Positions 1 to 64,000 of a stretch of 64,000 nucleotides of DNA are shown here, one piece after another (the first letter of the stretch is position 1; the number at the start of each line of letters is the position of its first letter). Origin of the DNA: Spizellomyces punctatus DAOM BR117 (Eukaryota); NCBI GenBank assembly GCA_000182565.2, contig KQ257461.1; one strand, given 5' to 3'. The notes beneath the pieces were generated by a model that saw nothing but the letters and a program-made list of their open reading frames with translations, searched no databases and had not been told where the DNA came from. Position numbers and translations under genes: made by a program.

Positions 1-859
1 GATCATCGACCTAGGGAAGAAAACTTTGCTCCAATGTACAGTATGCACTGAAATCTAAACCTGTGCACTGCTGGATGTGTTCACTGGTAACCATCTGCCC
101 CAAAATGCTTTCTAAAAAGAAACTCCTTAAGTTCAGTGCTACAACCTCGGTAGACTAGGTCTACATGTGTGTTTTGGCCAATTCGTTTTTCGCTTATCAT
201 TAGCTATGATCAAACTCTGGGGCTCCTCGGGACTATGTGGCACAGACATAGCTACAAAATCCAAATTATGTTGAGACATGGTTTGGACCTTATGGAATAC
301 GAGGACAAGGAGCCTAAAGTTACGATCCATACTTGGGACAATTGGGTAAATCTCTGGCTGTGGAAGGGGAGATGACCTCAACCAAACACAATCAATATTT
401 GATATACAGTCTTGGGTGAGTCTGACCGACAGCCTGACAACAAAAAGTATCAACACTTACTACAAACTACTGAGCAGGAGAATGAGCTGGATTTGAAATA
501 GCAGAACATACTCAAGAAGACTGTTGAACATATCAGATCGGGCAGAATTTTACACAGATATCTTTATCGATTTGTTCGTTCAGATGTTGATATTTACTTT
601 CTTCTCTCCTTCGATACAGCCAAAGGCCAAATGAGGATTGCTTTCATCTCAGACTTACAAGTCATCCATCATCTGCGTTTTGCTTCAATGAGCGAATGGA
701 CGGAATACCACATATGATTAGTCATTTGAATTCACACCGCTGTGTTTTGTCCGTGGCTCATCTAGCTTGTGGCACAGCAAACCCAGATTTTAAAACACTC
801 TTCTTGCTTTGGGCTGGTCAAAACTCCGCTCCACTTGCACCTCTACTTACTCAACAATC

Positions 860-2620
860 ATGTCGGATCGTTTCCTCTCACTCACACACCTAAGGCTCCG
901 CTACCCAGACGGTCTACCGATATCTGTGGTTGATGCTGTGCAAGCTGTTGATAAGCTGCTAAACAGCGAATGGTTTACTGATACATTCGCTGTCAACCGC
1001 CCAAATAGTGAGATTTTGGACGCTGTAAAAGACCTAAGAGTCTACATCTGCGATACAGCAACCTACAATGCAGGGGTCCTCGCTGCCACGCACACATTAC
1101 CTGACGTTATGGTCACCGATGAGATGGGCTGGTTTGATGCCCGACTTGATGATGAGACCATATACCTTAATGCGGAGGTTTGTAAAAAGATCACCATTAA
1201 TAATGCATATGTATACATTCTCAACAGTATACATAGTATTTTACTCCCAGACCCTATAATTCGAGGGGTATCCTCCCTGTATTGGCCATGGTGACTGTCG
1301 TGCACGAGTTGCAGCACTTTTTGCACTACAATTTTAACGTGCCTAGTCCCATCCATCCGATCCCTTCGATGAGGACCAAAGATCCTGTCGAGTCAGGACA
1401 TGAGTGGGAAATCCGTAACCTTGGGGGGGTATTAGGGAGAGCCTCTTTTGACAAAACCCCCAAAACGGTGAGATTTTTGTTACATAGTGTGGAGGCGATT
1501 GAAAATGGCACTAGGACCCATTATTATCCGGATTAATCCGGTTAATCATATCGCATAATCAGAACCCCCCTCTATCGTTCAGATTGGTGTGGCATGTATT
1601 GTAATGTTTTTTTTTTAAACTGCGGTGAGGCGCATGCCAAAGGTCTATAAAAGGGAGGCCTTTTCCCTCTTTCCTCTTTACCCATCCTCGACTCGAAGCA
1701 TCTGTGCAACGCTCATTGCGACCCACACAACCTCATCGCGACTCGGTCAACCATGAGAATGCCGATGTGGTGGTGTCGAGGACCTCGACCGCCCGACAGC
1801 AACCATGATCAGAACCAGCGGCAACCAATCGGATCCGATAACAAAACCTACTATTATACTGCCACATTAGTTGAGCTTGGTTGGTATGTATTGATGGCAT
1901 TTCTTGCATTTCTTGTCATCGGGTCACCTCGCTGACATGCAGTTTTTTTTAGTCTCCAAGCCTTGTCACTGAAAATCCACCAGCTTGTGACGCTGCCCAG
2001 TCGATTCGCTCCTGGATGCAAGAGTCTGGCTTCAATGCCATCAAGAGTTCTGGATCAAGGCTTAGTAGGGACCATGTGTGGTGGTGGGCAGTTATCCGGT
2101 TAGAACAACCGTTACGTATTGCGTGTATAATTGCCTAGTAGTAGTTAGATAGCTTTTCCGAACCGGTTGTCGCCGGTTTATTCCCTGGTGTAGTAGCTAG
2201 TGCCAGTTTCTGTCACCTCTACACTAACAAGCTAGTGATAACTTTTGATGTCCTAACTTGTTGCAAAAGATATCTTTCTGGGAGCGGGTCGGTTTCCTTA
2301 CACTCCCAGATTGCGAGACACTGGGCCCGCCGGCCTTAGAAAGCGGAGCGGTGCGGACACATGCTGCCGTGAGCGTTTGGGTGGAATTCAGCCGCAACCA
2401 TTGCCGACGCCAAGAGAAGTCGTACCCGACCGCAAGCCACGCGCGTAAGGTGATGACACAAATATGTGTCAAGAGAACTACGTTAGGTTTGATTCCCTGC
2501 TTGCTCATTGAGGCAGGGATACGTAGGCAGCGAGTCCTGGGACTCCCAGGATTCGTCCAACCTTTTTACTTTTTTTTTTTTTTTGTCGTAAAGCGTTATG
2601 GATCGGTTGGGACATCGTGA
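860..2620 (+). CDS. Zincin-like (HExxH) putative metallopeptidase; exons ~860-1177, 1237-1467, 2270-2620 (3' end uncertain); second intron contains a Fanzor ghost insertion
   Basis: Spliced frame is open: ...IYLNAE|YFTPRPYNSRGILPVLAMVTVVHELQHFLH...ESGHEWE...KTPKT|ISFWERVG. HELQH motif with a downstream Glu; GT-AG introns in phase 0, branch site CCTAAC before 2269. Confidence 0.6.
1487..2224 (+). mobile_element. Non-autonomous Fanzor (Spu-1-like) ghost transposon, copy 1
   Basis: Preceded by CATA (1483-1486) and followed by TA (2225-2226). Imperfect terminal inverted repeats GTGTGGAGGCGA ... TCACCTCTACAC. Near-identical to 26948-27709 with unrelated flanks. No Fanzor ORF inside. Confidence 0.85.
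2153..2241 (+). ncRNA. Fanzor omegaRNA-like scaffold (2153-2226) plus predicted flank-derived guide ACAAGCTAGTGATAA
   Basis: CTTTTCCGAACCGGTTGTCGCCGGTTTATTCCCTGGTGTAGTAGCTAGTGCCAG...CTCTACACTA closely resembles the SpuFz1 omegaRNA scaffold as recalled (GTTTTCCGAGCCGGTTGTCGCGCGGTTCAATCCCTGGTG...GCTAGTGCCA...CACTA) and lies at the element's right end. Confidence 0.8.
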
Positions 2621-2645
2621 CACAATGCAGATCCCATGTCTCATC

Positions 2646-4115
2646 TCATCTATGTTTCGCTACAGCGAGCTCCTCATGCTCTATAATTGCAGATGGTGCC
2701 GACCTTCCAACATGGCTATACTGATCACTATCGACAATCGTGCCCTCTTCTAGTGAAGGGGGGACGACTAGAATTCTCTCACTAGAATACGTACCCAAGC
2801 GATATACTACAATAGCTACCAATGTGACGACAACAAATGTGGTAATCACCACATAGCCCACAATGCCAAACTCCTCATCAACCTTCCGGATAGCGTCCCA
2901 AAACCCACCTGTCATATCGTATTTTTCGGCAATGATCGACAACACTTCGATTGTACCAACAAAAATTGCTACAAGCACTGATAGCAGTGTGATAACAAAA
3001 TTGTAGTACAGCTTGAGCGCCGGATTGACCATGGCGTAGCGGTATGTCGCAAGCTACATTGAGGGTAGAACTGCGTCAGATCCATAGAAGATCATGATAC
3101 ACATAACATGTTGCGGCCGCTACCATTACTATTCCGTCCAGTGTATCGATGAATGTCATTCCCGCAGTGAATAGCGCAGGCAAGAAAAGAACCAAACCGA
3201 GGGGTATCCCCGTGCCAGCTTGCGTTGCACTTATGCCAAGGAGAGTGATTTCAGTAGCCGTGTCGAAGCCAATGCCGCTATTGCGTCCAGATTTAGCTGT
3301 GGTGGAAGTTCCCATTTTTGGAATTGCTCTAGCAGCGCGTACAATAAAATACCCAACGGATACATCTTCCATGGCGCTGAGGAAGCAAGTCAGAGCGATC
3401 TAGATGCGCCCGCATGCATACTTTGGGCCGCTTACCGTTAATAAACTTGAAGACTGGACGGAAGAACCTTCCTAGAAATCCGCCCGTCTTCAAGATCTCA
3501 TCATTTTCCACGTGTGCAAGGTTTCTGCATAGCAGAACAGGTCAGCAATGTGCTAACGTAGGACGCTACCTCTTGTGGTACGAAAACTCACCCTCCGTTG
3601 CGCATGCGCTTCATGTTTCTGATGATGCCAACTAGCACGACAATGTTACATGCCGCTATCAAGAACAGGAAGGTAGCGCTCACAATAGTTCCTGTAATTC
3701 CCCACCCTGAATCGGAAAGCCCTCTTGCTGTCACAGCCAATACGACCGTTGCCACAATCACAATAGTGGAATGTCCAAGTGCAAACCAGAACCCGACGGT
3801 GCAGGGATAGGTGCGACCATTATCATCCTGACTCAGCTTCCGCGTAACATTATCAATTGCAGCAATGTGGTCAGCGTCCACAGCGTGCCGAAGCCCCAGT
3901 GTCCAGGCGAGGAGCAAAGTTGCTTGCGCAGTGGGATACGGCCGGTAGCATATAAAGGCTGCAACCCAGATCAGTGCATTCGCCACGGCCAGTGCAACGA
4001 TGATGAATGTTGCCTTTCGAACTACTGGGCGTGGTAGAACACGGAAAAGTGCATGAAAGCGCGACTTTTGGTCCTTCTCGTCATGCGAGACTTCCATGGC
4101 AGGTGCCGGCTCCAT
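2646..4115 (-). CDS. nic1: High-affinity nickel/cobalt transporter, NiCoT (HoxN/NixA/Nic1) family, multi-exon
   Basis: Signature motifs LGLRHAVDADHIAAID, FALGHSTIV, GFDTATE and LFTAGMTFIDTLDG spread over ORFs 3588-4115, 3329-3511, 3076-3372 and 2646-3032. Confidence 0.92.
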
Positions 4116-5591
4116 TAATGTGGCTCGTGACGAGTAGCGAGTTGGGCACCCGTTCCACCACCAAAGTTGTGTTCTAAATGCCAGGCAACAAATGTCGCTC
4201 AGTTATTGCTTATCGTGCAGGGTGCTTATCGCGGTGGACAACCTTGCCATGCCAACAACGTCCTCCAATCAACTCCTGAATAACCACGTGACATTTTATG
4301 ATAGTATAAAAGCGTCTGTCTGAAGCAACTTTTGATTTTCTTTATCGACCAACTCTTCAGGATCATATGTGGAGTCTGTCGTACCTCGCTTTGTTTTCTA
4401 ACAAAGTCGCACATATCACCAAGGATGATGAGATGGAGAGCCTCCATCCAACGAGAAGTGGGGAGTTTTGGAAGCGTACTTTCACGTCGGTTCCCTCCCG
4501 TTGAAGATTTCTCCTCTGGGATATTCCAATCCGGTAGGAAGGATGGTGGGCTCCGTCTGACTTGGTGTGGCATTGAGTGTGTGGCATTGCCGCAATCTTT
4601 AGGCTTTGGCGCCTTTGTTGTCTCTTTGGTCTGAACGTTGCGTGCAATGCCACTCTTTATTGAATCAGGGTCGTCAATGATTATACTCTTTTTATATTTG
4701 CTACTTCAGAGACTCACATATGTGGGTCCATGAGAATGATTATCCACCCATAGAATATGATACGAACCTGAATTCTTTTTCATGCGCACTTTTTACATGA
4801 CGTCCGTGGGCGGAATATCCGCTTCATGTCGCTTGCATCTTTCATCGCACCAAAAAAACGGCATGTCGTGCGTCGACTGCCCAAGGTATTTGCCCCCCCC
4901 CCACATAAAGCCAGCCACACGTCAGCCACACGCCACTAAAAACGCTGTGTGGCGCTAGTGTGGCTGTCATAAAATTCAATATATCCTTTTTTGCTGTTCG
5001 GATGGAGCCACCGATGGCATAGTCATGCTGTGCCACTGCCTTTGTGGACGCTCAAAGGCCGCTTTGGACCAAACTTGAAATTTTGGCAAAGGTTGGGAAC
5101 TTGCTTTTTGCAAACGAAATTCCTTTGAGCTCCCGGTCTGCGAAGGAGGGCCGGTAAGACCATGGCATGGAAGGGTGTTTGCTTGCATATGGTGTTTACT
5201 GATTAGAGCCGTTGATGATACAGAGGATCCGTTGTCATTGTTGCTTGGTTTGTGCAGGCATTTTGTTCAACGTCGGAGGGTTTTGTCTGCACATTGCTTG
5301 GGATCATTGAAAAGGTATGTGTATATGAGCTGCATGGCCGAGTGATGCGGGCTGCCATGCACAAGAGTCCTAACTCTAAATGTTCGTGCGTGGACTTTTG
5401 CAGTTTGGTATTGTTTGCGGTGGCTTGTGAGCGATATGGCTGATACGCAAGAGCTTCAACCAAAGGAAGAGCTCCAAAGGACGGTAAGGGCAATACACTT
5501 TTCAGATATATGAGAAAGTGGACAATGCGCTAAACAATTTTGACTAATTTGCTAGGAGTCACCCATTCCTACGGTCTCCAGCCAAAAGTAC

Positions 5592-8500
5592 ATGAACCTT
5601 CCCGCACCGGTCATATCGGGCATTGTGACATATCTGGACCATGCTGATCAAGTATCTGCTCTTTTGGTGTGCCGAGGCTGGTCGCGACCTGTAGCGGAAG
5701 CCATGTACAGAGCGCCACCGTTGCAGTCTTCCGACTCGTTCGAGCGCCTCATGTCGTTGCTCAACACACCACTGCCGGCGCATCCCTATCCGGAAATGAT
5801 TCGCGAACTAGACATTGGCAGCTCAGCGGCAGACAACCTGTACATGGGTGATCTGGATGCGACTCTTGCTGTTTGCACAAATCTGGAGGTGTTTAGATTG
5901 GAGAACTGCTTTCACATTTCCAATATTCTTGTGCGTTCGCTTTCGACGCATTGTCCAAGTTTGAAGCAGGTATGTAACTTCCATAGGGTGTCTTTAGCTA
6001 TCAACCAGTGCTGAAATCTCAATTACATGAACAGGTCGACTTGCCAGGCTGCCCTATTTCCGATTCGTTCATTCCGGTTTTGAGCAAGAACTGTCGGCAG
6101 ATCGAACGCTTGGACCTCAGCTTCACCAACCTTACTGTCGCGTCGCTGCATGCGATTGTGCTAAACTGCGATAGCCTCATCCAGCTCGACCTTTCCGAGT
6201 GCCGGCCAGTGGAGGAAGACACTGTGCTTGATCTGTCCAACAAGGGTTTTACGCGACCACTCCAGTGGCTAAATTTGCGTAATACTCCTGTGAGCGACGA
6301 TCTCCTTCGGTTCACGGCTACACATTGTCCGAATCTAGAAGACTTGGTGTTGGAGTCTTGTACCGAAATTACCGATGATGCACTCGTCAAGGTTGCAAAC
6401 ACTTGCACAAAGCTACGCCGGTTGGACGTGTCCTTTTGTGACAACATCTCCGATCTTTCACTGCAAGCGTTCGCAATGCGAGCCTCATCAGCAAATGGGG
6501 GAACACTGCGCGAGCTGTACTTGACAGCCTGCGATAGTATTGGTGCTATTGCAGTGCATAATCTTGCACAAAAGTGTACAAATCTCGATCTTCTGGTGCT
6601 TGATGGATGTGACAAGATTCTAGGAACGTTTGTCCAGTCTTTTGCTTCTCAACCGTCAGATGAACTTGAGTGTCTCTTGGAAGGGGAAGCCATCCGTCTT
6701 TTTGCCGCACACGTCCCAGGATCTAACCCTGTCACACCACCTGCTTCTCCGGGCCGCCCAGCTGGAGCGGCTACAAACTACAAGGTTCAAGTTAGCTATG
6801 CCACGACATATGGTGAAAATGCAGACGTTGGCGGCTGGCGGTCGATGAGCAATGTGTATGGTCCGGGTGGGCAGGATTCCGCGGCGCTGGCGGCCGCCGC
6901 CCTAGAGGCCGCAAAGGTGCAGGCTTCATCCGGTGCGCAGCTTCATCGAAGCCTCTCACGGCGTACGTCTCGTTCGATGTTGCGTAAGCGATCTTCGATG
7001 AGTCTGGCGGACGCAGCAGCTGAAGCCGAAGCCGCAAAACAAGAACGGCAAGAAAAGATACGCGAAAAGCGCAGATCCCGGACATCCATCGATCCAACCC
7101 CAGCACCGCCGCCTCCCGTCGTTTCTGCACCAATCGTGGAACCCACGCCTGCGCCTGTACCAGCAGTCACTGCTGGTCAATTGCTCGCTTCCGGCAGGAC
7201 GTCACCTCCGTCAGGAGAAGAAATCGCTGGTGCGATTCCGCTGGCATCTGGACGCCGGAGGAGCCAGCCACCACCGCCAGCCAGCGATTCCGCAACAAAC
7301 CCGCCATCTACCACACAAGGGCAAGGTTGGGGAGCTGCAGCGTCTTCCGCGACTTCGAACTGGGGTGCGCCTCCGGCACTTGTATCGGCGCCTGCATCTG
7401 CGACCAACTGGCAACAGAAGCCTGTAGATTCGTGGAATCAAGGTACACAGTCTACCGCGGCGCCAGCAACAAACTGGACAAACCCCACTCCACCGGCGTC
7501 ACCTGGCGTTAACGGTGTACCTGATCAGCAACCTGTTCCCGCGCCGTTAGACAAAGTTCGTCGGCGTAGTATACCCGTACCTGCTGGTCCGCCACCTCCT
7601 GGAACCAACACAGCATGGTCAACCCCTGCTGGTCTTCAACCTCCCCCTGCTCCGATCATAAACGGAGGAGCGTCTGTGACACCACTTTCTGCACCACTAC
7701 CAGCTCCTGCACCCGCCCCTGCTGCTCCAGGGACAGAGACTGTCCTTCTTGCATCTGGTCGTGCGGCGCGTGCTGCGGCCGCAAAGGAGGCAACAATGGG
7801 CAACGGAGCTTCGCCAGCCCTATCTGATGGCGCGACGATATCATCTGGTGAAGGCGGTGAATCAGCGGTATTGCTTGCGTCTGGGCGTCGTCGCTCCCGC
7901 ACTGGTTCGATGACTTCACCCCCAGTGGCGGACGTTCCGGCCATTGCAACTAGCCTTCCTATGGGAAATGGAGCACCTGCCCTTCCCTCCCCATCAGGTC
8001 TTCCGGCCGCACCGCAGGCTGCGCAGCCCTGGGGCTCTAACCCCACCATTTGGACTAACCCCGCCCAGTTGACATCTGCAAGCTCGACGTGGTCTACAGC
8101 AAACTCCAGCACTACTGGGGGGTTTGTCGATCCGTGGGCAAAGTCACCTCAATCCCCTTTCTCTCCTGTCAGCAATGATCCCTGGGCAGCTCCACCATTG
8201 TCGTATCAACCACCTCAACAGCCGCTCGCTTCACCGCCTGTGGCGCCATATCCCCAACCTACACCATCGCCCACATGGGGACAAAACGGCGCTCCTACCA
8301 CAAACATTCGTCTTGCTGCTGCTCCCGGTTGGGGTGCAGCGCAAGGCGGAAGCTCTGGTTGGACTTCCACTTCACCCTACTCTCCCAATGGCGTCGGCCA
8401 GCCTTCTGGCGGTTACTTTGAACGAACAAGGGCAAGGATGCAAGCGACAGGGTTTGGCACGCAGGGTGGATACGGATATGGTCCAGCGGGTGACGATGAC

Positions 8501-8813
8501 ATGAACACGTCGAGCGGAGGCTTTGTCTTTTCATGCTCCAGAAGAGGGAAAATGCTGTTGAAATTGAAGATTGAAACCAAGACAGGAGGACATCAGACCT
8601 TGGCTGTACATGAGGTGAGTATTTATATTATTGCACGAGTGTAAATGATTCAAAATCTGATATCTTTGTTCATTTCACTAGTTTGATGATCCGCATCAAC
8701 TCGCCTCCGAGTTTTGCGCTTACTGGGACATGGCAGCGTTCCGTGAGCCATTGGTCCGGCTCATCTCGGTCCGGAAGACCAATGCAGTCAGACAGCGAGT
8801 TCATGCACATTAG
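5592..8813 (+). CDS. F-box/leucine-rich-repeat protein with a long Pro/Ala/Ser/Gly-rich tail; exons ~5592-5969, 6035-8614, 8682-8813
   Basis: N-terminal F-box-like LPAPVISGIVTYL...VCRGW; multiple LRR-CC repeats (LxxLDLSxC); canonical introns; last exon FDDPHQLASEFCAYW...AH*. Start codon could lie further upstream. Confidence 0.85.
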
Positions 8814-10798
8814 CATGTGCGGTTAAAAAAAAGCAAAGTATCATTGTATCATAGATGGGATGTGGGTTTCTGCTGAGTAGAACCTCATTGGAAGTCAGTA
8901 GACGAGTTATTCCTAATGGACGTCTTATGAACCGCGTAGCTCTTGAGTGTGTTCTCTGCGTCTCTATCTCCTAGAATTTCTTTTTACGTTGGCGCTGGTC
9001 TGTATTGTCTGTGTAGTCCCCCAATTTGCTATTTCCTGTAGTTAGGCGATCGTCCGCGAGGATGGACATTAGATGATGATATTTGTTGTGTAGGACTATA
9101 TTTACATACATATATAAACGAAGGCACATATCTTTTTGGCTTGCCAACAATGCGACTTACGCCTCGTACTGCAGGCACTTGCACAGTCCAGTGCGTATTC
9201 AATCGTGGCACCACACAACTGAATGTCTCTTTGGATTATCAATTATCCTGCAGCGACATCTGATTTGGATTTTTTTGCCATGTGAACCATGTTTTAAATA
9301 GTCGAACTTATCGATAAAAACCACAATGTAAACATCGTATCAAATCGTATCGATATCGTCTTTTCAGAGCCCTGAAGCAAAAGTATGTATACCCCAACAG
9401 GTTGTGAATCAACCACCGTCAATAGTTGTAAACAAGGGTGGTCTTGTTCAAGGTCTCACATTGAACTTGTCGCCAATAGGCTGCAAGCGATCTAGAAAGA
9501 TGTGAAGCATATGCAACGACCACAGATTTGAAACTCGTTGTTGCTCGTACCTACGTGTTCGTGTGTATCTGTGCGTATGTGTTCAAAAACAGTCCAAAAC
9601 CCTATCGAATAAAACCCTCAACACACACTGGCGGAGGGGGAAATAACACGAGCATAAAACCTCGTCGCGCGTCTCCTTATAAGCCTTTTGGACCATTCGG
9701 AGGGCTGTTGCTTGGCGTGTTTTTATTTTATTTTTGGCCCAGCTTGGAAGCAAACCATTCTTTTGCGGGAGAAACCAGGATTAACAAACAACCTAAACAA
9801 GCGACTTTGGGGCCAAACACCACATATGCGATGCTCATCAAAAGTGCTAACGCCCTCCAAGCACACATACACACCACATACATACGGACAAGAAACAGTT
9901 GCCTTGCTCCATTTTTAACTTGCCCATCAACTACGTCCTTTTTACTGATTTCATCAACAACGTCAACGACAAAACTCCTTCCATGTCAACCTTTTGACAT
10001 CGCCCTTTCAACGGACAGTAGGATGATAATAACAAACCATTGCATTGAACCACACCAATTGCATTTGAAAGAAAATGTTCAAAAACATTTTTATGCAAAT
10101 TTTTTTGGGAAACAAATTTGTGTGTCAGAACTGCAATTCAACAACTAATGTCTCAATAACTGCATTGACATTCCAATGTCATTCCATTTGTTGTCAAAAT
10201 GCATTCCAACTATTCCAACTTGACGTGTTGATGAGGTCCTCTCCTTCCCCCCCCTTCTCGCTGTTTGTTGGTTGGCTTGTTGGATTGCCGATTTTGGCCC
10301 ATTGGACAAGGTTGCAAGCGGTATCGGCTTTACACGCTGAACAAGACAATTTGGCTGCACGCACTCGTGTAGCTTTTATTCGTCTTGGTGCTTTACTTAT
10401 CTGTGCGATCACTCCATTACGGTAACGGTCGAGACTGTGGAATCCTGTACAAGCAAAACTAGGAGTTTGTTGGCACTTGCTCCTTCCGTCCGTGTGTGTG
10501 TACACACACGACTCTTTCGTTCCTGATCCCTTGCCCCCCGCCTTGCACTGTGTTTGGTTACGAACATTGTCAAGCCTCAACCCAACCGATACAACAAATA
10601 GCCAGTGGTACACTACGGTTGAAAATTCCCACGTCATCACCTTGTATCTTTTTGCGTTCCTTTTACACCTCTCGGTACTCTATTCGCGGACGACTGCCGT
10701 ACCATCACCCCTAAACGCACACAACTGACTACGGATACTGATCATTACCTTGGAGAGCTGATTTACGAGCTTTCAGTAGCGGCCCTGCTTTGGGAACG

Positions 10799-12969
10799 AT
10801 GAGGTCTTCCGGACAGGATGATGCGGCTGGCGAGCCAGGGGACATTGTTTTAAACGGTAGAGACCAGCAGACAACTGACCTTGATGATGGTCGTCTCATG
10901 GTCGATGGCGGCGCTGCCCGCAATGACGCTAGTGGACGAAGACAGAGTTGGTCGGGCGAGAGTGGGAGTGAATCCAGTGGTGAGCTCTGCGTCTTGATAA
11001 CCCTCTGTGGTAGCTGTGTTGCTAAAACTTGTGCATTATTTTCCTTAGATGATAAACTCGGGGTTTCTTCCGAGAAGCCAGCGTCGGGCTTGATGCTCCG
11101 GAAGGTGCCTTCTTTCAGCGCCTTGAGAACAAATCCAGCTCCACCCACGGCGCGTAGCACGCTACCCGTACGCCATAACCCTTTGCCGTCTGCCCACCAC
11201 AACAATGGACCCTATCCACACAATTACCATCCACACCATGTTACCCCCACACCGCTGCCCACCCGTGTTTCTAATACCACAACGAGCGTACCCTTGCCTC
11301 CGCCTACCGCTCGTAGCTCCACTCCTCAAGCAGACCCGAACCGACGACTCTCAAAGTTTAAGAGCGGCGATTCGATAAAGTCGTTAATGGGAGTGCTAGC
11401 CGATGGCGATCGTGACCGCGAACTGGTTGTAGAGACGGATGCAGCATTACAGGGACTAGGGCGACCGCCCCTTTTCAAAACTCCGGTATGTATTGGACCA
11501 TCGGCTAGATGTAAAGCAAATGACTGACCGTTACGTTCGTTAGACTGCGCCTGTCAAGGTCGCTAGGGCGGGCAAAATGGAAGAAGATGCCGAGGAATTT
11601 GTGTGGAGTGGTTCGCCCGATCCACACAAGACTCGCTCGAAACGTTCATTTTCGAATCACCTTCTTCCAGCCCCCAACGACCCTCCGCCTGGGATAGCGC
11701 CAATTGCAGCGTCAACGGCCCCTCGTCCAGACGGACTGCCAAACGAGTACTTACCTCCACCATCGGTTACAAACGGCTCCAATGCGAGCGCAAATGCGGA
11801 CCTGATGGCTCCCCGGTCTCAGGGACCAAAGCTAAAGAAGAGCTCAGAGTTCAAAGCGCTTCCAAAACGGAGCGGGCAACCTGCAGCTCCTTTCTTGCCG
11901 ATGTCGTCGGGGCATTATGGTGCTACGTCAAGTGCCGCTTTCCTTCAATCTCCTGCTCATACGATAGCAGATGTACCTGTGACGCTGACAATGCCGTCTT
12001 ATCGGCAGTCGCCTGTCATGACGCCAACTCTTCCGGGGCCTGGGGAAGGATCGGCATATATGCAGTATGCTGGACATGGTAATTTTGACAGTGAGAGGGC
12101 GTATTTACTTGGCACGAAAAGACACGAGTTTCGTCGACAAAGTCTTCCCCGCGACATTGAATCTTCAAGTGATTTTGAACGGTAATATTAAGTTCATTTT
12201 TGCATTAACGATATCCTTATGTAACCTTATTTTGTCTTTTTGTAGTCCGAAGGGCCGCTCCTTTGTGTTGTCTGTCGGATGTCTTGTGTTTGTTGCTCTC
12301 GCGCTTTTCGCCATGGTCGCCTTCTGTGTTCAGCCACTGACCAACCTGAGCATTCTTCGGGTTGGTAATATTCACGGTACACTTAGTATCTTTGAATTCG
12401 ACATGACGCTCTCTGCAACAAACGAGAATATTATTCCCGCCTATGTGGATGAATTGGACGTGGATGTCTTTGTGGGTGGTGGTAAGTGTTCACCTTGTTT
12501 TTCTTTTCTAATTTGGTATTCCAACCACTGTTTATGCTATAAGCCATAGGGTTAGAATCCGAGGACCTTTTCGAAAGCGGTGAAAGCAATAGTACTATTG
12601 CACTTGGCAAGGAGCTGTTGGGGCACGTCCGTCGTGTGACACCAACCACAACTTTCACGCCCTTGTCACGAACGAACGCGAACACGCACATTGCTATCCA
12701 TGACCCTGAAAATACACTTGGTAGAGTGTAAGTGTTCCTCATGAGGTTCATAGCATGGAATTAGGCTCCTAATTTTTGCAATCGTTAGGATATACATGCG
12801 CTTTCCGTATACCCTAACAGTGCGAGGATCCGTAACGTATTCGTCATTGTGGTGGTTTCAGTTTGTGGAAACTGTCGATTGTGTCACAAGAGTGGAAGCC
12901 AGTGGACGGACGGATCCTGGGAGGACATGGATATGTCATGCCGAGGGTGAATTGGAGGATTATGATTGA
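10799..12969 (+). CDS. VAC7: Vac7-like protein (Fab1 regulator, vacuolar segregation), multi-exon
   Basis: Long disordered N-terminus, one TM helix (LSVGCLVFVALALFAMVAFCV), then QPLTNLSI...FDMTLSATNENI...LDVDVF, LLGHV and PYTLTVRGSVTY, typical of the Vac7 C-terminal domain. Confidence 0.7.
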
Positions 12970-13778
12970 CATCCGCGAGACCCAATGGACGTTGTTTGTT
13001 CGTTTCATCTTTCAATGTAAATACCTTGTGGGAGGATAGAAGGGTGGCTTCAACGTTGACGAGCTAAATGTTGGCTTTTGGTTAAAACTGCTCAACCACA
13101 GTGACCCAACATTTGTCTGATGACTTGGCAGCCTGCCGCGATGGCGATTTTTTGTTTGGTTTTCGCAATAGTCATGTTGAATGTATATATAGAGAGCCTC
13201 GGTACGCGCAGTTCTTTTTTGTGCAATGTTTTTGGCAATATGCTCTTGCCAAGCGTACTGAGAGAGTAGAACATGAAAAATATAATGAAAAACACCAATC
13301 GTGTGAATTTTATAATGATACTTCACTTGAAAAAGGAACCGCCCACCCCGACAACCATGACAGAAACACACAACTCAAGAAAATACAAAAGGGGGCCTTG
13401 CAGTGAAAACAAGCACACCTGCAAAGAACAAAAAAAAAGAAATAGGAAACATTGCATCTTACACAATGCGATAAAAAAAAGACCGCACTTCACGCCCCCT
13501 GACTCGACTCGCTTCGACCGTATGCGTCAGAACGCAAAACAGATAAACTAGTATCCTCAAGTGTTGATCTCCTCCATCCTCCTCCAATACAGGCATGCAC
13601 AAATAACCACCACCGCCCTCCTCCAATTAGCGATGCAATCCCGCGAACAGTAGTCCATCCAATTTTCGCATTATCCAAGCATCTAAACAAGGTTCTCGCC
13701 ATGCCAAACCAAATGGATCCACAAGTCTATATCACATGGTAAAAAAGATGATCGTTTTGATTTTTTTTTTTTCGTTTT

Positions 13779-16700
13779 TCATTTCCCCAATGGCGGAAAT
13801 TCCATTTCCATCTCAAAGAGGACTCCGTCACCGTCTCCACCGTTTGTCACCGATGGCGGCTGCTGCTGATTCCCGTGACCTTTAGTCTTCTTGCTCTTTC
13901 CCTTTCCTCGAACATAACCCTTTACAGCTTGATTTCTCCGAGCCGTTTTCTCACGATCGTCGCCATCCAAGATTCCGCGTCGCTGCTTTTCCTTCTTAAA
14001 GTCTTGAATGGTCTTAAACTCTTTTAGAGCATTCTTCAGGACGTCGTTGACCATGTCATCGATTTCGGGCCGCTTCGCCTTGTCCTTCCGGTAGTACAGG
14101 TACGCCCAGAATTTCTCCAAACCATACAATTGTTTCATGCCGACATAGTCATGCACGGTCATATCTTGGAAATCTTGGAACAAGTCGGACCGGAACCGGC
14201 TCTCCAAACCATAAGAGTAAAACCGGAAGAGACATTCGAGGCCATAGCGGTATCCTGCTGCTGCATCCTCGGTAGCTAGTCGACGAAATTCATTGTACAT
14301 GCGATTATTGAAATGGTCTCGGAGGAAATGAGACCAGAACCGGAACAGGGTGTTCATCTCCTGGGATAAGCCGGGGCCCAATCGTTTACGTTCTGTAACG
14401 AAAAAAGACGATGAGGGATACAATGAATATCACACAGAATAGACTGGCTTACCCTTCAGAGCTTTGGCGTGGTATTTGGAGTATTTGTGTTGGATGAATC
14501 CATTCTCGCGCAAGAGTTCGTAACTGGGATGTTGGAAGGCCGGAAACTCTTTGAAACTCAAACGGCCCTCGGTTAAGCTGCCTGCCTGAGACCCAACACT
14601 CGTGCTCAAGTTGCTGGATGTGCTCTGGCTATTCCGAGTGGGAATATCCAAGTATTTGCCATTGACTTGCTCAGGGGCTTTTCCAGAGTCAGTTAACGAG
14701 CTGCCCAATACCCCCATCAAGTAGCCAACAGGAGGAGAAGCTGAGGTTGCTCCCGCATCCCAGTACCGCCGAGGTGTTTTGATGGGTTTAGGTGCGGAAC
14801 TAGCAATTTGGGGTGGGACGGTCTTGCTAGCCTTATTCTTCCCATGAAGATCCTCAAAGTATCCGCCCTGCGCACCAATGTATGGTTTGGGAGAATGCAT
14901 ACCGTTCTGCATTGCTGCAAACTGGTCGCCATCAACAGCCAGCACCTTATTCTTTGGCTTTTTCGGAGTCAAATAATCATGCTCATAGTAATACAAGCCT
15001 TCATTGATGATCTCATTCAGCTCCTGCTCCGCACGAGAGCGCTCAAACGGTGCGGTTGCATGCTTACGCGGCGGAAGGTTGTGAGAATGAACCGCCTGAG
15101 ACGCTGGTTGAGCGTGGCCTGACGCGAGTTGGTAGGGAGGGCTGCTCGGGACGGTCACAATCATTTGCCCACCGTCATCAGTTCGCTGCGTAACAATCAG
15201 CAATGCGTCCACATCGTCATCGTCAATATCGTGCCAATCCTCTGCTGAGTCGTACCCACTTTCCGAATTCACGGTTCCATTAGGCACCACTGGAATGTGC
15301 CGAGCTACAACCACAATATCGGGATCCTCATCATCTTCAGAGTCTGTGCAATTTTGACTACGGTAACCGTTGGCAACACGGACCTCGGTCAACTCGCTAA
15401 AACCAGCATTGCTGAACCGTCTACGTCCACTCCGACCTGGATGTGAAACCCACTCGTCGCCTTCCTCCTCAAGCTCAAAGATATCCTCCGTTTCAGCGAT
15501 GGTCTGATTACTCTCGCTACGTGCCATCTGACCTGAACCTTTCACAGCAAACAGTGAGAAGTCCGCAGCCCTCTGCTTGGGCTGTCGCCTCCGCGCTGGC
15601 GCCTTCTCCCACCCTTCTTCTATCTCATCGGCTGCAAGGTGCACCGAGCTGTCGTCCTGGTGTCGCCCAGCTCCCACGGCTGGGCCAACCCCGTTTGGGT
15701 GGCCGGGTTCAGAGGTGCTTTCTTTGTTGTTTGTGTACGCATCCGCGGGCGATTGTGGCGGCGTAGGCATTCTCGGTGTCTGAGGAAGTGATGACCTCGA
15801 CTCCGCCTCTGAGGCCTGCTTTTGGGACGCCGGAGAGGGTGGAAGCTGTGAACCATTGGCAGAGCTGACGCTATCACTCACTTTGGTCGGGTCGGTAGAG
15901 TCCTGTGGAAGCAACCAAAACTCCCAATTGTCGCGACGACGCACAAAATGTTCTCCTGTGCCATCTACAATAATCTCCACGAGGTCGCTACCCTGCACTG
16001 CGGATCCAAGGAGTTCATTCGTCCATGTCGGAGCTTCGACATCGACATTTGAAACCGACAGAGTACTTTCATTCACGCTCCGCTCCACCGGCTCAGTAGC
16101 CACTTCGCCAGTTTTGTCGCCAACGGGGCTCAACGGCGTCATAGACATGGCCTGCAGCGCCTGTGTCTTTGACTTGGCAACATTTATTAACGATCGCACC
16201 CGGTTGAAACCTGAGATGAGCCGAAGGGGCACGCCACCATTGGTCGCATTCATTTGGCGACGGAAGTAGATATCCCGGCAAAGGTTCTCAACAGAAAAGT
16301 AGTATTCACTGTATATCAGGGTTAATAACCGAGTTGAGAGCTAAATTCAGATGACGTGCCACACTCACATTTGGGTACGGATCCACCATTTGACGGTCTC
16401 TACATCAACAGCTTCAGGGTCAGGGTACCCATAGTACGCTCCAGACGGCGCAGCATATGGCCCCGCCTGGAGCTGGCCAAGAACAGGCTGAGCATAGCCA
16501 TTAACATAACCATAATATTGACGCGGCCCTCGGCTGATGCTGGACCGGCCGCGACCTCCGCGACCTCCACGCCTGCTTCGCGACTGATTAGGTGCATACA
16601 CATGGTGTGCAGCCGGGATTGCATTTTCGACCGAACCAGTATGTGCAGGTGAAGTACCACCAGCAGTAGACGCGGCTGACGCGACAGATGCGTTTGATCC

Positions 16701-18106
16701 CCTTCTGGGGCCCCGAGAGGGTGCCTGCTGCTGCGGTGCATTCCGTGGACCACGGCTGCGTTGCCTGGTAGTATCTACCCGTGGACTAGAGTGGACTCCA
16801 GATGTACCAACAGACGGCGCTGAGGTTGTTTCTTTTGCAACAGCCTCTCCAGCGATCTTTCCTTTCTGCTGCTGCTCTTCAGACCGTTTGCCGCTAGACT
16901 TTCCAGACCGACTTGAACCGCGAGGGGCGAGCGAAGCAGGGGGAGGATAATGGATCGGAACGTCCAATTTTGCCCAGGCAGCCTTTTTGGAGCCCGACAA
17001 TGTTGAATTATGAATTTCCTTGGCGGTGGGTGTTGGTGAGGTAGATGAAGCAGGAGCAGGGCGAGGTGGTGATGTGGGGGCGCTGCCAAGGGTTGGCCAG
17101 AGCTCACTTCCCAAGTTAGATACAGGAGCGACGGCAGGTTCCGCCTCTTTGGCGAGGAGATTTTCGCTCCGAGCAGCAGTTTGTACAATCTAAAAGCACA
17201 CTTGTTAGTCAAGAAAGTCGACCCAGCATATCAACATATCTTAGAAACCAGCAGTACCTTGGCAGCTATAGGGCCAGTTCGTGTTTCCCGAGGCCTCTTT
17301 GCGCCATCCTTTACTTCCGTCGGCTCAGGTGTGACCTCGTCCTTTTCAGACACTGCTGGCTTGGACAATGTCACTTCCTCAGTAGTTCCCCCTTCTTTAT
17401 TAGAAACAGATTTTTTGCTGGCGGTAGTTCCAGTGGACGAAGCGGCTGTTGAGGATGCAGCCTGCTGCGACGCCTTAGAGGTCTTCTTTTTCCCCGTTTT
17501 TTTAGATTGGACTTTTACAAAGCCCTCTGCAGCATCTTTCTCTTCTTGTTCCTTACGGGCTTTGTCCTTAGCGGCTTGTCGTTGTCTCCGCTCCTCGTGA
17601 TTTTTGTGCTGCGACGTTTTGCGGTTTTGGTCAGCCTGCTTTTGCTGTTCCTCTAACCGGATCTTCCAAACATTCACTGACGGAACAGGGGCGGGTACTA
17701 CATGCTTTTTGTCGGATCCATTGTGGCTGCCCATCTCCTCCTTCGTTCCATCTTCAGACTCTACTTGGTGATCTTCCACCACAGCTGTTGTCTTGCTCAC
17801 TTCCTCTGTGTCTGCCTGTATACCGGCTGACAAAACATCACTGGATGTGGGCCCTTCAGCTAATGATAAACCATTATTGAGCCGTTCGGACTGCAGCAGT
17901 CTATTGAGAGTCATACCTTTTGTTGAAGTCTCAGCAGCTGGCGAAGCGGCGCCATTAGATGATACATCAGTAATAACGGCCTTTTGAGCCAAGCTTGCCC
18001 AAGACATTGACACTGCAGTTTTTGAGACTAACTGGTCGGAGGCGGTTTGCTGATCAAGGACAGCCACACTGCTAGGCGCTGAAGCCCCCGCCTCTTCGGA
18101 AGTCAT
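13779..18106 (-). CDS. LARP1: La-related protein 1 with La motif and C-terminal DM15 repeats, multi-exon
   Basis: La motif (WIRTQ|..[21 protein letters not shown]...[13 protein letters not shown]); DM15 region ([59 protein letters not shown]). Confidence 0.95.
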
Positions 18107-19488
18107 CGAGAGTTGGTTGGTTAGGTCACGGGCAAGTGTCTACAATGAAAAGAAATAGACTGTTATGGCTCTGCATGCAAACAAGAATAAAAAACCTAGT
18201 AGCCCTTTCAGCCCAGCATCTCTGCAATATCCGTTGTAGCAAGCGTCAACAAGCCAGTCGTCCATCACCATTTTACGGGCATCCTGGTGTTGCAATACTA
18301 GACGACCACTCTAGCACGCAAATGGCCTGCTTTCGCCCCCTCCCATTCCGTCAAGTATAGCGCGCCACCGGCGATATATGTGTTCCCGCGGTAATTCATT
18401 TCGTTGTGTGTAATGCCCACCTTTACTATCCACACTTTAGCCCCCTCCTGTTCCGAAAGAGTAGCCTACTGCTGCGAGCGGCTCCCCGATAGGACGAAAG
18501 TTGTGCCCCGCTCTCCAACAGCGAGCAAATGGGGACGGGGTGTAAAACCCGAGTAACTCTATTGATCGCGCAGCGTAGCGCTGGTTATATATAAGTTAGA
18601 ACGGCAACCGACGAAACAAGACGACGTTGGCAGTTCAAAGAGTGTCGGCGGACGCACGCGGCTACGACGACCAAGGGTAGGTGAAACGCTCTACACGGGA
18701 AAAAAAAGAAACACCGCCTTGGCGTTGGAACAGCGCAGGGAAAAGCGGACTGCAGAATGACAGCGACGTCGGGGGGTTGCGGAGATTCCGTTTCCTGTAG
18801 CCGTGACGTGAGGCAACGAACCCCAATCCCAGCAAACAAAAAAAACGAGAAATGCGGCCAGTGAACTCGCAAAAAAAATCCAAGACGAGGTTCCCCAGCA
18901 AGTCACACGAGACGAACTTTTTCTTTTGACCAACGAGGGCCAGTTGGAGAGTGACGTATCGCATTCTAGCCAATCAGAGAGGGCTTCATTTAGCCATAGA
19001 TAGTATTGCTTACGTGTTCTACACGTAATAAAATGTCAGCGCAAAGTAAGGGCAGATGGAGGGTATTCAAAAGGCATTTGACGTTATGATGATTGTCATG
19101 ACTCCCTCAATAGCCCTCAATTTGCCCTTGTTCATGATTTGATGCATGGATGCAGCATTTGGCGGCGATCAGGTTCTCTACCATCTTTGCTGGTATGGTC
19201 TTGTCTATTGGCGTTCTCCTACCACACCCATTTGCAGAGATGCCGTTGTCGCCCTGCACACACACATACACACGGATGCATGCATGCGCAATGTTCATGA
19301 TAGCACCGAAAAAGCATGTCTCCGCCTTGTACCAACACTTTAACCGATACGTGGCTTTCCCCAAATGACGCGATCTCCCATTGGGCACGTGTCTGATGAC
19401 AAATGATCGCTTGGAAATGCCCGTCCAAATAAAAAGAACGCTAACGTTAACTTTCCACTTTGTAAAGACTTTCGCAAGAGTTTGCAAG

Positions 19489-20508
19489 ATGGCTGCCCGT
19501 GTGATTCCAATTGAGATTGTGTCCGACACTGTTTGTCCCTGGTATGGCTTAATCATTGATGATTTTGCGTGCGTTGCAACAGCTATTTATCAGGGAGTGC
19601 TGGTTAGGTGCTTTGTCGGCAAAAGGCGACTCGAAAAGGCGATTGCAGCTGCCAAAAATAGGAATCTACCTCTGGAGTTCAAGATCAAGTTCAAACCTTT
19701 CCAGGTAGGAAATGGACGCTTATATGACATCTCCAAAGATCTGACGATGCGGATGTTAGCTTGATCCTACACTCCCCAAAGAAGGAGTCTCCAAGATCAA
19801 GAAATACGAAGCAAAATTTGGCCCGGAACGGATCCAGCAAATGATCCCTCATATGCAGGTGGTTGGCGCTGCGGAAGGCATAAAGTTTTCGTATGATGGA
19901 TTGATCGCAAAGTAAGCAGCTGCAGCACGTCCGCGACGTCGTTAATCTTAACATTCTTGTCGTTACAGCACAGTTGATTCGCATCGTGTTCTCGAATACG
20001 CTCTTCAGAAAGGGGCTCAACTCGAGCTTGTCGAGGAGCTTTTCAAGGACTACTTTGAGCGAAACAAGAACATTGGTGACCATGAAGTACTTGCGGATGC
20101 TGCAGCAAGAGTCGGTTTGGATAAGGAGGAGGTGAACACTGTTTCAAATACTCTCATTTTAACGAATCCATTGACTGACAGTATCCGCAGGTCCTCGCCT
20201 ACCTTAAAACGGACCAGGGCAAGCACGAGGTTGAAGAACAAATTGAGGTAAGCATTCTACCAATTGCATTTACTGTACAGCCGGATTCGTTTGACTCGGA
20301 TTCATTTGACTCGGTATCTTTTTGCAGTCCGCCTACCGTCGGCGAATTACCGGTGTACCTCATTTCCGTATCAATGGAACATACTCACTAGGTGGCGCGC
20401 AAGATCCTGAAGCGTTCCTAGAGGTAGGTTCAGCTCCTGGCCTTCTACAACTGTGGACATTGTTAATGAATGTTTTTCTAGATTTTTGAAGCACTTGCGA
20501 AGCAATAG
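19489..20508 (+). CDS. DsbA-like thioredoxin-fold protein (FrnE family), multi-exon
   Basis: Spliced IVSDTVCPW|CFVGKRRLE gives the CPWC motif; C-terminal ITGVPHF...GAQDPEAF. Confidence 0.9.
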
Positions 20509-20707
20509 TTGGACCAGAACTTTTGAATTGACCATGTAATGATTTCTAGACCAGATATCTAAATAGCAGTTTTGTACGTTTTACATGATCTCACCTCATG
20601 TGTTTAGTGTCTCGCACGTAGATGCTAGCGTGCTGGATGCATTGTAGCTTGCACGCAGATAACGCATATATACGTTTCCAATTCGGACAGTCATCCGTAC
20701 AGGAAAG

Positions 20708-20778
20708 GCATTGGTGGTTTAGTGGTATAATTACCGCCTGCCACGCGGTAGATCCGAGTTCGATTTTCGGCCAATGCA
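20708..20778 (+). tRNA. tRNA-Gly(GCC)
   Basis: GCATTGG...CTGCCAC...TTCGATT...CCAATGCA cloverleaf; downstream T-run. Confidence 0.9.
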
Positions 20779-22426
20779 TTCAAGCCCTACGTAGTTCTTT
20801 TTTTTTTTCCGCCGGGCCTAGACTTTGCATGGTCGACTCAACGACAACGTTTTGGTCCCCCGACTGCTGCAGCATACGACATACACTATGGTGGTTTATT
20901 GGAATTATCTCTGCTGTGCTCCCGCCATAACTGAAGCCCATGGTCTAGTTAATCTGCCTCACCCGCAAGTTTCCTCAGATCTACATGCACCAGGGTTAGG
21001 TTAGGTTAGGTATGCAACTTCGCTCCACGGCCCGACTTCCTTGCTTTCCCTTCAGTTGGCATCAGGATACTGTCCTTTTCTTCAGGTGGTCCCTCTTGCA
21101 CACGACGAGATGTGGTCGTCCATGCAGTTAGATTGCATGAATATCAGTTTGTGATGGGATGTGCCCTTAAAGTTTATCCACTTTCCAAATTCTTTTGTAC
21201 TGGAGCAATTGACCGATAAATCCTCTGTACCCATCCATATTGAAATCCTTCGATCGCTTTCAAAAAAGACTACGCATCTATAATTCACACTATTCATCCC
21301 AGTTCCATCTAGAGTGCTCTATATCAACGTTCTTTTGCCAACTGGACTTTTCGGCATACGGTTGGGAGATGGATATACAACGTGCGGACGGTAGGTAGGC
21401 CATATAGCCGGAGAGTCTCTTACCAACAACGATATCCACGTCCTACTTCACCGTGACATTGATACGGAAACTCCCCACGTTTTCCATCGATCACCAGAGC
21501 TTTCCCGGTCCACCGGTGGACGACCAAGACAAAACGTGAATCGGAAGAGAGTATATGAGTCCGATTATAAGGCGGCCGCTTGATGCTGTTCCGTTACGGC
21601 GAGGATCTGCAAAATCCATTTTGGTTTACTAAGTACGTGAGTACTGGAAGCGATATTGCGACATGTTAACATTATCGCATGGTTTTTCATATTCACGGGA
21701 TGGAGTACGTCGATTGCTTGGGTCAGAACATCTGGGGAATACATACTTGATCGACCACGTCTTGAATGGTTGATGGCAACATTTTGATGCATGGGAATAG
21801 CGTACCGAAGAGTGAACTAATGGCTCTTTCGCCTGTGCGGTGCAGATAAACGTTCCCTTCCCTCTTGTGGAATACAACCTGTTGGAATTCGTTATCCCTA
21901 TTAATAGTCAAGCCCCCGCTCAACTCGGTGTTATCGGAAACTTGCCCTCCCAATTGCTCCCAGGATGGGAGTGGTGAACGAAAGCAGTATGACTACAATG
22001 CAGGACCCTCCGCCCATCCGCGAATAGTGTGGTCTGGATAAACAATCTGAGAAGGTAGAAAAGAAAAGGTATCATATCATAGGGCAGAATAAAATACAAT
22101 GTTTATAGTGGCACCTGCAGCATGCTTAATGGTGTTGAAAGATGGTGCTTTTTGCAAGCAACCTTAATTTTTTTAAAAGTAAAAAATAAAATCATGGCGA
22201 CGACAACGGGCACCTCTGTATTCCTGCAAAAGTAGTCGTACAAGATGCAGTATACACTATAGTATAAGACGTACTATGAGAGGTAAGATATGATGCTATT
22301 GTATTATAACAGGTAAGAATGCTATGTACTATTAAGACTGGACTATTCTTATACTACGATACTACAGACCGTATGCTTTAACGGAATCGAACAGTTCAAT
22401 CTCACGACCCATTGAAATCACCCCCG

Positions 22427-23126
22427 ATGGCACAACAAGTTTGTAACGCAAGACAAGGCGTGTTCAGGCCGTATACCTTTAACGGAATCGAACAGTTTAA
22501 TCTCACGGCCCATCTACCACCCGCCAACAGTCCAGTTTGGCAAGAACTGGTAAATGCAATTGTAAACGACCTCCCTGCTCACACAATAAACCAGAAGCCG
22601 TGCCATTGCCGCCTTGCGTATGTGTCACTTCTGTTTGATTGCGACCGAATTGGCGAGAAAATGGGAAGCCGCATAGAAGCCATTTCGAACCGCATGCCAA
22701 CAACACCAGTATTAAAATTCAGATCGCAGAATAGCTCTGACAAGACTCGCGGCAGCCGGCGTCGTGCATGCCGAAGATATTTTCGCAGTTTACGCCCAAC
22801 CTAAGCCTTTTTTGGACCGGTACCGCATTTGCGTTCATTTTCGTAATCGGGAAACCGCGCAAGCTTTCTACAATACCATCGTTGAACGAGACCATATAGC
22901 CTTCCCAAGGTATTTTTTTAATTTCAAACCTTGGGTCGGTGGACCCACCCCAGCCGGCCCCGCCCCAACCTCTGTATCGCTACCCAACGCAACAGGTACC
23001 CAAATCGTTACAAATATGGCTGCGGTAGAGAGAATCGTGGAGCGTGCTCATGCTCATGCTGTTGTTGTGTTGGAATCGGGAAACTCTCGAGGTCTAGCCG
23101 CGAAACTGCTGCCTCAAGATCAATAA
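22427..23126 (+). CDS. Small two-exon gene with an RRM-like fold (possibly frameshifted)
   Basis: Exon 1 MAQQVCNARQG...VWQELVNAIVNDLPAHT ends at GTATGT. Exon 2 DRYRICVHFRNRETAQAFYNTI...RYFFNFKPW resembles the RRM RNP1-helix-beta4 pattern. Paralogs elsewhere in the window. Confidence 0.4.
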
Positions 23127-23625
23127 GCAGGAGCCCTCCGTCGGTCGGCAGCCGCAGGACTTTGTCGTCAAAGTATGGTCCACGAATTCCCGTATCGCAC
23201 TCGATTCGAATGGTCGGTATTAGTGAACGCTCTTTGAGCTCCAGCTGGACCAGATCGACTACGTGCTCGCAAGAGTTGAAGCAGCCAACCGCGAATCCCA
23301 AGATTGAGAGGATATTGTTAAACTCAGCAAATGCGCGGTCCCATGACCAAGTGAAGCTCAGCGTTATCCCCATTGACTCCAAACACAACATGTTGCGCGA
23401 TTACTTTTCGAATCTGATCCTTCTGCGTCGCTGCATTATGTGAACGGGGATGTTTGGTTGGTGGTCAGAAGCGGGGAGCAGTGGAAAATATTGCTCGTTT
23501 TGATAGCCAAGTAAGCATTGCGGGCGTCTTGTGCTTGCGTTCGGATGGAAGTCCTACTCGAATCGCCTTTGGTCAGGGAATTCTGCACGGGCGCGGTCGA
23601 CCATTCTTGAGGTTGCAGCTCTCTC

Positions 23626-24200
23626 TCATTCGTTGGGATCCTGTCGCGTCAGGGGATGATTCCGATGTCGCAGGAGGAGCAATAGGTGCAGCCCTGCGGA
23701 TTTATGGGCTCTCGTACCGAAAAAGTACCGGGCTTGACCGTGCTTTCCTGTACCGAGAATAGCGTGAAGGAATGCCTCCGCAGTTGCGCGATCGAGGAAA
23801 TGTATAGAGAGGCGGTAGCGATCTTGATATTTGATGCCGTACAAGACGATGTCGTCTTGCGCTGCGATTCCAGTCTTGTGAGCCTGTGATAACAAATGCG
23901 TATGAGAAAAGGAACTGTCACGTGTAAAAGTCTGCAGCTACCTGACTAAAGCAATATACGGTAATGCTCTATTGATTGGGCACCCCTTGTGTATTCGTCT
24001 TGAGTCGTGTCTTCCGTCGTCTTGAGTCATGCCGACCTTGTCGTGATCAATATGTTTGGTGGCGGCAATCGCAGTTGCTCCAAGAAGGATCGTTACTCGT
24101 TGGTCGTGAAGGCGTGGCACAAATTGGCACCCATCCTGCTGTGCAAATAGCCATGTGCCTTTTGCAGGTACGGCACGCATCGGCCCATCCCATCCAGCTG
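23626..24200 (-). pseudogene. Decayed paralog of the 22.4 kb RRM-like gene, convergent with it
   Basis: DRYRLSIHFLDRATAEAFLHAI...ARYFF aligns with the 22764-23126 ORF; upstream part is frameshifted. Confidence 0.5.
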
Positions 24201-24720
24201 TCAAGCAGCAAAACAAAACTGACGTTCGCTCGTTACGGCACTTGGCATTGGAGGGATGGGACGACGGAACGACGGCACCATCCAGTTCTCCAATAGAAAA
24301 AAAAAACTGCTCGTCCTTTGTCAAGCACGGTAAACATCGGAATTTGACCAATTTTTGTTGACAGGTTGGCTGACGATGAAAAGCGTCAGGAATTGACATA
24401 AGCACCAGATCGCTTCACGCACACACGTGACAGGCACGACACGGGCTTTGAAGACCTTACCTCCAGCGCTGCCTCCAGGGCTGTTTTTGAACTTTAACTA
24501 TGGGTGATTCGATCGCTTCAAACTGTCACCACGCTAATTGAACGATTGCACAATCTGTATTTGTCGCATGTTGCCAAAACAGCATTGCCGCATTATAAGC
24601 CTTTTTTCTTCCGTCAACAGTTTAGCTAATTGACGTTTGTTAGCATGGTTAATTTGAACGTTGCAATGCAAACAGACGTACATAATGGAGGCTGCGTCTT
24701 GTTCATGATGCATCATTGAA

Positions 24721-24916
24721 NNNNNNNNNNNNNNNNNNNNNNNNNNNNNNNNNNNNNNNNNNNNNNNNNNNNNNNNNNNNNNNNNNNNNNNNNNNNNNNN
24801 NNNNNNNNNNNNNNNNNNNNNNNNNNNNNNNNNNNNNNNNNNNNNNNNNNNNNNNNNNNNNNNNNNNNNNNNNNNNNNNNNNNNNNNNNNNNNNNNNNNN
24901 NNNNNNNNNNNNNNNN
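24721..24916. other. Assembly gap (N run)
   Basis: Run of N bases. Confidence 1.
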
Positions 24917-25274
24917 GGAGGTGGACATATTTTGTCGGTCATGGCGCAGGTCACAAATGTGTTCCAGATATTGCATTCTGCGGCCCTGAAGAGTATACTG
25001 GGTTACTTGATGGTTAGTTTTCTGGCCATCGGTTTATCGGTGAATAGAGTCGACTCAAGTTCTACTTCTATCGTTTGACTGAAGGATATCGCCATACACT
25101 GCTTTAGATTCGGGATTTTTGCAAGGGATTTCAGTTACCAACTAAAGTCGATAACATGGAAACCTGGCTATCACCCCAGCATAATGTTTGAGGATCCGAA
25201 GCCAATTGGCCCTATCGTCACTGAAAGGATATACTTACGTTTCTGCTAATTAAAAAGGATGAAACTGGCAATGG

Positions 25275-26620
25275 TTTACAGAATTACCTTCAGCAGCGTG
25301 ATGTCGTGCTCGATCCGATCATGTACGAGTCGATGAGAATCATGTACGAGGTTTCGCCGTTCCATCAACTAGTCTCCCGGGTGCTATGGATGTAGTTGAC
25401 ACCGCAGAAACCGGATATATATAGCGTAGGCTGATTAAGTTTGGAAGATATTTGTGTCAAGTACTGTGGAACCGTCAGGAAATAGTCGGGGAGCTGTGCT
25501 TCAATTATAGCACTGCGAAGATGGTTTCGATGGTACATGGATTCGCGAACAGCTCCTGTAGTAAAAGCTGTGGTATTCCAGGATCGAACTGTGACGGGAC
25601 ACTCCGTTTCAGACGAAGATATGCCCGAACCGTCTTCACGTCGTCTGTGGGTTTTTGCAATTAGTTTTTTCTGGAGCGGCATTGATTGAGAGGAAATGTC
25701 TATTGACCCAGATCTTGAAAGGAGTCGGCCAAATGAATCAGTGGTTCTTATATTAATTACAGGCACCTTGTTTCGCTATGCGAACTCATGACGAATTGAG
25801 AGGACATCATTTAGCGTTATGCTTACCATAGTTATGAGGATTTCGGAGGCTATGTTGCCCATGATGATGGGGAAAGTGCTGATTACATTAAGGCCCATCA
25901 TGATTTAGAATGAGATGAAGAGAGAGACGATAGTCCTTTCACATCAACTTACCTAAAACATGTCCAATCGACCTGAATATAGAAATTTTACCTTCATCAT
26001 GCCTTTGTCTTCAGTGGGGTCAATACTTGTTGACGCCCCAACACTGCATTTACCAACCCTTCGCCGCCTCCAAAGCATATATGGCCCTATTACCTATCCC
26101 AACAAGAGATTGTCTAGTCGTTCCTGAGACTGCCCGCCTTGTACCGGGACATCGCTCCTCGGCCAGTCGCTGGCGTAAATAGACAATCTGGTTCGCTCGA
26201 GTGGCACTCAAATGTTCATGACCCGAGATGAGGCGGTCGTACTCTTAGGATAATTGGCACGCCCTCGGTTTTGGGGAATCACCAGAGTTTCTCTATTTTG
26301 GGAAATATCCAGTTTCCTTGGGTCTGGGGACTCTCCAACAACAGCTGAGGCGCTCTCCGGTAGCTCGAAGGGCCTACTTGATACCGCGAAAATCGATAGG
26401 AACGATCCGAGTACTACTGTAATTAACATATCTTACACTGTGGTTTTGAAACGAGGAGTTAACTCGACGCAGTACAATCTTTCTCCATGGCACTTAAAAT
26501 CCTCATCCATCTTCGGGTGTAACTAGGCCGTTTCTAAAACTGTCCAACCATTTTGCCGATTTCAACTGGATCACACGAACGTAGTCCCCCAATCCAACGC
26601 CTTCAGGAGTCCACTTGCCC
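25275..26620. repeat. Decayed segment duplicated at ~59700-61790 (unidentified gene or TE relic)
   Basis: Shared collinear blocks, e.g. TTACCTTCAGCAGC, CCGCAGAAACCGGATATAT.TAGCGTAGGCTGAT, CCCTATTACCTATCCCAACA, CTGGATCACA; many stops in all frames. Confidence 0.7.
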
Positions 26621-26735
26621 TAAACATGCTGCGTCTTCACGTTGGAAGGGGGTCTTTTACATACATATCCCCCTCAGCCCTCAACTGTTCTAAATTGTTA
26701 TTGTTATGAGAAGACTCTGCATATTCTCAGCACAA

Positions 26736-26806
26736 GCATTGGTGGTTTAGTGGTATAATTACCGCCTGCCACGCGGTAGACCCGAGTTCGATTCTCGGCC
26801 AATGCA
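26736..26806 (+). tRNA. tRNA-Gly(GCC)
   Basis: Full cloverleaf, anticodon GCC. Confidence 0.9.
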
Positions 26807-26947
26807 CTGGCAGTCCCCATCGGGTACTTTTGCGAGAGAGCGCTGGCATTACTTTTTGCATGGTTGACCCAGAATTACAAACGTTCGCTCGCAAATGAAA
26901 CAAACCCCCGAGGAGTAACCGCAATTCTAAAATGGCTGCAGTACATA

Positions 26948-27709
26948 GTGTGGAGGCGATTGAAAATGGCACTAAGACCCATTATTATCCGGATAATCCG
27001 GTTAATCATATCGCATAATCAGCACCCCCATCTATTGCTCAAAGCGGTGAGGCATGTATTGTAATGTTTTTTTTTTAAACTGCGGTGAGGCGCATGCCGA
27101 AGGTCTATAAAAGGGGACCTGCTCCCTCTTCCCTGTTTCCTCTTTATCCCTCGACTCGCAAGCATCTGCGCAATGCTCATTGCGACCCACATTGCAACCT
27201 CATAGCGACCCACACAACCTCATCGCGACTCGGTCAATCATGAGAACGCTGATGTGGTGGTGTCGAGGACCTCGACCGCCCGACAGTAACAGTGATCAGA
27301 ACCAGTGGCAACCAATCGGATCCGATAACAAAAACTACTATTATGCTGCCACATTAGTTGAGCTTGGTTGGTATGTACCAATGGCATCATCTCTTTTCAT
27401 ATTATTCTGTCGCTGACATGCATTTTTTTGTAGTCTCCAAGCCTTGTCACTGAACATCCTCTGGCTTGTGACGCTGCCCAGTCGATTTGCTCCTGGATGC
27501 AAGAGTCTGGCTTCAATGCCATCAAGAGTTCCAGATCAAGGCCTAGTAGGTCCGGACGCGTGTGGTGGTGGGCAATTATCCGGTTAGAACCAATCGTTAC
27601 GTATTGCGTGTATAATTGCCTATTAGTAGTTAGTTAACTTTTCCGAACCGGTTGTCGCCGGTTTATTCCCTGGTGTAGTAGCTAGTGCCAGTTTCTGTCA
27701 CCTCTACAC
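26948..27709 (+). mobile_element. Non-autonomous Fanzor (Spu-1-like) ghost transposon, copy 2
   Basis: CATA at 26944-26947 and TA at 27710-27711; same TIRs and interior as 1487-2224. Confidence 0.85.
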
Positions 27710-27726
27710 TAGCTATTGATGGTTGA
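27638..27726 (+). ncRNA. Fanzor omegaRNA-like scaffold plus predicted guide GCTATTGATGGTTGA
   Basis: Scaffold is identical to copy 1 while the element interior has diverged; the downstream flank differs. Confidence 0.8.
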
Positions 27727-27983
27727 ATGGCGATCACACCAAGTTGATCATGCTCCTTCCGGCGAATTGATGCCGATACATTGTATGCATGGTGGACCAA
27801 TATCATGTGGCAAAGTGCGCAGAGCAAGTGGTTGGCTTTCGACTGCTAGTCTTGTGCATTCCTCCACTTGCGCAGCGGACTTTGACGAATAAGCTGACGC
27901 AAGCAATGGCTACACGTGCTCGGTGCCCAGCCAATCATCGATTTTTCCATTCTCCCAGTATGGCGCAGTCAACTCAACGCGGC

Positions 27984-28630
27984 TATAAAAGTGCGTCTGG
28001 TTCGTGTCGCGTTTCTCCCCCATCTCACCAAGCGATCCGCGAAGGTCTCAACATTTACTCTAAGGTGAGGGCGGGAGAACATAGCAAGGCTTCCTTCACA
28101 GGGGGACATTCGCTGCGGTCCCGGACAGCAGTTGGACTCTATCAGTATTGTCAATTCCGACTTTGGCACTTGGGTGTCTACTGAGGGAGTTCGGCAGCCT
28201 ACGGGATCTTACGGTTTGTCTTGACCTGCCAAGAGTAGTCCACCGAGCGATCACCTTCCCGGTCAATAGGTGTCTCAGGGTATCGTCGGAGTTCCCAGCT
28301 TGGGGGGGAACTTGCTGGGGCCTTGTTATGCCGGAACCGCGCAGAGTCGTCGATGAATGGGCGGATGGGTACTGCTCTGAGTGTATTGTGTTTGGGTTGT
28401 GCCAATAGTGACACCAGGTATCTATCGGGGTCTTCACTCTGTGGGGACTTGCTGGGGCTTGCGTGGCACGGGAGGCAACTTGTTGCATGGTCGCAGACGG
28501 TTCCATTTGGGATGCGTTTTTCGTGTTTCAAATGTTTGCGTGTTTTCCTCACCCTCACTTTTTTTAGCTTTCTTTTTGATAGATTCGACCACGACCACGA
28601 TAACGACACGCCGAGAACAACGCGGTAAAG
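27984..28630 (+). ncRNA. Candidate non-coding host transcript with intronic structured RNA (family 2)
   Basis: CCAAT (~27930), TATAAAA 27984-27990, donor GTGAGG at 28065, acceptor ~28567/28582. Two GGTATC(T)RTCGG-hairpin-TGCTGGGGC motifs (~28278-28322, ~28417-28458). No credible ORF. Confidence 0.5.
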
Positions 28631-29869
28631 TCTGGTATACGGTCTTTAGTTTAGAGAAGATGTTATATGCTGTAAACAATAAAATTCCTCCAACTGTTCT
28701 AAAAACTATACTTTATCGCGGTATTTGATGTATTTGGTTGCCACGGCTTTCGCTGAATACGTACGATATTCCATAGTTTTATCTCGCTTGGTCTTTATCT
28801 ATGGCTACGATGCTGATGTATAACATCGGTTGTGCTGTCTTGTCCTGTCCTCCCTTCTGTTGTCCTTAAACTGCACACCGTCTGAGTATCTACTGCGCGT
28901 ATAACGACGGGTTAGGAGCCTTGCTGCGATCAGACGACAGCTGAGAGTCATTTACAAGTAACGACATCACTCGCGGAAAAGGGACAATCGCTTCTCAACT
29001 CGTTTTGCGCATTGCACATCCACTCTGTTCCCACATTTGCATTGAGTGCCTTTGACTTGCGGGTAGGGTGGCTGGGGGGAGAGCATTAGTGTAGCGTCTT
29101 GGCCGTGCATTCTCGAGCGAGATACTCGCTGCCATTCTGCCTTGCTTCGGTGCCTAGTGCATGCACCTCCACCGACAGGGATGCTACGTCCTGCACCCGT
29201 GCTTCCCTCTGTTACCGCGTTTATGTGAGTTAAGGGCACGCCCTATCTACATAAGGCATGAATACCACTGAAAATGACACTGATACGAGGAGTTAACTCG
29301 ACGCACTACAATTATATATTATTTAACCATTTGCAATGCCATCAGAAATGCCATAAGTACTTTTTATGAAGAAGACGTATTTGTTTACAAGAACTCGTTT
29401 ACACTAAGTCTAACGAATCCATATGCGACGATGCCTCGCCCTGTTGTGTGTGTCGTGTGTTGCGACGATAGGACGAGGTGCGGCAGGCCTGCGACGAAAG
29501 GTATCTTTCGTACTCGCCGAACAGGATTGCGAATCCAAGTTTCGTAACGATTTGCACTGGGGGGAAGGGGGTGCGACGAGGAAGTTAATGGGTTCCGCCT
29601 CTTGCGTGTACATAAAGTTCCAAGCTGGTTAACTCGTTCTCGGGTAAAAAGTTCCATCATTGTGGCAAGCGCTTCGGGGACCAGAACCGACAATGGGCAA
29701 GAGACTTTTCCCGACATCCACTGGAATCGTTGTTAAGCCCGCTACCGTTGATCAACACCCCATTTCAATGGTCCAATAGTGACCAAATCGTGTGGGGAAT
29801 GGTTCTTGGCCGTATCGTCTTTGAATGGGGTCATCAAACAGGCCAATTAGTTCCACCTCGTGCGATGGG

Positions 29870-32800
29870 GCTCCTTTATCGCACTGCTGCGGTCCCAGGA
29901 GGGAGATTGGTCGGAAGGCGTCGCTTCGCAGATACCAACGTATTGTTTCTCGACGGATCCGGACCACAACAGGGTCCACAACCTCTCATCTTACCCCTCC
30001 TACTTTGACCGTACATATTGCTCTGCAACCCACAGGCTTGCTCGTCACGCTCATTGAGATGGCTAAGGAAGTTGGTCCCGACTGGTGCCCCATGCGCTCC
30101 TCCCGTCACATGCAAATACCCACGCATAGCCGGTCCAGTATTGCGCCCTGCTGCAGCCAACTTTTCCTCGATCTCGGGCAGGAGTTCCATCATGCTTGCA
30201 AGGGCCTCGTACACTTGGACTGCGACTGTGTTGTATTGTTGGACGTGGCGTTCGACCGCCATACGGGCGGCCCCGAGATTGGTCCTGGCTAAGGTTCGAC
30301 TGGCTTCCCGCGCGACGCTCGTTGATGCGACTAGTTTGACTTATCGTAGAACCGGAATATCTCCTCCGGGGATCGGGAAATACGTTGAGACCCATTTGCT
30401 TCCGCAATCTCGCCAAGTCGACCCTCTACAAACTCAAAGGTCTTGCCACTCGCATAAGAGTCCGGTGCGATTTCTTGTAAGGGAGGCCATAACTCCCAGT
30501 GCAAAATTTAGGCCGTTCCACCACCATACGGACAGCGCCGAGATTCGCCTTCGCCATCGTCCGAGTAGCTTCTCGCGCAATGTTGGTGAGTGCTACCCGC
30601 TTCATCTCTCGCAACACCAGTAAATCGCCTCCCGGGATAGGACGGAACATGGATAGCCACACAGGTTTGGATGTGCCATTTCACCGCCATACGTGCGGCG
30701 CCGAGCGCGAGCGTACACGCGAAGAGTTGGACAAGCTCGTTCGTCCCCGCTGCGCGAATTCCATTGTTTCCTACAATCTTCAGTTACTTCAAACTACGGT
30801 TCTTCTGCTGTCGCCGTCGTTTAGTCTATTTGTAGTTACTTCACTGCGATTCTTTCCTTGCAGACAAGCACCCTGCGTGATCTCCGGGCGCCACGACTAA
30901 TCTCTTTCACGACAAGTGGTGCTCCCTTCCCTGTCCGCTCGCCGCCGCGAGCGTGAGGTCGTGCATCGACAAATGTCGCCGTTCGTGCCATGACTGTGTG
31001 GGTGTGCGGGTGTGACGTAAGTTGGTTTATTCACCCCTTACACTTTTGAAGGAATCAACGAATTCGATCTTGGTCGACCTCTACCAGCTGCCGAAAATGC
31101 CGTCTGGTAGCAACTTGACGTATGCGTGTGTCGTGCGTGTGTCGGTATGTTCGAAGAGGACGGCACAAAGGAGTCAATCAGTTGGACTCTCAAATAGTGT
31201 TGATCACACTCTTGTATGGCATCTGGGCCGCGGTGTGCCTCGCTTACTTTGCCCGCACATGTTGTTCTCCAGGCCGCACGTTACTTTGCCCGTACATGTT
31301 GTTCTCCAGGCCGCACGTCTGCTCGTCTTTTTCGTCAATATGACTGAGGAAGTTCGTCCCGACCGGCGCCCCTGTCGCTACTCCCGTAGTATTCAAGTGT
31401 CCGCGCATAACCGGACCAGTGTTCCGTCCCGACGCCGCCAACTTCCGTTCGACCACAATGTTATACACATAGAAAGCGAGGGCCTTGATGTCGTCGTTGG
31501 GCCAGGCGTAGGGTCCAGCAAGTGTCCTTGCCGCCTCTCGAGAGACGTCCGCCGATGCTACCCGTTTTATTCCTCAAAGAATCGGTAAGTCACGTCCAGA
31601 AACGGAGGGAACCATTGACACCCAAGGCTTGGCCGTAAAATATTTCCGGGAGCCGGTAACTACCGACACAGAATCTCCTGTCGAAAGCTTTGTATGCATC
31701 GTATGTCGTCTAGTGGATAATCACTCGAAAGGGTGTTGTCCCGTCGGTTCGGGGCTGCTGTCCCACAAGGCATTGCATAGCATCCGGGTTCGGTCAACTT
31801 CCTGTGAATGACGACGCCGGTGGCCTAGATGCCGAAAATACCAAAGGGTTTGAGAATGCGCATTTGAGGTCAATAGCATTTAGAGTACCATCCATACCTT
31901 ACCGCAATCAACGTCTCTCTTGAAGAACCCAAAAAGGAATTTAAAACTGATAAACCAGAAAAGAATCGATACGGTTTCGCGGATGCCAGGTGAAAGTCCG
32001 ACTCGACCGTAGACAGAAATTGGGAGGAAGATAAAACGCGACGCAGGCAAATCAAACTGAATCCGGGATACACAGATCATCGTCTTGAAGCCGATCGGTT
32101 GCATACTGGCCAAAGCTTCGTACACTTGAGCTGGAACGGTATTGTATCGGTGAAAGTGTCGTTGGGCCGCTAGATGCTGAATCCGGGATACACAGATCAT
32201 CGTCTTCAAGCCGATCGGTTGCATACTGGCCAAAGCTTCGTACACTTGAGCTGGAATGGTATTGTATCGGTGAAAGTGTCGTTGGGCCGCTAGATGTCTA
32301 GGTATTCAGCTCCCCGAAGACGAATTATACGCACTGCCCAACAGACTCTCAAACCCCGATATTAGTTGCGGTGGGTAATGGGTACCGTTCACTTTGCTCG
32401 CAGGTAGGTGAGCAGTTCATCGGTGACTTTGAAGGGTTCGTCTAAATCAACCGAGGCGAGGAGGGGCACATTCGACGACAGGGCGAGCGGCGGCAGGCGA
32501 GGGGGGAGGCTTGGGTGGAAGAATGTTTCTTCTTCGGCGAGCTTGTTTCGAATCCAAGTTTTTGATGCGACTGGCCATGTGTGTGTGTTTTGTGCGTGAG
32601 GGTGTGGGATCGGGTGGTCGAAACGGCTGGCCATGTTTGTGCGGTTGGAGTCGATGTGCGTGTTCTCCGGTATAGTTTGACTGTCGGGAGAGGACGGCAG
32701 AAAAGAGTCAAACAGTTGGGCTTTTCGAATGGCGTTGACCAAGCTCTGTATGGCATCCGGGTTAATGGTGTATTGTGTGTTGCGTGTGTCGGTGTGCTGT

Positions 32801-33160
32801 GTGTAGTGTGCTGGAAGAGGACTTTTGATCTGATCAATGGACAGGGTATCGATTTCCTCTGCCAAAGCGCGCTCATCCACACCATTCGCAGCTCTATTCT
32901 TCTTCTTACCCTTCTTTTTCCACTTGTCCGTCTTGGAATTCCAAAACTCATGAAAGCTTCTTAATGCAATAGCATGCTTCCTTGATGGTATTTTCGAATG
33001 ATGGTTTTTACGAATGGTGTTGATCCAGCTTTGTATGGCGTCCGGGCCGTGGTGTGATCTTGCAAGTGTCCTTGCCGCCTCTTGAGAAACGTCGGCCGAT
33101 GCTACCCATTCCCAGTCGTCTTCGTCTGTATTGACGCATCCCTCGCGAGCCAACCTTGTT
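29870..33160 (-). pseudogene. Mosaic of duplicated fragments of an unidentified gene family
   Basis: Repeated peptides: VAS..V..EA.RTLA; YNTV..QVYEALASM (three times, including a 120-bp tandem duplication at ~32056-32295); KLAA.GRNTGP.MRG...GAPVGTNFLSH (twice); PDAIQS.IN.IRK. Confidence 0.55.
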
Positions 33161-35617
33161 GACGACCTACCAAATGGACAGAAGCAAAATGATCAGTCAC
33201 TAGCAACGGTAGACCCGTCTCTTGTCCATCCAGCCGAATCCTCGCAAGACCAAGTATTCCCAACGACCACCAATCACTGTGATTGGTATAGCCAAGAGTC
33301 GACCTAATGAACCCAGTAAAGCAGCAAACGACACGGGATGGGCCGGCGGCAGCGAGTGTATCCCTGTCTCCTACTCCAAAGGCCACTCATCCGCCGAGCA
33401 GAGAACCAGCTCAACAATCATCCGTCATTAGTATTGGACTTACCAGAAACGGAACATTGACACAGACTCCTTGTTGTATGCATCGCATGTCGCCCAGTGG
33501 ATAATAACTCGAAAAGGTGTTTCCCGTCAGTTCGCTGTCCCACAATTGATGGCAATTGTATCCGGGTTCGATTAACTTCCTGTAAATGAGACGACGGTGG
33601 CCTAGATGCCGAAAATACCAAAGGGGGTGAGAATGCGCACTTCAGATCAAAAGAATTTGAAGTAACATTCATACCGGTTTGCCGTTAACTGCCGCTGCCA
33701 AATGCTCTCTCAAGGGCTTTGACCTGTTCGTGGGCGGACCAGTGTATGATCTCGAAGTGTTACTCCATCTCTGCACGGTTGTCCAACGAGTCTGAATTGC
33801 TACCGTCGCCCAAATACTGAAAATACCATGTGGAGATGAGAATGTGCATTTGGTGTCAAAAGCATTTGAAGCACTATTCATACCTTACGTTGATCAGCTC
33901 GAAAAAGAGTTGTTCCGGTCGTGGGCGGGTTGTCCAACGAAGCTCCAAACTGCGTCCGGATCCATTAACCCTTGTTGATGACTATGGCGGTCCGAATTCT
34001 GAAAATTCAACATGGGGATGAGAATGTGCATATAATATCAAAAGCATTTGAAGTCACTTTCATACCGGACAGCGATTAACTCGCCATGGTGTGCAGCAAC
34101 ATCATCGGAAGGTGCACCCGTACAGGTACACTGAGCTCGCAGCAGCACGTCTAGAGCAGGGTTCCTAGCTGAGTGTAGCTGTACGAGGTAAACCTTCGGA
34201 TTGTGCTGAGGGGAGTGGTCACGAATGATTCAAGAATGTATCTGGTTGAGGACGAAACATTATACAGGTTCAGAATGAGGAGAAATGCGTATGATATATC
34301 GTGGGAAGGCGGATGCTTGTATGGTTCAGATGAGGGGGAATGTGGACAGAAGTGCTACCTTTATAGAAAAAACGGTCGCTGCGCCCAGCACCGGAAAGTT
34401 GTGTGAAATCAGCGTCAAGTTGACGGAACTTTGCGGAGATGGGGAGACGTTCCTACCCACTCCAATTGCCCTGACACTGCCCACCTGTCCGCTGCACACA
34501 TGTCGGCAATGTCATTTTGCCAAATCAAATCAATGACGGGACCATGTGAAGATTCGACAGACGTTTTTACCGTCGAAATTGCAGTGACGCTAAAAGTGTC
34601 AAGCTGTCAGTTGGGAAAAATGAAGTGTGGGCTGCATGTCCAAAATATACTGAAAGCATCAAATGACGCTGAGGCGTAAGCCTTTCAGGTAGATGATTTA
34701 CCTGCCAACGATTCCCTTGATATTCAAGATGATGGGCAGTGCAGCGACATATGCCAGCTGATTGCACTGTCTCCCCTCCATGCGATGGGAACAACTGGGA
34801 ATGTGGGGGTGGCAAGAACGTTGTCCGCATGCAGAACGACTAAACGTTTGACACAGACTATTGCTATGTGTGATATTTCCATTCAAGATACATAGATGCT
34901 CTTAGCATTAAATCTGTTTTTAAAGTTTTTGTCAATTGTTCTTCACTCTGTTCATCACTAAATAAAAACAATGTTTATTCCTATTTACAAACTATTTACC
35001 TTTCTTGGTACTCACTGATTTAAACCCTTTTTACATGTGCTAAGACTATATTACGCATGAAATGGACTGCGAGATACAATAGCTGGAACACTTGCGGTTT
35101 GTCCATTTCTGTCAATAAGATGGGAGGTTTTGTTCATATTGTTGACTGGATCGCGTGTATTCTTGTCATTTTCCCTAAAAAAAGCAGCAGCAGCAACACA
35201 GAGCAGGTCGCGAGAGAGCAAACGGTAGCGACAGCACCTGGACAAATAAGAACCAGAATCAGGCTCACCCGTTTCCCAAAACGGCCGCTAAACGTCTTTC
35301 TTCGTGCCAGCGAAATTGACATTTCGACCTAGCTCGTTTTTCGCTAGCTTTGATTCTTAACTGTGTCATGAAACTACTTGATTCATTGGACCTTCATGAA
35401 TTCATGCATGCTGATATTGCAAACATTGGGACGAAAGCCGCTTTTGCCAAAGAATATGCACTTCGCCTGATAAAATGCGAAATAGCAGGTCTATTCACTC
35501 ATAGGGCAGTAGCACCAACAGTAAATCCTATGCATAGAAGAGCGTTTTAGATATATGTGTTCCTAAGCGCTCGGTTGTCATAATTATATTAATGCCAAAC
35601 ATGCGATGCAGACTAGG

Positions 35618-36186
35618 ACCCGAACGCTAATCCGCACACGACCCCAAACTGCTACACTCACTACCAAACCTCCGATGCAGACTAGGACCCGAACGCTGAC
35701 CCTAATCTAAACCCGAACGCTAATACTAACACGAAGTTGGTCGAGGTTCAGACATCCATGGTTTAGCACGGAAGAAGCGTTCAGAGCGGCCATACTTGTT
35801 GACAGCAAAGTGGCTGTAAGCTCGTCGGTAATGGTCAGGGCTGGTCCAATGAATCACGACGCGGAAGGGTATCTTGCCGGAATCCCGTAGTTGTCCGTGG
35901 AGACTTTGTACGGCGTCTGCGCCGATAAGGTGCTGGTGGATCGCAACTGTCGCCCAGATCCTAAAAATACCACGCAGAGTTGAGAGAAAGAACATTTGAT
36001 GTCAACAGAATTTGAACTCACATTCATACCGGACAGCTATGATCTCCGGCGCCGGTTGACGGTAAAGTTTCAGGTCGCGGAGGTGTTCGCGTTTAGGTTA
36101 AGGTCAGCGTTCGGGTCCTAGTCTGCATCGGAGGTTTGGTAGTGAGTGTAGCAGTTTGGGGTCGTGTGCACATTAGCGTTCGGGTT
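35618..36186. repeat. Inverted repeat pair (arms ~35618-35719 and ~36085-36186)
   Basis: CACACGACCCCAAACTGCTACACTCACTACCAAACCTCCGATGCAGACTAGGACCCGAACGCTGACC occurs together with its exact reverse complement. Confidence 0.9.
35726..36030 (-). pseudogene. RRM-like exon flanked by ~100-bp inverted repeats; further relics at ~31.6-31.9 and 33.4-34.1 kb
   Basis: PFRVVIHWTSPDHYRRAYSHF...RFFRAKPW; related PFRVIIHW and YFTAKPW relics with the same intron remnant nearby. Confidence 0.4.
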
Positions 36187-37443
36187 TACGTTCGGGCCCG
36201 GGAGGAGGGGGGCGGGCGGTGTCAAAGGGGGCGGACGGCGATATGGGTGTTGTGCGAGTGATGGGTGTGGTGTGTTGTGGGATGGTCGAAAAGGCTGGCC
36301 ATGTTTGTGCGGTTGGTGTGGGTGTGGGTGTCTCTGTAGTATGGTTTGTGTGTGTCGGGACAGGACGGCAGAAAAGAGTCAAACAAGTTGGGCTTTTCGA
36401 ATGGTGTTGATCAAGCTCTCTATGGCATCCGGGTTAACGACAGAGGTGCTGGTTTTCATAGAAAAAACGGTCGCTGAGCCCATGACCGGAGGGTTCTGTT
36501 GCAGACAGCGTCCATTCCCCACGTCCAAATTGCACTGAGACTGCCGATCTGTCGCTGCACATATGATTTGCAAACAGTTGATGCCTGCGGATGAACGGAT
36601 GAAAAAGCCTCTTGCCAGAGCGTCATTTGACAAATGAAATCGAGGGCGGAGCCCATGTGTGGAGATTTGGGGGGAAGACGTTTTCCCTCAACGTCCAAAA
36701 TGGCACTGAGACCGTAAAACAAGTCGTCGGGTGGGAACTGAAAGCCGCGTTGTTGCGACCAAACGCATCAAATTGAGGCTTAAAGTCTGTGAAGAACGTT
36801 CTCAATCTCCACATGTCATTGCATGAAATGACACCAAGGCTTGCACACCTTGTCCCTATCGATATTTGCATCATGCACTGCTGTGTAATTCCCTTGATAC
36901 TTCAGGACAATGAAACCTACCAGCTGATTGCAATGCCCACTTTGCACTGCCCACCCCGTAGAATTCCGATGCGATGGAACAAACGTGGGCATGTGCAAAA
37001 AACCGTCGCTCCCATGCGGACAGCCAAGAGCAAAAAAGTTTGATTTCCCACAAACGGATGGGGGATACGTTACATGGAGCCGTTTACTTTGGCAGCTCCC
37101 CTATTAACCAGAAAAGTAAAAAGAGTAAAAGCGCTGCCAAAGAAAAAAAGAAAGAGAAAAGCCGCTTTATACGGAGGGAATTCTGGTATAAAAAGAGAAG
37201 GATAACAAGAGTCGCGAGAGCAAGAGCAGCAGCAGCAGGTGGAACAAACACAAAGTCGTAAAGTCCCTGCCCGAGTGACCTACGGTGGGCTGACTGCCAA
37301 CTTTGTGAACGACCTTTTTGTGAGCACACGAGAGAAAATACCTCATTGATATATGGCATCATTTTCTCTACTGTACTCACAAATGTCTCGTTCAACAAGG
37401 TTGGCAACCGATTCTAGGGTCACACGGTTAGACTTGCTAATAT

Positions 37444-37581
37444 TTAACCCATGTCCAACACCCGTCAGAACTGTCAAAACAATTGATGTATTTGTCTTAC
37501 AAGAAGATAGATATTGTTAACAAGTCCAACTCGGATATCAGTCGTTTTGACAGTTCTGACGGGTGTCGGACATGGGTTTAA
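37444..37581. repeat. ~44-bp stem hairpin (inverted repeat)
   Basis: AACCCATGTCCAACACCCGTCAGAACTGTCAAAACAATTGAT pairs with ATCAGTCGTTTTGACAGTTCTGACGGGTGTCGGACATGGGTT. Confidence 0.9.
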
Positions 37582-38747
37582 GATTATGTAATGATCGTGA
37601 CTCATTTCACGTTACCAACTGGTTGAGAGTCCTCGTATTTGGACAACGTCTAACCTGTGTGGGCGTGGGCGATACTCTAGGAGAATGCTTGTTATCTTCT
37701 TACGTTCCTAGGCGGTCCATTCACTCGATACCTGGATCCGTCTGAAGAAACATTGGAATGGAGAAGGCTGAGAGGGAAAGGATTGATGGGGAGAAACCAA
37801 AGGAGACGGGCGGAAAATGGAAAGGAAGGGAAATGCGACAACATACGAAATGTCGAATAATTGCTTCCAATCCGCACGCTTCCGTTTCGCACATTATGGC
37901 ATTAACCACTATAACAGTCCCATCTCATCCGCTTCAAAAAGCGCCCCAAGGCAAAACCAAAAAGAGGAAGCCCATTTCGCTCGAATACATCGTTTCGTGC
38001 CGACGGTCGAAACAGAATGCTAAATCCTCGACCTATTGTGTCCAGTGACTCTCTTTTCGGTGCATCTTTTTGCATACAGTAATAGTTAAGAACCACGATC
38101 AATTTGCCAATATACCACACACAAAATGTAACGAAACGAATCGTAGGTCCTGCGAAAATGCTTGTATTTTTCGCTGAAAGAGGTAATAGCATGCGGTTTT
38201 GTCGTGTTTTTACATATCTCATCGTTTTCCAGTACCTCCAGTGTAATTACCCCAAGTTTTGGTCGCAACATTTGCTCATGATAGATAAGATCTCTGCAAG
38301 TGGATGCATATCAAAATCTTGCAAGTTTCCAATCACGTTTTGATAATGTATCAACTATATACCATTGTATCTATCTGTGTAGTTTCTTTGTATATTGCCC
38401 AAAAATACAGAAGGGGGGGAAAAATACAAGTAACGAGTCACTCCAGCCTTGAAACAATGAAGGGTATATTTCCACTAACATTTCCTTTTCCATCAAGCAT
38501 TTCGTTATTGGCAATTGGCACAAAGCTATCACACCAGGACGAGTCAGCTATGACAAGAAAACATCCTACTTTCACGGTTCATGGCCGAGTCCGCTATAAA
38601 TTCTTTTAGGTACGCACTCGGGCCCCCCAGGATTTCTTAAGATTTATCAAGCGTCCCACTTTGCCATCATCTCCGGTACATCATGAAATCGACATCCCTT
38701 CGGTCGCTCTGCGACGACAATGTTCGACACGAGGTGAGAGGTGACAC

Positions 38748-38835
38748 GTTGCTAGGCAACATTTATGAACATCGGAATTTCGGAATGGGATTTGATTGGC
38801 TGTCTGACACGTCATCATTCAACGCGGTTATAAAA
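38748..38835 (+). promoter_or_regulatory. Promoter module: RFX X-box (GTTGCTAGGCAAC), reverse CCAAT, GACACGT, TATA
   Basis: X-box 38748-38760, TGATTGG, TATAAAA 38829-38835; the same motifs are conserved at 42612-42723. Confidence 0.55.
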
Positions 38836-38928
38836 GGGAGCCCACCACGCGTTTTCCCTCACACTCTACTTCTCCCTTCCACTTCAACGACCAACACCGA
38901 CCGTCACCGGGACGGACTTCTTCTCTAG

Positions 38929-39603
38929 GTGGGTGGGGGACAACCATGGTTGCTGGATCGGGCTGCAATTTTGAAGTCCTGCTGGGGCTGCAGCATGTTA
39001 TTTCTTGGGCTTCCCACGGTATCTGATTCGGGCCTTGAGCTGCTGGGGCTGTGGTCGGTCGGAGGTGGCATGTTGTGGTATCTGTCGGGGATGGATGGTT
39101 GTAGGCAGCCTGCTGGGGCTGCAGCATATTATCTTCTTGGGCTTCCCACGGTATCTGATTCGGGCCTTGAGCTGCTGGGGCTGTGGTCGGTCAGGGGATA
39201 GCATGTTGTGGTATCTGTCGGGGTGTGATTCATGGGTTGGGATCAGCTTGCAATTTTGAAGTCCTGCTGGGGCTGCAGCATGTTACTTCTTTGGGCTTCC
39301 CACGGTATCTGATTCGGGCCTTGAGCTGCTGGGGCTGTGGTCGGTCGGAGGTAGCATGTTGTGGTATCTGTCGGGGATGGATGGTTGTAGGCAGCCTGCT
39401 GGGGCTGCAGCATGTTATCTTCTTGGGCTTCCCACGGTATCTGATTCGGGCCTTGAGCTGCTGGGGCTGTGGTCGGTCAGGGGATAGCATGTTGTGGTAT
39501 CTGTCGGGGTGATCTTGGCCCTGCCGGGTCGGCAAGTCTACTTGTGGCATCGGTGTATCATGGTCTTTATGGCGCAAGCTAACCCCTGCCCGCATTCCTT
39601 TAG
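38929..39603 (+). ncRNA. Intron carrying four tandem ~120-140 nt hairpin units (family 2 RNA)
   Basis: Donor AG|GTGGGT at 38929, branch GCTAAC 39578-39583, acceptor TTTAG at 39603. Repeated CTGCTGGGGCTG and GGTATCTG(T/ATT)CGGG motifs; CAGCATGTTA pairs with TAGCATGTTG through G-U pairs. Confidence 0.6.
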
Positions 39604-39859
39604 GTATCCTTTTCTCAAGGAGCGCGCGACTTCGACTATTCGGCCGACAGGATTTAGTTCAGCTTTTGGGGCGCGGACTTTGTACAATAGGCCTTGTAAA
39701 ATATGCATGACTATGAATATATTGATCCCTGTGTATGAGATATTCGCTTTGTATTTTATTCTCATTTCCCGACACTTTAGTCCTATGGGGCGTCCACCAG
39801 CAAGCCAACATACATCTGGGATGCGTGTAATCACCGGAGGTTAATGCAAAATGGAGCAT

Positions 39860-40500
39860 TTCGCCATAAATTCCACTGTGTTGGAGAACGGACGGCTGGC
39901 TCGGAATGTGCGCGCGAGAGCACTGGGAGATACTACGCATCCGACGTACGAAAGTTTCTGTCAATAAACGTAAAGCATTGTCCATTTGCATGCATGCTAG
40001 AAGAGAATGCAGGTCAAAGAGAATGCCAAGAGGTGAAAGCGCTGTTTGTTTGGGATGGCATTCTGCGAAGCCGTTATCAGCCGACAATGAGAGAAGCATC
40101 TGGACAATTCCTTTGCAAGAGGACGCCCACTCGTTCAAATCCCCCCTCGTGGCAAAAATCGTCTCCACCACTGTGGGCGGCACCAGCAGGACCTTCTTGT
40201 AGACAGCATCAGTCGTTTTGACAGTTCTGACGCATTTTGCGCTACCAACTGGTTGCGAGTCCATCCACGTCCTCCCATGTAGATTTGGAGAACGTCTAAC
40301 CTGTATGGGGGTAGGCGATACTCTAAGAGAATGCTTGTCATTTTCTTACGCTTAGGATAAAACGGTCCATTCACAATATACCTGGATCCCACTGAAGAGA
40401 CATTGGAATAGACAGGCTGAGAGGGAAAGGATTCGTCAGGAGAAAGCAAGGGAGACGGGCGGAATGGAAGGGAAGAGATATGAGGACAAGATACGAAATG
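39860..40500 (-). pseudogene. Unidentified gene fragment; paralogous relics at ~37540-37860 and ~43450-43700
   Basis: Overlapping frameshifted ORFs 39659-40264 and 40135-40449; DNA identity blocks shared with 37.6-37.9 kb. Confidence 0.4.
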
Positions 40501-41276
40501 TTGAATAAGAGACAGGAAGATGCGGGATGGAGATTAGTACAATATCACTCGTGGCAGCAATGTCGCAAATGGCGGTCTTTGCATGCAGTATATTCGGGTC
40601 ATTCATGTTTCATTCATAAATTTGGATTATCCATCTATACTCTCGTCGTATATGTTTGAAAGGATCCGCTTGCCAGAGAGATTATAGGTAACATAATGAA
40701 GATATGTATGATGGATCAAATACGATTGTATCGCTCACTTGGGCTGCATTGGCATCAGGTGAATCGAACACACGGAGCATATCGAGCAAGTATACTACAG
40801 AACTGTACAAAGTGTTAGCCCCATGGTGGCAACGTTTCTCCAACACCTTATCTGATCGGCCCGAAATGGTAGCAAGTCAATTCCCGACCCACAGGCTTAA
40901 ACCTCAGCGTCGTTTTCATGAGGTGGCAGTTTCAGTGCAATTTGGACATGGGAACGTCTCCCCAATCTCCATAGGTTCCGCACTCTCTGCAATGCAAGAT
41001 GGCCGTACATCCGGAGGTATCATTCTTTTGCCTGCATGTGCGCAGCCTGTGCCATACCTGCAAAACGCCCCCCGCCCAGTTTACTTTTGCTATTGGAAAC
41101 TGGATGGCTCACGCCTTCAATGTCAAATGTCGCAAAGGGCGAACGCCAGTTTATTTTTGTTATTTGCCTATGCCGCCGTTATGCCATATGAAGCTTCGCA
41201 GCTATAAAAGGGGAGCAGTGTCCCAACGCAGCAGCGACCCATCACCACAACGGCAGCAACGACACATCACAGCAGC

Positions 41277-41919
41277 ATGCCTTGTAACGCCCAAGTGGGC
41301 CTGCGTCCGCCATACGTCTTCCAAAGATCGATACTTTCGAACTGGATGGCCCTTTACCAACGATCCCATATGGCCACAACTGCTGCAAGTGATTGCCGGC
41401 TCACTGGATGGGCACACGCTCATCGATACCTTGCACCTGCAAGGTTACGGATATTTCGTGTCTGATAGACATTGCCCGACTCGACCAAGGATGTCACAGC
41501 GGTTGGAATCCAATGCATGCGGAGTTCCAATAGACAATGCAGTACCCGCATTGCTTCACCGAGGTAACTGCAGATATGCATCCACTTTTCTGACACGGCT
41601 TCTGTTGAATCACGGACTTGTCTTGGCGCCATTCTTTGCATCCATCGTGGAACGGCGACTATACGGTCAAGTAGCGGCATTTTTTACGATTCCATGGGTC
41701 AGCCCTACAACGTCGATAGCGTTACCGACGGCAATTGGACCGCAGCTGATGCGAAATACATCCGCATTTACCAGAATCGTCGATCAGCTACCAGCGAATT
41801 CCGAGAGCGAATTCGACGGCATCGTCTTTCATCCGCGCGATTTGAACGGGATAGGCTGCTTAGACTGGAAAATGCATACAGAGGTTAGCGGGGAATCCGT
41901 AACTAGACATCTTCGATAA
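41277..41919 (+). pseudogene. Frameshifted paralog of the 22.4 kb gene; further relics at ~43.96-44.3 kb and ~59.1-59.3 kb
   Basis: TATAAAA at ~41203; MPCNAQVGLRPPYVF / NDPIWPQLLQVIAGSLDGHT aligns with CNARQGVFRPYTF / NSPVWQELVNAIVNDLPAHT. Confidence 0.5.
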
Positions 41920-42810
41920 AGCGGACGGTGCTGTGAGTGCTTCGGACCATAGGACGTGTCATAGGAAGCTTGGATAATGCGCGATAAAGACCACCAGTAC
42001 TTGGCGCATTTACCCAGATCTAGATAATCGCCGGTCGATGAAGGATCTTTCTTGCTGATATTATCCGCGCTTTCTTTGGACGTGTTTGATATCATTGATA
42101 CGCGACGGGAGATGGCGGACAGTAAATCCTCACTTCGGTTCAACATTTCACACTCCATCAAGATAGTTTCCAATAAAATATTATATGAGTAACTGTGATT
42201 TAATGGTAGTAGTTATAAGATTTATTTTCTACTATTCGGAATTCACATAGTACAGTAATACCAATATAGTAGTTAGAGAATATCTAACTTATACTGTAAG
42301 TTTGACCGTACACATTTAGTCCGAGGGGTAGGCAATCCCAGTGATGATGCCCTACAAGTAGACAGGATTTCCCCCAGGTCACCCAGGTCAGAGAGCGGGA
42401 CACATCACCAATGATACCTGTTTCTGAATCCAGCGCTATTTTTGAGGGTACGACTTGGACAAGCCAGGTTGTCCCAACATGCTGACTAGTTCTTGGCTTG
42501 TGTTCAACTGATCATTGCATTCCATCAACGCCTTCCCGTCTTCTTTTCGTCATTCGTCAAACATGGATATCGGTCAATTATGGGAGATGTCGATCGAGTC
42601 GCGACTATGATGTTGCTAGGCAACCAATACGGAACATCGGAAATCGGAAGTCGGAAAGTATCGGCACGTAATGGAATCTGATTGGCTGACAGACACGTGA
42701 TGTTTTTTTTCACGACTATATAAGGAGACCCCCGCGCGTTCTCCCCATCAATGTACTTCTCCCCTCCACCACACCAACAACGACCGTCGCCGGGACGGAC
42801 TTCTTCTCAG

Positions 42811-43219
42811 GTGGGTGGGGGACAACCATGGTTGCTGGATCGGGCTGCAATTTTGAAGTCCTGCTGCGGCTGCAGCACGTTATCTCCATTGGCCTGCCAC
42901 GGCATCTCCGGGCTCTTGAGCTGTTGGGGCTGTTTGAGTTGTCGCGGCTGTGGGTGGTCTGGGGGTAGCGCGTTGCGGTATCTGTCGGGGATGGAGGGTT
43001 GCAGTCAACCTGCTGGGGCTGCTGCACGTTATTCTTTAGGGGCCTGCCACGGCATCTCCGGGCCTTTTGGCTGTCGCGGCTGTGGGTGGTCAGGGGGTAG
43101 CGCGTTGTGGTATCTTTCGAGGTGTGATCTTGGCCCTGCTGGGTCGGCAAGTCTACTTGTGGCATCGGTGTATCATGGTCTTATATGGCGCGAGCTAACC
43201 CCTACCCGCAGTCTTTTAG
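42811..43219 (+). ncRNA. Intron with two family 2 hairpin units (paralog of 38929-39603)
   Basis: Same X-box/TATA promoter, exon 1, donor GTGGGT, branch GCTAAC and acceptor; stem variant CAGCACGTTA/TAGCGCGTTG. Confidence 0.6.
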
Positions 43220-44703
43220 GTATCCATCATCAAGAGTGGTTCACCGCAACTGTTCAACGGAAGTTGTGCAAAAAAGATTGTGTTCAGTTTTGGGGAGCGT
43301 GCTGTGTAGAATCGACTTTGTAAAATATGATTTTTAATACATTGATTCCTGATCTCAAATCTCCAAGATTTCCTCTTTGAATTGTCCTATTGATGCGGTT
43401 ACTGCCTTGGATTTTGCTTTCTACTTTCCATTTCCATCACATCGTTTCCATCATGCGAGATGCTGCGCATTCGACAATGTGTCAATTTCTGTCAGTAAAT
43501 GTAAAGTATTGTTCGATGCATGCGTGCTGGAGGAGGAGAAGCCGGTCAGCCGACAATTGACTCGATAAAGGATGCCCACTCGTTTCGAACGCCACCACCT
43601 CCACCACAGTAGCCCGCACCAGCAGGATGACAAACTTCAGAATATAGAATTCTTCCCCAAATCAGCGTCCATGGGAAGAGCGTTAGTACGGATAGCAAGG
43701 AGTCCAACGACAAATGATTAGTGCGCATCCTACAGGACCGATTCTAAGGCCGCAAGGGAAGGTTAAATGGGCATACTGCCGGGTTCTCAAACGAGGGCAG
43801 GGACCGCCAATCAAGTCTATTCTCTGCCCAACTGACTTGCAATCAGCATCAAACGGGGGCTTTTGCTGAGCAGTAGTATCAGCGGGTTTGTTAGCAGACA
43901 AGGCTAAAAAACGATCTATGCCCGAATGCCAAGAAAAACTACTCTCATTCAGCAGCTTTGCGATTATGAAAGGTAGGCCGCTTCAGCGGACTCCAAACAC
44001 TACGGCGGCAACATCCCAACGACACCACCAACAAAAATCGCATCATATCGGCGACCATGCGGATATGAGCTGAGCAAACGCTGCATGTGCAAGGTGACGG
44101 ACGTGTGTCATGGTTGATCGAGAGCGACCGTCTGGGTCAATACTCAAAACCATGTGTGTGGAGAGAAACGCATGCAGAGTTCCAATAGACAAGGCATTGC
44201 TCCACATTGGCCGCTTAAAACGATGTTTCTCCAATCGTCGCTCGATCGAACATGGTCTAGATGCAGTATCCCCAAAACCGTTCGCCTGCTGCGACAATTC
44301 GCATCTCTGAACGATTCTTGCAATGGACTATACGCAGCGATCCACGACGTAGCTGGCTGCAAAGTGTGTTTCCGATCACACCAATATCAAAGAGCGTGGC
44401 AATAGTATTCATTCACGATGGGAGTCCTGTTGTGCAAACATCTGTAGATATGTTGATCCAGAAATTTGCTAGGCTTTCAGATTAACAATCCCCACGCCGA
44501 ATGAGCAAAAACTTATGTGACAATTGCGAGACATGCGGAAGGAGTATGATGTTATCGCCACTTAACCAGCGATGCTTATGTTACCGCCTTGGTACCGTTC
44601 TTTGTTATGCACAGCAGCAATTTGTGAATACCCGTTTCATTAGCAAAAGAAATATCGTAAAATGTAGAGTCCACCTCTCAAAAGTTATTCCTACAATTGC
44701 AGA

Positions 44704-44774
44704 TGCATTGGCCGAGAATCGAACTCGGGTCTACCGCGTGGCAGGCGGTAATTATACCACTAAACCACCAATGC
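44704..44774 (-). tRNA. tRNA-Gly(GCC)
   Basis: Reverse complement of the 26736-26806 copy. Confidence 0.9.
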
Positions 44775-44961
44775 TCGATAAAAAACAGGGAATGCGTGAA
44801 AAGACAACTTGTATGATAAAAATACAATCTCACGATCACTTTAACCTAATTAGTATAATATGAATATCCAAGCCACACGTGGCAATCCCGACCTTTGATA
44901 ACGTGGGAAAACTGACTTTCTCTTGCCCATCTCCCCATCTTTCTTACATTTGCAACATAAG

Positions 44962-45275
44962 ATGAGTGACACCGTTAACGAGACTTCTGCTTCCAAAGTG
45001 AGTATTCAACTCCAGAGTTCCCCTCGGTAGTTGAAGACCGCCTTTGGCGGTGGGAACGGTTCCCGCTAGCTTGTCTGTGCGGCCATCCTGGGCAGGGATC
45101 TGTGTTCGCACCACCTCGGCTGGGATCACCGTATGGGGTCATTCCAGTCCGAGCACACGTTTATATTAGCAGCTTGGCTTTCAACTTCAAACTTATGTCA
45201 ACTTGGCTTTTTAAACATTCTAGCGCCGTGAGTTTGAGAGGATCAAGCTCGAACTGTTTCAAAAAGGCTTTGCTG
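44962..45275 (+). pseudogene. Truncated N-terminal paralog of the nuclease gene with family 1 RNA in its intron (44998-45223)
   Basis: MSDTVNETSASK|GTGAGT...TTCTAG|RREFERIKLELF resembles nuclease exon 2 RRMDFDKIKSSLL; the intron contains GAAGACCGCC...CCAGTCCGAGCAC. Confidence 0.65.
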
Positions 45276-46172
45276 CGCTCAGAGATACGTCCTCTGGCTT
45301 CAAGGACCTGGCGGCAACCAATCGGTTGTATGCCGAATGGTTGACAAGAACAAGGTTCGCACCTTTAATAAATTGATTGTGATTTTGGTTCATATATATT
45401 GTTGGTTTGAATAGGCCACTTGAGGAGGAGAGTTCGTCGTCCTCGGACACTGAACATCAAATAACCCAATTACAAAAAGGCCTTGCTGCTCATAAAGAAA
45501 TAGCGCGGGCTGATTTGCTCTATGCACAAGCGGTAGTTGGCCTAAGGTTCGCACCTTTGATAAATTGATTGTTATTTTGGTTCATTATATTGTGTTTTGA
45601 ATAGGCCACTTGAGGAGGAGAGTCCGTCTTCCTCGGACACTGAACAGCAAGAAAACGTGTCCTCTGAGCACACCTGCGCCTCATGAAAATGGTATGTCCT
45701 CTTGTTCCTATTGTTCCTTTGCTAGATCTCGGCAATCCTAAGCGGCTAGTTTAGTTCACTCTATTATTGTGGTGTATTTTTTTCTCTAAAATACACATAT
45801 TAGCATGATCAACATGTTGAGATGCTTCTATACAATCTGACAAAAGGACACAATAATCTTGCTTCTCATTGCGCGTCTAGTACAGCATCTGAGTTTGCTG
45901 TTAGAGATGCGCGTAGAATAGCAAATATTGCCCGGTTCTTACAGAGCCCATATACGGAATTATTATCCAATGCATACAGAATACTGCAACCAGTTTACAA
46001 TGTTTCAAAGCATGTAAAATCAGTCGATAATATGTAGAAAAGTAGAGGAAAACAGCTGGTGGATGAACATGCGCGATGTCCAATTATCCTTTGGTCATGT
46101 GGGATCATGTGAGAAGATCAGAGGTCAATATAGAAGTCCACAAGTCTTGTAAACGCGTCCAGCATTTGCAAG

Positions 46173-46790
46173 ATGAGCGACATTCCCACCCACAAAGAGC
46201 ACAAGGAATCGCTCAAAAGAGCAGCAGAAGAAGCAGGGACCTTGCAACGCGATGAGGAGGGGCGCAAGAAAGCCCGCGCCAAGTCTGTGAGTATTCAAGA
46301 TTTCCCCTCGGTAGTTGACGACCGCCAATGGCGGTGGGAAAGATCCCCGCGGCTTGTCTGTGCGGCCGTCCTAGGCGGGCCCGTGTATTCGCACCACCTG
46401 TTCGACTGTGAGATCGCCGTATGGAGTCATCCAGTCCGAGCACTCGATTACAGTTGCTCAATTTTGCATTCAACATTTTAGCCCCGAGATGAGTTTGAGA
46501 AAATCAAGCTCAGCCTTTTACAACAAGGCCTTGCTGTTCATGACAAGGTTGCGTCGGCGCAGGACAAGTTGGCGGAGGCTAACTTGCTCTATGCACAAGC
46601 GGTAGCTGGCCTAATGTTCGCACCTTTGATAAATTGATTGTGATTTTGGTTCATTATATTGCGTTTTCAATAGGCCACTTGAGGAGGACAGTGCATCGTC
46701 CTCGGACAGTGAAGAGCAAGAAAACGTGTCCTCTGAGAAGCGAAAGGACTCACTGAGCAAATCTGAAGAAGCTCATCCTCTCAAAAACGG
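46173..46790 (+). pseudogene. Truncated N-terminal paralog with family 1 RNA intron (46287-46481)
   Basis: MSDIPT... versus nuclease MSNVPT...; donor GTGAGT; exon 2 DEFEKIKLSLL; no nuclease domain follows. Confidence 0.65.
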
Positions 46791-47289
46791 TATGGCCTCG
46801 TTTGTTTTGGCTAATACGCTATTAGCTGTATACATGGCACTTATTGTGCTTGACTAGATCTCGGACTGGTTAGTTTAGTCTGTTGGGGTTTCTGTAAAAC
46901 AATGATAAATCAAGTTAGCCCGCACATTTCGATTGGAAGCGACCGACAGCTTTGGTCCATTTCTTTCATACTAGAATAGCAAATATTGCGGGGTTCCTGC
47001 ATATACAGAAATTATTATCCAATGCATAGAAAATACTGCAACCAGTTTACTGTAGAGGAAAACCGCTGGTGGCCGTCCGAATACCACTCCTATACCGTTA
47101 ACTACCAATATGCAGATTGCAATGCATTCAATCAATTAAATGCGCACAGTCACTGGCCGCATCTCATAAGTCACGTTAACTAAATGATTGCAATCTTAAT
47201 TGCAGTGTGTCATTGGTTAAACGGTAGTGGAGCAAGGTATAAAAGTCGAGTTTGGATTGGAAATTGAAAACGCGTCCAACATTTGCAAG

Positions 47290-47620
47290 ATGAGCGACAT
47301 TCCCACCAGCGAAAAGTACAAGAAATTACCCAAAAGAGCAACAGAAGAAGGGGGTACCTTGCAACGCGATGAGGAGGGGCACAAGAAAGCCCGCACCAAG
47401 TTTGTGAGTATTCAGCTCAAGTGTGCATCTCGGTAGTTGACGACCGCCAATGGCGGTGGGAACTGTACCCCGCTAGCTGTGAGGCCGTCCTTGGCAGGGG
47501 CCCGTGTATTCGAACCACCTGTCCGGCTGGGATCACCGTTCATCGCATGGGGTCATCCAGTCCGAGCACTCGTAATAGTTGCAGCTTTGATACTCATATG
47601 GTCAATTCTCAGCACTGGAC
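47290..47620 (+). pseudogene. Truncated N-terminal paralog with family 1 RNA intron (47404-47612)
   Basis: TATAAAA ~47238, ACGCGT, MSDIPTSEKY..., donor GTGAGT, RNA element copy. Confidence 0.65.
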
Positions 47621-49023
47621 CAATAAAGTGATTCTCGATACTCTGAACGAACATAGGTTTGCTGCGCAGATATAATGTCTTTTATCTCGATACTTAAATC
47701 ATAATATTTGCATAGGCAAAAGGACAGCAAACCTCTGCTTAAAAAATGAACGGTATGGCCTCGTTTGTTTTGGCTAGTACGCTATTAGCTGTATACATGG
47801 TACCTATTGTTCCTTGACTAGATCTCGACATGCTTAGTTTAGTCTGTTTTTGTAGTTTCTTTGATTCCAAAATACACCTACAGTACTGGCATGATTCATA
47901 TGATCAGATGCAATCTCGATTGGGCACGACCGACAACTTTGATCCATTCCTCTCATGCTCGAATAGCAAATATTGCCGAGTTTGTTACAAAGTGCATATA
48001 CAGAAAGTATTAGAAAATACTGCAACACTTTGTACAACTCGAGTCGAGTATGTGATGGGACACCACACAGCGGTTAAGATTTGTAATTTCTTCCATTGTG
48101 GGTTCGTTGTGGTTGCATTCATTCAAATCGCTATTTCATAGCAATTGCTAAGGCGATATGGCCATGCCATCAAACCTGGTTTAACGCATGCTGCTGTGTT
48201 TCTGCTGTCTACCCGTTATCTGTCCCATCATATATTCGATAGGAGTTGTAGTGGTGGGCTTCTTGCACAGCGCTTGAAGTGGAGGAACGAGATGAAGAGC
48301 GAGCTGCGAGCATTGAAGACGTGGAACACCATATGTCACTTTCAAAATGGACACCCAGGAGGCTATTTTTTTGGTCTTCTTCGAAAGGTAAACGTGAAGG
48401 TGGGTTGACATACGGTGCACCCAGATATTTTCCGCACCTCTAGCAAATAACCCCGTGAATGCATCCATATGAATAATGACGATAAAACTAGGCGAGATTG
48501 TTATTTAAGAAGTGCAAATGTTCATCTGTTAACGCACTAGGCTTGGCCCACCCCCACCCACCCCACCACCCACCCCGCCAATGAGGAGTCTTTTGAGGTA
48601 CGCGACCGGGTCGTGAAATGAACGTGAATTGAAAGCAGGAGGCGATGCAGTCCAGGTTCCAGGCATGGGAGGTACAGTCGGTTGACCAGGGTAGCCCCCC
48701 AGACATTGATGGAGGATTTCCAGAGAGCGGTGACTTCGTCCCAGAGTACATGGTGCATAAGAACTCTCTGGGGTACTTTGGCGGATACGAGGACGTCGAT
48801 GCATACCTTCAGTCCCGTTCCCGCTGGACGGGTAAGGGAACGCGTAAGGTAATGGATACCATGTTCTGTTCTTAGGCGCGGTTCAGAATAAATGAAATGG
48901 TGCGGCGCGTTTGCTTTGCAATGACTCGGTACGGTTTGCGCAGGGCTGTTGCCGTTTAAACCACAAAGGAATGGTCAGAATTCTGCAGGGAAAGACAAGG
49001 TACAACACAATACGAAAACTCAC

Positions 49024-51708
49024 CATCATATCCCGAACAAAAAAGGGAGAGCGCACTAGACATGTTGTAAAACGGAAAAAATGGTCTTAGTATACAGAGT
49101 TTAAAGCGTGAAAATCAACGCTGCATCTATCATCGAGTGCTCGGACTGGATGACCCCATACGGTGATCCCAGCCGGACAGGTGGTACGAATACACAAACC
49201 CCTGCCCAGGACGGCCTCACAGACAAGCTAGCGGGGACCGTTCCCACCGCCGTTAAGCGGTCTTCAAAGCACATACTCGCATAGCGGACTGGATGACCCC
49301 ATACGGTGATCCCAGCCGGACAGGTGGTACGAATACACAAACCCCTGCCCAGGACGGCCTCACAGACAAGCTAGCGGGGACCGTTCCCACCGCCAAAAGG
49401 CGGTCTTCAACTACCGAGGAGGACACTTGACGTGAATACTCACCGCAGGACAAGGCTTGCTCAGGCCGACAGAACAAGTCACGGTTCTCGAGTGGTCCCT
49501 ACGAGGATATGTTGTAAAAATGGAAAATACTGGTATCAGTATACAGAATTTAAAGCGTGAAAATCAACGCTGGAACTATTAATGAGTGCTCGGACTGGAT
49601 GACCACCATACGGCGATCTCAGCCGGACAGGTGATGCGTATACACAGACCCCTGCCTAGGACGGCCGCACAGACAAGCCGCGGGAACCGCTCCCACCGCC
49701 AAAAGGCGGTCTTCAACTACCGAGGAGGAGACTCGACTTGATACTCACCGCAGGACAAGTCTTGCTCAGGCCGACAGAACAAGTCACGTTTCGCGGGGTT
49801 CTGTGACAATATGTTGTAAATGCAGAAACATGATATTAGTATGAAGTCGAAAACTTGCAATTCAAACTGTACTATAATAGAGGTGCTTGGACTGGATGAC
49901 CACCATGCGATGAACAGTGATCCCAGCCGGACAGGTGGTACGTATCCACAGACCACAGACCCCTACCTAGGACGGCCTCACAGACAAACCGCGGGAACCG
50001 TTCCCACCGCCGTTAAGCGGTCTTCAAAGCACATACTCGAATAGCGGACTGGATGACCACCATGCGATGAACGGTGATCCCAGCCGGACAGGTGGTACGT
50101 ATCCACAGACCACAGACCCCTGCCTGGGACGGCCTCACAGACAAGCCGCGGGGACCGTTCCCACCGCCAAAAGGCGGTCTTCAACTACCGAGGGCAACTC
50201 TTGAGTTGAGTACTCACCGCAGGACAAGTCTTGCTTGCTTTGGCCGACGGAACAAGTCACGCTTCGCGATGTCCTGTGACGATATGTTGTAAAATGGAAA
50301 CAAAATTGGTATTAGTACAGAGTTAAAGCGTGGAAATCAAATCTGCAACTACAATCGAGTGCTCGGACTGGATGACCCCATGCGATGAACGGTGATCCCA
50401 GCCGGACAGGTGGTACATATCCACAGACCACAAACCCCTGCCTAGGACGGCCTCACAGACAAGCCGCGGGGACCGTTCCCACCGCCGTTAAGCGGTCTTC
50501 AAAGCACATACTCGAATAGCGGACTGGATGACCCCATGCGATGAACGGTGATCCCAGCCGGACAGGTGGTACGTATCCACAGACCACAAACCCCTGCCTA
50601 GGACGGCCTCACAGACAAGCCGCGGGGACCGTTCCCACCGCCCAAAGGCGGTCTTCAACTACCGAGGAGGACACTTGAGTTTGAAATACTCACCGCAGGA
50701 CAAGTCTTGCTTAGGCCGATGAACAAGTAACTGTTCGTGCGATCCCTGTGCGGATATGTTGTAAAACGCAAACAAAATTGGTATTAGCACAGAGTTTAAA
50801 GCGTGAAGATTAAAGCTGCAACTATAACGAGTGCTCGGACTGGATGACCCCCATACGGGAACCTCAGCCGGACAGGTGGTTCGAATACACGGGCCCCTGC
50901 CAGGGACGGCCTCACAGACAAGCTAGCGGGTAACCGTTCCCCCGCCGTTAAGCGGTCTTCAAAGCACATACTCGAATAGCGGACTGGATGACCCCCCATA
51001 CGGGAACCTCAGCCGGACAGGTGGTTCGAATACACGGGCCCCTGCCAAGGACGGCCTCACAGACAAGCTAGCGGGGTACCGTTCCCACCGCCCAAAGGCG
51101 GTCTTCAACTACCGAGGAGGACACTTGAGTTGAAACTCACCGCAAGACAAGTTTTCCTAACAACGACGCCACGATTGGAGTGGTCCCTGTGAGGATATGT
51201 TGTAAAATGGAAACAAAATTGGTATTAGCACAGAGTTTAAAGTGTGAACATCAACGCTGCATCTATCATCGAGTGCTCGGACTGGATGACCCCATACGGT
51301 GATCCCAGCCGGACAGGTGGTACGAATACACAAACCCCTGCCCAGGACGGCCGCACAGACAAGCTAGCGGGGACCGTTCCCACCGCCGTTAAGCGGTCTT
51401 CAAAGCACATACTCGCATAGCGGACTGGATGACCCCATACGGTGATCCCAGCCGGACAGGTGGTACGAATACACAAACCCCTGCCCAGGACGGCCGCACA
51501 GACAAGCTAGCGGGGACCGTTCCCACCGCCCAAGGGCGGTCTTCAACTACCGAGGAGGACACTTGAGTTTGAAATACTCACCGCAGGACAAGTCTTGATG
51601 CAGATGTGCGTACGCCGGCTGCGCATCGCTTGTGGGGGTGGACTGCTCATCTTGCAAGAGTTCGACGCGTTATGAAAGGGGGGGTGCGGATCATTTCGGG
51701 CTTTTATA
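49024..51708 (-). ncRNA. Spliced non-coding host transcript: six repeated introns carrying 11 copies of the family 1 structured RNA
   Basis: TATAAAA 51708-51702. Introns 51581-51187, 51140-50746, 50693-50274, 50217-49801, 49748-49499 and 49443-49056, each GTGAGT...YAG. Exons of 46/52/56/52/55/32 nt; the spliced frame from ATG 51650 stops after ~32 codons. Confidence 0.75.
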
Positions 51709-52709
51709 CCCATTTGGGCGTGATTCCACGTGATCGGGCATGCGGATTGGACGCGCGTCTACTTTACAAAATAACCTTGAAAACACATGACCGTGATGCG
51801 TGTCAGTCCCACTTAAGGTATACTTACAGTACCGAGTGGGTGAGAACAAGCAAGTAATGCAATAATGCATCTATATATACACGGAATGCGTGAAGACTGA
51901 ATACTGTAGTATTATATGTAAGACTTTTTTTCGCACAATACAGAACATAGGGAAGTGCTTCCATTGGATACAAGTAGGAGTATACTTGCCATTAGATACA
52001 AGTAACAATAAGCTGCATCTCCTGTCAAAGTGCGTTGGGCGCACGCATTCTGGTGGGGCTTAGAAGACTAAGCGGGCTCTAAAAGCCGGCGCTGCATGGC
52101 AACTCAAGACAATGTGTCCATATTGTAAGTATAACCCCAGATCTCAATTAGACATGGCCTTGATTAGAATAACAAATATTGCCGTGTATGATTATCAAGA
52201 TGGATGATGGATACAAACCGCTTGCCTGGTAGCATGTCGTAAGCATTGGGTAAGGACATTCTAGCCAATCACCGTCCAGCCTGGCCCAACGTGGTCCAAC
52301 AAAATTTACGCGTCCACAAATTGGCCCAGTGTAACGTATCTTGTCTCCCAAAATGCACAGGTTCCAATGCATTTCACTCTGATTACTGCCGATTGTAGTG
52401 TGATTCCACATGACCATACGCGCGTACAAAAATGTTATTGACCCATTTAACGCATATCGTTTATTCACCTGGACAAGCGACAGGAATGATGCATACTCAA
52501 CAACGTCCATATGCCGTGTATTTACACATGTAATTCACATCTAATCACTTATCCGCTGCATGCATGATAGCTACGCTATGATAGCTGGATACATTCATCC
52601 GATATGTGGTTCGAAATACTTACATGTACACCTTTCAGCTGCGCAAAAGATAGGGTAAGATTGATAATCACACATGCGTTCTTTTTGTATAAAAGGATGA
52701 AGGTCCCCA

Positions 52710-52930
52710 TTCCCCCTCGCTCTCGTTCTTGTTGTCTCTCTTCTTCTCTCTTCTCTCACTTACGCTCTCTTACGCTCTCTCCCTCTCTGTGGATCTCTCT
52801 CTCTCTCTCGACACACACACACACACAGTCGTAACTCGTTTTTGTTTTCTTTTGCGTTTGTTTTTGTCTCTCTCTCTCTATCTCTCTCTACTCTCTACTC
52901 TCACGCTTCTCTCTTCTCTCTTCTCTACAG
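52710..52930 (+). repeat. CT/CA microsatellite-rich 5' UTR and UTR intron of the nuclease gene
   Basis: TATAAAA ~52688, (CT)n and (CA)n tracts, acceptor CTACAG at 52930 immediately before the ATG. Confidence 0.6.
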
Positions 52931-52931
52931 A

Positions 52932-55131
52932 ATGTCGAACGTGCCTACGGTAGAAGAATACATCAACGCCAACCCAGCTGGCACCTGGGATGAATACCGA
53001 GCTCTGCTCAAGCAAGCACAAGAAGATCTGTCCACAATGCCAAAGAAGATACGCCCCCGTATCGAAGGCCGAATCAAGACACATCTGGCTGTGAGTATTC
53101 AAGTCAAGAGTTCCCTGGGTAGTTGAAGACCGCCTTTGGGCGGTGGGAACGGTTCCCGCGGCTTGTCTGTGAGGCCGTCCTAGGCAGGGGTTTGTGGTCT
53201 GTGGATACGTACCACCTGTCCGGCTGGGATCACCGTTCATCGCATGGGGTCATCCAGTCCGAGCACTCGTTTATAGTTGTAGCTTTGATTTTCACGCTTT
53301 AAACTCATATGGTGATGTTCAATGTAGCGTCGGATGGATTTCGATAAGATCAAGAGCAGCCTCCTGGATCGAGCCCTGGGTGCGCATGTGGACATAGCGC
53401 ACACCCAATTGGACGTAGCACACACCAATAGGGTGATTGTCGATACAGTGACAGGCAAAAGGTGTGAAGCGCATTTTCTGCATTGATTGACATATCAGTG
53501 CATTGAATCGTCTTTGTGTAGTAGGCTCATTCGTGAGGACAGCCCCTCGTCCTCCGACTATGGTTCCGACTACGCTCCTTCCTGCTCGACCACGCAGGAG
53601 ACGGACGTGGATAGTGACGATCGTGTCGCTTTGTTCAACCATGAGCAGCATGTGATGGCACAGCTGCTCAAATTGGGAAGAACCCTCCTGCCGTCCGGAG
53701 TTCTATTGGAAGCGGTGATGGCTTCCAATGCCATTCGTGTCGAGAATGAGAGGTAGTGTATCGTGCCTCTATTGTAACACATGAATTCCGCTCTTGTACT
53801 CATGGCGTCACAGTCCCGCCCATTCCTTTATCTTCGATCTTGAAGAGATGAGCGCTCTGCGCCGGAGGGACCCAGCCGCATTTGCAAAAGAAGACCTGGT
53901 GTTCGTGAGGGGCCTATGGAACGAGCGCCCCAGCTCAAAATACACCAAGTTTTTCTACTGTGACCCTGAACAGAGATACGAGGTGTTCACGACACCGGGT
54001 CTTCGCAAGTGTGCCGACTTTTTGTCACGGTTAGAGAAGGTATAGACGTTTGTGTGTCAAGCCTCGAGCCCTCTCTAATGTGGATCGTCCTCGCAGATGA
54101 GTAGCCAAGGTAACACCTTAGAAGAGGTGTTGGATTTCATGTTTCGGGTGGGCGGAGAGAATGTATCACCCTACCGTGAACTTTACTCGGTCATCCTTCA
54201 GTTGTAAGTCGTTGCCCTTGGGCTCTTACGATTCCTAGATATAGGCTTGACTATTATTTGATCTTAGCTGTCTCCACTGGACCAAGGAAGTTTGTCCCAT
54301 GACGCGCGAAGCGGATTATATGCGCCTATGGAACAGACTGTTCTACGACCTTGCACCCCGAGGCCTCTTCACCAGTACACCCGAAGAGAGCGTGCATGCA
54401 AGCAAGACGCGTAAGCTTATGCATGCAGGGGAAGATAGGAAATGGGTGCGAGGTCGCAAGGCCGACATGCTATGGGTGACGTTGGATGGGACGGCCCTAG
54501 TATGGATGGAGGCCAAGAAAGGGTCGTGGACAGAGGACCCTGGAGAAGCTGAAGGGGCGACGCTGAAGGCGACGAAGGGCTCCAAAGACGCGATGGATGC
54601 GATCCAGCGTAAGAAAGGAACAGCCCTAGAAACATGGGCGTGTGTTAATTTGGGGGAAGAGTGGACCCTTCGCTGTTCGTATCGCCTGCCCAGTGGCGTC
54701 GTCGTCACCGGCAATGTTGGGGAATGGTGTCTGTCGATGGGATTCTCGAGCTTCGCTCGTCTTCTGGAAATGTGCCGTATAGTGCTCATTTGGGGGGTAA
54801 GGAAACAGTTTCCCCGATTCTATTGTATGTTCTGGGTATTGACATTCTTATGCTCTGTAGCTCGCGCTGGACGATAGTAGGCGCGAGATCATGCAGAAGG
54901 CCAGCTTGAGCCGATACCCCCGAGACGAAGAGGTGAACATGGCAGACACCTTCCCAACGCCGGAGAAGCCTAAACCGAAGGCACGGACTCAGAAGCCTGA
55001 AGATACTACGGAAGATACGGAAGATACACGGGAAGAGGCCTCACCCACCAGGAAAAAGTATGTCTTCTTGTTTTGCATAGCCGTACAACTGGTTCTCATC
55101 GTTCCTGTTCCTTGGTAGGTCTCGTCGTTGA
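52932..55131 (+). CDS. PD-(D/E)XK restriction-endonuclease-fold protein (Crinkler-REase-like, early-diverging fungal family), ~9 coding exons
   Basis: Open spliced frame: 52932-53090, 53328-~53379, micro-exon 53449-53461, 53525-53752, 53814-~54039, ~54097-54202, 54268-~54796, 54861-~55057, 55119-55131. Motifs E..SVHASKTRK, GRKADML, WMEAKK, KGSKD. Confidence 0.75.
53105..53270 (+). ncRNA. Family 1 structured RNA in the first coding intron (53091-53327) of the nuclease gene
   Basis: Near-identical to the array copies in introns 3-4. Hairpins ACCGCC/GGCGGT, GGGAA/TTCCC, GCGGCTT/AGGCCGT, GGCAGG/CCTGTC, GGCTGG/CCAGTC. Confidence 0.7.
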
Positions 55132-56084
55132 AGGTAGCGCCTGTGCGCTGTGGCTCGGAGGAGGTTTGAAAATGGTACCAGGGTAAGCTTTATATTGTCC
55201 GGTCAACTTTTCTATCGTCGTGGCTCTCGTACGTCCGGCACAGTTCTGACCATCTTTTTTTGCTTTTCACAGCAACTGCTTCCATCACCTTCCATCAAGA
55301 TTACGATTATTGGCAGGGTAAGTTTTCGAAACCTCGTCTGATTTTTACGGTTTTCGAGTTGTCTAAGATAACACGGAAACCACCAAGTGTTATCTATGGT
55401 ATCTCTTTGATGTCTTTCAACCGAAACTGACTTCTATTTTCTTTTCTCTACTTTTTAATGCATCGATGTTCGGAGCGGACTCGGGACTTCAAGGACGACA
55501 CCTCAAGACTCTAGAACCCGAGACTTTTTCCTGTGGTTGGGTGGGGCTCAGTGTATTCTTCGAATAAAGAGGCTCATAAATTATCCTTCTGTCCACTTTA
55601 CAATTGTTAAATTCAAGTCAAGCTACCTTTTTTTTTTTCGTAAATGTTTGTGAATGAATGCAGTATGGCGTCGCACGACATGATTGTACTGAACTGTGTA
55701 TCAAGCTCTTCGTTTTCGCTCTTGCTTTGCAATGCCTCGGGATGTCAGATTGCACCAAAATACACGATGAGCCGCTTTTCTCTAGCAGACCTCTTGGTCA
55801 ACTGACACATTGCAAGAAAAGTCCATGTCGCGCTGAATGAAGCCACAATACTGAGCAAGAAACACGTCGGGCTTTGTCTGAATGCATATGGCGGAGAATC
55901 AAGACGATAGTTATGTCACGAAAGTGTAATGGGGGGTACATCGAATACTTGTAGTGCGGTGGTATTATGCACCTGATTCGATTATCTTGTGCGGTTCCGT
56001 ACAGACTTGTATAGACTTGCTAGTGCGGACCATACGGATATGATAAATATTCAGCAATAATATTACCTTATCCGAGAGGAGGAA

Positions 56085-56390
56085 TGTATTGGCCGAGAAT
56101 CCAGCCACTGAATCCACCTATTCCGGTTGTTCATGGTTGACATTCCTGGGCATCGTTGATCTTTTTCCAGCAGAAAAAACATTGGGACAACTCATGTATG
56201 CATTGCCCGAGAATCGAACGCGGTTTCTGCTAAACCACCAAGTAACTGTCTTATACTCATAATTGACTATTACCGTGAATCATGCATGTAGATAAAGGCA
56301 AAAGGATGGACGAGGCTCTGCGGATGCAATAGCCGATAATCGAGCTCGGCTACCACCTTCAGGAAGGCGGCCACTAAACCACCAATGCTC
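56085..56390 (-). pseudogene. Three tRNA-Gly fragments (3' end ~56087-56102, internally deleted copy ~56198-56241, 5' end ~56371-56388)
   Basis: TTGGCCGAGAATC; TGCATTGCCCGAGAATCGAAC...CTAAACCACCA; CCACTAAACCACCAATGC. Confidence 0.6.
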
Positions 56391-56699
56391 TGTTTATAGT
56401 GGTTCGGTACTTCATGATTGACATCATGCATAGGGTTAGGCATGTACTGTACAACTCCTATCGAGTATGTGATGGGACACCACACAGCGGTTAAGATTTA
56501 TAATTTCTTCCATTGTGGGTTCGTTGTGGATGCATTCATTCAATGCACTATTTCATAGCAATTGCTACGGCGGTATGGCCATGACATCAAACCTGGTTTA
56601 ACGCATGCGCTGCTGTGTTTCTGCTGTCTACCCGTTATCTGTCCCATCATATATTCGATACTAGTTGTATGTCACCAAGCCACGAATCCTCTGTTAAAA

Positions 56700-57510
56700 G
56701 ATCATCCATCGCATCTTTGGACCTTCGTCGCCTTCAGCGTCGCCCCTTCAGCTTCTCCAGGGTCTCCAGGGTCCTCTGTCCACGACCCTTTCTTGGCCTC
56801 CATCCACACTAGGACCGTTTCATGCACGTAGATTCAGGAAAAGTAACGGCTTGGTCTTATCGCCACTGCTGAAGTTACAGCCTTGTTTCCATTCATTATG
56901 CACAGCAGCAATCTGAGAATTCCCCCTAATTGTTTGACGCGTTGGGTCCACAACGCAAAAAAGTACGACGATGCCTGGTGCAATGCATTGTCCGAGAATC
57001 GAACTCGGGTTAACCGCGTGGCAGGCGGTAATTATACCACTAAACCACCAATGCTCGTGTATTCATTAATGAATCTCTATCATATGTCAATTTAACTGAA
57101 AATGGCCGCATTCACCGTGCGCGGCATCTGAAGTAACACACTTGCAGGACTTGTATTTACGCTCGAGAATACTGATCACCCTAACCTCTACACAAATCCA
57201 TTCCCGCCAGTGGCCCTAGCGGCAAGTCGGAGGCACCTGTTGCAAAAGTGGGAACAAAATAGATATACAATGCGCAAAACAAGATGAGAAGGGTTTTCCC
57301 CTTATCCCGAGGGTGATGTCGTTACAGGTAGATGACGCTCATCTATTCTGAGATCGCAACGAGATTGTTTCACTACATATTTGCGAATTAGTTACTGGGA
57401 GCGGGGCGATATGGGCGACGCTGAAGGCGACGAAGGGCTCCAATGGATGAGATCCAGCGTCAGAAGGGAACCGCCCTATAGACATCCTAAGTGTCAATCT
57501 TGGGCAAGAA
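56700..57510. pseudogene. Short nuclease-domain fragments in opposite orientations (~56700-56815 minus, ~57410-57510 plus)
   Basis: Matches to 54500-54660, e.g. GGCGACGCTGAAGGCGACGAAGG and TGGATGGAGGCCAAGAAAGGGTCGTGGACAGAGGACCC. Confidence 0.7.
56984..57054 (-). tRNA. tRNA-Gly(GCC), variant with an acceptor-stem mismatch (possibly pseudo)
   Basis: Cloverleaf as in the other copies but with a G7:A66 mismatch; its flank is homologous to the flank of the 44.7 kb copy. Confidence 0.7.
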
Positions 57511-57679
57511 TGGCTAACCGATGCGCAGACATCCCCGTTAGATCCCGCTGAGATAGCAAGGATTATCAGAGGTGTGGAAACCAAACACCAAACATTGCGA
57601 AGACGACGATCACAACAAGAGAGAAATATGTTCACTAAACTAGTCGGATTCTCCTCCTTTTCTACATGCCGGGAACGTC

Positions 57680-57970
57680 GTGGTCGAATTCAACTTGACA
57701 AATAGTGCTTAAAACAGGCAAACACTTGAAACACGAAGCCGCATTCCAAATGGAACCGCCTGTCCTAATCTGCTGCCCATCCCCAGCAAGTCCCCACAGA
57801 GTGAGGGCATCGATAGATACCGAGGGACACTACTGGGACAACCCAAACACACTACACTCAGCGCGAAGCCCATCAACCCATTCATCGACGGACGACCTTT
57901 AACTAGGGTCTGGTGTTGCAAAAGCGCCAGCTAAGTTCTCCCCAAGGGAAGGCACCCGATAGATACCAAA
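57680..57970 (-). ncRNA. Family 2 RNA relic, homologous to 28.28-28.6 kb
   Basis: Reverse complement contains GGTATCTATCG...CTCACTCTGTGGGGACTTGCTGGGG and CGGTTCCATTTGG.ATGCG, as at 28.4-28.5 kb. Confidence 0.5.
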
Positions 57971-60900
57971 GAGTCCCCTATTCAACTAGCCGCCAATCGC
58001 GCGGTGGGCGACTTGGCAAGACTGGACAGAAGTGAGTATCAGTATTGTTTCTAGCCGTCGTCCGCGCTGCGTCCGGGCCACAGCGAGTGCCAAGGAATGT
58101 CCTACTAATGAAAGCGAGTAAAGAAAGGATTTCATCATGTGTTAATACTATAATAGTGAATTGCTTCATCTAATCACCGCACCCTGCCTATTAACCTCTT
58201 CATTCTAAGCGGAAAGATTCCATGACTGGCCATTCGAATCGTAATCGGTCAGGGAGACTGGTCGACTAGGATCCTCCCAAATGCTAGTGTACTGGCTGTA
58301 TGACTGGTTTAATGCGAATGCATTGGTCGCTTTATCTCGAGCGAAATGTCAAAGTACACGAAAATGTCAAAATAGGCGACTGGCTAACATATTTGCAGAT
58401 ATCCATGAAACATGAGATACTCCATATGCCACCAATTTACACATGTAATTCAAATATACCTAATTGCCCGGTGAATACACCGGGACCGATGGAATAAAAT
58501 GGGTATTCTAGCTGATCTAATATTCCAATGAACTTCTCGCTCTCGCTAATATGCGGTACTCCTCGCCCTCCCGCTTCAGTTACTCGACTCGCGCGTTCCG
58601 TCCAATCGAAGCGCGTGCGATCTGGAAACTCGACGTAGGCGGGGTAGATCTCCAGTCACCTACCAAGTTTGGTGAGCCGGGTGTAACTAGTCTCGCGGCT
58701 GCCGAAGTGTTCTGCATAACCTGCGAGCCGCTTGCCGTCAGTAACGCTACCAATGTTGCGCAGGACCGGTATGTGTCGTACGCTGACGTATGGGCTTGTA
58801 GTGAAAAGTATCGAGCGGGACTGTATTCTCGACAACGTTGTTAAAGAATGCGGAAATGCACGGTGGAATTTGATTCCGTAAAGGCGAATATATCCCCTCC
58901 TGCAACGGCTCCTGCTGCAACTAATCGCGTCAAGACAACCCTGTGATTAAATAGAGTCGTGTCAGAAAAGGGACGATATGTGGATGCAATTGTGCACTTA
59001 TCTCAGTGAAGCAATGTGGGAACTGCCTTGGCTTTTGTAGCTCAGCATGCATTGGCTTTCAGTTTCTTGGCCGAGTCGGCAAATGTCAATTAGACCCGAA
59101 TGATCCGTAACAGTTGCAAGTAACATAATGAGCGTGTGCGGACGGGGTGAGCCGGCAATCACTGGCAGCAGTTGGCCCGTGGCACCGTCCAGCTATGCAA
59201 TAGCAAAAATAACTGGGAGTTTGCCTTTTGCAGATATGGTACGCATCGGCCAATCCAGCGGTCAATAGCAAAGAACGCACTTGTGCTCTGTAAAGGAGAA
59301 GCAAAAGTTCGGTGGATATCTGGGGAAATAGCTATCCATACCATGCATCTGACCGCAGGCACGTTTCCGAACTTGCACGCTGAGTTGAAGAAAAGGTGTA
59401 TTCGTTAAAATGTTTCTTGCTGAAGGAAACGGAAGGATAAAAGAGGGCTGGTAGGTAAACCTGTATGTGCGTAAGGAGACCAGGGTGGAGTGCGACCGAC
59501 GGAGTGAGTACGGAAGTGGCTAAGGCTTTAACGCCAGTGTCTAACAGCGGGCCCAACCTCAACCGATTGAATGCCCAGGTGATGAGTACAGGGCACGCTT
59601 GATTGAGATGCGCCCGGAGTAACTTAAAGAAGCGGACGCTCACTGAAAAGATACATTACTTTTTTTATGCTACATTGAAAAGTATGAAATCTACAAAGAT
59701 TACAGAAATTACCTTCAGCAGCAGCATGATGTCTTTCTCGATGCGGTCATAATATTTGAACCTGCATTAGTCGATGAGAATCCAATATTGAATGATCTGG
59801 CAGTTCCTTCAACTTCAATTTATGTCTCTCCAGTGGTTTGGAGGTACAGTAGTCGCCGCAGAAACCGGATATATGTAGCGTAGGCTGATCAAAATTTGGA
59901 AGATAATTGTGTCAAGGACGATGAAACCGTCAGGAAATGGTGGGGGAGAGCAAGCTAAAGCCAGACTTTTGACACTGAGCTTCTCACAGATGTCGAATGT
60001 TTCCAGAGATACTACGTTTGACGAACGGAACTGAATGGGATGTGCTCTCTCGGGATCGACAGTTCATTCGCGATAACGTACGCAGGCCGAAGACAATGGC
60101 CTCTACCTTTGGACCGCATCATCACTCGAGTCAAAATATATCTTAGAGCCGACCTCCCAGACCGACCCACACACCGCTTCACACTACTAAACAGAGAAAG
60201 ATTCCAACCTTCTAAACTGGCAGTGAATCAAATCCGGGAGATGAGTATCTGAACCCATCAAATATACTATTGTCTTCCGTTTCCGAGCAAACAAGTGCTA
60301 CATGGATACAAGAAGCCTGGGGATACATTGGATTGGACAATAGGTCACATTGAAAAACAGTACCACCTAGGTCTCATCCAGCCAGAGGAGTCTTTGGGTA
60401 TCTCAGCCGCTTAATCTGGCGTTCAATGTGTTTTACCTCTCTGGACCCGTTCCGGAAACAAGGCAGTAAACCAAGGGTATATCTAAAGGATGATTAATAT
60501 CGTCAGGAATTTGATTCACGAAGAGTTTGTGAAGTTAAAGCTTTCAGATATGCCGAACCGCCTTCACTTCATCCGTGGGTTTCGCAATTGGTTTTTTTGT
60601 TAGAGCGACATTGTTAGAGAAAAAACATCTATTGAACACATATATTGGAAGAATTAGACCGAATTGAATTAGCGGTTCTCACATCAATTACAGACACATA
60701 TTTGCTATGCGAACTAAGATGATGGAAACGTGCTGGTTACAATATCGCGCTATCATCCATGATGACAACTACCATTGCGTGCAGTCCTTGGAGACTAACT
60801 CAAATATGCTAAATAGACATGTGTATAAACATTTTAGATGAACTCAATACCTGTGTATAATCCATCAATGGCTCTTGATGGACTTGCCCGCTGACATTGG

Positions 60901-62712
60901 CAACACGGTGTTCAACACCACCATCTTGCGACTTGTAACGCCAGTACCAAGGTTGATGGTTGCAGGTGTTATGGGATTCCCCAACTGGTAGTAATTTAAT
61001 AATAAATCTAGGATCCGTCAGACGTTGAACAATTACTAGCGATATCATCAATAATACATGTTTCAATTTCGAGAAGATTTAAAGCCTTTTTTACACGTCA
61101 ATTGGCCTTTAACTAACTGTGAAAGTCCACATTCACCCTCTCGGTCTTACCATCGCTGATCGCGACGACCCCACATTCACCAACCGTTCGCCGTCTGCAA
61201 AGCATGCATGCCCCTATTACCTATCCCAACAGGAGTTTGTCCAGTCGTTCCTGCAATGCCCGCCTTGTACCGGGATCTCGCTCCTCCACCAGTTGCTGAC
61301 GTATATAGACGATCTGGTTCGCTCTCAAATGTTCTACGACCCGAGATGGTGCGGTTGTAGCAGTGGAATGGTTGACACGCCCTCGGTTTTCGGGATTCAC
61401 CAGAGTTCCTCTATTTGAAAAATCCCCAGTCGCCTAGGGTTTGGGGACTCTCCAATACAGCTGGGGTGCTCTCCAGTGGCTCGAGGGGCCCACCTGGTAC
61501 TCGCGAGTCATACCTCAGGGGTCAACCCGCCTGCACGTCAGGCGTGGCACCCCAAATTGTTAGCAGCAACTGGAATACCATGCAAAATACCTCCGCTTAC
61601 CCTGTGCTACTGATACGAACAGTGAGCTCGACTCTCAGCACGATCCTCTACGGTGCTCAGAGACCTCATTCATCATTCGGGTATAAATAGGCTAATACGA
61701 GAGGCTTCATGTGCGACACCTCGGCATCTCGCCTCGGCCGTTTCAAGGGCCACTGGATCACAAGAACGTGGTCCCTAACCCCAACGCTTTCCGGGCCACA
61801 TGCGTTAGATATGTACGCACTGAGCCGGCTTGAGCCTGCGACCCAGGTAGGTATACTTGCGAGACCTACAATTGTGAGCTGATTCCCCCTTGCTGGCTAT
61901 GGTTTTTGTTGGGCTGGCAGGAGCGTAGGGTTAGCCGGAGGGCGTGGTGTAGGTATCGCCTTGAGTACGCCGGAGTACGTGGCGTGGGTATGCTGAATGG
62001 TATTCTCCAGGAGCGGATCACAATGGAGTTTGCAACTCGAAGTGAAGAAACCATGGTTCAAGCATAGCACCGGGTTTGAACTGGTGTATTATGGTTGCAA
62101 TTGCTTAACTATTCCAGTACTGTACAGTAGGCCATACATCAACTCTGGTTAACGCACGCACTGCAATGTTCCTGCTATGCTTTGGACGCTCATCTCTTCA
62201 TTACGAGTTGTATAGCGTAATAGGCGTGCAACTCCTATCCATCTATTCACCAGACAACCTGACCACTGGGTTCGTTCAATCACACTTCCTTAGGATCTAT
62301 TGTATTTGCCAGATCGTTTGTCGTATGTGTTGCATGCATGCGTTCACACTAATTATAGATACATGGCCAGTATTTAGTCTGCTCACCCACTTGCTCAGAA
62401 GCGTCCATAAATCACATACCTCAATTAGACAACGCCAACACCTTGATCCATTCCTTTCAGACTAGAATAGCAAATATCGCTGGGTATGTTACAGAGTACA
62501 TACACAGAAGATAATATCCGATGCATAGAAAGTACTCCAAAGTTTTGCTGTAGTTTCAAAGCATGTAAAATCAGTCGATAATATGTAGAAAAGTAGAAGA
62601 AAACAGCTGGTGTGTCATGTCCGAATGTCATTTGGTCATGTGAGATCACGCCATGGTGCTTGTATAAAAGTCCGAAAGTCCCCGTTGGGAAAACGCGTCC
62701 AACTTCCGCAAG

Positions 62713-64000
62713 ATGAGAATTCCCACCAGCGAAGAGTGCAAGGACGCCGCGTGCATGCGTGAGCAGCACGTTAAGGCACAGCTACGTAAGCTCGGAAAAA
62801 CACCGCTCCCGTTGGGAGCTGTATTGGAAGAAGCCATGGCGGCAGTTGCGCTTCGCACGGAGGCTGAGAGGTAATACGCCGCTCATGTTCTAATCGTAAT
62901 TCGCTCCTTACTCATTGGGGTTGGTTATGTCCATCAGCCCCGTTCATTCATTCATCTTTGATCTGGAAGAGATGGAAGAGTTGTGCGCGCGGGACCCAGC
63001 CGCGCTTCCAAGTGAAGACTTGGATTATGTCAGGACTCTTTGGAACAACCGCCCAAGTAAAAAGTACTTCCGCCGCGATCCTGCAGACAAGTACGAAAGG
63101 TTCACAACTCGCGGTCTGCGCATGTGCGCAGATTTCATGTCACGTTTAGAGACGGTAAATACATTCATGTGGCATGGCGCGAGCGTCTCTCTAATGTGGA
63201 TCGCCCTTGCAGATGGTAAGCCAAGGTAGCACTTTCGCACAATTGCTAGGGGCCGTCGCTGGTGAGGCGGCTGAAGATGAAGAGCCATTCCTCGAACTGT
63301 ACGGGGTCATTTTCAACTTGTAAGTTGCCTCTGGCGCACTCTCGCCCGCCTAGATATAGGCCTGACTATTTCACTAGCTGTATGGAATGGAGAAGCCAAC
63401 GTGTTTGGAAGGATGGCGCTGACCATATGCGCCAATGGGATAAGCTTTTCGATGCCCTGGCTCCCAAAAATATTCGTTTCGCCGAGCCATGTTCGTCACC
63501 CCCATCCATGCCACCATTATCTTCGATCATGAAGAGATGGCAAACCCCTGATGGGGACACCCTCGTGTGCATGGTGGCCAAGAAAACCACTTGGGTGGAT
63601 GATCCTGATGAGGCTGAGCAAGCCATCTTAAGGGCGACGAAGGCGTCCAAAGACGCGATGGACCAGATTCTCCGTCGGTTACGACGGACCGTAGAAACGT
63701 GGGTCTCCGTAACCTTGGGGAGACATTGGACCCTTCGCTGTTCATATCGCCTGGCAAGTGGGGTCATTGTCACCGGCAATGTTGGGACGTGGCTTCTCCC
63801 AAATTGCTTTTCCAGTTTTCCTCGGCTCCTTGGAATCTGCCGTATAGTTCTTCTTTGGGGGGTAAGGAAACACCCAATTGTATTGTATTGTCTGGGTTTT
63901 GACGTCATCACGCCTTGTAGCTGGCGCTGGAGGATGTTGCGCGGGAGATCAGGTGTGATTGGATCGGCAGCCCACCCCGCGGACCTTTGAGAATAGCTGA
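62713..64000 (+). CDS. Catalytically degenerate paralog of the PD-(D/E)XK nuclease, lacking the RNA-bearing intron (runs off the window)
   Basis: TATA ~62663, ACGCGT, MRIPTSEE fused in frame to EQHVKAQLRKLG (the exon 4 equivalent). Same downstream intron positions. GRKAD segment absent and EAK changed to VAK. Confidence 0.7.

Follow-up and report, generated by a model that had tools for sequence, protein, structure and literature searches.

The window analyzed here is a stretch of 64,000 nucleotides from contig KQ257461.1 of Spizellomyces punctatus DAOM BR117 (assembly GCA_000182565.2). Analyses of this sequence and of RNA-seq reads indicated that it carries two neighboring paralogous loci, A and B, and that locus A is a real, expressed and spliced non-coding gene whose intron contains a structured array of hairpins. 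The most upstream feature of locus A, on the plus strand, is the palindrome GTTGCTAGGCAAC (38748..38760), located upstream of the promoter. It is exact in A and in B (42612-42624), is invariant in the alignment and gave no further match beyond these two loci at <=2 mismatches; it may resemble an RFX X-box. The GATTGGCTG...GACACGT block (38794..38812, + strand) was found only in A and B (42680-42698), is conserved in the alignment and presumably reads as an inverted CCAAT box. The TATA box TATAAAAGG (38829..38837, + strand) was assigned from its sequence and position, with RNA depth beginning in bin 38818-38891, and its counterpart in B is TATATAAGG at 42717. Exon 1 (38860..38928, + strand), whose 5' end was estimated from the TATA box, is non-coding and contains no ATG. 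It is followed by a spliceosomal intron of 675 nt with GT..AG ends (38929..39603, + strand), defined by reads across the splice joint, and by a non-coding exon 2 (39604..39779, + strand), which was delimited from read depth and whose 3' end lies within bin 39706-39779.

The intron itself begins with a 5' stalk block (38929..38977) that includes the 5' splice site and harbors the palindrome CAACCATGGTTG (38941-38952). Four hairpin units follow, A1 (38978..39090), A2 (39109..39223), A3 (39263..39376) and A4 (39395..39509), and the intron ends with a 3' stalk block (39510..39603) containing the 3' splice site and a branch-site-like GCTAAC (39578-39583) recognized from its sequence, all on the plus strand.

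Alignment of the raw 60-nt reads of RNA-seq run X8 (~6% of the run) to positions 38300-40500 revealed that the reads of locus A map to the plus strand only and that the locus is transcribed >100-fold over the neighboring DNA. On this strand the depth was 245x in 38818-38891 and 3299x in 38892-38965. It dropped to 9-31x over most of the array, rose to 120-181x in the intron's final ~100 nt and amounted to 181-231x in exon 2, with 104x in 39706-39779 and 0 from 39780; the flanks showed about 0-12x on both strands. The array depth corresponds to ~0.5-1.5% of that of A exon 1 (roughly 2000x) and to ~10% of that of exon 2, in a library that would miss small or non-adenylated RNA. The function first proposed for the array, a multivalent protein-binding RNA or a small-RNA precursor, thus drew no direct support from X8. 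The splice joint 38925->39601, which with the cut moved by +3 becomes 38928|39604 with GT..AG borders, was carried by 41 reads from 11 start places, and a further 562 reads ended in a loose ATCCTTTTCTCA, which is the start of exon 2 of A. The initial annotation had proposed a promoter, a short ORF-less first exon and a single intron at this place; this gene model was confirmed by the X8 reads, with the intron at 38929-39603, and since the array is transcribed its dismissal as an untranscribed minisatellite, foreseen at that time, does not apply.

Variants at 38897 and 38906 indicated that ~70% of the exon-1 reads derive from paralogue B, whose letters were carried by 4446/6372 reads at the former position and by 4570/6649 at the latter. 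The share of exon-1 depth that continues into the intron was ~3.5% for A (73/226 reads at 38985 vs 2079/6649 at 38906) and ~3.3% for B, and splicing is therefore efficient, both percentages being rough because the X8 reads accumulate at this short RNA's 5' end. A depth step at ~39500 was considered to mark a cleavage product beginning past the last hairpin, and this was rejected since 92/133 reads at 39525 carry the B variant; with ~70% of the reads coming from B, the depth of A itself rises only modestly there. An independent root-metatranscriptome contig (run X1) spans 39503-39757, from which it differs in 5 places and by one gap. The coverage of run X3 extends to the silent flanks; this run is therefore DNA, uninformative on expression. 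One 152-nt contig of run X2, either RNA or DNA, is identical to 39005-39156 and was given no weight. A minus-strand ORF at 39659-40264 (201 aa) was taken as spurious, since there are almost no minus-strand reads (<=1.5x) and its sole Pfam match, DUF3703 (E 0.0022), is below the cut-off.

Motif searches and self-BLAST of the window identified the paralogous gene B (42612..43390, + strand), which lies 3.9 kb downstream of A on the same strand, shows 76-77% identity to it, aligns with it and has the same architecture. The upstream palindrome, the GATTGGCTG...GACACGT block, the TATA box, the short exon 1 and exon 2 are all shared by B, and its intron (42811-43212, + strand) contains two hairpin units, B1 (42860-42990) and B2 (43009-43122), vs four in A. 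Locus B is expressed and spliced as well, since 3947 reads run from exon 1 into a loose AGTCTTTTAGGTATCC, which is exon 2 of B; its acceptor, a CAG, lies 8 nt upstream of the acceptor position of A. The A/B alignment indicated that the duplication took the whole gene, that is, promoter, exons and intron together.

Analysis with Tandem Repeats Finder resolved the array of locus A (38964-39511) into 1.9 copies of a period of 286 with 98% matches, and into a sub-period of 132 at 38978-39223 (94%). The array consists of 2 x 286 bp and comprises the four hairpin units, of 113-115 nt each, which start at 38978, 39109, 39263 and 39395. A repeat search showed that 39005-39225 and 39291-39511 are 99% identical, and self-BLAST gave 96.8% identity over 279 bp for the two 286-bp super-units. 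The array thus appears to have grown by tandem duplication, of which the latest step involved 286 bp and left copies that are 97-99% identical. The motif CTGCTGGGGCTG is present in 8 exact copies within the array, 2 per unit, and at <=1 mismatch it gave 12 matches in the 64-kb window vs 0.31 expected. An exact GGTATCTGTCGG is found only once in each unit, giving 4 in the whole array, and in place of a second exact copy each unit has the variant GGTATCTGATTCGG. Both long arms are direct copies of a single quasi-palindrome, and AGCAUGUU pairs with itself via G·U. The initial annotation had described four tandem units in one intron, which both Tandem Repeats Finder and the spliced reads bear out, and a motif pair recurring twice per unit, which proved to represent both strands of the basal stem and of the apical stem; the twofold recurrence holds for CTGCTGGGGCTG and only loosely for GGTATCTGTCGG.

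Each of the six units of A and B was predicted to fold, on the plus strand, into one long hairpin of 39-44 pairs (42-43 in the A units) with a common architecture, and in each A unit the fold uses both arm pairs named when a long G·U-rich hairpin per unit was first suggested. The z-scores were derived from 300 dinucleotide shuffles for each unit. Unit A1 gave a minimum free energy of -47.8 kcal/mol (z -2.57; covariance-model score 115.7 bits), A2 -44.4 kcal/mol (z -1.33; 127.2 bits), A3 -50.2 kcal/mol (z -3.05; 124.9 bits) and A4 -50.9 kcal/mol (z -3.07; 131 bits), while z was -3.29 for B1 and -0.43 for B2. The reverse complements of the six units gave z values of +0.3 to +2.1 (+0.4 to +2.1 for the A units), that is, no fold; G·U pairs account for 27-40% of the pairs across the six units and for 35-40% in the A units, and because of these pairs only the transcribed strand folds. 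The whole 681-nt region folded as one piece did no better than its shuffles (z -1.38), and G/U-rich sequence folds well regardless. With 42-44 pairs, including a run of about 19-20, the hairpin of each unit is long enough for a ~21-nt duplex.

The alignment of the six units with RNAalifold yielded 42 common pairs, with standard pairs in 96.4% of 251 cells compared with 38-54% when the partners were slid by 1-3 columns. Covariation was thin, with two-sided changes in 2 pairs and 4 cells, and 4/6 rows are near-duplicates. In a permutation test the observed A-to-B substitutions were re-placed on columns with the same base: the 25 substitutions of B1 break 3 pairs vs 7.6 +/- 1.65 expected (P 0.007), and the 27 substitutions of B2 break 5 pairs vs 8.2 expected (P 0.06), the two tests not being independent because B1 and B2 have many changes in common. 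The fold, for which a lack of structural conservation had initially been allowed for, is kept in paralogue units that are only 71-78% identical. The best conserved stretches of the units are the hairpin base and the linker, not ~21 nt of an arm. When the 64-kb window was searched with a covariance model built on the unit and filters off, only the six known units came up, plus an unrelated palindrome at 37448-37576 on both strands.

Comparison of A and B by segment revealed a nucleotide identity of 52% upstream and 49% downstream of the gene, which on alignment looks like the level of unrelated sequence, and of 61% in the promoter, 83% in exon 1 and 62% in exon 2. Within the intron the first 49 nt are 100% identical (49/49), the units 71-78% and the last ~95 nt, which form the 3' stalk block, 91%. 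Judged from this alignment, conservation declines from the intron ends to the hairpins, the exons and the flanks, in that order. The intron ends, where the gene is best conserved, are predicted to pair with each other, forming a stalk that begins at the 5' splice site. An 11-bp helix (38929-38939/39583-39593, probability 0.98-1.0) was predicted to include the 5' splice-site GU, its 39583-39593 strand sitting directly after the branch-site-like GCTAAC, and a second helix of 8 bp (38943-38950/39557-39564) had a probability of 0.67-1.0, most stalk pairs reaching at least 0.96. The same stalk helices were predicted in B, with one U·G replaced by U-A so that pairing is retained, and the intron frame without the array gave z values of -2.36 (A) and -2.49 (B). 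The 11-bp end-to-end run is only moderately beyond chance for this G/U-rich composition by shuffles (P 0.018 in A and 0.014 in B), and in B 3.3% of the other 15-mers do equally well. The identity of the intron ends, for example that of the 5' block, could stem from gene conversion between the paralogues and not from selection. Scans of metagenomes with the two conserved blocks of the intron, 5' and 3', returned no match for either, and together with the search made with the 190-aa read-through ORF of B, which had no relatives among the 341 candidates scored, they yielded no relatives outside the 64-kb window.

In the spliced RNA of A, exon 1 is devoid of ATG and no complete ORF exceeds 11 codons; the spliced RNA of B has a 56-codon ORF which is absent from A. 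Both spliced RNAs are unstructured (z +2.38 for A and +0.57 for B). Locus A is spliced, has no conserved ORF and has exons that rank below the intron ends in conservation, as is expected of a host gene. The possibility that the array encodes a protein repeat was rejected, since splicing removes the region, the units do not preserve a frame and the 190-aa ORF is without relatives. Open frames do run across the array on both strands, in skewed composition. A snoRNA identity was likewise rejected, as the C, H and ACA boxes and any Rfam match were missing: neither RUGAUGA nor UGAUG, as sought for the C box of box C/D RNAs, occurs anywhere in the intron of A or B; CUGA, as for a D box, is found once per A unit (39023, 39155, 39309 and 39441), in mid-hairpin, and is absent from both B units; and for box H/ACA each intron has a single ACA, located within the 5' stalk block (at 38940 in A and at 42822 in B), with no ANANNA in B. 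A search against Rfam revealed nothing relevant at gathering score over the whole window, nor at E up to 10 in 38400-39900, the best match being mir-4841 with 24.9 bits vs a gathering score of 100 and a second match to a miRNA precursor model, the only kind of model matched, reaching 17.2 bits; these sub-threshold matches reflect generic hairpin shape. No transposable-element domain was detected in the 10 ORFs scanned, which included the ORF adjoining locus A. Direct repeats of ~320 bp flank A (37537-37860 and 40208-40508, 78-82% identical) and are absent around B, and no LTR-like ends were seen in them; the suspicion raised at the outset that the array could be part of an LTR or other transposable element thus found no support in the ORFs scanned or in these repeats. 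A survey of the literature on non-coding RNA, introns, Dicer and Argonaute in Spizellomyces returned nothing on locus A or on RNAi in the species.

Taken together, A and B would be neighboring RNA polymerase II genes that make no protein and are transcribed far above their surroundings, each composed of two short, weakly conserved and unstructured exons and one long intron that is efficiently removed. The first ~50 and the last ~95 nt of this intron would pair into a stalk reaching from the 5' splice site to a point just past the branch site, and at its tip this stalk would bear the tandem G·U-rich hairpins of ~113-131 nt (4 in A, 2 in B), which are predicted to fold in the sense strand only. 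Splicing would then free a multi-hairpin intron RNA closed by the stalk, in the manner of snoRNA and miRNA host genes, and the selected product would be the intron RNA, whole or cut into hairpins. We tentatively prefer this reading, in which the intron of A and B is the selected product of a non-coding host gene, while holding it to be possible rather than probable. That the intron matters is suggested by the conservation gradient, by the exons being ORF-less and unstructured, and by the very high transcription; that the stalk forms in living cells, and that the intron persists in any form once it has been excised, is what we infer. Against it, the units are less conserved than the stalk and vary in number, which would be unexpected were the hairpins the product, and the array depth is low in X8, a run that would miss small RNAs. 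The further step, that the intron as product represents an undescribed class of chytrid intron-derived RNA, displaying 2-4 identical G·U hairpins as either a multivalent scaffold or a small-RNA precursor, and one of several 'intron genes' spread over the genome, we consider rather unlikely.

The nearest rival to the host-gene reading is that of a tolerated intronic minisatellite, in which a self-folding intron module was copied in tandem by slippage or unequal crossing-over and is neutral, the gene either having no function at all or exerting one through its spliced RNA or through being transcribed. The extra copies would be neutral because they fold on themselves and because the stalk holds the 5' splice site close to the branch site. 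This somewhat doubtful but serious proposal accommodates the different numbers of copies in the two paralogues, the very recent date of the last 286-bp duplication, the efficient splicing of an intron of 675 nt, the faster divergence of the units relative to the stalk, and the presence in the window of a second, unrelated intron family that is likewise tandemly multiplied. Even the G·U richness could be a by-product, presumably of a C-to-U bias on the non-template strand under heavy transcription; the composition is A 0.13, C 0.21, G 0.36 and U 0.31. Neutrality does not, however, readily explain that the A/B substitutions break fewer pairs than random placement would, with the P values given above for B1 and B2, nor that the units are still alignable when the flanks have lost all but 49-52% identity; and the exons, which rank lowest in the gene for both conservation and structure, offer no obvious function outside the intron. 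A sub-case of the host-gene reading is that the hairpins form a cluster of miRNA-like precursors, released from the excised or nascent intron and cut by a Dicer-type enzyme into RNAs of about 21-24 nt, as happens in polycistronic miRNA clusters within introns of non-coding genes. Tandem long imperfect hairpins (42-44 pairs) in the intron of a non-coding Pol II transcript would suit such a cluster, and the only Rfam matches, far below threshold as they are, fall on a miRNA precursor model. We nevertheless judge it unlikely, as 27-40% of the pairs are G·U, conservation peaks at the hairpin base and linker instead of over ~21 nt in one arm, and Drosha and Pasha are reported to be absent from fungi and their unicellular relatives (PMC6206976).

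If the array acted as DNA, through transcription-factor sites or intron-mediated enhancement, with an incidental RNA fold, its location 150-650 bp from the start of a gene so strongly transcribed relative to its neighbors, the eightfold repetition of CTGCTGGGGCTG and the conserved palindromes upstream (38748) and just inside the intron (38941) would be accounted for; but the fold occurs on one strand only and depends on G·U pairs that are meaningless in double-stranded DNA, the substitutions preserve RNA pairing, and there is no clear need of such expression for a non-coding gene, so that we think this very improbable. Least credible, to the point of being hardly tenable, is a mobile origin of the intron, as an LTR or transposable-element fragment or as an introner-like element spreading as an intron. 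A stable predicted structure with paired intron ends does recall what is reported for introner-like elements (PMC3609843), and the ~320-bp direct repeats do flank A. On the other hand, the whole gene was duplicated and not the intron alone, only two copies exist in 64 kb with no further unit found by the covariance model, no transposable-element domain appeared in the ORFs scanned, and the flanking repeats are without visible LTR-like ends and are absent at B.

Chytrids are an early-branching and little-studied group of fungi, and if the intron is the product they would have host genes for structured intron RNA without an Rfam counterpart, the paralogues with 2 and 4 hairpins providing a natural dosage series. 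If the array is a tolerated minisatellite, the locus would illustrate that self-folding modules and an end-to-end stalk permit an intron to grow several-fold with splicing kept. In both cases, this non-coding gene stands out by its unusually high expression, and it should be annotated or masked as such so that the spurious ORFs across it are not called.

Within the window, the initial annotation had regarded the array as having the same design as a first family of intron-encoded hairpins; this resemblance holds only loosely, since the units of family 1 stand behind GTGAGTATT donors of ATG-bearing exons. By design A and B come nearest to non-coding host genes with RNA arrays in their introns, such as the human C19MC miRNA cluster (PMC2691840). 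Other examples of host genes are the snoRNA host genes GAS5/UHG. With this group A and B share a spliced non-coding Pol II transcript, exons that are less conserved than the content of the intron, and tandem hairpin units within the intron. They differ from it in that all units are in one intron and not one per intron, that their units have no snoRNA boxes or Rfam match, that a processed product was not seen in X8, and that the best conserved part is the stalk closing the intron and not the repeated hairpins. The introner-like elements of fungi are similar in being longer than ordinary introns and in having a stable predicted structure; they occur in hundreds of copies in unrelated genes, whereas A and B are two in the 64-kb window and have a promoter and exons of their own (PMC3609843). 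Also close to the design of A and B are the zipper stems and extruded stems of the long introns of Saccharomyces cerevisiae, a zipper stem being defined by a total of 42-85 nt that connect it with the 5' splice site and with the branch point (PMC12350175). The second helix of A leaves a linker of about 28 nt compared with those 42-85 nt. The outer helix of A takes in the 5' splice-site GU and borders on the branch site, because of which it must open for splicing. The yeast zipper-stem introns belong to protein-coding, mostly ribosomal protein, genes and are without a tandem hairpin array (PMC12350175), whereas the stalk of A and B is predicted to close a tandem array of hairpins in the intron of a non-coding gene.

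Analysis of the sequence downstream of locus A, the non-coding spliced gene whose intron carries four tandem hairpin units, revealed a paralogue on the same strand (locus B, 42612-43390, +) which shares with it the promoter blocks, exon 1 and the stalk, the predicted pairing of the two intron ends. Paralogue B contains two hairpin units as against the four of locus A, its splice acceptor is a CAG situated 8 nt 5' of the acceptor position of locus A, and about 70% of the RNA reads mapping to exon 1 are derived from it.

Locus A is flanked by two direct repeats (37537-37860 and 40208-40508) that measure about 320 bp and share 78-82% identity, the downstream copy being almost without RNA coverage. 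These repeats are probably remnants of the event, a segmental duplication in tandem, from which A and B also arose. A self-inverted repeat of about 150 bp with 75% identity was found at 37438-37586; this palindrome scored 27-28 bits on both strands with the covariance model of the hairpin unit, solely because it is hairpin-shaped. Both paralogues also harbor a perfect 12-nt palindrome, CAACCATGGTTG, located 13 nt inside the intron (38941-38952 in A and 42823-42834 in B). Its half-sites are similar to those of GTTGCTAGGCAAC, the palindrome upstream of the promoter, but are arranged the opposite way round, and it could be either a DNA-level site or a component of the RNA stalk.

The units of family 1, the other intron-unit family of the window, are located on the plus strand at 44998-45196, 46285-46457, 47403-47591 and 53067-53308, and in minus-strand sense at 49059-51597, a 2.5-kb block in which exon end, donor and intron unit are repeated together many times. 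Each unit is preceded by a donor-like site, GTGAGTATT, behind a short ATG-bearing exon; the single intron 44998-45223 gave a fold z of -1.92.

Four tRNA-Gly(GCC) genes (20708-20778 and 26736-26807, +; 44704-44774 and 56984-57054, -), a U3 snoRNA gene (4345-4565, +, 57 bits) and numerous local duplications, such as 1481-2226 with 26942-27711 (87%), suggest that the 64-kb window has undergone segmental duplication and is rich in RNA genes. At 32057-32296, a 120-bp sequence forms a seemingly perfect tandem duplication (2.0 copies, 98%).

Upstream of the locus A promoter, minus-strand RNA reached a peak of 12x at 38596-38669 and is probably a divergent transcript. This peak overlaps a very weak Rfam match to snoR79, a C/D snoRNA family, at 38626-38677, where the score of 15.5 bits lies below the threshold of 80 (E 9.6).

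Follow-up and report, generated by a model that had tools for sequence, protein, structure and literature searches.

What is a sequence of about 150 nt doing in every intron of an array of tiny exons, and again in the first intron of the nuclease-like gene that lies head-to-head with this array? We addressed this question in a window of 64 kb (the whole stretch of DNA analysed) from the chytrid Spizellomyces punctatus. A first-pass annotation, made from the sequence alone, had read the array as a dedicated RNA-producing locus amplified from the intron of the nuclease-like gene, and had found the arrangement unlike any described eukaryotic system.

Results

The window contains 15 copies of the ~150-nt element, which is 60% G+C. 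Regex extraction, blastn and a scan of the full 64 kb with a covariance model returned the same 15, with covariance-model scores of 124.6 to 166.7 bits; that scan gave no further credible copy, the one extra match scoring 7.6 bits (E 0.64). The minus strand bears eleven of the 15, between 49130 and 51558, with one or two in each of the six GT-AG introns of the array (49056-51581), as first annotated. The four plus-strand copies each occupy an intron 1, that of the nuclease-like gene SPPG_06427 and those of three truncated paralogs, located at 45.0, 46.3 and 47.4 kb; the copy in the nuclease-like gene had been recognised before, the three in the paralogs had been missed. All 15 copies are in sense orientation to their host transcript and sit at a homologous intron position. 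None is found outside the introns of the family and the array in the 64 kb, where a dispersed MITE or SINE had been considered. The element starts about 30 nt past the 5' splice site and ends 43-92 nt ahead of the 3' splice site. Because the host introns measure 195-420 nt, versus 57-90 nt for the other seven introns of the nuclease-like gene, the element is best described as inserted into an intron that is ordinary in other respects. No Rfam family matches it, and it contains no C/D or H/ACA boxes, UGAUGA being found in 0 of the 15 copies. The ends of the element form, by eye, an imperfect, gapped inverted repeat.

The array host gene is transcribed from the minus strand. A TATAAAAG box at 51701-51708 is followed by the 5' leader motif of the family together with the first ATG (51645-51670; ACGCGTC...GCAAGATGAGC, one mismatch to the pattern) and by exon 1 (51582-51685, 5' end approximate). 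Introns 1 (51187-51581, 395 nt; element copies at 51409-51558 and 51266-51415), 2 (50746-51140, 395 nt; 50968-51120 and 50824-50974), 3 (50274-50693, 420 nt; 50508-50670 and 50352-50514), 4 (49801-50217, 417 nt; 50033-50196 and 49876-50039) and 6 (49056-49443, 388 nt; 49273-49422 and 49130-49279) carry the element as a dimer, and intron 5 (49499-49748, 250 nt; 49579-49728) carries a monomer. The array units diverge by 5-19%, yet all six introns keep a GTGAGT 5' end, a CTRAY-like branch site and a terminal AG. The mini-exons are 46-56 nt long and the longest ORF from the first ATG ends in exon 2 after 32 aa; the array transcript is non-coding, as had been proposed. It extends further than first described, past 49024, through a 78-nt GT-AG intron that lacks the element (48946-49023; joint 48945/49024, CT..AC ends) into a terminal exon without a convincing ORF (48400-48945, 3' end approximate, from RNA depth). 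A G-rich tract is present on the RNA of this exon at 48539-48580.

RNA-seq depth over the array is 0.8-7.6 on the minus strand and 0 on the plus strand, with intergenic bins at 0-0.03. Minus-strand depth starts in bin 51298-51658, just downstream of the promoter box (0.03 in bin 51659-52019), and reaches 377 in bin 48410-48770, within the terminal exon, the library being 3'-biased. One cDNA contig (depth 353) and two RNA-seq reads support the joint 48945/49024. The same contig, the most abundant one, retains array intron 6, being unspliced from 49024 to about 49237, an extent obtained by arithmetic from depth bins. Other contigs run unspliced across mini-exons (49401-49683 and 50680-50917), and unspliced array contigs occur at depth 14-70. 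The junctions predicted earlier were recovered in part: the introns of the nuclease-like gene and minus-strand transcription of the array are seen in the RNA data, and no joint across the six element-bearing array introns is among the 15 of 21 joints listed.

About 980 bp from the array box, a second TATAAAAG box (52688-52695, plus strand) precedes the nuclease-like gene, in keeping with the divergent promoters about 1 kb apart of the first reading. Its transcript starts near 52731, by arithmetic from a 2183-nt cDNA contig. The coding region (52932-55131) consists of exons 52932-53090, 53328-53461, 53522-53752, 53814-54039, 54097-54203, 54268-54796, 54861-55057 and 55119-55131, with the stop codon at 55129-55131. 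Intron 1 (53091-53327, 237 nt), defined by cDNA, holds the element at 53111-53273 by the covariance model. The 3' UTR, which has an intron at 55183-55272, extends to a poly(A) tail near 55583. All eight introns are confirmed by cDNA contigs and the 531-aa product is 100% identical to the database protein SPPG_06427 of Spizellomyces punctatus, so that the annotated gene model holds throughout.

Exon 6 (54268-54796) encodes a restriction-endonuclease-like core in which D352 and E367-A-K369 appear in the order expected for a PD-(D/E)XK motif. Its best fold match (VIA) is BpuSI (Z 10.4, 139 residues, rmsd 3.7), followed by DrdV (Z 9.8), TT1808 (Z 8.9) and an HsdR fragment (Z 8.0), and most of the 50 structure matches listed for SPPG_06427 have the restriction-endonuclease-like fold. 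The protein is thus of PD-(D/E)XK type in fold and motif residues, as had been claimed, and is a putative nuclease. It shares this fold with the N-terminal domains of BpuSI and DrdV; unlike them, it belongs to a family that is chytrid-restricted by name, carries an N-terminal helical, acidic region and has no sequence match in Pfam or PDB. An Atlas structure search found resemblance to large uncharacterised Mucoromycota families (TM 0.80) and weak leads to PDDEXK_12 and Crinkler-associated clusters.

Upstream, the plus strand carries the truncated paralogs g45 (44962-45700; intron 1 44998-45223, element 45019-45163), g46 (46173-47079; intron 1 46287-46481, element 46303-46450) and g47 (47290-47821; intron 1 47404-47612, element 47425-47576). 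All three have plus-strand RNA-seq coverage, at depth 9.7-15.6 for g45, and the element-bearing intron is efficiently removed from the transcripts of g46, g47 and the nuclease-like gene. With splice sites taken from the reads, the ORFs of g46 and g47 come to 80 and 63 aa. The motif TATAAAAG ... ACGCGTC ... GCAAGATGAG recurs at 46153, 47270, 51645 (minus strand) and 62693, and alignment shows the array promoter and first exon to be homologous to the 5' ends of the nuclease-like family, the origin first suggested for them. Duplicated family fragments abound in the surrounding region (56723-56818, 57415-57513 and the repeat 48031-48250 / 56448-56669).

Conservation is concentrated in the introns, as the first-pass annotation had noticed. 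Between copies, the identity of element plus 5' lead is 79-87%. Across the four protein-gene hosts, element and lead, which are conserved to the same degree, share 75-88% identity (mean 0.79), versus 46-72% for the flanking coding exons (final 36 nt of exon 1 and initial 60 nt of exon 2, the recent pair g46/g47 excepted) and 54-66% for the intron tails; with this aligner the baseline from random 50-mers is 48%. The hosts decay and the element stays: ORFs have shrunk to 80 aa (g46), 63 aa (g47) and 32 aa (array), and all three are still transcribed.

The RNA had also been called structured, and for this the support is modest. A consensus fold of 41 pairs has 98.0% of 606 cells paired, versus 34-44% in slid controls. 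Under this fold 27 of 82 paired and 43 of 57 unpaired columns are variable, a test that is partly circular; in a non-circular control that used single-sequence structure predictions the enrichment is weak, with variation in 35-45% of paired versus 51-66% of unpaired columns (p 0.008-0.18). Both large indels and most substitutions fall within predicted loops. The sense strand folds more stably than the antisense in 13 of the 15 copies, and fixed G-U pairs would be A-C mismatches if read from the other strand. Pairing and loop-enriched variation thus agree with the claim, but compensatory double changes number 0 at the 41 pairs among the 15 copies in the window, and folding-energy z-scores run from -3.3 to +0.6 against dinucleotide shuffles. 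In the dimers a linker of 17 nt shows complementarity to the 5' flank of copy one and also to the 3' flank of copy two; therefore, in MFE folds, the terminal stem of each copy could be closed separately, by different sequences.

Discussion

Judged from its sequence, the array locus has the appearance of a dedicated host gene for the intronic element, transcribed yet non-coding, with its origin in the 5' end of the nuclease-like family. To this extent the first reading stands; its claim that the arrangement is unprecedented was too strong, because the host gene of SNORD115/116 has a similar architecture. The mammalian SNHG14 SNORD116/SNORD115 arrays likewise consist of a non-coding host with tandem units of a short exon and an RNA-bearing intron, and there too the repeated RNA is conserved above the exons. 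The likeness concerns gene architecture, a small RNA from the chytrid array being an inferred product. Unlike SNHG14, the chytrid element has neither C/D boxes nor an Rfam match, is present in two copies in five of six introns, and occurs also in intron 1 of adjacent protein-coding paralogs, the evident source of the host. Fungal and plant snoRNA hosts also release small RNAs, several per precursor, from introns of weakly coding or non-coding genes. These polycistronic clusters hold different snoRNAs of two canonical classes, whereas the chytrid array repeats a single non-canonical RNA 11 times.

We give an even chance to the proposal that the element is a functional non-coding RNA module riding in spliceosomal introns, with the array as its amplified host. 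The element would ancestrally have resided in intron 1 of a chytrid-specific family whose full-length members have a restriction-endonuclease-like domain. Three local paralogs would have shed most of their coding capacity; given that they retain promoter, first exon, element intron and expression, we propose that they are now mainly hosts. A fourth derivative would have been remodelled into a pure host gene under a family-type promoter, its short exon and intron amplified six times and the element doubled in five of the six introns, giving 11 copies. The RNA, probably folded into four hairpins with a terminal stem closing the module, would be freed from the introns or act inside the unspliced array transcript. 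Selection would have acted on the dosage of the element RNA, whose most likely role, we think, is in a stable RNP of a non-snoRNA class.

A less probable explanation, to which we nevertheless give some weight, is that the element is a selfish or repetitive GC-rich insert, introner- or MITE-like or a duplicated intron, passed on by duplication of local genes and by a tandem duplication and homogenised by conversion among the 15 neighbouring copies, and that the array and small genes are transcribed, decaying pseudogenes. By blastn, identity of the nuclease-gene copy is 94-95% with array units 3 and 4 and about 81-85% with the others, and shared indels are distributed among copies as a mosaic; these patterns indicate gene conversion, which could hold similarity without function. 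The lack of compensatory pairs, the weak z-scores, the neighbouring family duplications and the gapped repeat at the element ends also fit. Conversion alone, however, does not explain why the similarity extends no further than the element and its lead, and four independent hosts have kept promoter, splice signals and expression during the decay of their coding sequence. As in introner- or MITE-derived introns, a repeated sequence family fills most of several introns. Introners, however, are dispersed across unrelated genes, often with terminal repeats and target-site duplications, whereas the chytrid copies share one homologous context and orientation in a single gene family. A tool search found no gapless terminal inverted repeat of at least 10 nt at their ends, and no target-site duplication is visible around the extracted copies. 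In the literature searched, nothing was found on such introns in Spizellomyces punctatus.

It is rather unlikely that the element acts as a protein-binding module in unspliced RNA, both in cis and in trans, regulating from intron 1 the splicing or expression of the family, with the polyadenylated and largely unspliced array RNA serving as a multivalent sponge or decoy for the factor that binds there, possibly the family's own protein. Such an array RNA would be analogous to the sno-lncRNA and SPA RNAs of the Prader-Willi region, which retain introns. Eleven repeats on one RNA, the constant spacing from the 5' splice site, the conserved lead and the unspliced array contigs would suit such a role, and in the same cDNA library complete splicing is seen for the nuclease mRNA (depth 129) whereas the last array intron is retained. 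But the element intron is efficiently spliced from three other host transcripts, and array splice signals, needless for a purely unspliced scaffold, are all kept.

Least probable by far is an RNA-protein conflict or effector system, in which the tandem RNA, adjoining a gene with intact motif residues whose family is multi-copy in several chytrids and resembles Mucoromycota families typical of conflict-type genes, would be a ToxIN-like antitoxin, guide or scaffold of the protein, given that the element RNA has no variable, spacer-like segment, that hosts coding for just 63-80 aa also carry it, and that common descent of the host genes accounts for the linkage. Bacterial type III ToxIN also sets a tandemly repeated structured RNA beside a nuclease gene; there, however, ToxN is an endoribonuclease of another fold and the 36-nt ToxI repeats share its operon, whereas here a protein of restriction-endonuclease-like fold adjoins a divergent gene with the ~150-nt element in spliceosomal introns. 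RNA and active nuclease are not strictly coupled: in the paralog SPPG_06430 the family promoter is preserved, but both the element and the D and E residues are missing. The link between element and nuclease may be just the shared ancestry of their host genes; the element may also be tied in function to the nuclease-like proteins, but the functional-module proposal does not require such a tie. If that proposal is true, the array would seem to be a gene devoted to producing a so far undescribed small RNA.

Distribution of the intronic element

Fifteen copies of an element of ~150 nt and about 60% G+C lie in introns within 44.9-55.6 kb of the window, and the same 15 are recovered by three independent routes: blastn with the nuclease intron, regular-expression extraction and a covariance model. 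Eleven occupy 49130-51558 of the minus strand, in a single host gene that we call the array. The remaining four are on the plus strand, one in intron 1 of the nuclease-like gene SPPG_06427 (53111-53273) and one in intron 1 of each of three truncated paralogs, g45 (45019-45163), g46 (46303-46450) and g47 (47425-47576). The first-pass annotation, made from sequence, had described the eleven array copies and the nuclease intron copy, all of which stand; the three upstream copies lay outside the region that it covered and were missed. The covariance model, derived from these copies and searched against the whole 64 kb, scores the 15 at 124.6-166.7 bits, and beyond them returns a single further row at 7.6 bits (E 0.64); within the window, 0 of the 15 copies lie outside the gene-family locus. 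A metagenome scan with a 25-base gapped pattern taken from invariant element columns gave only two matches, both in bacterial coding sequence without further similarity, and these are chance matches.

Several other features of the window were noted. A 220-bp direct repeat (48031-48250 and 56448-56669, 93% identical, 8.4 kb apart) brackets the array and the nuclease-like gene, and may be a segmental duplication or a mobile unit. Local repeats at 38781-39609 and 42667-43225, including a near-tandem pair (38945-39225 and 39231-39511, 96% identical), are unrelated to the element. The assembly has a gap of 196 N at 24721-24916.

Conservation and predicted structure

Among the four protein-gene hosts, mean identity is 0.79 for the element and likewise 0.79 for the 5' lead, the ~30 nt between the 5' splice site and the element, against 0.60 for the intron tails and 0.46-0.72 for flanking exon segments (g46/g47 exon 1: 0.92); random 50-mers give 0.48 with the same aligner. 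Within the array the element reaches 0.86-0.87, the 5' lead 0.86, the intron tails 0.79 and the mini-exons that separate the introns 0.73. The initial proposal that the introns are better conserved than the exons therefore holds both in the hosts and in the array. Element-bearing introns are also long, 195-420 nt versus 57-90 nt for the other seven introns of the nuclease-like gene.

The RNAalifold consensus comprises four predicted hairpins in a multiloop, with 41 pairs. In this fold 98.0% of 606 cells are paired, versus 34-44% with slid partners, and several of the pairs are fixed G-U; compensatory pairs number 0 in the 41-pair consensus, for which the shuffle control was uninformative. The sense fold is stabler than the antisense fold in 13 of 15 copies, and folding z-scores versus shuffles are only -3.3 to +0.6. 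Variable columns account for 27 of 82 paired and 43 of 57 unpaired columns in a test that is partly circular; when single-sequence structure predictions are used, 35-45% of paired versus 51-66% of unpaired columns vary (p 0.008-0.18). Both large indels of the element fall within hairpin loops. Where two copies share an intron, the linker can pair with both outer flanks of the dimer (5' of copy one, 3' of copy two), so that each copy would have its own closing stem. Together these results suggest a structured RNA, short of proof. The leading alternative, a repeat homogenised by conversion and without function, we regard as unlikely while giving it real weight.

Anatomy and promoter of the array

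The six array introns, all on the minus strand (51187-51581, 50746-51140, 50274-50693, 49801-50217, 49499-49748 and 49056-49443), start with GTGAGT, end with AG and have a CTRAY-like branch site ahead of the AG. In five of them two element copies flank a 17-nt linker, and the remaining intron has one copy. Exons of 46-56 nt separate the introns, and the ORF from the first ATG stops after 32 aa; we reject a coding reading of the transcript on that ORF. In the terminal exon, longer ORFs (73-104 aa) are unsupported, and indels present in reads alter them. Single-base indels separate the reads and a cDNA contig from the window at 48555, 48557, 48695, 48753 and 48804; they alter every ORF of the terminal exon, and are either homopolymer assembly errors or strain differences. 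A reading of the mini-exon plus GTGAGT units as spliced leaders for trans-splicing was also rejected, because the units also carry branch and 3' splice sites, and because three genes remove the homologous intron in cis. What is found is a tandem of short non-coding exons and introns with the same RNA, 11 copies in six introns with a 32-aa ORF, the arrangement by which SNHG14-like hosts are recognised.

The array and the nuclease-like gene each have a TATAAAAG box, at 51701-51708 (minus) and 52688-52695 (plus), about 980 bp apart, in agreement with the divergent TATA promoters ~1 kb apart that had been proposed. The leader motif ACGCGTC...GCAAGATGAG lies 3' of the array TATA box, and three family members of the window share it at their 5' ends (46153, 47270 and 62693), where no chance occurrence is expected. 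Since array and family 5' ends have this motif in common, the array promoter and first exon derive from this gene family, as the earlier reading held. An ACGCGT core is found between TATA box and ATG in every family-type promoter (46153, 47270, 51645 on the minus strand, and 62693) and also near 52306-52330; its sequence is that of the fungal MluI cell-cycle box, and on this match expression could be G1/S-regulated.

Transcription and splicing

RNA evidence comes from cDNA contigs (run X1) and from a raw RNA-seq run with the same species label (X19), a 3'-biased 60-nt library; nothing from metatranscriptome run X23 aligned to the window. Run X1 is labelled 'DNA?', and we read it as cDNA because fully spliced contigs and a poly(A) run are among its sequences and its depth is zero in intergenic bins 51659-52380. 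Its contigs bear out the predicted splicing of the nuclease-like gene at all eight plus-strand introns (53091-53327, 53462-53521, 53753-53813, 54040-54096, 54204-54267, 54797-54860, 55058-55118 and 55183-55272) and place the poly(A) site near 55583. The last of these introns, 90 nt long, is spliced from the 3'-UTR about 52 nt past the stop codon and could expose the mRNA to nonsense-mediated decay. The small genes at 45.0, 46.3 and 47.4 kb are transcribed, and the element-bearing introns of g46 and g47 are removed in both X1 and X19.

The array is transcribed, as had been predicted: X19 reads are on the minus strand only (depth 0.8-7.6; plus strand 0) and end at the predicted start, with a depth of 0.03 in bin 51659-52019. 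The joint 48945/49024, whose ends are minus-strand GT..AG, connects the array to its terminal exon, whose 3' part reaches a depth of 377, versus 256 at the 3' end of the nuclease-like gene in the same library. X1 contigs span two array mini-exons unspliced (49401-49683 and 50680-50917), and the most abundant contig (depth 353) is unspliced from 49024 to about 49237, an extent computed from depth bins. No array exon-exon joint is present among the 15 of 21 joints listed, and splicing of the six element-bearing introns is predicted from their sequence. Unspliced array contigs speak for, and efficient removal of the homologous introns in the nuclease-like gene, g46 and g47 against, a second alternative, a cis-regulatory or sponge module active in unspliced RNA, to which we give only a small chance. 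Separately, ~1900 RNA-seq reads stop at 48529-48539, their short loose ends resembling snap-back copies of nearby sequence; this pile adjoins a stretch rich in G on the RNA strand (within 48529-48580), and is possibly a reverse-transcription stop, not a transcript end.

Comparison with known RNA and repeat classes

Over the locus no Rfam 15 family reaches its gathering score, and 47000-53500 has 0 matches at E<=5; in 53085-53335 the single match is antisense, with E 3.2, and due to chance. Box C/D snoRNAs are rejected: no C box (RUGAUGA near the 5' end) is present, UGAUGA or RUGANGA occurring in 0 of 15 copies, nor is there a D box by the 3' terminal stem, CUGA occurring in 3 of 15 copies and at internal positions 106-108 only. 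Nor does the putative RNA fit the box H/ACA class, as ACA, which that class has 3 nt from the 3' end, is found in 1 of 15 copies, and the predicted fold, a multiloop with four hairpins, is not hairpin-hinge-hairpin. ARAGORN is negative on the element. For MITEs or introners, element ends have no gapless inverted repeat of at least 10 nt, and inspection by eye of the flanks of monomer copies found no target-site duplication. In main texts of the literature, we found no paper on SPPG_06427 or its paralog SPPG_06430, and only general papers on Spizellomyces snoRNAs, introners or intronic ncRNA.

Known RNA genes do occur elsewhere in the window. Four are tRNA-Gly(GCC) genes (20708-20778, 26736-26807, 44704-44774 and 56984-57054), two of which, on the minus strand, bracket the locus, one of them directly upstream of the 45.0-kb small gene. 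A U3 snoRNA gene at 4345-4565 (plus; 57 bits in Rfam) is preceded by a TATAAAAG box (4305-4312).

The nuclease-like protein and its relatives

The spliced product of the nuclease-like gene (coding 52932..55131), 531 aa, is identical to database protein SPPG_06427 of Spizellomyces punctatus DAOM BR117. Pfam has no match for seven exon translations of the gene or for any of 38 relatives, and a PDB profile search with the protein returned none. All 10 relatives looked up, of the 38, are hypothetical chytrid proteins; named relatives belong to Gaertneriomyces, Geranomyces, Nowakowskiella, Physocladia and Phlyctochytrium, and a Powellomyces protein also matched. AlphaFold models are confident over residues ~130-480, and a model of the exon-6 domain alone has a pLDDT of 87.1. 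Foldseek with the full and domain models gave nothing at E<=0.001, its better-probability rows being REase-fold proteins. The domain model aligns with BpuSI (Z 10.4; 139 residues, rmsd 3.7), DrdV (Z 9.8), TT1808 (Z 8.9) and an HsdR fragment (Z 8.0); most of the 50 structure matches listed have the restriction-endonuclease fold, and along a longer stretch two chains of the human mitoribosome reach Z 8.8-9.8.

The modelled core has the alpha-beta-beta-beta-alpha-beta order of the PD-(D/E)XK nuclease that the first-pass annotation named, and D352 and E367-A-K369 follow in the expected order as its putative catalytic D...(D/E)-x-K signature. Among the 38 relatives, conservation reaches at least 90% for G348 and D352; E and K are majority residues below 90%. 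By modelled fold and motif SPPG_06427 is a member of the PD-(D/E)XK superfamily, with putative nuclease activity.

SPPG_06430 (62663-63864, plus, 373 aa) has a canonical TATAAAAG box and leader motif at its 5' end. Missing from it are the N-terminal part, the intron that bears the element and the D352 stretch; V replaces E367, and from its sequence it is probably catalytically dead. The small genes resemble the family in promoter or N-terminus and in where the intron lies, two residues ahead of a conserved (D/E)F(D/E)KIK motif. With read-supported splice sites, g46 encodes 80 aa and g47 63 aa only. At 46602-46673 of g46 the reads use a GTAGCT donor that cuts the ORF at 80 aa, and a GTTCGC donor 17 nt further downstream would leave the frame open; this usage is consistent with a host gene no longer needing its protein. 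Nuclease-core-like fragments at 56723-56818 (minus; 87.5% identical over 32 aa) and 57415-57513 (plus; stop codons inside) are, as read from their sequence, pseudogene pieces of the family.

Linkage of the element to a nuclease-like gene follows from the shared descent of the host genes and by itself is no sign of a functional pair; an antitoxin- or guide-type RNA-nuclease pair is very improbable, the REase-like fold of the protein also setting it apart from the ToxN/AbiQ-type endoribonucleases of type III toxin-antitoxin systems.

Discussion

Best supported, at about even odds, is the reading of the element as a functional RNA module, which would be carried in the introns of a local gene family undergoing decay and in one derived, amplified, non-coding host gene. 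The nearest parallel is SNHG14, a non-coding host whose SNORD116/115 are tandem intronic RNAs (PMC11608373); the logic is the same, but here the RNA is of no known class. A more specific version is rather improbable, namely that the element would serve the chytrid REase-fold family as regulator or RNA subunit, a structured RNA delivered from introns that binds these proteins to inhibit them, scaffold them or confer specificity. The 11-copy host gene would then set dosage, and the N-terminal-only paralogs of 63-80 aa would be further modulators.

Within 9 kb the locus combines a pure host with one full-length gene and three truncated paralogs. Spizellomyces punctatus is reportedly genetically tractable. 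Should the element be no more than a homogenised repeat, the locus is an ordinary outcome of local duplication. If instead it is a functional RNA, it would represent a new RNA family beyond C/D and H/ACA in an early-diverging fungus. The strategy of tandem introns in a non-coding host, as in mammalian imprinted snoRNA clusters, would then have arisen independently, and the locus would be a clear case of protein-coding genes becoming RNA host genes.
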